This document shows positions 1 to 64,000 of a stretch of 64,000 nt of DNA, in pieces. Both the position numbers and the translations under genes were made by a program. Position 1 is the first letter of the stretch, and every line of letters starts with the position of its first letter. Under the pieces are notes generated by a model that made no database searches, was not told the origin of the DNA, and saw nothing but the letters and a program-made list of their open reading frames with translations. Origin of the DNA: the human T2T-CHM13v2.0 reference genome, Homo sapiens; the NCBI RefSeq assembly GCF_009914755.1, contig NC_060925.1. The stretch is one strand, 5' to 3'.

Positions 1-213
1 GAGCTCTCTTGCCCCTTTCCACTATGTGAGGAAACATAGAAGGCACCAAACATAGACTAGAATGGGCCCTCACTCAACACTGACTCTGCCGGCACAGTTC
101 TTGGACTTCTCAGCCTCCAGAACTGTGAGAAATAGATTTCTTTTGTTTTATAAACAACAGAATAATTACCTAGTCTAAGGTATTTATTATGGGAGCATGA
201 ACAGACTAAGACA
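1..213 (+). mobile_element. MaLR LTR 3' part (MLT1A/B-like)
   Basis: Typical MLT1 tail: ttggacttctcagcctccagaactgtgagaaatagatttc...gtatttatt...agactaagaca. Confidence 0.75.
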
Positions 214-267
214 CACACCTTAAGTTTCAGGAGAAAAAAAATGTAGGCTGACAGGGAGCACCCCAGT

Positions 268-301
<34 letters not shown>

Positions 302-326
302 GCACACACACACACACACACACACA
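268..326. repeat. (CA)n microsatellite with CG interruptions
   Basis: Direct: cacaca...cacgcacacgcgcacaca... Confidence 0.97.
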
Positions 327-489
327 GAAACAGAGTAGCCTCATTTCAATTGTGATGCCCTTGGCAGGGGGGCCCCTCCTACTTTACTGAGAATCATTTC
401 CCATGCTCCCTGCAGGGGCCCCAGTGGACATTATGGGCATAATGCAGGAGCCAAGTACCATTACCCTCAGGTTCTCTCTACCACATCAT

Positions 490-680
490 GCTGTTATAGT
501 TTCCTTAGAATGCTTATCACTATAATTATGTCTTACTCACTACTTCTCATCTCCCTCCTGTCACCCTGGAATATGAGTTCCATGAGACCATGGTCCTGAT
601 ATGTAGTGTTCCCTGCTGTAACCCCAGTGCACATGGTAAGCACTCAATAAGCATTAGGTGGACAAATGAATGACTGAACG
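490..680 (+). mobile_element. L2 3' end
   Basis: gaatatgagttccatgag...cacatggtaagcactcaataagcatt...aatgaatga, the L2 terminal motif. Confidence 0.7.
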
Positions 681-1856
681 AGTGCCAAGTCTCTTTTGTT
701 ACTTTGCCACCCTTACTTAACACCTGCACTGCCCATGTGCCCCTCTAGACCCTCAAAAGCCAAACTCCATACATCACCCTAAAGGTCGAACATCTTAGAG
801 ACCAAGACCAAAAGGGGTTGGGTCTCATGTTTTGTCTCTCTGGAAGGGCAAAGGAGCAGGGTTTTTTTGTTTGTTTGTTTCATTTTTTACAATGGCCAGC
901 ATCTGGGCAATGGATCAGAGGGGCTTTCAGCTGATGTGAGATGCCTGGAACCCATGAACACAACCAGCAGGAAGCCTACATGCCCTGCCCTCGCCCCTCT
1001 CCTCCCCACCAGCAAGGCAAAGCAGGCAACTTGTCCTCCAATCCTTCCCACATCTTTCAGGCCATGTGCCATCATCTGCAACTCCTTGTCCAGCCTGCCT
1101 TTGGGGTTCGTTTGGTTAGTGTTAGGGTGAAGGTAGCCAGGATCCTCTGCCCCTAAGGGTATTAGTGTGGGTCACCAGCAGGTGATGGAGCTCAATGATG
1201 ATAGGTGCTAGCAGGTGTCAAGCTGGTGGTGCCTGCTTGTCCCTGAATATGGACCGGCTACAGGCAAGCTGAGCAGCCAAGCAGAGGGAGGGGACCCTCA
1301 CAGGCCAGACGCCCCACCATGTGGGTGAAGAATGTGAGCTATGCTGCCCTTATGAACAACATGTGTTATTTTACTTTATCAGTTGATTAGGGGACTAATC
1401 AGCTCAGGGATATGAAGCGGAAGGTTACAGCCATGCCCCTGGTAATCCTTGGACTGCAATCCCTGGGCCCAGCTCACGTCAGCAGCACTTGATTTCCATG
1501 CACAGTTTGCGTATGTTGGTGGAAGGTTCAAGGTCTTACCCTACGAGTTTTCAAAACATGCCATTCATAAGTGTCCTTTTAAAAAAACGCAATAGCATTT
1601 CAAAAATTAATACACAACCACTGCAAGAAAACACAGAAAAGCATAAAGAGACAAATGAATATTCATATTTATTGGTTTGGTATTTTTCAGTGTTTATATA
1701 CACATATATACACAGTATGTACAACATTGGTTTTTGTTGTTTTTGTTGGGGAATGAGTCCAAAATTGGGTTCACATTTTGCATAAAAAATTTTACAGCTT
1801 GCTTTTTTTGCTTAGCAAAATACCATAAGAACTTCTCTGTAACATCAGCCTGATTT

Positions 1857-1998
1857 AAAATATATATATATATATATTGTAAAGAGGGGGTTTTGCCATG
1901 TTGCCCAGACTGATCTTGAACTCCTGAGCTCAAGTGATCCTACCAACTCAGCATCCCAAAGTGCCGGGATTACAGGCGTGAGCCACCACTCCAGACCA
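1857..1998 (-). mobile_element. Free left Alu monomer (FLAM-like) with (TA)n tail
   Basis: Reverse Alu left arm (gccatgttgcccag...gattacaggcgtgagccacc), flanked by agcctgat repeats. Confidence 0.8.
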
Positions 1999-2006
1999 AG
2001 CCTGAT

Positions 2007-3299
2007 ATATATACATCTTTTAATTTCCATAGGTTTTTGGGGAACAGGTAGTATTTGGTTACATGAGGAAGCTCTTTAGTGGTGATTTGTGAGATTTTGG
2101 TGCACCCATCTCCTGAGCAGTATACACTGAACCCAATTTGTAGTCTTTTATCCCTCATACCCTTCCCACCCTTTCTCCCTGAGTCCCCAAAGTCCATTGT
2201 GTCATTCTTAAGCCTTTGCATTCTCATGGCTTAGCTCCCACTTATGAGTGAAAACATATGACGTTTGGTTTTCCATTCCTGAGTTACTTCACATAGAATA
2301 ATAGTCTCCAATCCCATTCAGGTTGGTGTAAATGCCATTAATTCATTGCTTTTTATGGCTGAGTAGTATTCCATCATATAAATATATCACAGTTTCTTTA
2401 GTCACTTGTTGATTGATGAGCATTTGGGTTGGTTCCACGATTTTGCAATTGCAAATTGTGCTGCTATGAACATGCCTGTGCAAGTATCTTTTTCATATAA
2501 TGACTTCTTTCCATCTGGGTAAACACCCAGTAGTGGGACTGCTGGATCAGATGGTAGTTCTACTTTTAGTTGTTTAAGGATTCGCCACACTGTTTTCCAT
2601 AGTGGTTGTACTAGTTTACATTCCCATCAGCAGTGTAGAAATGTTCCCTTTTCACCGCATCCACACCAACATCCATTATTTTTTTATTTATTGATTATGG
2701 CCATTCTTGCAGGAGTAAGGTGATATCATGTTGTGGTTTTGATTTGCATTTCCCTGATCATTAATGATGTTGAACATTTTTTCATATGTTTGTTGGCCAT
2801 TTGTATATCTTCTTTTGAGAATTGTCTATTCATGTCCTTAGCCCACTTTTGATAGGACTGTTTGTTTTTCTCTTGCTCATTTGTTTGAGCTCTTTTTAGA
2901 TTCTGGATATTAGTCCTTTGTCAGATGTATAGATTGTGAAGATTTTCTCCCACTCTGTGGGTTGTCTGTTTACTCTGATGACTGTTCCTTTTGCTGTGCA
3001 AAAGTTCTTCAGTTTAATTAAGTCCTAGCTATTTATCTTTGTTTTTGTTGCATTTGCTTTTGGGTTCTTGGTCATGAAATCTTTGCCTAGGCCAATGTCT
3101 AGAAGGGTTTGTCCAATGTTATCTTAGAGAATTTTTATAATTTCAGGCTTTAGATTTAAGTCCTTGATCCATCTTGAGTTGATTTTTGTATAAGGTGAGA
3201 GATGAGGATCCAGTTTCATTATCCTGTATGTGGCTAGCCAATTATCCCAGCACCATTTGTTGAACAGGCAGTCTTTTCCGCACTTTATGTTTTTGTTTG
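2007..3299 (-). mobile_element. 5'-truncated L1 (L1PB-like 3' end, ORF2 C-terminal remnant)
   Basis: L1 3'UTR and ORF2 peptide ([15 protein letters not shown]...MFIAAQFAIAKSWNQPKC); TSD ccaagcctgat at 1996-2006 and 3300-3310. Confidence 0.92.
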
Positions 3300-3741
3300 C
3301 CAAGCCTGATTTTTAATGACTACAGATTATTCCATTTATGGGTACACCACAATTTATCTAATCATTCTCTTGTGGGTAGACATTTAGGTTACTTATGATT
3401 TATTAATATAATAAAAATATACATGTATTGTGTATCAAAGTTAGACACATATATATGAAAGATGAGCAGCTTCTCAAAAGCTGTGTATTTGTTTCCAAAG
3501 GCTGGTGCCCTGCAGTGGCCACACGAGGACCTTCAGAATGTACACATAGTGACTAATGGTAACACTGGAAATCATCAAACTGCCAGGGTCCTGCCAGCAC
3601 TCAGCATTTGCTCTTCCACATGAGAAAGTCCCTACAGGGAATGGGAGTTAATGTCAGCATGTCAGTACATACAGTCTGTTCTCAGTGAATCTGGAAGCTT
3701 GTCTTCCTAGATGCCTATGGCTGAGTCGCTGAAAAGATTTT

Positions 3742-4364
3742 TGACTCAGGGCTTCAGAAGATACCTCAGTGCTAAATCACCCAGAGCAGCGTTTCAGATT
3801 CAGAAGCTGCGTCACCTGTGGGCAGAACAGAACTCAGCTACGGACTTAAAGTTCCAGAGCTCAGTAGCATCAAAGCACAAGGGACAGAGACCCAAAGGAT
3901 CCATGAATGGGGACTGAGACCCGAAGGATCCATGAATGAGGGCTGAGCCATGTGGTGTGTACACACCCACAACATGTGAGTGAGAGCTGCGCCCACAATC
4001 TCCTGTAGGTCAGCCTCCAGGCCATGCAGACAGCCCCATACCCTAAATCCCATGTACGCCATCTACGTTTCTTCTCTCTACTTTGTTTAATAAATCAAAA
4101 ATTGGCTAAAGGGAGGAGGTGGTCAAGGATGCCATGACCCACTAAACAGTCTAAACAGAACGCAGCAATGTCACTACACTAGAGCTGGAAATGGGGTAGC
4201 AGAATGCCAGCTCCCATAGCAAACCCCAGGATGAAAGTGAAAGCTGGGGTGAAAAGGCCTAGAACTTGCTTCCAGAGCACAGGTGACAGAATCCCTGAAC
4301 GTGAAACATTCTTCTCTCGGGGATGATGACTTAGCACTGAGGTATCTTCTGGAGCCCTGAGTCA
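3742..4364. repeat. Inverted repeat pair (arms ~3742-3820 and ~4279-4364)
   Basis: tgactcagggcttcagaagatacctcagtgctaa recurs as its reverse complement ttagcactgaggtatcttctggagccctgagtca. Confidence 0.85.
3881..3938. repeat. 29-bp tandem duplication
   Basis: gggacagagacccaaaggatccatgaatg followed by gggactgagacccgaaggatccatgaatg. Confidence 0.9.
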
Positions 4365-5564
4365 CTCAGCTCCAGGAATGATGGGTGTGGACCAGACTGG
4401 AAATTCACTGGACCGTTTTCAGTGTAACTTGGACCCAACCTAAGCATCTGGGGGACCTGGAAGAGACCCATGTCATCTGGTCTAGGCCCCAGTTCCAGGC
4501 AAATGGTAGAAAAGCTTTTCGTTATGGGATGACTCTGATCCTGAGCTGACAGGAGAATCCCATAGAATTGAGACGCTCCAGCACCACCTTGGATTTTGCC
4601 CCACTGTCTGGTTCTGTGAAAGAGCGAAAAAAGTCAGGATGAATGAACCAGTGCATGAACAAATACATCATAGCCTTCCTTCCTCCGCAAAGGTAGAATC
4701 TTGGCAGTAGCCATCTGCCAGGGCAAGGAATGGCCTGAGAGGGTTAGGGGAGAGGCAGAGATGTCTAGGAAGTCATGAGGCTGCCACACAGTAGGAAGAG
4801 GAAGGCCTTCCATCTGCGGCTCCAGCCACAATTCAGGAGATCCCTGAGCTCCACCCATGGAAGCTTGGACAAGCCACATCTCTGTTCCTAATATGTTCCT
4901 ACATATGTTCTCTAATCTCTAATATGGGAAGAATAGTCACAGCTTCCCTGCTTCCTCTGTGAGATAACACAGTCTTAACTGTTTTCACTGAAAAGTTGTC
5001 AGTGCACCCACAACTCCACCCTCCCTACTGACTCTGGGGCTGGCGAGCAGCCTTTCCCAATGTAATTATGGTTTCAGAACTTGATTTGATCCGTGTAATA
5101 AGCAAAACCATGTAATGAAAAGCCATGTTAAATGGAAATCCCATCCGAGTATTTTTGTGCTGGATCTTAGGAAGAACTCAAAGTGGGACACGTGAGGAGA
5201 GGACTGTGCTGATGAGAGCAAAGGAGAGAGCTGGGGTCTTGGAATAGGAAAAGGCCCATAGGTACTAGGAAGCTAATGAGTAACTAGCCATGGGCTACTG
5301 TGGTAAGAAGGGCAAGTATTTTGGATAAAACATGGAAGGGCTTCTTAACAGAAAAGGTTTGCTGCTACCAGCTGACCATACTATAAATCTTGCATTAATG
5401 CATTCACTTACTCATAAGTATTTAACATGCCCACCCCACTACTCTTGCTCAGGGACTGGGAGAGGAGAAGTACAAAGCTGTACTTTGAAAGTACCCTAGA
5501 AAGGGAGTTTGAAGGACTTGGCCACGATCTTACAGGCCTTATATTGGACAGACAATGCAGCCTG

Positions 5565-5805
5565 CTAGGGGTAGCGCACACAGCCAGGCTGCCTGGGCCC
5601 AGATCTGCCGTTTATGAGCTCTGCAACCTTGGGCAAGTTGCTTAATCATGCTGCGCTTCAGTTTCCTCACTTAGAAAGTAGAGATAACAATAGTCATTTT
5701 TTCATTAGGCTGTCGTGGGGAATAAACGATTTAATACATGAAAAGTATTTATAATAGAACAGAGCCTGCCACATCATATGTGCCCAATAATGTTAGCAAT
5801 TATTG
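5565..5805 (+). mobile_element. MIR
   Basis: MIR core accttgggcaagttgcttaa...cttcagtttcctca. Confidence 0.8.
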
Positions 5806-6920
5806 TTCCCTAGAAAGGGAGTTTTCAAGGAGGTGGCATCATCATCCAACATCAGCAGATTATTCCATGCATCGCAAAGTCAAATTTAACATTTTGCTTT
5901 TTTCTATTATATATAATAAACTTATTTGCTCACTTCTAACATTTGTCATTTTCAGCCTTCATTTTACCAGCACAGACTCTAGCTCTCGGTATTTGGGCCT
6001 TAAGATCTTCACAAACAAACAAATCTTTCTGAAATAGAAAAAAAAAAAAACAGACCCAAAAATCTAACACTATAGTGACCTCCTACTAGGCTTTAAGTTT
6101 AAACGGATTAGGGCAGGAAGTTTTACGTTCCTGTCGTATTTGCTGAAGGTGTATGGCAGGGTGCGGCGCCTGTTGCAGGATTCCAGCAGGGCCTGCCCTG
6201 GCTCCCCAGGGCTTTGCAAGGAAGCTGGAGAAGTCCGCCACCTCGCTGTCACTGCACATCAGTAGACCCCTATCCCCACCCGCAAACTCAGGGCACCCAC
6301 AGTCTCTCCAAGGACTGCAGTTTTGTCGCCAGATTGTGGGAACATCTGTCTTGAATCTAAAGAGACAAAACAGATGGGCTTGGTTTCGGAGTTCCGCCCA
6401 CTCCCCAGTGTGCTGTTGTTAGTGACCACAGGAGTGGGAGCAGTCCAGAGAGGTTCAGCCCAGGAACTCATTAAACTAAGCTCCTCCGAAAGGCACCTTC
6501 CAGTGTGGATGGGGGCAAGGAGGGAGGAGGGCAACTGGGGCCCAGCAGAACTCCTTCCTCCCAGAGCCCTTACAAAGGCAAGGGAGGTCGGCCTGGGCCA
6601 AGCTCCCCGCCCACCCTCCCAGCTTTGCACCCCCTTCTCAGCCAGACCCACTGCCCTCTCACAATGCAGAAATGAAGATGGAAGGAAACAGGGAACATGC
6701 AACCGCCAGACTCCCTCTGGAGCCCAAGTAACTGTTCCACAGTGTGCATAAAGGGGCCAAGCTGGTGCTCCTCCGGCTTGATGGAGTTGGTCAGTAGAAA
6801 CTAGGATGTCCCAACCTTGTGATCCGTGGTCCATGCAGCACATTGTAGAGACATTGGTTGACTTTTCCATGAGTTAAACCCTGTCTGGGGATGGCATCCC
6901 AGACCCAGTCCGGAATGAAG

Positions 6921-7000
6921 GACATGACTGAGTAATAAGGGGACTGTGTGCTTAACAGAAGACATGACTGAGTAATAAGGGGGCTGTGTGGTTAATAGAA
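6921..7000. repeat. 40-bp tandem duplication (3 mismatches)
   Basis: gacatgactgagtaataagggg(a/g)ctgtgtg(c/g)ttaa(c/t)agaa x2. Confidence 0.92.
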
Positions 7001-7219
7001 GCCCTGTGTTGCCGAATCAGGCTCACACTGGAGCCATGCAGCACCTCACAAGGGGAGCTGAACTCCGACAAGCACCACCGCCCTGATGTGCAACTGTGTT
7101 GAACAGCCTGGCCTAGAGCAAAGTCACCAGGATCACCAAGTAAAGCTTCCCTTATTTGAAAAACTCACATATAAATATTATGACCTAGTCTGCTCACCCT
7201 CATATTTTAGAATAATATT

Positions 7220-8210
<991 letters not shown>

Positions 8211-9189
8211 AAAGTTGAAGTAAGGAGGCCCAAAACCTTAGTCTCAGATCTATCCTTCTAAATACTAGGAGTCTTCTGGGTGATGCGGATGAAATCACAG
8301 GCTGAGATACAGATAGAATTCCAACTCTTCAGTGCCTCATACCAGCTTGGAGCCACATGCTGCTCTGTCACTCCCATCCCCCAGGGACCAGCCTTCCCAA
8401 AGGGTGTGGTCATTGTTTAGAATGTGCCACTCCTCTGGGTGTAGGTTTTCCCCTCAAATCACTGCAAATACTGCTGAAAGAAAATGTGGCCTTTACCTCC
8501 CATCAGTGAGGTGATTTAAACTCTCACTCTCAGACCTTAGCTTCCTCTGCCTTGGAGGATTTGATCAAGTTGAGTGGAAAGAATAGCAAGTATTTTTACA
8601 GTACTTTACATGGCTTTGCATGCAAATTGCTGGGTTTTTTTTTAATAGATCAAAAGCAGTCAAACATCAGCAACTTCATATGATTCTTTACCTTATGTGA
8701 AGATTGTTGACTGACTCAATCAATTACCAGTTAATCCAGCCAGCCAGCTAACTGGGGAAACAAAACTATTATAACTCATGAAGTAATTATAGGACTAAAT
8801 GATGTGGTGATGGCATTTTACAAAGCAATATTTCCAAGTGTTATCTTGCTTAATCTTCACATCTGCCCCACTGAGGGGCTCTGTGTCATCTCCACATTAC
8901 TAAATTCACTGGGCTTCTATGTGGCAGAACCAGGTGAGTCCTTCAAAATACTTCAAATTCTCCAAGGCAGCTCAGGCTGCCCCTTACCAGTCGCCACGGT
9001 GCTTAGATGGGCAGAGAGGAAGGGAGCAGCATACGCACAGGGTCAGATGACACTCAGCCTCATCGAGGATGCAGAGAGAAAATAACTCAATGGAGAGAAG
9101 CAAGCATTAGGGGGGTTAAATGACCAGGTTGGTGGGGGGAATTAAATTATAGACGGTCTTAAAAAACAGGCAGGGGAGGTTTTTCTGTT

Positions 9190-9445
9190 TTTGTTTTCGT
9201 TTTGTTTTGTTTTGTTTTGTTTTGTTTTAAAGACAGGATCGCACTCTGTTGCCCAGGCTGGAGTACAGTGGCACCAACATAGCTCACTGTAACTTCAAAC
9301 TCCAGGACTCAAGCGATCCTACCGCTTCAGCTTCCTGAGAAGCTGGGACTACAGGCGCATGCCACCACGTCTGACTAATTTTTGTTTTTATTTTTTGTGG
9401 AGATGGGGTCTCAAACTCCTGTCCTCAAGCAATCCTCCCATCTTA
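9190..9445 (-). mobile_element. Alu (AluJ-like, partly deleted) with (TTTTG)n tail
   Basis: Reverse Alu sequence. Confidence 0.88.
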
Positions 9446-9605
9446 GAGTTTGCCTTTTAAAGTCATCATCCTTAGAACTGGAAGAAACTAAAAGAGATGT
9501 CCTGTTCTAGCCCACAGATTTCACACAGGAAAGAGCTACCTTCTTCATTTTACAAAATAAACAACTGAGGCTCACAGATTTGGTTAGATGTAGAGGGTAG
9601 GCTAG

Positions 9606-9929
<324 letters not shown>

Positions 9930-10249
9930 TGTCTGTTGCTTATTATAGCTCATCGCATTGACCTAGACTTACTCTTAAGATTAAAAAATTACTGTCTTGC
10001 CTAACAAGCTGTCTTATGTATAGGCTGTTACTATTTAAAACTATTTCACATTTCCAAAGTGGCAACAAAGATTGTAGGTTCTTAAGGAGAATTTCTTGAC
10101 AGTGATATAATACAAGTGTTCTAGAAAGATTAGTCTGTCAAAAGCATTCATATAGATCAGAGAAGAGGAAGAGTGGAGTCAGGAAAATAAATAAATTAGT
10201 GAGGCTCCAGAAATGCACTGGATATGTGGCCTAGAAGCAATTTCTCTCT

Positions 10250-10882
<633 letters not shown>

Positions 10883-11159
10883 ATGGGGAGAAATCTAGAT
10901 GATGTCAGATGAATAGTGATTCACTGCCAGAAATGGGGAAGACAAGTGTAAGAGCCCATTCTGGATGAGGAAAGATATTGAGTTTGAAGAGAGAGAAGTT
11001 GCTGTTTAGGAGGCAGCTGGAGATACAAGACTAGACATCAGTGTGATGTTGATACTAGAAACAGAAATTTAGGAGTCATTAATGCTGAGGTAAAGATACA
11101 AACTACAAGAATGGATGAGCTCACCAAGAGCCATAGTCTTGTGAGAAAACTCAAGGGCC

Positions 11160-11600
11160 ATGGCAAAGCTGGCTTCCACATCCATTTCCCTTACAATAAA
11201 ATAGAGTTGTTACTAGGGAAGGGGGTCCCCAGCCATAAACTATATTTTCCAGCTCCTCTGGCATCTAGAAGTGACCATGTGACTAGTTCTTTCCTATGGA
11301 GAATGAGCAGAATTGATGTGTGTCACTTCCAGGCCAGGGTCTTAAAGCAGATGTGCTTTCCCTATTCTCTTTTTCTCCTGGATGCAGGTAACAAGGAGGC
11401 CTTAGAGTCTAGGGGGATGGTGGAGCCATAGAATGGATTCTAAGTTATGGATTCTGAGTAAGGAACCTTTCCTGAGTAAGAAAGCCACCTGCAAATGGGA
11501 AAACCACTGTGGACTAATACATGATTGAGAAATAGACTTCTTTTGTGGTTGGGCCTTTATCATTTTTGAATCTACTTGTGACTAAAGGTCAGCCTACAAC
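11160..11600 (+). mobile_element. Old MaLR LTR (MLT1J/K-like)
   Basis: tatattttccagctcctctggcatctagaagtgaccatgtgactagttct...tgagaaatagacttc. Confidence 0.55.
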
Positions 11601-12278
11601 AAGAACTCTTGAAGAATGCCAGGTTGAAGGTGAATAGTACGGCAAAGAGGATAGACAAGCAAGATATTACGTTACGGAAATAAGATGGGGCAGTTAGAGA
11701 AATAGAAGAACTCCAAAGGTGCACTATTCTGGAAGTCAAGGGAGGAGCAGCCTTGAGTAGAAATTAACTATCAAAGATGGGGGAAGGAGGATTGATATAG
11801 AGGAAAAAACATTAGACCTAGCATTAATAAGATCATTCACAACCTTCCAGAAACAAGAGACAACTATGGGCAGGCATTTCAAACACCCAAGGCCATGTGA
11901 CCAATATTGTCTTTCTTTCCACTTGTTTTGCTGTTGGGCTTTCCCCTCCTGGCTCTGAAGGAGCCTGAACTTCAGAACATCCCCCAAAGGACTATGCAGC
12001 ACAGTCCAAAACCAATGGAAAAGTGACGTGAACCCTGCCATTATGTAATGCAGTGGAAGAGCCCCTTGGTTGGGCTGCTTTGCAAGAACTAATTTCTGAC
12101 ACATCTGGGACGGTAAAGTCCAATAGAACAAACAGAAGAGGTATTTTTATTTGTAAGAAGAAAGAAAAAAAGAGTTCCAGCCTTGAACCAGACTGACTGC
12201 GGCGTCCCCACTGGGAAGCAGCAGGTGTCCCTCCTGCCTATGTTGCAATAAGCAGCAGCACCTGCAGGTCGGGAGAAG

Positions 12279-12297
12279 GGGCCAGCAGAGGGCTAGA
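12279..12297 (+). promoter_or_regulatory. Candidate CTCF motif
   Basis: GGCCAGCAGAGGGCTAG fits the CCASYAGRKGGC core; motif match only. Confidence 0.35.
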
Positions 12298-13736
12298 GCC
12301 AGCTCAGAGCAGGAGTGAACACAGGCCAGCCTCCAAGCAGATTTTCTGTATTTGGGGAAGTCTTCAGGAAAATAGGCTAAACCATGCGGTCTGCTTTCTC
12401 CTGTCTAATTTAGTTACATTAGTTTAAATGAAGCACAAAAAGAAAACAAAACAAAAAAAGTCCCCAGTAATATTTTCAGAGGTCTTTCTGCTCTGCTTAT
12501 TATGAGATCAGACTGAGATTTGAAATCAGAACAGGGTCCAAATTTTGACTCAACCTTATGATGCCAAGGAGTGGCTGGAGGTGGTATGGAGGGGCTCTAT
12601 CCCCATCTCTGTCCGCCCTGCAAGCCACCCCAAATACAAAATAAAAATTGCATTGTATTTGTCAACAATATAAAATGTGAATAAGTGCATCTTTAGAAAA
12701 TACTCTGCAAATGAAGCTTCATCATCCATCTCCAGGTACTCATACAACCCATGTGTTGCCCCTAAGCTCTTCTTACATCAAAATTCTGGAACCTTCACTG
12801 GCTCCACAAATGAATGTCTTCTTGTTCTTGGCAAGTTGTCTGGCCACATTTAGTCTCAGATTCTTTGGCTGGAAAGCAACCTCCCAGGGCTATAGTGGGG
12901 ACTATAGTGAGATGACATACAAACCATCTGTTTGTGCCCACTCCCCACTTTTCCTGACAGAAGCTTGGTCATGGTCTAGCAGAAAGTAGCCTTTGCTACT
13001 GTGACTTGGGAGCTACAAAGCAAAGGGGAAAGTGGAACTTGCTTTACCTAGGTCCTCGTTTGTCTGAATCTAGCCCAATATTTGGAGTAGCTGAGTTCTC
13101 ACAGCTCCGTGCTTTCCTTGAAAGGGAAGTCACTCATCTGACCTAAGAGGCAGAAACCGCAAGGGCAAAACTCCGAAACTAAGCTCATTAAAATATGGAT
13201 CACAGGATTACCCACTTTCTGCCCTGTATCAGAATTTCTCCCACAGCCTCCTTGATGGGTTATCAGCCAGGATCTTCACGGTCTCTTCTGGAGCCAGGCA
13301 GATCACTGCCTTCTATGAGGTGTCCACTCCACTGCTAATCACCCAATGTTAAGCCAAACCTACCTTTTTATAACTTACTCCAAGTGATCCTTGCTCTGCT
13401 CTCTGGAACAAATCAGAATAAATATAATCCCTTTTCCATACAACCACCTTTTTCAAAATTAACTACCTTCACTGCCTCAATATGATATACACACTGTTCG
13501 TATCCTGTTTACCCAACTTTGAACTTGCTCTTATTCATCAAATAAGACCCTTTTGAAATTTGTGTTAATAATAAGGGCCATAAATGGATCCAAAGTGCCT
13601 TGTAACTGAAACCACTCAGAAGGCAATGAGAATATTGCCCACCTTGTATATCCAGATAGACATTTTCTTTTTAAGCAGCCAGATACATTATTGATGTGTA
13701 TCCAGTTTGGACCATCTATAAAACTACTGATTTTCA

Positions 13737-14029
13737 TTTTTGATTTTTTTTTTTTTTGAGACAGGGTCTCATTCTGTCACCTAGGCTGGAGTGCAGTGGC
13801 ATGATCATGGCTCACTGCAGCCTCGAACTCCTGGGCTCAAGTGATCCTCCCACCTCAGCCTCCTGAATAGCTGGGACTACAGGCATCCACCACTACGCCC
13901 AGCAATTTTTATTTTCATTTTTTTGTAGAGCTAGGTTTTCGCCATGTTGCCCAGGCTGGTCTTGAACTCCTGGGCTCAAGCGATTCACCCACCTTCTGGG
14001 ATTACAGGCGTGAGCCACCATGCCCAGCC
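13737..14029 (-). mobile_element. Alu (AluJ-like)
   Basis: Reverse Alu. Confidence 0.9.
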
Positions 14030-15235
14030 CATTTCTGATTTTAAATGGGACTTGGTTAACTGCCCAGGTAGAAACATGCCTAAATTTCTTCTGAAGTATT
14101 TATGAAGCACAGAAAGATTAAAATCTCATCTACCATCAAAAGCTAAGACCAACAGAAAGCCACTTGGCTTTCTGTTGCCAAGTGGCAACTGGCTATCAGC
14201 CTGGCCTTTTTCTCAAGAAACAGAGGCTCTCTAACCATGGAAAAGAAGGTGGGAAGAGGTTTCGCTCCTCCTAGCTGCTCTACTCCCCTACATAGAGAGC
14301 TAGAGTCTACACCACAAGAAACCTGGTGGCCATCCCTTTGCCATAATGGTGTTACATTTTGAGTTCATATAAATATGTTTCATCAGCTCCATCTTTTGCC
14401 ATCCACTTGGAGACCAATTCTTGGAAGTGTATCAGACTGGGAGTGCTGGATACATTGCGTTCTGTTAGGAATAATCACCAGAAATAAAATGCTACAGCTG
14501 GGGATAGAAGTGTATCACAGAATCAGACAATGGGGTAGGAATTCAGCACAGCAGAGCTATATTATAGGAATGTTAGCTAAATTCTCGAAATTGGGCCAAG
14601 ATCCATTATCATCAACCTGCTCTCCAGCTGTAGAGCTGAGAAAATTCAATCATTACCCAAGTGTCCAATCAACAGAACCAAATAAAATCTACACACCCTG
14701 TCTGTGGGTGAATCCGAGACTAGCTCATTCTCTTCTCGTTCAAACATGAGTAATCAGGAAAAAAAAAAAAAAAAAGAAAGCTGGCATTGGGAGCACAAAT
14801 ACAATTATGCAGAAGACAAGATGAAAAACATTCCTCTGAAAATGATCTCCTACAGGGGAACCAGAACACATTTTAGAAAACTGTGTAATATCCTCAGAAG
14901 CATGGAAGAAACTTCTGTGAAAGAGGTACAAATAGTCACAAAGAAAGAAAAGAATCGGTTGCAAAGACATGAAGTAAGATGAAGAGCAACAAGAGATAGG
15001 TGAGCTTAATAAGAATATAAATAAATATTAACTAAAATATAATACACTTATTAAATAATATAAATTACACATTCAGATGAAGAAAGAGTGGCATTAGCCT
15101 TTCAGAAAAGTATATTAGTATTCTGGAGATCACACTTGAGATGTTCTATAGTGTAGAGGAAAAGAACAAGGAAATGTAAATGGTGTGTGAGAAGATGGTA
15201 GACACAGAAGACAGAGAACATGATTCAAAATGACC

Positions 15236-15489
15236 TTTTCTTTTGAGACGGAGTATCGCTCTGTCACCCAGGCTGGAGTGCAGTGGTGAGATCAGGGCTC
15301 ACTGCAACCTCCGCCTCCCGGGTTCAAGCAATTCTCCCTGCCTCAGCCTCTCAAGTAGCTGGGATTACAGGTGCCAGCCATCACACCCGGCTAATTTTTG
15401 TATTTTTAGTAGAGATGGGGTTTCGCCATGTTGGCCCGGCTGGTCTTGAACTCCTGACCTCAGGTAGTCTGCCCGCCTCAACCTCCCAA
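15236..15489 (-). mobile_element. Alu (AluS-like, 5' end missing)
   Basis: Reverse Alu within A-rich degenerate L1-like sequence. Confidence 0.9.
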
Positions 15490-15999
15490 CCTGAGCACGT
15501 TTTTAAATTGAAAGAAGAAAAGAATCCTTCAGGTACTCAGGTTGAAAAGTTAATAATAAGCTATTTACAAAGGAGAAGAAAGTAATCTAATCTCTGATTT
15601 CTCTGCAATGCTAACTGCCAGAAAACAATGGAGCCAAATCTACAAATTTTTGATGGAAAACGATTGTGAATCTCAATTTTCTATCTAACCACGTTGTCAC
15701 TGATTAATGAAGGCAACAGAAAGACATGCTCAGATAGGCAAGGACTCAGAAAATAGATTGGTCTATGGTCTCTTCTCGAAAACATTATTTGAAGACATAC
15801 AATAACCAACTGATAAAAGAATCAAAATCAACAACACACACACAGGTGCACACACAACATACACCTTCATGCAGAAGAGCAGGAATTCCTTCAGTTTGGA
15901 ACCATGTTCTGGAATTCAGTAGACTGTGATATCTGGGATATTGTATACTCAGAGACTAAGCTTACCCCTTGTGAGAAACATTGTTGCTTGCTAACATGT

Positions 16000-16517
16000 T
16001 TCCCTCCTTCCTCCTTTCCACCACAACCCCAACTTTGTTCATCTCCATCGCCTTACATAACCATGGGCATCAAAGGAAGGTAGCCTCATACCCAGACACC
16101 AAGTGGACTGTGACCGGTCTACCTCCCGGTCTGTGATTGGTTTAGGTATGCACATGTGACATAACCCCAGCCAATAAGACATGAGGAAAGCCTGTAGGGG
16201 AGACTTGGGGGAAAATTTTTCTCACTCTTAACTAGAGACACCTAGCAGGAGACAGGCTCATCTTCTCTTGCACTGCCATGTCCAGGAACTGCTGCAATCA
16301 TCTCACAGCCATGAAGGGAGCTGGCTTGAGGACCCCCCCAATATATCTAGGATGGCAAAGCCAGAAGATGAAAAGAACCTGGGTCATTGCTGAAATTGTT
16401 GATTAGCTAAATTAACCAAACCTGGATCTGCAGTGTGACACTAGATGTATTTATTATTTAATACAAATGAGTCCAAATTTTCTGTCATTTACAGCCAAAA
16501 GCATCCTAAGTGACACA
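16000..16517 (+). mobile_element. Old MaLR LTR (MLT1-like)
   Basis: gattggtttaggtatgcacatgtgac... ending ttttctgtcatttacagccaaaagcatcctaagtgacaca. Confidence 0.6.
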
Positions 16518-18558
16518 GTGCTGCAGTGTTAACTTAGCTATTCCTCCACTCGCTAGAGTCTAAGCAGTAGAGTCTACTGTTTCCACCTCTCTTTCAGTGC
16601 CAAGAAACATTTCTTGAGCCATATCCTTTAACCCACAGTTCATATGGAATCTCTTGCCTGATTTGATGGTCACTTATAACAATAACTGGTGCTGTTCTTG
16701 TCCAGATTTTTCTAACAATGGCTAAGCTTATTACATAGTGAAGATCCTGTGCCAAGAAAATTACTGAACAACTGTTCTTTTCTCTCCCTCTCCACAAAAG
16801 GAGTATTGCGTAGAATAACATAAATGAACTTTTTCATTGCTAAAGAACTTGAGAAATGGCTTTTGTGCATCTTTAAGTCTCATGTTAAATGACCTAACTC
16901 ACTGAAATTTTTTTTAATGATGAAAGATAATAAATCACTTAGGGACTGACAATACATATCATTAAGTGCCTCTTCCTAAATTATTTGACCTATGAATATA
17001 AATGGCACTTAAAAATCAGCATATATTATCTCAACTATGTAAACGCATAGGAAAAAAACTAAAAAAAAAATTCACTAAATTGTTTCTGGTGATTTTGCAC
17101 GTTGGGGCATGGTGATTATTATTTTCTTCTTTAAACTTACAAACACTGTATTCACTTTTGTCTGTCTTTTCTTTGTTTTATGAGTGCATGACCTTCCTTG
17201 ACCCAGGAAGTACATGGCACCACCTCATTTTCCTAAAAGAGCAAAGTGGACCATTCCCCCTCCTCTCAGCTCTTCAGGGCAAGTATATTTTCTTTCCCAA
17301 TTCAGATTTCCCTGAATTAGATTTACAACTTCTATTTCTAGCAAGATCTCCCACGCCAAGGCTGCAGAGTTGGCACCCCTCCCTCTGGCACCCTTGATGC
17401 GTTCACATGATCCAGACTTCTTCTACAGAGACTGTCCTACAATGGGCACCAAGTTCTGCCTATTTCGCCTCTGAGCTAATTCCCTCCAATAACTAGTTTC
17501 TTGATACTCCCCTTTGGAATCATTTTCCTGGCTTCTTTCCTGGATTACTTCTTTCATCCTGCCTAGAAACCCTTTATTCTTTGTGGTCAATTGAAGGGCA
17601 AAGGGGACATCCTCTAAGCCTTTCATCCTTATCCAAATGGGAGATTACCTTGCATTCATAGCATTCAAAATGTAAGACCCCTCAGGCGAGAAGATTGGCC
17701 TAGCACACAGGGCGTGTAGTTCAACTTGACAGTTCAGTGACCATGTGTACTTCTTAGATCAATGTGGTCCCAGGAAACTACCATGGCAAACTGCCTATTA
17801 GTTCTGCCTGTTCACTGTCAAGATCTCTCAGGAAAAGTGCTCTTAACTCTCTCCTGGTACATTTGTACCTGGAGGGCAGATTGAATTGACTTTGATCACT
17901 TGACATTCTGGCTCCTTACAAGTCTCTCTCTCCTTATCCTCCACAAGACACTGATCATCATTTGATTCCAAGATTGGTAGGACCCCTCTACCTGGGCAGA
18001 TCCCAACTGTAACAGATACAAATAATCCTTTGTTTTGAAGATGGCTATTTTGATGTAGAGGAACAGAGGCTTGACTCAAATTAACTAAAGAAAAAGGGAA
18101 TCAATTTTTAAAGATAAACATGAGGCAAAGGGGGATCAGAAATGGCATAAGAATTCAAGGACAGGTACCATAGTATGGCTGGGCACCAGGGGAAATCTGC
18201 AACTAGCAGAGACCACTCTCTCTAGGCATCTACCTATCTCTGGCAATGACCGCTCCATTCTCCTCCCTAACTGACCAGCTTTCTCTGCTTACCCATTCTT
18301 TCAAATTCCTCTAACTTTGGAATGCCTGTGGCTTGTGAGGGCCACTCAGGCCCCAGCCTAATGGCAACTCTTGATATAGAGATTTGGCTTTTGCCTTCAG
18401 TGTTCATTGGTCTAGTTTTAGAAAAGCTGCAATTTAAAAATAAATGTTTCAATTATAGAATTTAACACACAACACATACACACTACAGTAGAATACTAAA
18501 GCCCCACATACCCATCACCCAACTTCCAATTACTAATACTTTTCTTCTAAACTTCTGT

Positions 18559-19476
18559 CAAACTATGCATCTGACAAAGGTCTAATATCCAGCATCTATA
18601 AAAAGCCTGTGCAAATTTACAAGAAAAAAAAAACACTAAAAAGTTGGCAAAGGACATGAACAGAAGAAGACATACATAAGGCCAAAAAGCATATGAAGAA
18701 AAGCTCAATATCACTGACCATTAGAGAAATGCAAATCAAAACCGCAATGAGATACCATCTCACACCAATCAGAATGGCTATTAGTAAAAAGTCAAAAAAT
18801 AACAGATGCTGGCAAGGTTGTGGAGAAAAGGGAAGACTTATATACACTGTTAGGCGTGTAAATTAGTCCAACTATTGTGGAAAGCAGTGTGGTATTCCTC
18901 ATACAGCTAAAAACAGAACTGCCATTCAACCCAGCAATCCCATTACTGGATATATACCCAAAGGAATATAAGTCATTCTATCATAAAGACACATGCATGT
19001 GTGCATGTTCGTTGCAGCACTATTCACAATGGCCAAGATGTGGAATCAACCTAAATGCCCACCAATGTGGGCTGGATAAAGAAAATGTGGTATATATACA
19101 TCATGGAATATCATGCAGCCATAAAAAAGAAAAAGATCATATCGTTTGCAGGAACACGGACAGAGCTGGAGGCCATTATCCTTAGCAAACTAATGCAGGA
19201 AAAGAAAACCAAGTACTGTGTGTTTTCACTTATAAGTGGGAGCTAAATGATGAGAACACATGGACAACTCGAACAACACACACTGGGGCCTACCTAAGAA
19301 TGAAGGGTGGGAGGAGGGAGAGGAGCAGGAAAAAATAACTATTGAGTACTAGGTTTAGTACCTGGGTGACTAAATAATCTGTGCAACAAACAAATGCCCA
19401 TGACACAAGTTTACCCATATAACAAACCTGCACATGTACCCCTGAATCTAAAATAAAAGGTTTTTTTAAATAAAAA
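18559..19476 (+). mobile_element. 5'-truncated L1 (older L1PA/L1PB 3' end)
   Basis: ORF2 C-terminal peptides (ELPFNPAIPLLDIYPKEYKS; WIKKMWYIY) and 3'UTR; TSD taaacttctgt at 18548-18558 and 19477-19487. Confidence 0.92.
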
Positions 19477-19867
19477 TAAACTTCTGTTTACCTCTCTCTT
19501 TTTTTTTTTTTATTTTAAAGCAAATCCCAGAAATCGTTTCATTTCACTTGTAAATACTTCTATTCAATTTCCGTATTTAAAGTCATTAGACCCTTTCAAT
19601 CAGAAAGGAATCTGATTAGCCTGCCTCACCATTGTAAGCCCAGGCATACAAATGATCACTGGGCAGTCCATGGACTGGATGTCTTTGGATCAGGTGATCA
19701 ACCCAGTTCAATCAAGAGTGGCTAGGCGGAACTGTGTTCATTATCACCAAATAACTGTGATGACACTGCTTCTCCACAAAGCCAACAGTTTTCAGTATAA
19801 GGAGGAATAGGCCTGGTACACACTGCACAACCTTGTTAAATCATCCCCAGATCACTGAGTTATCCAC

Positions 19868-20045
19868 CAGGGCTGGGGCTAAGGTGAGGCAAAGGGGGGA
19901 CTTGCTTCAGGCACAAAATTTAGGGGGAGCCAAAACGTTCAGTAATCAAGATAAATAACATTTTAATGCAATCCTTTAATGAATCAAAATTACTTTTAGA
20001 AAATCCACAGTGAAGAAAATATCAAAATGTTAAATAAGGACAGAA
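19868..20045 (+). mobile_element. hAT-type DNA transposon fragment (MER53-like)
   Basis: cagggctggggctaaggtgaggcaa...caaaatttaggggg...cagtaatcaagataaata; family assigned from memory. Confidence 0.45.
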
Positions 20046-21784
20046 GTTGTCTACAAAAGTAATAAACTTGCTGCAGTGAATGACTGTCTTGTGTATTCAG
20101 GTACTTTACATACGTTAGAGCATTAACTCCTCATAACCCCATAAGAAAGGTTATGATTAGCTAGTCTTAGGAAAATTCTTGACATAAAATTGCATTTCAA
20201 TCTATTCTTGGATAAAAAAGCATTTATTGGTGAAGTTAAATGTAAGGTATCAGAAACTCCATAGAGACTCCTACAAAAAAGTAACCATATTCTCCTTTTT
20301 TAAAACATCTTTTTCTCTTTTCCCAGTATGCCCAGTTCAACCATCTAACTTGCTTAGAAAAACAAGACTTTTCCAAGAGAAACAACATTTAAATCAAATA
20401 AAATCCTTACAACAACAGTGTTTTTAAACGTGATTGTTTCAAGATTCTGATATGCCCGACAGGCTGAGTTTTGAAACTTCGAGTTGGGACGCTTTATCAC
20501 TCAGGGGACCGCTTCTTCAGGGGAATTTTATAGCTGCACTTTGAAAGTTGCAGGGAGAGGGTTTTTTGCCTTTGAGCTGTGATATCTCTTCAACAAAAAG
20601 GGGGTTTTCATTATTATTATTTACAGTGAAACCTAGTGACAGGCAGCTACTATTAATCATTCACTTATTCACCATTGGGGGTCCTCATGGTTTACAGCAC
20701 TATGCTTGGGACACAACTACAAAATAAGATAACCAAAGTCCCTGCTTTCGTGGGACTCACATTTGGTTTTGTATTGTTTTGTTTTGTTTTTTACTTTTTT
20801 TTCCCTTAAACTCAGTGGGAAGAATGACCTTTGATTTTTAGTATTATGATAGGGCTTAGCATGGCATGTTGCATTTAGGACCTAATTTTCTTATATTAAA
20901 AAAATGTTAATTTGTGCAATTATAAGAAAAATGGGAAATACATTCAACTTCAACTAAAGTCTGAACGCACTAGAATATCCCCAAGTCAGTAACAATCCTT
21001 AGACCTATGTTACCATTCTCCTAAACATTCTAGCCCATTAATGGCTTATTAATCCCCTAGCTAAACATTTAATAACTAACAAATTTGCTTGTGCCACATG
21101 GTTTGTGTGAATTTAAAAATCCTATGATTTTTCCCTTTCTTCTAAACTGCTTTTCCGAAAACCATTCAAGAAACCAATAAGGAGTTAGGTGAACTCTGCC
21201 CTTTATGATCTTATCATAGAAATGAATAAGGGTGGCTAATTTAATGACAACTTTAACCTCCTTTTCAAATTATTTCTGCCCATAAAAATGTTTTTATATG
21301 GTACCAGATAACTCCCAGCTGCTCTATGTGCTGAGACATGCCTTTTCTGGTAATACCATAGGACTCCAATGGTACAATCACAATACACAGAGATACTCTC
21401 CCTGACTTTCCAGATCTTCGACAGTTCTTAGGAGCTGGGCCTAGCACTGCTGGAACTACCTTTCATTAAAATACTACTGGTTCTATAGTTTATATTACTC
21501 CCTTTAAAATCTTACTAATTTCCAGACACTTGTTTTCCTGAATAAAAATGTCTCAAGGCTCCATAGTCACATACTACCTTTGCATTAAAATGCAATTGCA
21601 GCTAAAATCAGGAATGAAAGCAGGACATCACTACTGATCTTAGAAAAACAAAAGGGATTATAATGTAATATTATAAACAACTGTATATCAACAAAATAGA
21701 CAACTTAGATGAAATGGACAAATTTCCAGAAAGACACATACTACAGAAACGGACTCAGGAAGAAGTAGAAAACCTGAATAGGCC

Positions 21785-22248
21785 TGTCAGGCCTCTGAGC
21801 CCAAGCTAAGCCATCATATCCCCTGTGACCTGCACGTATATATCCAGATGGCCTGAAGCAACTGAAGATCCACAGAAGAAGTGAAAATAGCCTTAACCGA
21901 TGACATTCCACCATTGTGATTTGTTTCTGCCCCACCCTAACTGATCAATATACTTTGCAATCTCCCCTGTCCTTAAGAAGGTTCTTTGTAATCTCCCCCA
22001 CGCTTAAGAAGGTTCTTTGGAATTCTCCTCACCCTTGAGAATGTACTTTGTGAGATCCACCCCCTGCCCCCAAAACATTGCTCCTAACTCCACCGCCTAT
22101 CCCAAAACCTGTAAGAACTGATGATAATCCCACCACCCTTTGCTGACTCTCTTTTCGGACTCAGCCTGCCTGCACCCAGGTGAAATAAACAGCCATGTTG
22201 CTCACACAAAGCCTGTTTGGGGGTCTCTTCACAGGAACACGTAAGACA
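21785..22248 (+). mobile_element. Solo HERV-H LTR (LTR7 family, LTR7B-like)
   Basis: Starts tgtcaggcctctgagcccaagctaagcc and ends ...gaca; AATAAA present; internal ~32-bp repeats; 5-bp TSD aggcc/agacc. Confidence 0.93.
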
Positions 22249-22319
22249 AGACCGATAACAAGTAAAGAGACTAAATTCGTAATTTTAAAACTTCTCCTAA
22301 AAAAATGTCCAGGTTGTCA

Positions 22320-22618
22320 GGCTGGGCGCCGTGGCTCACGCCTGTAATCCCAGCAGTTTGGGAGGCCGAGGCGGGCAGATCACAAGGTCAGGAGATCGAG
22401 ACCATCCTGGCTAACACGGTGAAACCCCGTCTCTACTAAAAATACAAAAAATTAGCCGGACGAGGTGGCGGGTGCCTGTATTCTCAGCTACTCGGGAGGC
22501 TGAGGCAGGAGAATGGCGTGAACCCAGGAGGCGGAGCTTGCAGTGAACCGAGATCGCACCACCGCGCTCCAGCCTGGGCAACAGAGCCAGACTCCGTCTC
22601 AAAAAAGAAAAAAAAAAG
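22320..22618 (+). mobile_element. AluY-like
   Basis: gagatcgagaccatcctggctaacacggtg and gaatggcgtgaaccc diagnostics. Confidence 0.93.
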
Positions 22619-22720
22619 GTTCCAGGTCCTGATGCCTTTAAACTGATGAATTCTACCAACCATTTAAAGAATAATTAAAACCAATCTTTCACAAACTTTT
22701 TTAGAAAATAGGAGAGAAGC

Positions 22721-23079
<359 letters not shown>

Positions 23080-23312
23080 TTACCCTGATACCACACCAAA
23101 CAAAGACATCACGAGAAAACTACAGACCAATATCTCTTATGAATATAGACACAAAAATCCTCAGTAAAATACTAACAAATCAAATCCAGCAATTTGTAAA
23201 GAAGATTATATACCATGACCAAGTGGGATTTATCCTAGAAATGCAAGGTTGGTCTAACATCAGAGAATCAATTTATGTAAGATACCATATCAACAAAATA
23301 AAAACAAAAATT

Positions 23313-23445
23313 AGTCCTGGTGTGGTGGTTCATGCCTGTAATCTCAGCACTTTGGGAGGCCAAGACAGGAGGATTGCATGAGCCCAGAAGGTAGAGGCTG
23401 CAGTGAGTTATGATACCCCATCTCTAAAACAACAACCAAAAAAAA
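23313..23445 (+). mobile_element. Alu fragment (recombined monomer-like)
   Basis: cctgtaatctcagcactttgggaggccaag...gaggctgcagtgag. Confidence 0.7.
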
Positions 23446-24552
23446 AATTTAAAACTAATTAGATGATCATCCCAACAGATGCAGAAAAAGCGTTTGACAA
23501 GATCCAACACCCATTCATGATAAAAATATTTAACAGTTTGGGAATAGAAGGTAACTTCCTCAACCTGCTAAAGACTATCCACAAAAGACTGACAGCTAAC
23601 ATCATACTTTGAATAAAAGACTGACTGTTTTCCTCTAAAGATTAGGAAACAAACAAAGATATCTGCTCTTGCCACTTTTATTGAATATTGTACTAGAAGT
23701 TCTAGTCAGTGCAGTAAGGCAAGAAAAGGGTATAAAAGGCATCCCAGTTGGAAAAGAAGAAGTAAAACTCACTATTTCAGCAAGGCTGTAAAATATAAGA
23801 TCAATATACAGATATCAGTTGTATTTCTATATACTATACATTAATAACCTAAAAAAGAAATGAAAAAAGCAATTTTATTTACAATAGCATCAAAAAGAAC
23901 AAAATACTTAGGAATAAATTTAATAAAATAAGTGTAAGATATATACATTGAAAACAAAACATCACTGAAAGAAATTAAATACTTAAATAAATGAAAGGCA
24001 TTTCATGTTCAAGGATTGGCAGGCTTAATGTTATTAAAATGACAATACTCCTTAAATTGATCTATAGATTCAGCACAGTCCCTATTAAAATCCTAGCTGT
24101 CTTTTTTTCAGAAATTAGTAAGTTGGCCCTAAAATTTACACAGAGACAAGGGACCCAGAATAGCTAAAAAAAAAAAAAAATCTTGAAAAAAGAAGAACAA
24201 GGTTGAAGGACTCATATTTTCTGATTTCAAAGTACTTCAAAACTACAGCAATCAAGACAGCATTTTACTGGGGCATAAAGATAGATATATAGATTAATGG
24301 AATAGAATTGAGAGTAGAGAAATAAATCCTTATATTTATGATCGATTGATTTTTGACAAGTGTACCAAGACTTTTTTCTCCAATGGGGAAGAAATAGTCT
24401 TCCACAAATGGTTCTGTGAAAACTGGACATCCACATGCAAAAGAATGAAGGTGAATCTCTTCCTTACACCATACACAAGAATTAGCTCAAAATGGATTAT
24501 AGAACTAAGTGAAAGAGATAAACCTATACAATGTAACACTTAGAATAAAAAG

Positions 24553-24860
24553 GGCCAGGTACAATCCCAGCACTTTGGGAGGCAAGGGCAAGAGGATTGC
24601 TTGAGACCAGAAGTTTGAGACCAGCCTAGGCAACAAAGTGAGACCCTGTTGCTACAAGAAATTGAAAAAAAAAAAAACAAAAAAAAACAGCTAGTCAGGT
24701 ATGGTGGCATGTGCCTATAGTTCCAGCTACTCTGGAGACTGAGGTGGGAGGATAAATTGTTTGAGCCTGGGAGGCTGAGGCTATGGTGAGCCAGGATTGC
24801 CACTACACCCAAGCTTGGGCAACAGAGCAAGACCCTTCTTCAAAAAAGAAAAGAAAAAAA
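24553..24860 (+). mobile_element. Alu (AluJ-like)
   Basis: Dimeric Alu. Confidence 0.88.
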
Positions 24861-26049
24861 ACATAAAAATAAATCTTTGTGACCTTAGGTCAAGAGTCTT
24901 CTTAGATTCAACAGCAACAGCACAAGTGAAAAAACTAAGATAAATTTGACACCATTAAAATTAAAACTTTCTTCCCACTGATACTATCAAAAAAGTAGAA
25001 AAACAAGCCATCAAATAGGAGCATATATTTGCAAAATATATGTATGATAAGGAACTCTAGAATATATGAAGAACTCTTACAATTCAATAACAATTATAAA
25101 ACAGGGTAAAAGTTCAGAATATTTTCTCCAAAGATATATAAACAACCAATTAGCATATGAAAAGATGTTTCATATCATTAGTTATTAGGTAAATGTAAAT
25201 AAAAACCACAATGAGATATTACTTTACACCCACTAAGATGGCTAAAATTTTTTTTTAAAGGTAATAACAAGTGTTGCTGAGAACACAGACAAATTGGAGC
25301 TCTTATACACTGCTGGTGGAAGTGTAAACTGGTATAGCTAATTTGAAAAACAATCTAGAAGTTCCTCATGAAGGCCAAATATAGAATTACCATGTGACCC
25401 AGCAATTTCAGTTCTAGGTATGGACCCAAAAGAAGTGAAAACATACATCCACACAAAAACTTGTACATGAATGCTCATAAAAGCATTATTAATAATAGGC
25501 AAAAACAAATGTCTATAAACTGATGAATAAATAAAATGTCTTGTAGCCACACAGTGGAATATTATACAGCCATGAAAAGAAATGAAGTTTTAATACATAC
25601 TACAGCATGAATGAAACTTGAACATTATGCTAAGTGAAAGAAGGAAGTCACAAAAGACACACATTGTATGATTCTGTTTCTATGAAATGTCTAGAATAGA
25701 CAAATCTATAGAGACAAAAAGTAAGTTTAGTGGTTGCCTAGGGCTGGGGGGATTGGGGAGAAGAAGGGGAGCAACTGCTGATGGGAACAGGGTTTCCCTG
25801 TTTTAAAATTAGATTGCGGTGACAGTTACACAACTGTGAATATACTAAAAACCATTGAATTGTATGGGTAAATTGTATAGTATGCAAATTATATCTCAAT
25901 AAAACTGTTAAAAATGCAATTGCAGGGATTCGTGTTGGATACAAAATTAATTAAAATAATATGTTAATTTTTAACCTCCTGAATCTTAGTTTATTAAACT
26001 GTAAAATTCAGATAATGCCTTCAAAAGTTTTTATGAAGAAATTATTGAT

Positions 26050-26900
26050 TCCTTCATTCATTTATTCAACAAAAATATTTGTTGAGTGCACCCTAGGTGC
26101 AAGTACTATTCTAGGTGTAGGGGATAGAGCAAAGAACATAACCTAGCCCTTGTAATGCTAACGTTCCAGTAAGAGGAGACAATCAAATGACGCATGTGTT
26201 AGGTGAGAATTTGTGTTGCAGAAAAAGTATATACACAAATATATGTAAATTTCATATATATATATGAGGAATGGGAAGAAGGTGAATAGGGTGATGGATG
26301 GAATGTTTCATTTTAAGTTGATCAGGAAAGGCTTCACTGAGAAGGTGACATTTTAGGGAAGTCCTGAGGGAGCAAGTCCTGTGGTTAATCTGGGGGTGAA
26401 GCACTCCTGGTAGAAAAAGGCCTTGAGGCAGCAGTCTGCCTCTGGGTGTTCTAGAAGCAGTAAGAAAGCCAGCTCAGCGACAGCTGAGTGACAGAGAGGG
26501 GAGAGAAAAGATGATGGGGTGTAAGGTGTGTTGGGTGAGGGTCGGGGGAGGTACAAAGGAAGACTGGACCAGATCACGTAGAGCCTTACTATAGATTGTT
26601 GTAAGAAATCTGGCTTTTTTCTCTGAGCCAGAAGAGCCATCAAAGGATTTTGACCAGATTATCACACTGATCTGATTTACATGTAAATACCTATGGCTGC
26701 TCTGTTGAAAATAGACCGCAGGGCTGCAGCATCAGGAAGACCAATGGAAGACTGCCTCAGTGGGACAGGAAGGTGGCTTAGGGTGCTAGTGGAGGAGGTG
26801 ATTAGGAAGGATTAGCATCTGTATATATTTTGAATGAGGAACCAACAGGATTTATGGACAGATCAATTGGGAAGTGTGGGAGAGAGACTTAAATGAAAGA
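26050..26900 (-). mobile_element. L2
   Basis: ttcattcatttattcaacaaaaatatttgttgagtg... (reverse L2 3' end); aggcttcactgagaaggtgacattt. Confidence 0.75.
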
Positions 26901-26921
26901 GAAATAAAGATGAGTTAATAG

Positions 26922-27215
<294 letters not shown>

Positions 27216-27995
27216 AAATGAGTTAATAGATGTTAAATGCCTAAGCATTGGTAAACAGAAACCATTGACTACTTTTCAGCTGTTATTATTATTATTACTA
27301 ATTCCTGTTTTGAGAGGTAATGTATAGAACCTATAAGTAGTACTTAACATAAGCTATTCTTATTAAATCCCAGAGAGAAGCCTTAACAGGAGTTTGTGTC
27401 CTCTCTGCAAGGCTGGGTGATGGGCAGCTGAAAAAGCGTCGAGGCTCAAGATGAATGAAATAAGAACTTCAAGTTCAGTCCTTAAATCCTATTTGAACCT
27501 GAGGTCCTTGCTAAGGCTGTTGGGTAAGATCGCTAAGTGCCCATACTCCCACCTCTCTCTCCCTGTACTCAGAACCTTCATTGCCTTCTTTTGAGCATTG
27601 TAGAGAATGTTTTCTCTTAGTTACCATCTTCAGTATTGTTTTTTCAACAATATTAGTGTGTTTTTACTAAAAAGGCATGCATATTCAATTCAGAGAATTT
27701 ATAAAACATTGAGAAAAAAGTAAAACTATTCAGAAATAATATCACTCTAATATTTTTCTCAGATGGATACTTTTTAAATTAAAAATGGGATTATACTACA
27801 CATACTGTTTTGAAGCCCTCTTTATTCATTTAACAATACATTGTTTCTTAACAATAAATACTGTTCTATAACATCATTTTCAATGGTACATAATGGAGAA
27901 CCGAATTATGTATTCCCTATTGTTCAATGCTTAGGCTATTTATAACTTTTTGGCATTAGAAGCAGTCCTATCAATGAGTGTCATTACCTATATAT

Positions 27996-28748
<753 letters not shown>

Positions 28749-28827
28749 ATATCTTTGCAGCATTCTGATTGATTTCCCAGGAGAGATCTAGAAGTGGAGC
28801 TGCTGAGTCCAAGAGCATTCATAATGC

Positions 28828-29067
<240 letters not shown>

Positions 29068-30871
29068 TGACTGAAGACTCCTTAGATTCCCTAGGCTTCC
29101 TCCCAGAGGAACGTGGTAGGACAGAATTTTAAACTACGAAGAACTTCAAGTTCAGTCCTTACATCCTATTTGAATGTGAAATAACTTCACCTCTCTGTTT
29201 TTCAATGCCTTCATTTGTCAAATGAAGCTACAGTACTTTCCTCAATGCAATGAAAAAGCCCCTTGAAAAGATTATGAATTCCCAAAGCACATATTACTTA
29301 TATCAAAGAATCTTTAAAGACCAGGCCCTGTCCTTAAAATCATCCTTTATCCTAGAGAAGAGGGAATGGACCTCCTTTGTCTTCCAAGCCATCTTTTCCT
29401 GTTATATTGTAAGTCACATCTGGAAACTTACTGAATTGAGATCTGGGAACAAGAAACCAAGAACTCAATAACTGATTGTCAGAAACAGCAACCTGTACTT
29501 GCTGCCTAGAGCAAGTGGGCATTCCAGCAGGAAGGCCATAGGATGCAGCAGAGGTGGCTTCCTTCTCAGCAGGAAGAACTTGGCCTAGTATTGAATGATG
29601 GACGGGTTGAACTTTGAGATGGTGGCTGGGTTGAGCCTGCGGACCCAGGGAGGATACGCCCTCCTCTCACCCCAGGTAGGGGAAGTTGGTATTGGGGCTG
29701 CCTCCCAAAGGGGTACTAGGAGAGAGGACTGGTTGCAATAAAGGAGGAAAGCATGAGTTTTGGTGGTGTCAGTAACTGTGGAAAAGCCCCTTCCACAGAT
29801 CTCACTTCCCAGCCACCTGTGGGCCTTAGGCCTGAGTGAGTATCCCACCCCACCTTTCTGCTCCTCACTGTTGGAGCAGTCCCAGCAGAGAAAGCCAAAT
29901 TTCCTCATTATGGTTCTTTCCCTTGTCCAGGTTATAAGACCTTTGAGGTCTCACTGAATAGCAGCACCTTCCCAATACACAGAGAATCACCCTAGGGCTT
30001 CTAGGCCACAAACTTCACAAACCCCTGAACAGATTATCCAAGGCAATGGGAAGAAGACTCCCCAATCAACATCAGAACCCTCCAGGAAACTTCAGTGCTC
30101 TTAGTAGATAAATTTGGATTCCTCTGGAAAGCCTCCAAGCTCCCCCAAGGTAAATGGCTCTCCCAGCACCCCAAAGGAACCCACAGTTTCATCTTTCATA
30201 TGGAGGCCAGAGAGGCATCCACTGCATGAAGTCACCTCACCCAAGGGGCGTGGCAAGGTGGCTTTTCTGATTGCAGAGCCTCCATCCTTCCCTGAAAAGT
30301 GCCCACTGTCGTCCCTCACATGTTCTCACATGGACCACGTTCTGGATGGCGTTCCTCAAAGCACAGCCAGTGGCCCTGCATGGGACTGAAGCCCCATGGA
30401 AACCACAGAAACTGCAGAGATCCCAGGAGCCACAGCCACATGTGTCATCATGATCTCAGAGGTTCACCCCTCAGACAGGCTGACTGGATGTCATAAAAAT
30501 TAATTAAATAACTTAAATTGACTGTTGAGGTGTTTGCCCAGAGCAGGCACTGACATCCCTCAGGCTTCTCAGGGCAGCAGAGCTCATTTGAGTCATTCTG
30601 CAATGGGTCCCAGTGGAAATCAGTGGAAACAGGGAGGCGCAGGTCTGGCTGCCCTCCCGGGCTGAGTCAGAGCAGGCCTCGCACTAGGAGGCAGGGCTGT
30701 GCCCCCAGACCCTGGATGCCCTTTACCCCCCAATCAAGGGCTTTCTCCCTTCAGGATCTCACCCTCCTGCAGAAAAGGTCAGAGTGAAGCTTGCAGGAGT
30801 TCGCAAATGTTAATCCCCACCACCACCATCTCCACTTCTGAGCAGATGTCCTTTTCTTCCTTCTTTCCCCC

Positions 30872-31034
30872 CCTTTTTTTTTCTAAATAGAGATGGGGTC
30901 TTGTTCTGTTGCCCAGGCTGGAGTACAGTGGTGTGATCATAGCTGACTGCAGCCTTGAACTCCTGGCCTCAAGGGATCCTCCCATCTCAGCTTCCTGAGT
31001 AGCTAAGACTATAGGCATATGCCACCACTCCTGG
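30872..31034 (-). mobile_element. Alu monomer (FRAM-like)
   Basis: Reverse right-arm-like monomer. Confidence 0.8.
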
Positions 31035-31499
31035 TCCCTTCATCCTTTCTTTTCCTTTTCTTTGCTCTTTTCCCACATCCAATTCGGGAAGTGGGAGTTG
31101 GCAATACTCAATTATCCAATAGGCAGATAAACATGCGCTTAAGGTCCAGGAAGGCAGGAATACCCCCAAAATTGTTTGAAAAGTATCTCATATCATATAT
31201 ATCATCACATACACAGACACATGTATTAGAAAAATCATACCTTTGTTTACCTTGTTAACACTTTGTGGCTTAGTGTAGTTTTTCTTTTGAATTACATGAG
31301 GGTCGTGAAAACCAACACCATTATCTTTTCATGTTTTCTGAGCTTACAGCTGCTAAAGTCCTTGGGTAACAGTGGTGAGTTTTGAGAAGTTGTGCTTGGA
31401 GTTAGGGAGGGAGACAAGCTTTCAAATGTAAACCCATGTCTAATACCTACACTAATACTGGAGAATGTTGGTAGATGTGAGTTGTTTCAGCTACTTTGA

Positions 31500-31720
31500 G
31501 AGGCAGTAGTATAATGCAAGGTCTAAAGACTGTGAGGTCACACAGGCTGGGTTCAAAACTCAGCCCTGACATTTACATAGCGGGTGATCTCAGTGAGTTA
31601 TTCAACCTCTCGGAGGGCCAGTTTTGTCATTCATAAAATAAGTGATCCTTAGGGCTGAATAAGCTAATATGAATAAACTATTTAATACATATAAGCATTC
31701 AGTAAGTGGTACTTATTATT
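31500..31720 (+). mobile_element. MIR
   Basis: ctgggttcaaaactcagc...gtgagttattcaacctctc. Confidence 0.7.
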
Positions 31721-32725
31721 TTCCGAGATAGTAAAGCAATTCCGCCGTTTTTACTATAAAAGCTTCAACATGATAAGTTACGCTTTTAAAAAAACCTTTT
31801 TCTTATAAATAAACTAATTATTAATACCTCTGCTTTTTAATATGGAAAGATCCTCTATTAAGGGCTTCTAAATAAGCCAACTGTTAGATTAAGAACTTAA
31901 ATCTCAATTCAGGTATCATTTGTTAATTTGTTCAGTTGATGAAATTATTCGTCTCATCATGGAAGCCAATTAAATTAATGCGTCTGTTTTACCTATAATT
32001 TTAAAAGAAAAAAAGGTCTAGAAAGAGCAGAAACACTTTCCTTACCCAGGCTCTTATTATCAATTTAAGTTGACTCAGACCCAACGTAGGAAAGGCTGGG
32101 AAGTGAAAGGGTGCTGACCCAGGGTTAAAGAGGGGTGGGAAGCTGGGGGAAGGGTTTCCGTCTTGGAAAAGACCAAAACAAGAGCTTCCACGGAAGTAAA
32201 GATTCATGCAGGAAAGGCCTGGAAACCTGACCATTAAGTGGAGGGCTCCCGTGGTCCTAATCCCCCGATGGTGACTGATAACCCCCATTGTGTTCGGGCC
32301 TAGTGCTTCCGGGCAGGAAACCCCAGCCTCTGTACCAGGGATAAGGCAGGCTGGGAGCAGGCCTGGTGAGGGCATCTCACTGCCACTTCCTTCTCTCAAG
32401 GAGGGTCGGGGTCAGGCTCCCTTTCCCAGGACCTCAGAGTTCTGAGAGGTCAGGGCTGGTGTGGGCTGCTGTGGAATCAGGCCTCTTCTGTGTGGAGGTC
32501 AGCCCTTAAAGCCAGGCCTGGGGATTGGGGTGAGGTGGCCCATGAAGGGAGGGATATGAGGAGGTTGAGGGAGGAGGAGTGAGGGAGAAGATAAGAATTG
32601 GAAGATTCATAAGGTGGCTTATGTTAGGGTGACATAGTGATGTCAAAGGTCAGCACAGAAAGGGATTTGAGTGTTGGGCTAGGAAAACTCTCTCTTCCCT
32701 GTACTGTAATTTTTTTCGGATTTAA

Positions 32726-33122
<397 letters not shown>

Positions 33123-33168
33123 TGAAGATCAAAATTTGATTATAACTCCTTTTAAAAATCACATTATA

Positions 33169-33470
33169 AGGCCGGGCACAGTGGCTCGTGCCTGTAATCT
33201 CAGCACTTTGGGAGGTCAAGATGGGCAGATCACCTGAGGTCGGGAGTTTGAGACCAGCCTGACCAACATGGAGAAACCCTGTCTCTACTAATACAAAATT
33301 ACCCAGGCTTGGTGGTGCATGCCTATCATCCCAGCTACTCCGGAGGCTGAGGCAGGAGAATCGCTTGAACCTGGAGGAAGAGGTTGTGGTGAGCTGAAAT
33401 CGCACCATTGCACTCCAGCCTGGGCAACAAGAGTGAAACTCTGTCTCAAAAAAAAAAAAAGAAAAAAAGA
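33169..33470 (+). mobile_element. Alu (AluSp-like)
   Basis: gaggtcgggagttt, accaacatggagaaacc and ggcaacaagagtg diagnostics. Confidence 0.92.
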
Positions 33471-33851
33471 AAAATCAAATTATTGCTTTTTCTGATTAGA
33501 AAATGTATATATAGTTACTGTAGAAAATTTGAAAAAAAATTTAATCACAAAGAAGAAAATTAAAACTACCTACACTCTTACCACATGGAAATAACTATGG
33601 TTAATGTATTAATGTATCTTCTTCCAGATATTTTTGTATGCATAAATGTATGTACATTATTGGGATAATACTCTACTTTGTAACCAGCCTTTTCCCCTGG
33701 ACAATATATCAAAAATATGTTTTTATGTCCTGTGGTATTCTTATACAACTGGATTTTTAATGGCTAAGTATTCTGTCATATGTGTTTTCATAATTTATTT
33801 AACCAACCCCTTTCACTGCATATTCAGGAATTACCATTTTTCCCCCCTTAA

Positions 33852-34157
<306 letters not shown>

Positions 34158-34324
34158 TAAAACAAAGATGAGGCATTACTGTGACAATTATTCAAAAGGT
34201 TCTACATTCAAACAAAATTCTGAGGAGTTTGAAAGGCCATCTTAATGCAGCTCTCAGGCCTCCCTTCAGGCTTGCAGAGCACTCAGCCACCTGACTCTGA
34301 CCCAGGACTTGGCACCATGGAGCA

Positions 34325-35051
34325 TGATATTGTTTGTATGTTTGTCTCCACCCAAATCTCATGTTGAATTGTAATCCCCAGTATTAGAGGTGGGGCCTGG
34401 TGGGAGGTGATTGGATCCTGGGGGGTGGATTTCTCATGAATAGTTTAGCACCATCCCATTGGTGCTGTCCCTGAAATGGTGAGTTACTTCTTGTGAGATC
34501 TGGCTGTTTCAAAGTGTGTGGCACCTCACTTTCTTGCTCCTGCTCTGGCCATGTGATGTGCCTGCCTCCTCTTCGCCTTCTTCCATGACTGCATGCTTCT
34601 AGAGGCCTCCCCAGAAGCTGAGCAGATGCCAGCATCATGCTTCCTGTGAAGCATACAGAGTCGTGAGCCAGTTAAACCTCTTTTCTTTATAAATTATCCA
34701 GTCTCAGGTGTTTTTGTTTGTGTTTGTTTGTTTGAGACAGAGTCTCACTCTGTCACCAGGCTGGAGTGCAGTGGCGCGATCTCGTCTCACTGCAACTTCT
34801 GACTCCCTGGTTCAAGCGATTCTCCTGCCTCAGCCTCCTGAGTAGCTGGGACTACAGGCATGTGCCACCATGCCTAGCTAATTTTTGTATTTTTAGTAGA
34901 GATAGGATTTCATCATGTTGGCCAGGATGATCTTGATCTCTTGACCTCATGATCTGCCCGCCTTAGCCTCCCAAAGTGCTGGGATTACAGGCGTGAGCCA
35001 CCATGCCTGGCCAGGTGTTTCTTTATAGCACTGAAAGAACAGCCTACTACA
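34325..35051 (+). mobile_element. Solo MST LTR (MSTA-like) containing a minus-strand Alu (34714-35011)
   Basis: tgatattgtttg...cccaaatctcatgttgaattgtaatcccca ... ctactaca; 5-bp TSD gagca at 34320-34324 and 35052-35056; Alu TSD caggtgttt. Confidence 0.9.
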
Positions 35052-35164
35052 GAGCATTTATTCATTCAATTGGCTCATATTTTTTGAGCAGCTACTATTT
35101 CAAGAGCAGAGGCTACAACCTCCAGAGTATTCATGGAGATTGTATAGAGAAAGCTTAGGATCCT

Positions 35165-35378
35165 AGGATCCTGGAGTCAGATTGCTTGCTGTGGTCCCAA
35201 GAAGTTTACCATATGATTTTGGGCAAGTAACTTTACCACTCCGAGCCTCATTCTCTTCATCTGTGATGTGAGCATAATGGTACCTACCTCATGGATTGTT
35301 GTGGAAATTAAGTGAGATAATGCTTGCAAAGGTTTCGTACAATGTCTGGTGCATACTAAGTGCTCTAACTATTATTAT
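35165..35378 (+). mobile_element. MIR
   Basis: ctggagtcagattgc...ttgggcaagtaacttta...cctacctcatggattgttgtg. Confidence 0.75.
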
Positions 35379-35803
35379 TAGCTTTAACACTGCCCTCCTG
35401 CTGTTATTACTGAAGTTTTGTTCATCTGAAGCTCTAGAGCCATCTCTCCATAATGCTAAACCTCTTTATTGCCTACACTTCAAATAATTCTACTCTTTTC
35501 TTGCCAGCAGCTTAATTGAGACAACTGTCTGATCTATAATCACTTGAGCGGTACACACCATCAAGGAAAAAGGAAACACTCAGTTAACAGATAAAAATAC
35601 AGAGTTCAGCAGTTAGCCTTCCACACTACAAGAGATACTTGATTAGTCTTGAAACTTAGAGTCAACAAAACACAATTGCTTAAGTTTACTCTGGACAAAC
35701 AGTTTCCTCAGCGAGGAAAAATCACGTTCCCTCAAGTTCTATTGACATTTTGAAACTCTAAACCCTCCAGTTACTCTTCTACAAATCACATCTGCTGGGA
35801 CCC

Positions 35804-36712
<909 letters not shown>

Positions 36713-37082
36713 GACCCACGCGCTCACTGCATCACTGATGCTGAGCAGGAATGGTGGGAGGAGCACAGAATGCCTCCTCCCAATCAGGGTATTTTCAGTC
36801 TCTTCTGTGGTGAGAAACTTTTTGAGGATCCAGGATTTCAAAGCAAAGAGGCGCTGAGGCCAACATTGAAATGGTTGCTCCACCCTTTCCACTCCTCCTC
36901 CTACAAAATTCCACAGCTTGGTCTCCACATTTCATTCTTATTCCTTGACAGGGATACAACACTACACTAACCTTTTTTGGCTATAACTTGTGTCATGTAA
37001 ACGGCAAAATGCTGGTGAATACTGTGCTACCTGGAATGGAGATTTGCAAGGTGCTAATGGGGAAATTAAAATTACAGCCTGA

Positions 37083-38943
<1,861 letters not shown>

Positions 38944-39949
38944 TTACAGCGTGAAATCGCAAGGGGCTTCAAGATAGTTTAAAATCCTCTCCACTATTTA
39001 CCCCATCTTTAAAAAATGCTTCAGACTGTGGGAAAACTAAAGTGGCTCTCTGTAATTCCTGGATATGGCAATTGAGTAGGAAATGTGGCTTTGAGGGGAC
39101 CAAATTTAGAAGTAATTGAAGAGGCAGCACCATCTAACTGATGGAGAATCCGACTGGATTTTCTGTTCCTTCATCCATTGAGCTGGCTTGACACTTCCCT
39201 TCTCAGTGCTTTTGTTTGATTTTTTGTAAAATGAGAGTCACGCTACTAGATAATCTCCAGAGACCTGTATAAGAGTCTATGAAATTTTTTTTAGATGTTG
39301 AAATATTTTTAGACTTTGCACAATTATTAAATGTATTGAGATACCTGATAAATATATTTATTAATAAAATGGTATAGGCAAAGAGCATAGACAGATGATT
39401 CATAAGAAAAAATACACATAATTAATGAACATTTCCAAAGGTCACTTTTACTAATAATCACAATTTTCTACTTATCCCAACAATACATATTTTTTAAAAA
39501 CAGTTCACACTAAAGAGTCATATGCAGAGTGTTGAGATAATCTTGTTTGCTTGGAAGGTCATGGAGATGCAGATAAACCTCCAAATCCAGCAGGGTCTAA
39601 GCAGGATGGGGACCTGATTTTTTGCAGCCTGCTCCACCCATTGACTTTTGTGATGGACTCGGTTAGTTTTGTCTGCCTGCTTTCTGGGTCCTTTTCTTCT
39701 ACTGTCAGCACTCCCCAGGTAGCCACTCATCCCCAACTCTCAGGCCATTTGTTTTGTGAATGCTGGGCAACACCGCCCCCACCACCCCCATCGACTCCAG
39801 TAGAATTTAATTCTTGGGCTTTGGTCAGAATGATCAGGAAAGCGACATTCCTTTCTGCTAGCACTAATAGCTTTAAGAATGCACAGGCCAGGAGTTGCTG
39901 TGCTGCGACGAGAGGGCCTGACTGAAAAGAAAACCAACACAAGGAAAGC

Positions 39950-40837
39950 TGTAGGGATATAGGACAAACCAAAGTGTTTTTTCCTACCCTCTACTCTCAC
40001 ACAGTCACTCAGTATAATACTTCAGACACCAGATGTGGGGGTGGTCTTCCCCCACACACCAAGCAATCCTGCAGATGATTCTCTGATGGATACAAGTTGA
40101 GTGTCTTCAAATCAAATTCTATTCTATTCTCACACTGTCTTCCTGAAGATAGCAAGAGATCCCACAGGTTGAGGGCTCAGTCCCATGACACTGCCCCCAC
40201 TTCAGAATGCCAGTTGCAAGTGTAGGATGTGACCAGTGTTTCTGACCAACCAGCTATAAACTGGGGTGTTCCCAACCCCTTCCTTGGGTTCCGTTAATTT
40301 GCCAAGCGGCTCACAGAACTCAGGGAAACAGTTTACTTACATCGAGCCATTTATTATATAGTATATTACAAAGGATACAGATGAACAGCCAGGTGAAGAG
40401 ATGCACAGGGCAAGGAAAGTGGGAGGGAACCTGGAGCTTTCATGTCTTCTCTGGGTGCCTTACCCTCCAGGCACCTCCATGTGTTCAGCTATCTGCAAGT
40501 TCCCAGAACTCAGTCCTTTGGGGTTTATATGTAAGCTTCATTACATATAATGATTCAATCGTGATTAAATTATTGGTCACTGGTTTATCAACCCAACCTT
40601 CAGTCCCTCCCCACTCCCCAGAGGTCAGGAGGTGTGGGGTAGAAAGCTCCACCCCGCTAATCACATGGCTGGTTTCTCTGGCCACCAGCCCCCATTCTGA
40701 GGCTATCTGGGAGCCCCAGCTACCAGTCATCTCATTAATATACAAAAGACACTCATCACTCAGGAGATTTCAAGGATTTGGGGAGCTTTATGTCAGGAAA
40801 CAGGACAATGAGCAAAAATATATTTCAAAATATTACA
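39950..40837 (-). mobile_element. Solo LTR (MER21-like)
   Basis: TG...CA ends; atcccacaggttgagggctcagtccca and gctcacagaactcagggaaaca motifs; 5-bp TSD aaagc at 39945-39949 and 40838-40842. Confidence 0.85.
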
Positions 40838-41454
40838 AAAGCAAAGCCTAGAGGGTCAAGTCCTGATGACTTCATATGAGTTCTTGGATCCAGTCATGCC
40901 TGAAGATGGTCCTATCCATAGACGTTTTATGTCATTATTTTTGAAGTAATATAATATACAGAGTATTAAAAGCCAAATAATATTACAACATCTACAAACT
41001 GCAACAACAGAAGTCTCCTGCCTATTCCTTCCCACCCCTTTTGTCTTCCTCTTTAGTGTTTTCTGCTACTTTATATTGTGTTTATCTCCATATATCTAAC
41101 CAATAAGGCTATCCTGCTATTTCTCAGATCAATACTTCTCATATGTTCCCTCATGACTTTCTTTGTGGAAGAAAAGGATTTAGCACTATTTTCTCACTAA
41201 CTATCCCTCACCCAACTTCATCTTTCTAAAATAGATATTTTACAATTTTTTGTTAAATTACTATTTAGTTTTCATCTTATTATGAGGTGTTAGGTGATTA
41301 CATTTTCTTCTATTACTGTTGTTCTTTCTGTAAGTAATAATTGCCTCCCTTTGCTCATTTTTTTATTGACTGTCATGATTTCTTTCTACACTCACAAAAG
41401 CCTTTTAAAACTCTGAATCAATTTCCTTTTTTAGTTAAACATCTGATATTCTTG

Positions 41455-41750
<296 letters not shown>

Positions 41751-42940
41751 TAGGGACATTCTCTCCTGAAGCTTTTCATTTCCTGCTTCAATCAGACTAG
41801 CTGACTTCTAGGCCTGCTGCAAGATTTCCTTGATGTTATCTTCCAACCCTTCTTGTGGTTGATGCTACTGTGTTCATCAAAGCAGATCCTTCTTCCTGAG
41901 TACAAAGCTAGACTATGTCAGTTTTAGCTGATGGAATGTGAGCAGAAATGATTCCTGTCACTTACAGGCCTGGTCCATAAAAGCCTCTCAGGGAGATTCA
42001 CTTTGTCTTCTCCTGTTGAGATGTCCAGGGCGATCTTGGAAGCTACATGTTAAAGATGGCAGGGTCTTTGTCAGTGGAGCTCCTAACAACTTTGTGGAGT
42101 CCTACCCCACTCTACTGTCTTTTTCCACTGATTGGACTTAAATGAATAAGAAATAATTTGCTAGCTTTCTATTCTGTAATGGTTCCTTTTTATAGCATCC
42201 AGTTCTTATTTCAATAATGTAACAATATTTGTTACCTCTTTGAGGACATTGAAGATTGTTGTGGAGTTTTTGTGGTTATTGTTTGTTTGTTTTGCTTCCG
42301 GCATTGTGTGTTTCCTCTGAGTTCTTTTTGGCACCTACCTGTTTGGATCACTCTTTCACATTGAGTTTTTCCTCAAGTATATGAGTATCATCATTGACTT
42401 CTGACCATATTTGAGAGTGAGGTATTGAAAAGCTGATTAAAAGCTATGTGACCATGGGTGGGGTTTGTTGCCTGGTTAATCTTCATTACAGAGATAAAGT
42501 GGCTGGCTGGGTTTTTCCATTTGAGAATATCATCTCAGTATCATTAGGGCTTTTCTACGCCACTGGCCAGTCTTCTTAGAGAAGGATTCTTCAGTCTTCT
42601 GCCCAGGCTCTGTAGACCTGACTGCTGGGTTCTCTGAGCTGATCAGGAAAATGGTTGAAGTTCTCCCCATTCAGAATGTGGAATTGCCTGTTTTTGGAAG
42701 ACTCTTTCCACTGTTTTTCTGTTTTCAGTTGCCTGCCCTGGACCTCTTTGCTACATCTGGTGTTTTGGGTCTGAAACCTCTCTGGTTAAAGTTTACTCCA
42801 CAGTAAACCTTCGGTCCCCTGGCAGGGTTGGGGAGAGATGCGTACCTCTCAATGTTCCTGTTTCAGACCCACGTCTCCTTTTGTCCGCAGTGTTCTGCGG
42901 TGTGAATGGGCTTGCTTCTCCTTTGAATTCTCTTTTAAGA

Positions 42941-43291
42941 ATGTTGGGGCGCACCACTCAGATGGCCCCCTTTTGATGGAGGTCTCATTTCCCAGCTGCT
43001 AGGAGTATTGGCTGATGACATTCCTAGGAATTGACCATGGATGATGGGAACTGCCACATCCAAAGTTATCCCAAGGCCTAAGCCCCTTGCCTTAATTTGG
43101 GACCACTCTGAAGGGCTTCCTATGAGGTCTTCTGCGACTGTGCTGTGACTCCATCTCAGCTCCACCTGTCTCTACTCAGTCCTGCTTCTTTCACTCCCCA
43201 ACAGGTGACGTACCCAAGAGCTCTGCCCAGTAAACTTCCAGCACCAGATTTCCATCTCTGGGTCTGTTTCACTGGGAACCGAATCAAAGAC
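42941..43291 (+). mobile_element. ERVL-type LTR (LTR16-like)
   Basis: 3' motif agtaaacttcc...tccatctctgggtctgtttc...gggaacc...aagaca. Confidence 0.55.
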
Positions 43292-44100
43292 ACCTTTCAG
43301 TCTCTAGCTGTTTCATCTCATTTTAATATTCCAAAAACATATTGGTATTTTTCATCTGCTATTATCTCCTCTCCTATATTGATTGACTTCACGAGTGTAT
43401 ACCTATTTTCCTTCTTCTGTTCTCATTTTATTGATATTTCTACAAGGCATCTGGCTTAAACATATGTGTTAAATCTGTTGTTTGACCAGAAGTCTGGAAA
43501 CATATTAATAACACCATAGAACACATAACAAATCCTTCTAGCTTCATATAGGTCATGTGAGAATTACTAAAACTAACTCCCTTTTATGGACACTATTTGA
43601 GATGGAGTATTAGAGAGTAAGAGACTGTAGGGTAAATATGCCAGATCCAGACCGCCAATGGAAAAGCTAGAGAGCAGTCCCCATACTTTCCTGGATTACC
43701 CCCTCCCCTACCCCAAGCTATGCTCCCTCTCCTTCCTGGGGGTGGCGGGGGGTGGGCACTGAATCCCCACCAAGCTCTGAGCCTGCTCTCTTTCTCTCCA
43801 GGCCTTCGCAGATGCTGCTTTCACAGCCTGGAATGTCCTTTCTTCATTTCACCTGACCAAGTCCTTTTAACCTTCCAGAACCCAGCACAGAGCATCATTA
43901 ACCCCTCACACTCAGCACTGGGTCAGGTACCTCCCTTGTGCATTTAAAGTACCCCACTCCTGCATTCATAACAACGCTTAATATACCAGAATTGTCACTG
44001 CCTGTGACTTTGACCTCCTTGAGCACAAGAACCGAACATTTTTCTTTTTAGAGCTAGTACTTCTCACAGTACTTGACAGATGTTTAAAAGTGGCTGTAGA

Positions 44101-44557
<457 letters not shown>

Positions 44558-44769
44558 CTAAACCTTGGTGAACTAGTTCCCAGAAATAGTAGAGTAAAGG
44601 AGGTGGTCCAGCCAGTTGTTACTGATCTGGATTGGCAGAAATGGAAGAAAAGATGCCAGAGTAGCAATGGAGTATTGATGCAGAAAAGGCAGAGAAGGGA
44701 ATCCGTATGTAAAAATACCAGCCTGAAGCTGCAAAAAGCTACAAACAAGAACCTCCCTAAGAGCTTATC

Positions 44770-45005
44770 ATACCAACAATAAGAAGCACTACTACTAACG
44801 CTTATATCTTAGGGACTTTTTACAGTTCTGTGATGTTGTAGCTCATTTTATCTTTACAACAGTCTTATGAGTTGGGTGCTTATTCATATTTTATAGATGA
44901 GGAAACTGAGGCACAGGAAACTTACCCAAGTCGATTCAGCTAGGAAGTGGCAATGCCGGAGTCTAAATCCAGACAGTCTAAATTTGGCATCCATGCTCTC
45001 AACCA
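44770..45005 (-). mobile_element. MIR
   Basis: attttatagatgaggaaactgaggcacag core. Confidence 0.8.
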
Positions 45006-48000
45006 TGACAAGAGAAAAGCTGCCTCCCCTCTCATTTCCTGATCTCACCGATTCACCACCTACCCCAAGTTGCTAGAAAAACAATTCATCTTTTTTGATA
45101 GAAGAATATTCCTGTCAAGGCAGGATTCCCAGCTGTATTTGGTCTCATAGCTCAGGTAGAACAAAAGTGAGGTGAGGAAGAGAGCTGGGAGGGAGAAAGG
45201 CCCAGTGTCTGGGATGGTCCTTATATCCCCTTCCCTTGACAAACACATTCCCAGAAAGAATCAGTATAGAGGAAAAAGGGAGAGAACAGAAAAACTGCAG
45301 ATAGGTCCAACTGACTGTCCCTCCCTGGAGAGTGGTCCCCTCCAGGCCTGGTGGCAGGCACTCTGTGGCCTGCATTCCAAAGATGGGCTTTGGTTTTTGG
45401 ACCCAGGAAGAAGGGGCCAATATGCATCAGGGATCAAGTCAGAGTCAGTGACTCAGCCCACACAAGGCCCAGAGGTTCAGTAACACATCACAAGATGCTG
45501 AGACATGTCTCAAACACTTGCCAGCTGAGTCCATCTGGAACATGAGTTCTGAGCAGAAAAGAGCAGGGAGATGAGGGGAGGAGCCCTGGATGTGCTAGTC
45601 AGTGAGAACTGACTCAGAGGTGACTTCCAAGGCCAACCTGGGGTGATCTGGCTGAGTCTCGGACCAGTCTCAAGTGCTGTGGAAGGTCATGAGAGTGGCA
45701 AGGCTGAACCTCAAGACCAGTTTCCCAAGCAGGGAGGAGAGGGTGACTCCAACACTGCCTAGCCTCTCCCATGCCGTCCCTTTCTGGTCTCACTCAGGCC
45801 AGGGAGGACTGTTTTCCCAGGATGGCCCACCCTGAAATGTAGGAGGCAAAAGAAAGGAGCGCTATCAAAAATCCCTGGGGCAGTCTTGTTGCCACTTCTC
45901 TGAATCCTTTCAAAGGAAAAGAGCTCATAAGCAAGGCCATGAAATTGTTCCCACTTGTATAAGCAGAATTCTCACACTTGTGACTATTGAGCTTGTGATG
46001 TGAAATTACTTGTTCCATGTCTGTCTTTCCCACCGGGCAGTAACTGTTACCAGGGAAGGGACCAGGCTGGTCTTGTTCACTTGTGCCTAGGAGAGTGCCT
46101 GGTACACAGCTGGTGCTCAACACATATGTGTTGGGTGATAAACTGTGCATGGACGCTGGTCTTCTTCTAGCCCTTAGTTAGGAATTAGTATGAACAAGAC
46201 CTCTTCCCACCCTTCTTTACCGGACCAGCCTGCAGATGCTCTTGCTCCCCTCTCCCCCGTCCACCAGGGCCTCATTTTGCATTTGCAGAGCCGGCAATTA
46301 AAACTCCCCCAGAAACTTTCTAAGAGCCAGAGGCCAGGTCACGTGGCTTGGGCCACCGCATGGAGCCTGGGCCTCCTCTGGCCCCAGTTGCAGCTCAGGT
46401 GTCAGAGGCTGGGCTGGGGGTGGGGGCTGGACTGGGAGGGCAAGATTTCTAGGAATCACTGGGGGCCTGAATTACTCAGATGAAGAATTTGAGAAGTTGA
46501 TTCAGCTTTTGGGAGGAAATGTCAGTAACTAGGGGAAAAACAACTGGGATGAAGGGCGAGCTCCCTGGCTATGGGAAAGTGTGCTGGCTCCAAGTCAAAC
46601 TGGCTCTCATCCAGATTTTTATTTCTGGTGTTTGGTGGTTACATAAAAAAAGCTTATAAACTTAACTCCAGTTAGAAAAAAATACAACTATTTCTAATAT
46701 TGATCCTGGATAATCCCTTCAAACCTGTCAGGGAGACCACCCGGTGTGAAGGGAGGTGGGGGCCCAGTAGGTGACAACTTAGGGAGGGCTGGGGCCAAGG
46801 AGGCTCTGGGGCTGCTTGATTTGGAACAGCACCTTCTCCATGCAGGATGCCTGTTTTACTGGTCACCTGGCTGCTTCCTATAGGATTTTAAGGACCAAGG
46901 GACAAAAAGTTAATGTACAGGCGTGCAGCCTCCAGCAGTGATTCCTAGCCTTTCTAGAGTGCTCCCATGCTCACATTTGTATCTGATATTTGGTGACTCT
47001 TCCTCTCTGGGCAGAAATAATAGGTTAGTGTATATTTTTCAAGTGGAAATGAATTAAAATAATTTTATCAGATTGATAAAAGCATGACAAATACCAAATA
47101 GAGGAATTAACGAAGTATATGAATGGACAGTTCACTATAGGAAAACAAATGCCAAATGAATGTGTGCAAAGATGTTCATCCCCAACAGTCGCCAAAGAAA
47201 TGCAATCAAAACAAGGTACTATTTTGTGACTTTCAGATTAAAAGGACTAGAAAGAAATAATATCGTTTTTCAGTTTTAACTCTTGGAAGACCAGCAAGTC
47301 AACTGGAAGACCACTAGGCCTGAGGCCTCAGTCCGATGACTGGTCACCATATTCTCATATAAAAAGCATAGAGAGACAGAGTTCTTCCCAAATGCCTACA
47401 ATAACCAGTTAGAAAATACAATGGGAAAAAAATTCCTTTCACAATAGCAACAACAACAACAAAATTTTAAATGCCCAGGAATTAATAAATTAATATAACA
47501 AGAAATGAGGAAGCTAGATAAAGAAAGCATTCTGCCTTACTGAGAGACAAGGACATCAAAAGAGGGGCACATCTAAAAATATCCGGATGAGTTAAAGATT
47601 TCATTGTAAAATATCAAATTGTAAAAGTCCTAGAGGAAAAGCTAGGTAATTATGTAATTATGAGATAGGGGAGACTTTCTGTGGATGATCCCAAAAGCAG
47701 AAACCATTAGCGAAAAGTTGGATAAATATGACCTATATAAAAATTTTTAAAGATATGTTGATGAACAGCATAAACCAAACTAAAAGGCAAATAACAAACT
47801 TATAAGTACTCAGAAATTTTCTCAATGTTAGCAGAAAACATGCTGCTGGCGTTGCATTTTGTTATAGAATGTTCATTAACATCTATTCTAAAGGAGTGTT
47901 TTTGGGGAAAGTGTCAGTAAGATGTGGTTTCAGTTCTTAATTCACAACAGCACATAATTCTGTGGGCCTTCTTCCAGTTCCTCAAAAACTACCAAGATCT

Positions 48001-48626
48001 TTTGGTTCTGACATCCTCTACATTTGCTGTTGTCTTTGCTTAAAAAGTAAATATGTCCTTTCTCACCCCATGGGCAGCCATGTCTCATGCTTCAGACTTG
48101 GGCACAAATGATGCCTTCTCAGAGAGGCTTACTTTAACCAGTCTAACTCAAGACATTCCTTACTCTTTATCCCACCAATATGTGCATTTTCTTTATAGCA
48201 TTTATCAAAACCACACCTTGTAAATATAAACATATTTGTTCATTTGTGACTAGGCCTCCTCTGAAAGAGAGTAAGGCCATAAGGGCGGCTCAGGAAGACT
48301 CCTGCCTGTTCACAGGCATAGAGCAGTACTTGGTAGAGTAAAGTACAGCTGGCACAGGTCAGGCAGGCAACACTCATTTGTGGGACAATGAATAGGCACT
48401 CATCTGGTGTTGGAAGAGTAAGGGAAAATGAAACAGAGCTGCTCCCCTCCTAAAGGATTGGTTGCTTGAATGAATGGATGAATTAATGAACAGAGTTGGA
48501 TAAGCCTCTCATGACAGTATTCTGTAAGGATTGTCACCCCATGTTTTGTCTCTCCTAAAGACCAGAACCTTGACTTGAATCAAGAGTCTTTGTCAAACTT
48601 AAACTTTATCTAACTTCAATCAAGTA

Positions 48627-48945
48627 CAGATGCTCCTCAGCTTATGATGGGGTTATGTCCCAATAAACCCACTGTACATTTTAAAAGATCATAAATTGAA
48701 GATACGTTTAATACACCCAACCTACTGAACATCATAGCTTAGCCTTGCCTACCTTAAACACAATCAGAACATGCACATCAGCCTACAGTTGGGCAAAATC
48801 ATCTAACACAGAGCCTATTTTATACTAATGCTACAATAAATAATTTTGAATCAAAATTCAAAATTCGAAGTATGGTTTTTACTGAATGTGTATTGCTTTT
48901 GTACCATTGTAAAGTAGAAAATTCATAAGTTAGGGACTGTCAGTG
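48627..48945 (+). mobile_element. Tigger3-like (Tc1/mariner) non-autonomous DNA transposon
   Basis: TA followed by cagatgctcctcagcttatgatggggttatgtcccaataaaccca...; cctactgaacatcatagcttagcct. Confidence 0.75.
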
Positions 48946-49849
48946 TCTTGAATCCGGCTGTCATTATCTAACTGAAGTCTACCCTAGTCAATACCCAAAG
49001 CCCAGCTCCAGAACACAGGGGACCACCAAAACAAGGAAGCAAAATTCAACAAAGAAATTATCGAAAAGGACTTTCACTTGTTCCTTGTGTCTCTTGACAT
49101 TCAAGGGAGTCTAATTTATAACCCTGTGGGACTTTTCATATCCTCTCTTCTCTACCCCAATCCCCTGCCCACCCCACAAGAATCTAGACTCATCTAGATT
49201 TTTCTTTACCAATTTTCCCATCCCCTTCTCACCCAACACCCCCATTCCCAACCCCACCTCCAACACTGTTCCTTGTCCTTTCTTGCTTCCTGGCTATTCA
49301 CTAGGACTTGATCCCTTTCTAAACACTTTTCTTCCCTCCACCATCTGATCTGAGTCCCTTGTGTCTTCAGAACTTCAGAGCCCAGTAGTCTTTACCAAAG
49401 TCTGGGAGTAAGTCTGACTGAGACATTCTCTTGGGAACGTGGGGGTGGGAGTAGGAGAAAAGTGATCTGGAAATTCTTGAAATCTCTTTGGTGGTCTGGG
49501 GTGTGAGAAAGGGGGAGAGAAGAGGCATCTCGCTATCTCTCATCAGTAAAATGCCTGCATCCCCAACCTCTTCTCTGACCTCCCTCCATTGCTGCTCTGC
49601 CTGCTCCTGGGCTGTGTCCTGACACTCAGCTGCTCTTGGGGTTGTTGATCCTGCCACACCCTCTACCACAGAGCACTGTTTCTCATGAGGCTGTAACAAC
49701 ACCAGCTCTGAAGCCCATGATATCAGATGATACACCAACTAGCCCACCTTGTTACAGCCTGGTCCCACCCCTTCACCCCTCATTCCTTGTGGGTCCCTCT
49801 CACTCATTATTCCTGCGATAGACTGGCTTTCTCCTGTCCTCCATCATCA

Positions 49850-50350
49850 AAGTTGGAATGTTCTGGGGCTTAGTTTCTTTGACCCCTTCCTTGCTTACTC
49901 CCTAGGCGATGTCTTTCAACCATGTGGATGGTCTACACATCCATAGGCTAATAACCCCCATGTTTATATCTCTTGTCTGGACTCCTCTGAACTTCAGACT
50001 CATATATCCAGTAGCCTATTCCTGTCTCTATTCAAATGTCTAACAGACATCTCACTCTCAACAACAGAACTCTTGATTTTCCCCACAAACCTGCCCTCCT
50101 TATAGTTCTCCCCCTCTCAGTAAATGTACCTCCTCTCTTCTCGTTGCTCAGCCCCAAAACCTTAGCATCATCCCTGACTCCTCTTTCTCTTACATCCCAC
50201 ATTCAACCTGTCAGCAAATCTTGTCATTCTAGAATCCATCCACTTCTCATCACTTCCACAGCAACCTCCCTTCTCCAAGCCACAGTCTCATTGTGCCTGG
50301 ATTCATGTCACAGCCTCCATAGCAGATACTCAGCATCCCTCTCCCCGGTG
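49850..50350 (+). mobile_element. L2 fragment
   Basis: ctctgaacttcagactcatatatcc...atgtctaacagacatctca. Confidence 0.7.
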
Positions 50351-50629
50351 TGTTAAGTATTGCTTAGGCAAATAGCATGTCCCCTGGGCCCTCCTGCAGA
50401 ATAAAACTGTTGGGTTTCCCAGCCCTACATGAGGTAGCCAGTCTTGTAAGCCTACTACTCTGAGGCTTTTCATCCCTTCTTTCACCAATGCCATAGAAGT
50501 TGTCATAGTTCTACAAGGGCCATCCCTTTCCCGGAGCAGCAAGTTAGCACTACTTCCCCGGGTGCATACAAGGGAGTTAAATCCTGCATCATAGGAGAAT
50601 ACTCCCATATCAGTATGCTCTCCATGGCA

Positions 50630-51134
50630 GGAGACTCTAGGTTGGCCCCCTGATCCCACCTTCTAGTGTTTACATTCTTGTGTAATCCCCCCACAGAGCG
50701 CAATCCAGACACATGCTGAGTTCTATGTGGTTACTTGTATGTGAGTAACATTTGTCTTGCTAGGAGGACTCTCTCTTGCTGGCTTCCAAGGAGCAAGATG
50801 CCATGTCATGAGTTGCCTTAAGGAGAGGGCCACGTGGCAAGGCACTGAAGGTGGCCTCTGGCAGACAGCCAGCGAGAAACAGGCCTTCAGTCTGATAGTC
50901 TGCAAGGCCCTGAATCCTGCCAACAACTGTGTAAACTTAGAAGTGGGTCCTTCTTCACTTGAGCTTTCAGGTAAGATCTCAGCTCAGGCTGACACCTTGA
51001 TTGCAGCCTTGCAGAGGACCCAGGAAATCTGTGCTGGAACTCTTGACCCAGTGAAACTATGAGAAAATAAATGTGTGTTCTTTTAAGCCACAAAATTTGT
51101 GGGGTACTGTAATACAGAAATAGATAACTAATAC
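50630..51134 (+). mobile_element. MaLR LTR (MLT1E/F-like)
   Basis: agagggccacgtggcaagg...ctgaatcctgccaacaac...ttttaagccac...aatagataactaataca. Confidence 0.75.
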
Positions 51135-52369
51135 AGTTATGTTCTGTCCATCCCCTGCCTTGATCAGTCTTAGAATCTAGTCCCATACACACTGTCCCAG
51201 GTTTGACCAATTCATACTGGCCACGTCTGGAGCTCCTTTCTTCTCTTAGCAGGTCCAGCACTTCCCCAGCTGTGATATATTGTGACTTGACCGTAGTTAT
51301 TGGTTTTAGCAATTGACAGCTACATTTTGCCAGAGGTGATGAGGTCCTCATAGCCAGCCTGACAGTGAGCGATGCCGTCCAAAAATCCCATTTTAGAGTC
51401 AGCATCCTAAGACCACTTCTCATATCAACTGTCATAGTTCAGGTACACAGAGAAACAGATTCCAAGATTCTGAGATGTGCGTGCACGAGGTTTTTTTGGG
51501 GTGCACTCTTGGGACAAACATCTTCAAGGAGTGAGGGTAGCAGGATTGAGCTGGGGAAGAAATTGACCTGCACTGCAGTTGCAACAAAGGTTTCAGCTGC
51601 TCCTATAAGTTGCCATAGCACCCAAATGGTCTTCAGTGCTGTTCTGCTTTGAGGCAAGAGGGCTGGGACTTAAAACTTTCTCATCATCCAAAATTGTTGA
51701 AGGCAGGCTGCTTGCAGGGAAGGGGGCATAATCTTGGCAGGCAAATCTTCACTGGGGGAAATTCCCCAAGAGAAAGTCAACTGAGAACAGTCAATCGCCA
51801 ACACTCCCAGCAGGGAGGGGGGATAAGTACCCAGATCCTGAGCACATCCAACACCCACTACATTCTCCCTAGAGGTCCTCCTCCACCTATTTCCACCCCA
51901 TCTCACACTTCTCCAGCCACCCCACCCAGATACCAGCCTCTCTCACCTTCAAGAAAGACTGGTTATTGGACCTGTAAAATCAGGCTGGGAGTGTCCCGTC
52001 CCCAGGAGCTGGCAAAACAACAGGCTCCAAGGGCCTCAGTCTCATCCTCACCATCCCAGAGCAGCTTGAGAAATGATCCTATGTGGCCCTACGATGTTCA
52101 GTGAAGAGAACAGGAGAAGAAGCCACTGGGAAAGAAACAGGTCCTTTCCCTTTTGCTCAGTGGGCTGCAGAATGCCAGGTCAGTATATGATCTCACTTAA
52201 CCATCACAGCAACCGTGAGCTGAAAATTGTTCTCTCTGCTTTCCCAGTGAAGAGTCTGAGCGTCAGAGGGATTAGTAATGTGGGTGCCAGTCTTTCTGTA
52301 GCACTTGCTCTCTCTGTCTTCTTTGCTGCCCCTTCCTCATCCTGCCCCTAAGTACTGGAATCACTCACT

Positions 52370-53870
52370 TATGAGGGAGTCTCACCCCACTCTATGGCTT
52401 TAAGTACCAACTTTGCACTGATGATTCTTCAGCTTTGTATCTTCAGCTCAGACTGCTCCCCAGAACTCCCAGCCTGGATATTCATTTGCCTTCTCAGCAT
52501 CTTTTCTTGGATATCAAAGAATGAACTTAATAGTTCAAAACAGAGTTCTTGGTTTTCTCTGCCAAATCTCACCACCCGCATTCCTACCGCCTTAGTTTCC
52601 ATTTCTACTCAGAATGGTACTGTCATTCTTCCAGTTGCTCAGGCCAAACACCTGGTGTTGTCCTTGACATTGCTTTATCTCTCACACCTCATGTCCATCT
52701 ATTTGCATATATTATCAGATTTTCCTTTGAATCTGACCCTTTCTTACCAACTCTGCTGCCACCATACTGGCCTAAACACTGTCATCTCCCATCAGTACTA
52801 TTGCAAGAGCTACTTCCTTAGTCTTTGCTCCTCAGTGTCTTCTCTACATAGTAGCCAGAGTGATCCTTTTAAACTGTAAGATCATTTGGGAGGCCAAGGT
52901 GGGAGGATTGTTTGAGGCCAGGAGTTTGAGACCAGCCTAGGTAACATAGAAAGACTTCGTCTCAAGTTTAAAAATCAGCTGAGCACAGTGGCACACACTG
53001 GTAGTCCTAGCTACTCGAGAGACAGAGGCAGGAGGATTGTTTGAGGCCAGGAGTTTGAGACCAGCCTAGGTAACATAGGAAGACTTCGTCTCAAGTTTAA
53101 AAATCAGCTGAGCACAGTAGCACACACTGGTAGTCCTAGCTACTCGAGAGACAGAGGCAGGAGGATTGCTTGAGCCCAGAGTTTGAGGTTGCAGTGAGCT
53201 ATGATCATACTACTGCACTCTAGCCTGGGCAACAGAGCAAGATCCTGTCTCAAAAATAAATAAGTAAATGAAATGAAATGTAAGATCATGTCCTTCTTCA
53301 ATTCAACACTTTCCAGTAGCTTCTTATTTCATCCAGAATAAAATCCAAAGTCCTTGCCGTGGCTTACAAGACTACCTGATCTGGCACCCCCTCAACCCCT
53401 CTGTCCTCATTTCTTACTCTCATCTCTTGCTCCTACATCTCACCCTTTCTTTATTCCACTCTAACCAGTATGGCCTCATTGCTAGTCCTCAATACCCCCA
53501 AAATGTTGCTCCTATCACAGCCCATTTCAGTCCTTGTTTCCTTATAGAGATTTATATCACTCCCTGCAACACTCTTTCTTTTGGTCTCTGCTCCAATGCG
53601 CTCTGTTTGGGTGCCTCTCCCTATATCAAGGAGGCATTTCTTACCAGCCTAGCTTAAAACAGATGCTGTCCTCACCCTATCATTCTCTAACACTCTTATT
53701 CTGGTCTATTTTTCTGCATATTGTGTGTTTGATAGCCTCTCCACCTAGAATGTAAGCTCCATGAAGGCAAGTCTGCTGTTCACTGATGTGTCTCCAGCAT
53801 CTAGAACAGTACCTGGCACACATTGAGTGCTCAATCAGTGTCTGTTGCAAGAATAAGTGAATGATTGAGT
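52370..53870 (+). mobile_element. L2 (3' part) interrupted by an Alu
   Basis: ccagttgctcaggccaaa; tagaatgtaagctccatgaaggca...tgagtgctcaatc...tgaatga. Confidence 0.8.
52886..53275 (+). mobile_element. AluJ-like element with a 129-bp internal tandem duplication
   Basis: 52902-53030 repeated at 53031-53159 with 2 mismatches; TSD tgtaagatcat. Confidence 0.93.
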
Positions 53871-54649
53871 AAACTGCCATGGCAGAGACATGGCCTGGCA
53901 GGTTTCTTGTGAGGTTTTTGGAAAATGTTCTGTGACAGCTCAGAGAGCAGCAGGTAACAGCAGAAACTCGTATATTGGCTGCCTCTTTTTTTTAGTCTAG
54001 GGATTTCTCATCCTGTATTTGTTGTTGTCTTATCACCTCATTCAAAATAGAGTTCTAAAACCTCATGGCTTCTACCCAGACCAATAGGGTTTATGACATG
54101 GCACAACCAAACCCCTTCTTCCTTATCCATTTCCCAAACACAAATCCACATCCACATCTACATCTACACCCACACTTAGCTTTAGCAAACAAATCTTCAC
54201 AGAACACATTAAGCTAACCAAATATATAAAAATATATATTTACAAAAAGATTTTAGGAGATGTTTATCCATTTCACAGAAGGATCTTTTGCTTTGGAAAA
54301 GGATTCACCACGGGAATCCTCTCCATAACTAGTTCACCAAATCATTTTAAAATAGGACTTGACTTCAAGTGTCTCTCCTAGAAGAAAAGAAAGAAGCCTG
54401 TATTTACCAAATACCCATATGTTCACATCACTGGGCCTACACTATTGGCTATTACTTTATTTAATGAGTTAGTGAGTTATACCAGGGGCCTATCTCATTA
54501 TTACATCCATTTATTGTATCTTTTGAGTGTCTTTGAATTCCACAGATGATTATATTTTATCCAAGGAAAAAGATAAAAATACATAGCATGCTGGGGTCAC
54601 TTAGTTTTGGAACAAGTAGATTTTATACACCTCAAAAACACTTAAGAAG

Positions 54650-55590
54650 GCAACTTCCATTTCTAGCCATTATGGAATAACTAGCAGACTAGTCTTCCTG
54701 TTTTCAACAACTCTTAAACTGGAAAAAAATGTATGAAATAATTGTTTTCAGACTTTAGACAGGATTGAGATTCCTGAGAGGAGGAAAACAAATGAGATGA
54801 ACTTGTCAATTGCCCTGGCTTTTTGTCTGGAGCACTTTGCCCACTGTGGTACAAGGAGGGGGTGCTCTGATAGTGGATGGTCCTCTTGTTGAGCCAAGAT
54901 GGCAGACATCAGAGCTCAGCACTACTGAAATGGTTGGAACTTGTGGGCAAGGCACTGGAGAAAAGGGAACTTTGCAGAGAAAGGACTCTACACATCTGCT
55001 TAGAGGTCCCCATGAGTCTTTAGCTGATATTAAGCTGTACTTATGTGGGACAAGACTCCATGAGTTGGAACAAAGACTAACTATCAGGGAAAAAAACAAC
55101 CACTGGGATGATGTGAACTAACAACCACAAAAACTCACACAGCCCTAGGAGACATTAAAGTTTTGACCAGCCAGATGGAGAGATCTCACTGAACACTCCA
55201 AGCAGTCATTAGAGACCCTAGGAAGGCCATATCTTAGGATAGGGCTAATTTAACCTTACAGTAAAGGCTACTCTAGTAAAGACTACTCTAATAAGGCTTA
55301 AAAACAGCTCTTATTTTATTTATTTAGTTAGTTAGAGAGGCTAAGGGAAGGGAAAAGGAGAGGAGAAGGATGGGGGGCAAAACAACTCCTGTAAAAACCA
55401 AGTTGATCCACAAGTAAATTAACTACCAACTAGAACAAAACTCAACATAATTAAAGAAGACAACAAAATCCAGAATTCAACAATGTAGCACTGACAATGT
55501 CCAGCATCCAATCAAAGATTACTAAACATCTGAAGAAGTAGAAAAAATGACCTATAGTGAGAAGAAATATCAGCCAACAGAAATAAATGC
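54650..55590 (+). mobile_element. Old L1M 5'-region fragment
   Basis: acttccatttctagccattatgg...; aatgtccagcatccaatcaaagattactaaacat. Confidence 0.5.
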
Positions 55591-55999
55591 TTCTAATGTT
55601 TTCCTTGCAATGTGGTACAGTATTTTCTTTTTGGAATTAGAACTCTGATTCAGTAAGAAGGTAAATGATATTCTGGCTATTTTGTTTAAAAGGCAGAGTA
55701 TATAATATTTTTAAGGATTTATGTCCCAAATAGAATAAATAGAAACTTGGGGTAAGCTTCACCTCTTTGACAATAACTCTTGAATCATATGAATAATTTA
55801 CAACTTCATAGAATTATCACACTGTAAGAGGCCATGGAGATCATCTATTCCCTCATTTGAGAAATGAGAAAACCAAAGCCCAGTGACTTGTTATGGTAAG
55901 AAGCAGTTGGGTAATCATTGAGCCAGGTTAATTCCAAAGCCTAGGCTTTTTCCATGCTGCTTCTAGAGCCATCTTGTTAATTTTTAAATTCCACAGTAT

Positions 56000-57037
56000 T
56001 TATTGCAGACCTGCTAAGGAGGGCACCATCCTAGGCATTGGACATAGAGCCATGAACAAGTTGGATATGACCCCTCTTCATGGAGCTCACATTCTAGGGC
56101 AAAAGGCATGCAATAAGCAAGAAAACAAATGTATATAAAATCTACATTGGGAGAAGTACTCAGAAGAAAATAAAGACAGAAAAATGGGATAGAGAATGAC
56201 TGGGGGGTGAGAGAGGTGCCAAATTTGGTTTGTGTGGTGACAGAAGGCTTCTCTAAGAAGGTGACATCTGCCCTCAGGCCTCAATGATGATAAAGAGCCA
56301 GCCATATGAAAATGGGCAGGAAAATAATTCCAGGATGAGGGATAGCAAGTACAAAGTCTCTAAGGTGGGAATGAGTTTGGCATGACCATGGTAACAAGGA
56401 ATGGAGAGGGGAATGGTGATAAAGAGTTAGGGACTGCAGACTTGCATCCTGGACCTATTGCTAATTTTCTGTATTGCTTAGTTAAGTCTAGGTGATCACT
56501 AAGGCTCTGACATGTTATGGTTCTCTAATTTACGGAGCATATTCAATGTGACAATAACAAGAAGTACCATGCAGAGAATAAAGAAACAAGATAATGTCCT
56601 ATGTATGGTGCAAAAAGAATGGGCTTTGAAAGCAGCTTAACTCATTTGGATCCACATGTATTAACCACGTATTATTGGATAACTTCTTCAAGGCCTTATT
56701 AGTCTCGGCTTCTTCACTGATAAAAATAGGTATAATGCTAAATAGCACAGAGTGACCAGAAAAATTGACTGAGATGTGTAATAAAACCAAGCCCAGTGTT
56801 TGGCGCATATTAGCAGCTCAAAAAATGTTATTTTAAATCTTCTGTCTGGGGAACACGACTGATAATACTCATTATAAAGGCATGTGAAAACATCTAAGGA
56901 GAGGATGAAAGGGTTCATTAATCACAGATCTGTGTGACATACCTACTAAGTGCCAGGCACTGCTCTAAGTGCTGGGGATGGACTGATGAGCATGACACAC
57001 ACCCTGTTTCTTTTGGAGCTTGCATTCTGGATAGGGA
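56000..57037 (-). mobile_element. L2 fragments (with a plus-strand MIR at ~56610-56830); host site of the ERV insertion
   Basis: ttcatggagctcacattctag; gaaggcttctctaagaaggtgacat; cctactaagtgccaggcactg. Confidence 0.65.
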
Positions 57038-57498
57038 TGTAGCAGGACGAGCTGCAGACAAAACTCCTCAGACACCGAGTTAAAGAAGGAAGGGGTTTAT
57101 TCAGCCGGGGGCATCGGCAAGACTCCTGTCTCAAGAGCCGAGCCCCCCGAATGAGCAATTCCTGTCCCTTTTAAGGGCTCACAACTCTAAGGGGGTGCGC
57201 GTGAGAGGGTCGTGATTGATTGAGCAAGCAGGGGGTATGTGACTGGGGGCTGCATGCACCGGTAATTATATCGGAACAAAACAGGATAGGGATTTTCACA
57301 GTGCTTTTCTATACAATGTCTGTATCTATGGATAACATAACCGATTAGGTCAGGGGTCGATCTTTGACTACCAGGCCCAGGGTGTGGCACCAGGCTGTCT
57401 GCTTGTGGATTTCATTTCTGCCTTTTAGTTTTTACTTCTTCTTTCTTTGGAGGCAGAAACTGGGCATAAGACAGTATGAGGGGTGGTCTCCTCCCTTA
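57038..57498 (-). mobile_element. 3' LTR (LTR2)
   Basis: Reverse complement reads taagggaggagaccacccctca...aataaaccccttcc...cctgctaca; preceded by PPT aaagtggggaaa (57499-57510). Confidence 0.93.
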
Positions 57499-57519
57499 TT
57501 TCCCCACTTTGAGATTCTC

Positions 57520-59585
57520 ACTCAATAGTGGGAGTTCTCACTTTTATTTTTACTACCGATGTTTTCTTGCAAGACAGATCGATAGTGATTTATATAGTAC
57601 ACTTGTGCTGAAGCATTTTGGTGAACTAAGGTAACGATGAAGTTTTTATCATTTGAAGAAGTACAGGTAGCAAACAAGGGAGCAGTAAGCAGGTTCCTAT
57701 TACTATTATAACTCTTATTATAAGAGTTTTACATCTTTCTAGTGCTGGGAACCATTTTCTAAACATGGCCCCAGGATCAAATCCATGCCACACTTGCACA
57801 GGCATATGTGCCAGTTTTGTCATATCTCTAACTATGTCTTTAACTACTTGCCCTTGATTATCTATGTGTAGGCAGCAATTAGTAAGGTTAAATTTCCTAC
57901 AGACCTCTCTTTCAGCTGCTAGCAAGTAGTCGAGAGCTAATCTATTTTGATAGATAGCATTTCTCTTCTGAGTTTCTTGCCGGTCCAGAATAGTCAAGGC
58001 TCTGCCGGTTTTATTAGTGATTATTTTTAAGATAGCTTGTAACAATATGATTCGGTTGATCATGTAAATGGGGGTCCGGTATCCCCACGAGCTGTCTTGT
58101 GCTTAAGTAGCAGGCCTATAATATTGTATGATTCTCTCAGGGGGCCATTTATTATTTTTAAAATTTTCTATAGCTATGCTTCTCTTTTCATGGGAAGCAT
58201 AGACAGGGAAGCCCAGGAGTTCACCTGTTTTTATGGGCAGTAGGAAGAAAGATGGTTTAATAGTGCCAATAACACAACTACCTGCCCACTGGTCAGGTAA
58301 TTTGGTGTAAGCTCTATGCCCACATATCCAGTATAATCCAGTGGGGGCTGTCCAGTCCCGGTGGGACTCCGGGTGGGTCCACACGGTTTGCAACTTTGGG
58401 AATTTACTAAATGGATTTCTCTCTGTGTGATTTGAACTCCACCAAGTGACTGTTTTTGTGGTACCATTCTACAGTTTCTGTCTCAGACAACTAAGTCGTC
58501 CTACGGGGTGAGTGAATTCTTTTCCTTCTCTAGCTATGCAATATTGTCTAATAATTGAGGCTTTTAGGACCCAGAAATTATCAGGGTGATTCTTTTGAGC
58601 CGGGAATTCACCAGAAACTGGGTCTGTAGGTACTAATTCTCAGGCTTCCCCTGGCCATTGATCTCCTATTACAGTTCCTCCACATACGTACCATGAACTG
58701 ATATTGAGAGACTGTGTTATATGCTCGGCTAATTGCAAAAACAAATTTCTTGTTTTTCCTGGAATTTCTGGTGCTGGCACATTTAGTTCATCATAGAAAG
58801 TTTGAAACACTGGCTCAGGAGAGCATTTGTAAACCTCTCCTCGAACCAAGATATTTACTCGAGGATCCAGTCCGGCCCCATCGATTCTTAAGGTCACACG
58901 CTCCTCTTTTTTTCTAGCAAGGATCAAGGGGATTGGTTATTGCTAGCTCTAAGGGGTTACATTGTCCTTTAGTACAGGAAGGGCCATTTTTTCCTTTCTG
59001 AAGGTGGACTGGATCTTTTTTATTTTTTTAATCCAAGTGGCCTAAATGACACAAGACCAGTATTTACATTTATTTCTACACAGTCCTAATTTATGGCAGA
59101 TGTACTTATTTTCTGCCATATAGCCTCTTTTCTAATTAAGAGAACACACCTTGTTTCTAACTTATTACCATTAATGACAGCACAGGCATCAAATTTTAAG
59201 GTGACTTGTTTGGGCACCCCTTTTTCTTCTGTTTGGCTGACAATTTACTCATATCGTTTATGAGCCTCCACCAGTCCTCAGTCCTTAATCTTATTTTAAA
59301 AACTGTGGTTATGGGAGGATCAGATGGGTCATAACACACATCAGGTTGGTCATTTACTGGGCTACATACCTTGTATAGAATAACATTATACAAACAAGTT
59401 CTTTTTAGAGTTCCAGTACACTTATAATAACTGTAAAATAATAGGAACGTAGCAACCTTTTGCCCTACCTTAGTGACTTGATGTATACACTGGGAACAGT
59501 CCTCAGTCTGAGGAACGTCAGTTGACGTCCTTACTGTAAAAGTCCAAATTTTAAGGAAAATGAAACCCGCGACTAGTTTTCTCAT
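57520..59585 (-). pseudogene. Disrupted HERV-E-type env
   Basis: Signal-peptide-like MRKLVAGFIFLKIW, CSQC motif, cleavage site [19 protein letters not shown]6CC ([10 protein letters not shown]) and TM segment; split over several ORFs by stops and frameshifts. Confidence 0.9.
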
Positions 59586-59715
59586 GCTTCAGCCGTGCGT
59601 GGACCAGTCAGCTTCTGGGTGTGACTGGAGCAGGGCTTGTCGTCTTCTTCAGAGTCACTTTGCAGGGGTTGGCAAAGCTGCTCCCATCCACGTACTGCTC
59701 ACAGTCTACTGATGT

Positions 59716-60225
59716 TTAAGGATGGTCTCGGAGGTTGGGCCTGCTAGAATAAACTGAGTCCAACACCTCTACACAGTTATGTTCAACTGGGCTCTCTGAT
59801 ACCAGGAGCAAGGTGGTGGGGTTTAGGGTGTTGCAAACTTCAATGGTTATGTGGGGATTTTCACATAGCAAGCTTTGGTGCTTGGTTAATCTAGCATTTG
59901 TTAGCCAATGATGTCCTTTGGTAGTCATTAAAGTTACCAAAGCATGGGGGACTTTTATATTCAGGTTTTGCCTAAGGGTTAGTTTATCTGCTTCTTGTGC
60001 TAACAGGGCCTTTGCTGCTAGGGCCCTTAGACCTGGGGGCCAGCCTTTGGAAACCCCATCTAGTTGTTTTGAGAGATAGGCCACTGGCCTTGGCCAGGGC
60101 CCCACAGTCTGGGTTAAAACTCCAACTGCCGTTTTTTCTCATTCTGACACATAAAGTGTAAAGAGTTTTGTCAGGTCAGGTAGCCTCAGGGCTGGGGCCG
60201 ACATGAGTTTTTCTTTTAACTCATG
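59716..60225 (-). pseudogene. Gammaretroviral pol fragment (RT connection/tether)
   Basis: GPWPRPVAYLSKQLDGVSKGWPP.LRALAA...WLTNARLTK...LNPTTLL. Confidence 0.9.
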
Positions 60226-60328
60226 AAAACCTCATTGCTGTTGATTGTAATAGATGTAGTTTATCTAATCTACATTTTTATTAACTGTCATTTACTAAAA
60301 TATTGACAAATCTCATAACTATTTGATT

Positions 60329-61100
60329 TCAAGCTTTAAATTGATCTGCTATTCTTTGTGGGACTCCAATTGCGTCTAAATAGACATGAGAGTCGAAAGA
60401 CCCGTAAGGGGCTTCTCTTGCTTTACGATGTCTTATTTTTTTTCCTTCCGGTTGATGAAATGCCAGGGCGAAAGGGATGGCCAGTTGGACTAAAGTACAA
60501 GTGCCACTCCAGTTATTCGGCAGAGTGCCCAGTAAAGGTCCACCACAATACCACCACACATCCGCTCAGGGATGAACAAGGGCTGACTGATTGATAAGCT
60601 CTTGAAAATTCTTAAGCTCACTGCATCCCTCCAGGTCTCCAAGGAACGCTGTCTCCTCCTTGTCGTGAGAGACACGAAGTGAACTCAGTGTTGGGAGAAG
60701 GAGGCTGGATGGCCCTGGGGGGCTGACCTGCAGGGTGCCGGACTTTGAGATATAGCAGAGAGAGCTTGGCACGACTTATTTCTCCAGGCTGTAGAATCCT
60801 GAAAAACAGCTACCATGCAGCCTACACCTGGTCGACTGGAGGACCACCTTAGTGGAAAGGGGACAATCTGGGCCTCTGGCCTGCCATGTGCACAAGCATA
60901 ACAGTTGCTTTTGTTTAACATGCAGATAGAATATTTGATCCATTTTAACCAGGCATTTGCATCTTGGTATCCTGTCTTAATTGCTAAAGTTTGTTTTAAG
61001 TCTTTAACTTCTATGATCCTCTAGTAAAATGAATGTATGGTTTTAGGAAATTACAAAAACCAGTTAGGGCAGTCCATCCTTGCTCTTTAGTGGTCAACAG
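60329..61100 (-). pseudogene. Second, unrelated env fragment (HERV-I/HERVIP10-like)
   Basis: LNKSNCYACAHGRPEAQIVPFPL; WWYCGGPLLGTLPNNWSGTCTLVQLAIPF; RKAR; SFDSHVYLDAIGVP. Confidence 0.7.
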
Positions 61101-62917
61101 AATGTTGGACCAACTATGGCATGAAAGCTCTACATCAGGGGCAAGACTCCTGGTTGGCACTGGGGTGTTTATCGAAATCTCCCCGGATTAAATGGTCCTA
61201 GTTTACTAGTGCCCAGTCTGAGGAGAGTCAGGAGGGACAGAAGTACTTTTCTGAAGTAGAAAGCTGTCTTTGGCTTGGCAAGTCCCCACAGGGTATAACA
61301 AGGCAAGCATTAAATGCAATAGTTTGAGGCAAAATTGACTTGGTTATGTTAATAGATGGTCAGCAATAGAACAGTAACAGTAACAGAATAGATGAAAAGA
61401 GTTAAATTTTTCTTAGCTTTAGTTTGGTAGGGCTTTCCCCCGGGACTACGGCCATGACTCTGGAGGGGGTGGTGCTTTCTTGACTCGGGTGTGATGAGTC
61501 CATCCTTTTTTTTTTTTTTTTTTTTTTTTGCTGTACAAACAGCAGTCTTGGTGGTTAGCAGCACAAGGTAGGGTCCTTCCCAGGCTGGCTCGAGTTTTTC
61601 TTCTTTTCACCCTTTGATGAGAACGTGATCTTCAGGCTGGTGCTGGTTTACCGGAAATTTTAGGGGTGGTACATGTGCTAAAAGACTTTTAGTTTTTGAG
61701 AGAAAGGAAAGTGGAAGATAAACCAAGTATATAATTTTTAAGAAATTGACCTTTTGTTTTAAATGTGGGGACCTTGGCAGTGGACTTTAGAGTCCTTAGT
61801 GCCTTTTTACTGAGAAATTTCCTTTAGCACCTATTTTTATTAGTTTTTAAACCAAAGAAAGCCAAATACCATTTTACATTTAACAATGCTTCTCGTATGA
61901 TTTTTATACCAGATAAGCTAAATTTTATCTTTATATTAGTGTGTTATTAATGTTAAACCTAATTTTAATAAAACCTTGTAGACATATTTATCTAATTTTT
62001 AATGTTTGACCATAAGGTAAGATTTTACAGACTCTTTTTAACCTTTTATAATTTTTGCTAAAAAGAAGGTTGGTGCTTTAAGAAAAACCTGCTATGCTTT
62101 TACTTTAATGTCCAGTTTACAAAAAAACTGGATGATACTTCTTTAACTTTAGCTAATATGTGTACACAGAGAATTATTTTTACAATTAATGTTTTAACAC
62201 TTGTTTAAACATTCAAAACAGTAATTTTTTTTAACTTTTTAATGTAGGTAAAAATGTACATTCTTATGCCTCCTTATAATTCTTTTACCAAAGGTATACT
62301 TTACTTTTTTTATACACCTTGCACATAAACTTTTTTTTTTTTAATAGTTTTACATTCAGGAGGCCTAGTTACTTTTAAATTATGCAACATTTTTTGCATA
62401 AATTCTTTTTTATAACTTTTTTTCTTTCATGACTTTTGAAGACAATTCTTTGACATGTCTCAACTTTATGACTTACTACAAATATTTCTTTCTTTAAACA
62501 ACCAGTTAATTTATTTCAGAGCAAGAATTTACCATATAATACTTTTTATATAAATTCCACCTTCCCTTTTTTTTCCTTTTTTTTTTCCCTTAGGATACTT
62601 CTGAACTGGCGAGGTGTGCTCACAATGAGGTTTTCTCTAAAAGTTATTGTTTTTTACTTTTGTTGTTGTCGTTGTTGTTGTTGTTAGCAAAACAGTTGCT
62701 GCTACAGATTGAATGCATTTGGGCCATCCGCGGGTTACTGGGTTAAGGATTTTTGATAGGAAGGCCTCAGTGCTTTCGGGATACGCCCTTGTTTACACTG
62801 ACAAAGTGGTATTGGAGTGTTATAGGGTTACGGAGGATACCTTCAATTATCGATTATAGGTTTTAAATTTACCTTGGCTTTTAAAAGAATAGGGTACACT
62901 TTTTTTTAACTACTTGT

Positions 62918-63125
62918 ATATCTCTTTCTTTCTCTCTTTGACTTTGTCTCTCTCTTTTTGACTCCTTTTGCGTCTGTCTCTTCCTCTCTCTCTCTGCCTC
63001 CTCTTTCTCTCTCTCTCCTTGACTTCCTCTTTGTCTGTCTCTTCCTCTGTCTCTTCCTCTCTCTCTTTGCCTCTTTTCCTCTCTGTCTCTTTCCTTTCTC
63101 TCTCTCTGCTGGTCTTTCCTTGCCT
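62918..63125. repeat. (CT)-rich polypyrimidine low-complexity tract
   Basis: Direct: tctctttctttctctctttg... Confidence 0.9.
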
Positions 63126-63152
63126 TTGCCAGCTGCTTCTGCTGCTGTTCTC

Positions 63153-63998
63153 TCAACCACTGTGTGTTGGGGGCGGGGGGCCTAAAACCAGCTGTAACCA
63201 AGTGTCTACGTACCGGAACTGGTCTGGCTGTAACCAAGTGTCTACGTACCGGAACTGGTCTGGCTGTAACCAAGTGTCTACGTACCGGAACTGGTCTGGC
63301 TGTAACCAAGTGTCTACGTACCGGAACTGGTCTGGCTGTAACCAAGTGTCTACGTACCGGAACTGGTCTGGCTGTAACCAAGTGTCTACGTACCGGAACT
63401 GGTCTGGCTGTAACCAAGTGTCTACGTACCGGAACTGGTCTGGCTGTAACCAAGTGTCTACGTACCGGAACTGGTCTGGCTGTAACCAAGTGTCTACGTA
63501 CCGGAACTGGTCTGGCTGTAACCAAGTGTCTATGTACCGGAACTGGTCTGGCTGTAACCAAGTGTCTATGTACCGGAACTGGTCTGGCTGTAACCAAGTG
63601 TCTACGTACCGGAACTGGTCTGGCTGTAACCAAGTGTCTACGTACCGGAACTGGTCTGGCTGTAACCAAGTGTCTATGTACCGGAACTGGTCTGGCTGTA
63701 ACCAAGTGTCTATGTACCGGAACTGGTCTGGCTGTAACCAAGTGTCTACGTACCGGAACTGGTCTGGCTGTAACCAAGTGTCTACGTACCGGAACTGGTC
63801 TGGCTGTAACCAAGTGTCTACGTACCGGAACTGGTCTGGCTGTAACCAAGTGTCTACGTACCGGAACTGGTCTGGCTGTAACCAAGTGTCTACGTACCGG
63901 AACTGGTCTGGCTGTAACCAAGTGTCTATGTACCGGAACTGGTCTGGCTGTAACCAAGTGTCTACGTACCGGAACTGGTCTGGATTCCCTGGCTTACA
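63153..63998 (-). pseudogene. gag matrix fragment with in-frame 12-aa repeat expansion (5' end outside the window)
   Basis: Hand translation: CKPGN-(PDQFRY[V/I]DTWLQ)x22-LVLGPPPPTHSG*; resembles MLV MA GHPDQVPYIVTW. Confidence 0.8.
63191..63982. repeat. 36-bp minisatellite (VNTR-like), exactly 22 copies
   Basis: gctgtaaccaagtgtcta(c/t)gtaccggaactggtctg; 792 bp = 22 x 36; only one variable position. Confidence 0.98.
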
Positions 63999-64000
63999 GG

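What the first reader, a model, noticed from the sequence alone, without database searches (positions are those of the whole stretch)
63153..63998. Near-perfect 22 x 36-bp array amplifies the conserved Gag matrix motif in frame inside an old provirus
Seen: 22 tandem 36-bp units differ at only one position, while the surrounding provirus is full of stops and frameshifts. The gag frame is missing from the ORF track because it has no start codon in the window. On the minus strand it reads CKPGN-(PDQFRY[V/I]DTWLQ)x22-LVLGPPPPTHSG*, open for at least 281 codons. Known: this matches the gammaretroviral matrix motif (MLV GHPDQVPYIVTW), normally single-copy. Inference: the array expanded long after integration and is likely length-polymorphic. 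If the 5' LTR and gag ATG upstream are intact, the locus could encode a truncated Gag-MA with a variable polypeptide repeat.
Basis: partly seen in the sequence, partly recalled or inferred. Interest (0 to 1): 0.85.

Follow-up and report, generated by a model that had tools for sequence, protein, structure and literature searches.

The report
Young minisatellite inside a dead HERV-E provirus
A 36-base piece of a long-dead endogenous retrovirus gag gene has been copied 22 times in a row at this one human locus, making an ordinary non-coding minisatellite and not a repeat-bearing Gag protein.

Summary
Window 63191-63983 is a 22.0 x 36-bp array. 17 units carry C and 5 carry T at one CpG site.

It lies in the matrix (MA) part of gag of an 8.3-kb HERV-E/Harlequin-type provirus:
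- The provirus spans 57038-65334 on the minus strand, and its 5' part lies beyond the window.
- The LTR pair differs by K2P 0.066.
- The primer-binding site matches the 3' end of tRNA-Glu.
- With X at the stop, the frame hits Pfam Gag_MA at E 1.6e-11 and MLV p15 (1mn8) at E 1.7e-9.

The expansion is private to this locus. All 39 other copies that one search listed in this genome carry one unit. All 21 genome-wide unit-to-unit junction matches fall in this array. All 22 units share a base that none of 37 aligned paralogs has.

The coding idea fails. There is no ATG between it and the array or inside the array. The upstream MA reading is spread over three frames with more stops. Four of six frames are open through the array, so openness means little.

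Best reading: a young, probably length-polymorphic, TE-derived VNTR. Polymorphism and any regulatory effect were not tested.

The parts
63191..63983 (-). 22 x 36-bp tandem array (minisatellite). 17 units have C and 5 have T at unit position 19. In the provirus sense frame each unit reads PDQFRY[V/I]DTWLQ.
63153..63155 (-). TGA that closes the MA-derived frame downstream of the array
63984..64000 (-). Last bases of the window: part of the nine MA-frame codons (HKVTCKPGN, window-equivalent 63984-64010) between the upstream stop and the array, with no ATG. The rest of the provirus lies beyond the window (locus L009 = window coordinate minus 63000):
- in-frame TGA stop at 64011-64013 (L009 1011-1013);
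- remains of the N-terminal part of gag MA at about 64014-64240, spread over three frames with further stops, including a 35-aa ATG-started frame from 64118 down to 64011 that ends at the TGA;
- 18-nt tRNA-Glu primer-binding site at 64852-64869;
- 5' LTR at 64875-65334.
62973..63107 (.). CT/GA-rich low-complexity stretch directly downstream of MA; shared by paralogs
61352..61606 (-). Integrase C-terminal fragment (MLVIN_C, 26 bits, below the cutoff of 29.2). It lies 5' of the RNase H fragment, which is a non-canonical order.
59719..60138 (-). RT RNase H-like fragment (PF17917, 25.1 bits, cutoff 24.8)
57629..59588 (-). env remnants in several broken frames (TLV_coat 20.2 bits, below the cutoff of 22.5). 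The longest frame is 158 aa.
57038..57498 (-). 3' LTR: 29 substitutions and 3 gap columns against the 5' LTR over 460 aligned bases

Best explanation
This is a non-coding minisatellite (VNTR) that arose at this one locus by tandem duplication of a 36-bp piece of the gag matrix region of an old, degraded HERV-E/Harlequin-type provirus. It then grew and was kept uniform by unequal exchange, gene conversion or replication slippage. The provirus integrated roughly 15-33 million years ago. The present units trace back to a common unit far more recently, on the order of a few million years or less. The 12-residue reading is a leftover of the sequence's origin and of a unit length divisible by three. 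No protein is made from it by ordinary initiation.

Shown: the array, its position in MA, its uniqueness to this locus, and the closed frame.

Inferred: the mechanism of growth, the dates, and length polymorphism.
For: - Array: 22.0 copies, 99% matches, one variable site.
- Provirus anatomy: paired LTRs of 460 aligned bases, K2P 0.066. The primer-binding site is the complement of the tRNA-Glu gene 3' end: the 15-mer lies at the 3' end of a tRNA-Glu gene in 5 of 5 loci scanned, out of 36 genome matches.
- Position in MA: Gag_MA at E 1.6e-11; MLV p15 (1mn8) at E 1.7e-9.
- One unit per paralog: in 39 of 39 other copies listed, the downstream-flank and upstream-flank alignments overlap in one 36-bp stretch (27 of 27, 12 of 12). 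A direct search with the unit finds exactly one hit of 24 nt or more in 36 of the 39, none in 3, and two or more in 0.
- Uniqueness: the 28-nt unit-to-unit junction, with up to 3 mismatches, matches 21 times in the genome, all in this array.
- Private bases: all 22 units read ACCGG where 37 aligned paralogs read ACGGG, ACAGG, ATGGG or AAGGG (0 of 37 ACCGG). The major C at the variable site is seen in 1 of 37 paralogs, and none has CG there (33 TG, 2 TA, 1 CA, 1 GC).
- Block duplication: the variant order (9 C, then TTCC TTCC, then CCC T C) shows a 4-unit block repeated, as unequal exchange would give.
- No coding frame: TGA five codons upstream, no ATG, and the upstream MA reading spread over three frames.
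- RefSeq lists no gene or transcript between window 38928 and 74931 (hub annotation in the task).
- TE-derived minisatellites are a described class: at least 7,276, or 23% of human minisatellites and satellites (PMC3389668, passages read).
Against: - Nothing here measures length variation, so the V in VNTR is inferred.
- Homogeneity can come from ongoing turnover of an older array as well as from recent birth, so the array's age of origin is not fixed.
- The array is CpG-dense (39 CpG, observed/expected 0.73, GC 52%), against 0.35 in the rest of the provirus. This could hint at protection from germline methylation and hence at some activity, but it is also what a young array of a unit with two CpGs would show.
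- Single-stranded DNA folding of three units is no better than shuffles (z 0.40 and -0.36), so a hairpin-driven slippage mechanism has no support.
Confidence: 0.88

Rival explanations
1. One reading: the locus encodes a truncated Gag-MA protein with a variable 12-residue repeat, translated from the proviral gag start.
For: The array is in frame with a real MA remnant. A 5' LTR and a primer-binding site are present upstream.
Against: An in-frame TGA lies five codons before CKPGN. There is no ATG between it and the array and none within the array. Further upstream the MA reading needs three frames and crosses more stops. Four of six frames are open through the array. RefSeq has no transcript here (hub annotation).
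Confidence: 0.01
2. The array is a functional regulatory element. It would be a CpG-island-like block of 22 repeated binding sites whose length tunes a nearby gene (TGFBR3, CDC7 or a distal target).
For: - 793 bp at GC 52% with CpG observed/expected 0.73 meets the classical CpG-island arithmetic (criteria recalled), against 0.35 in the rest of the provirus.
- The base private to this locus makes CCGGAA in every unit, a core resembling ETS-factor sites (recalled, not scanned).
- The locus sits in the CDC7-TGFBR3 interval, which holds optic-disc GWAS signals (PMC7583307, passages read).
Against: - RefSeq functional elements in the window (5827-6828, 39442-40008) do not include the array (hub annotation).
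- The GWAS block described in PMC7583307 is a 4-kb region that I place about 50 kb away, using offsets worked out from recalled gene coordinates.
- A young array of a unit with two CpGs would show the same CpG density without any function.
- No methylation, chromatin or expression data could be consulted.
Confidence: 0.08
3. The array was inherited from the infecting virus or a master copy, that is, it is a family feature.
For: None found.
Against: 39 of 39 paralogs listed carry one unit. There are 0 junction matches outside this locus.
Confidence: 0.01
4. The array is an assembly artefact, with the copy number inflated or collapsed.
For: None. Raw reads could not be checked.
Against: The array is only 793 bp, with unique flanks on both sides and an internal variant pattern. 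That is short compared with the long reads used for telomere-to-telomere assemblies (general knowledge).
Confidence: 0.02

Closest known systems
TE-derived minisatellites (Ahmed and Liang 2012, PMC3389668)
   Same: A piece of a transposable-element copy is tandemly duplicated after insertion at one locus, while other copies of the family keep one unit. HERVs are reported there as relatively prone to this (passages read).
   Different: This one lies in a gag-MA coding remnant, has a unit length divisible by three, and is unusually uniform (one variable site in 22 units). No paper found names this locus (searches; supplement search).
Harlequin / HERV-E proviruses (Vargiu et al. 2016, PMC4724089; Kapitonov and Jurka as cited there)
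   Same: - LTR pair and tRNA-Glu primer-binding site.
- HERV-E-like MA at the 5' end and a prominent env at the 3' end.
- The other genes are deleted or scrambled.
- LTR divergence of 6.3% is close to the 8% average reported for Harlequin.
- Seven paralogs are colinear with this copy over 1.6 kb downstream of the array.
   Different: The Repbase/Dfam models were not available, so the name Harlequin rests on layout, not on an alignment to the family model. The 22-unit array is not a family feature.
MLV matrix protein p15 (PDB 1mn8) / Pfam Gag_MA PF01140
   Same: The stretch just upstream of the array plus the first unit aligns to residues 37-87 of p15 and to profile positions 33-85 of 113.
   Different: Here the domain is a broken remnant with an internal stop, and its C-terminal motif is repeated 22 times.
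Protein-coding VNTRs of human genes
   Same: The unit length is a multiple of three and the frame through the array is open.
   Different: There is no start codon, a stop lies directly upstream, and there is no annotated transcript (hub annotation).

Membership tests
HERV-E / Harlequin-type gammaretrovirus-like provirus | Two LTRs in the same orientation flanking the internal region | tested here: met
   5' LTR at 64875-65334 and 3' LTR at 57038-57498, 431 of 463 alignment columns identical, K2P 0.066
HERV-E / Harlequin-type gammaretrovirus-like provirus | Primer-binding site complementary to the 3' end of tRNA-Glu | tested here: met
   An 18-nt site lies 5 bases after the 5' LTR. The complement of its tRNA-body part has 36 genome matches not followed by C. 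In 5 of 5 loci scanned it lies at the 3' end of a tRNA-Glu gene.
HERV-E / Harlequin-type gammaretrovirus-like provirus | Gammaretroviral Gag MA domain | tested here: met
   PF01140 at E 1.6e-11, 44.5 bits against a cutoff of 30, read with X at the stop. 1mn8 at E 1.7e-9.
HERV-E / Harlequin-type gammaretrovirus-like provirus | Gamma-type pol and env remnants | tested here: inconclusive
   RT_RNaseH scores 25.1 bits (cutoff 24.8). MLVIN_C at 26 (cutoff 29.2) and TLV_coat at 20.2 (cutoff 22.5) are below their cutoffs. 4 of the 8 proviral fragments downstream of the array that were scanned had no Pfam hit at E 0.01 or better.
Harlequin mosaic (LTR2-HERVE-MER57I-LTR8-MER4I-HERVI-HERVE-LTR2, as quoted in PMC4724089) | Alignment to the family model with that order of segments | not testable with these tools
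   No Repbase or Dfam library is available. Indirect evidence: the integrase C-terminal fragment lies 5' of the RNase H fragment, most of gag is missing, and paralogs share the layout.
Minisatellite / VNTR | Head-to-tail array of units of about 10-100 bp | tested here: met
   36 bp x 22.0
Minisatellite / VNTR | Copy number varies among individuals | not testable with these tools
   Only one human genome is held. A search of 3 of the 4 supplementary files of PMC8327921 for gene names and approximate coordinates found nothing.
TE-derived, locus-specific tandem repeat | The unit is part of a TE copy, and other copies of the family carry one unit | tested here: met
   39 of 39 paralogs carry one unit. 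All 21 junction matches lie in this array.
   TGA at 64011-64013, and no ATG in the 285-codon stop-to-stop frame
CpG island (length at least 200 bp, GC at least 50%, observed/expected at least 0.6; criteria recalled) | Sequence arithmetic | tested here: met
   793 bp, GC 0.522, 39 CpG, observed/expected 0.73
CpG island | Unmethylated in the germline or in tissues | not testable with these tools
   No methylation data could be reached.

The most novel reading that the evidence does not exclude
The array is a recent, possibly human-lineage-specific and length-polymorphic expansion. It turned a dead gag remnant into a CpG-island-like block of 22 identical sites. Each site carries a CCGGAA core made by a base private to this locus. 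On this reading the array acts as a length-dependent regulatory element in the CDC7-TGFBR3 interval, where trait associations are known.
Probability: 0.06. Interest if true: 0.5.

Novelty: new member of a known kind. Interest (0 to 1): 0.2.

Why it matters
As it stands it matters little. It is a clean example of a transposon-derived minisatellite. It also warns that a long open frame through a tandem array is not evidence of coding.

It would matter more in two cases. One is if unit number varies between people and tracks expression of TGFBR3 or other genes in an interval that carries eye-trait associations. The other is if ape genomes show the expansion to be human-specific.

Tried and rejected
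- Coding reading: rejected on the upstream TGA, the lack of any ATG and the broken upstream frame.
- Family-level array: rejected.
- Hairpin-prone unit as the driver of slippage: three units folded as DNA on either strand are no more stable than shuffles (z 0.40 and -0.36).
- Pfam on the array translation alone gave only repeat-driven matches with no accepted stretch (DUF3303, KilA-N). I disregard them.
- The GA-rich frame downstream of MA has no Pfam match, so my impression that it resembles a capsid charged tail stays a recollection.
- Literature searches found no paper that names this array. Terms used:
  - Harlequin / HERV-E / tandem repeat
  - TGFBR3 / VNTR / CDC7
  - Harlequin-int
  - locus-style names for 1p22 and 1p21 (0 papers)
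- A search of 3 of the 4 supplementary files of the human-specific VNTR paper PMC8327921 also found nothing (one file could not be searched, and my coordinates were estimates).
- Target-site duplication: the 4 bases outside the two LTRs match at 3 of 4 positions, so this is suggestive only.

Full report
**1. The observation**

The sequence at window 63191-63983 is a head-to-tail array of 36-bp units. Tandem Repeats Finder gives 22.0 copies, 99% matches, no indels and a score of 1551. The direct-repeat finder shows the same 36-bp register throughout.

Cut into units, 17 are identical. The other five (units 10, 11, 14, 15 and 21, counted on the + strand) differ only by T for C at unit position 19, which is the C of a CpG.

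One caveat concerns its weight. Two of the three frames on each strand are open through the array (one search shows a closed one). A 12-codon unit without a stop gives a long open frame whenever it is repeated. A unit length divisible by three has a prior of one in three.

**2. What surrounds it**

The held genome let me read beyond the window (locus L009 = window coordinate minus 63000). On the minus strand, going 5' from the array, I found the following:
- nine more codons of the same frame;
- an MA-like stretch;
- a leader with short repeats;
- an 18-nt primer-binding site (64852-64869);
- an LTR at 64875-65334.

This LTR matches a second LTR at window 57038-57498 with 431 of 463 columns identical. 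That is 29 substitutions in 460 aligned bases, K2P 0.066.

The complement of the tRNA-body part of the primer-binding site occurs 36 times in the genome when not followed by C. In 5 of 5 such loci scanned with ARAGORN it is the 3' end of a tRNA-Glu gene. This makes it a glutamate-primed, HERV-E-type provirus of 8,297 bp on the minus strand.

Pfam hits on its broken frames were as follows:

| Fragment | Score | Cutoff |
|---|---|---|
| Gag_MA (E 1.6e-11) | 44.5 bits | 30 |
| RNase H-like fragment | 25.1 bits | 24.8 |
| MLV integrase C-terminal fragment | 26 bits | 29.2 |
| TLV_coat | 20.2 bits | 22.5 |

The integrase fragment lies 5' of the RNase H fragment, and most of gag is missing. A scrambled interior with a prominent env fits the description of Harlequin: a HERV-E-backboned mosaic, mean LTR divergence 8%, other genes often deleted (PMC4724089, passages read). 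I could not align the provirus to the Repbase/Dfam model, so that name rests on layout only.

Seven paralogs are colinear with this copy at 88-92% identity (85-91% where the match is split) over up to 1.6 kb downstream of the array. The layout therefore belongs to the family and not to this locus.

**3. The unit is the MA motif**

I read the stretch just upstream of the array plus the first unit with X at the stop.
- It matches Pfam Gag_MA profile positions 33-85 of 113.
- It matches the solved MLV matrix protein p15 (1mn8, E 1.7e-9). There GHPDQVPYIVTW of MLV is aligned with GNPDQFRYVDTW of this locus.

**4. The expansion is private to this locus**

A search of the whole genome with window 63100-64000 listed this locus and 39 other places (40 of 316 first-look candidates were scored). 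Each of the 39 matched only the downstream flank plus about one unit.

I fetched all 39. I then aligned two queries to each: the downstream flank with the first unit, and the last unit with the upstream flank.
- In 39 of 39 the two alignments overlap in a single 36-bp stretch (27 of 27, 12 of 12).
- A direct search with the unit gives exactly one hit of 24 nt or more in 36 of the 39, none in 3, and two or more in none.
- The 28-nt junction between two units, with up to three mismatches allowed, occurs 21 times in the genome, all in this array.

Two bases set the array's unit apart from the paralogs.
- All 22 units read ACCGG. The 37 paralogs that could be aligned read ACGGG, ACAGG, ATGGG or AAGGG, and none reads ACCGG.
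- At the variable site the paralogs have TG in 33, TA in 2, CA in 1 and GC in 1. None has CG.

So the minority T units carry the state usual in the family, and the majority C is a change that spread within the array. The order of variants (nine C, then TTCC TTCC, then CCC T C) shows a four-unit block present twice. That is what unequal exchange produces.

**5. Age**

The dating below rests on assumed substitution rates of 1.0 to 2.2e-9 per site per year, which are recalled and not from a call. With these rates the LTR distance puts integration at about 15-33 million years ago.

With 0.5 to 1e-9 per site per year and a tenfold higher rate at CpG (again recalled), a 793-bp array should collect about 0.75-1.5 new substitutions per million years. 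The absence of any private change then bounds the common ancestry of the present units at roughly 2-4 million years at the 95% level.

The caveat is that continued homogenisation of an older array would look the same.

**6. The coding proposal**

In the array's MA frame an in-frame TGA lies at 64011-64013, five codons before the C of CKPGN and 11-13 bases beyond the window end.
- Stop to stop, the frame has 285 codons and no ATG.
- The only ATG-started frame on that strand nearby is 35 aa long and ends at that TGA.
- Further upstream the MA-like reading passes through all three frames and more stops.
- RefSeq lists no gene or transcript between window 38928 and 74931 (hub annotation in the task).

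The proposed truncated Gag-MA with a variable repeat is therefore not encoded in this haplotype.

The only ATG-started frame across the array is antisense: 189 aa, starting at an ATG made by the T variant in unit 10. I give it no weight.

**7. Mechanism and rivals**

The best-supported account is an ordinary TE-derived minisatellite. This class covers at least 7,276 arrays, or 23% of human minisatellites and satellites, and HERVs are relatively prone to it (PMC3389668, passages read).

A hairpin-driven slippage mechanism has no support. Three units fold no better than shuffles on either strand.

One feature deserves a second look, namely CpG density.
- The array has 39 CpGs, GC 52% and observed/expected 0.73. 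The rest of the provirus has 0.35.
- This meets the classical CpG-island arithmetic (criteria recalled).
- The private base makes a CCGGAA core in each unit. Its resemblance to ETS-factor sites is recalled and was not scanned.
- A young array of a two-CpG unit would show this density with no function at all.

The locus lies in the CDC7-TGFBR3 interval. The optic-disc association block described in PMC7583307 (passages read) is a 4-kb region. Using offsets I worked out from recalled gene coordinates, it falls near window 6,000-11,000, about 50 kb from the array, next to the RefSeq enhancers at 5827-6828.

**8. What is in print**

None of the full-text searches brought up a paper that names this array. 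A search of 3 of the 4 supplementary files of the human-specific VNTR study PMC8327921 found nothing either (one file could not be searched, and my coordinates were estimates). The search terms were:
- Harlequin / HERV-E / tandem repeat;
- TGFBR3 / VNTR / CDC7;
- Harlequin-int;
- locus-style names (0 papers).

Genome-browser repeat tracks and VNTR catalogues, which I could not see, very likely list the array.

**9. Verdict**

Single-copy status in the family is confirmed in this genome. Late expansion is supported. The coding potential is refuted for this haplotype. Polymorphism and function were not tested. It is a new example of a known kind, of low to modest interest.

Noticed in passing
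L009 532-1101 (+), i.e. window 63532 to 64101: Antisense to the provirus, the T variant in unit 10 makes an ATG that opens a 189-aa frame through the rest of the array (MYRNWSGCNQVS repeats). It is probably meaningless.
   Followed up: partly
L009 1311-1612 (window-equivalent 64311-64612): The proviral leader holds a 39-bp-period repeat (2.5 copies) and two copies of a segment of about 125 bp. The paralogs cross-match in the same way, so this is a family feature.
   Followed up: partly
window 61800-62600: A very AT-rich stretch (GC 24-25%) lies inside the provirus and is colinear in 7 paralogs. Its origin was not identified.
   Followed up: no
window 60332-61020 (-): Two open stretches between the integrase and RNase H fragments look by eye like pieces of a second envelope gene. 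They have no Pfam hit at E 0.01 or better. This would fit a mosaic provirus.
   Followed up: partly
window 61446-61606 (-): A run of A (K8 in translation) interrupts the integrase C-terminal remnant.
   Followed up: no
window 57034-57037 and window-equivalent 65335-65338: The four bases outside the two LTRs read TCCC and TCTC on the provirus strand. That is a 3-of-4 match for a target-site duplication.
   Followed up: partly
window 5827-6828: The RefSeq enhancers here seem to coincide with the 4-kb optic-disc GWAS/eQTL block of the CDC7-TGFBR3 interval discussed in PMC7583307. The coordinate conversion rests on recalled gene positions.
   Followed up: partly
G000:C1:160.56-160.73 Mb (loci L048-L067): tRNA-Glu genes recur at about 7.4-kb spacing in a tandem tRNA cluster, together with tRNA-Gly and tRNA-Asp. 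In L048 279-351 ARAGORN calls a tRNA with anticodon tta, which would read a stop codon.
   Followed up: no
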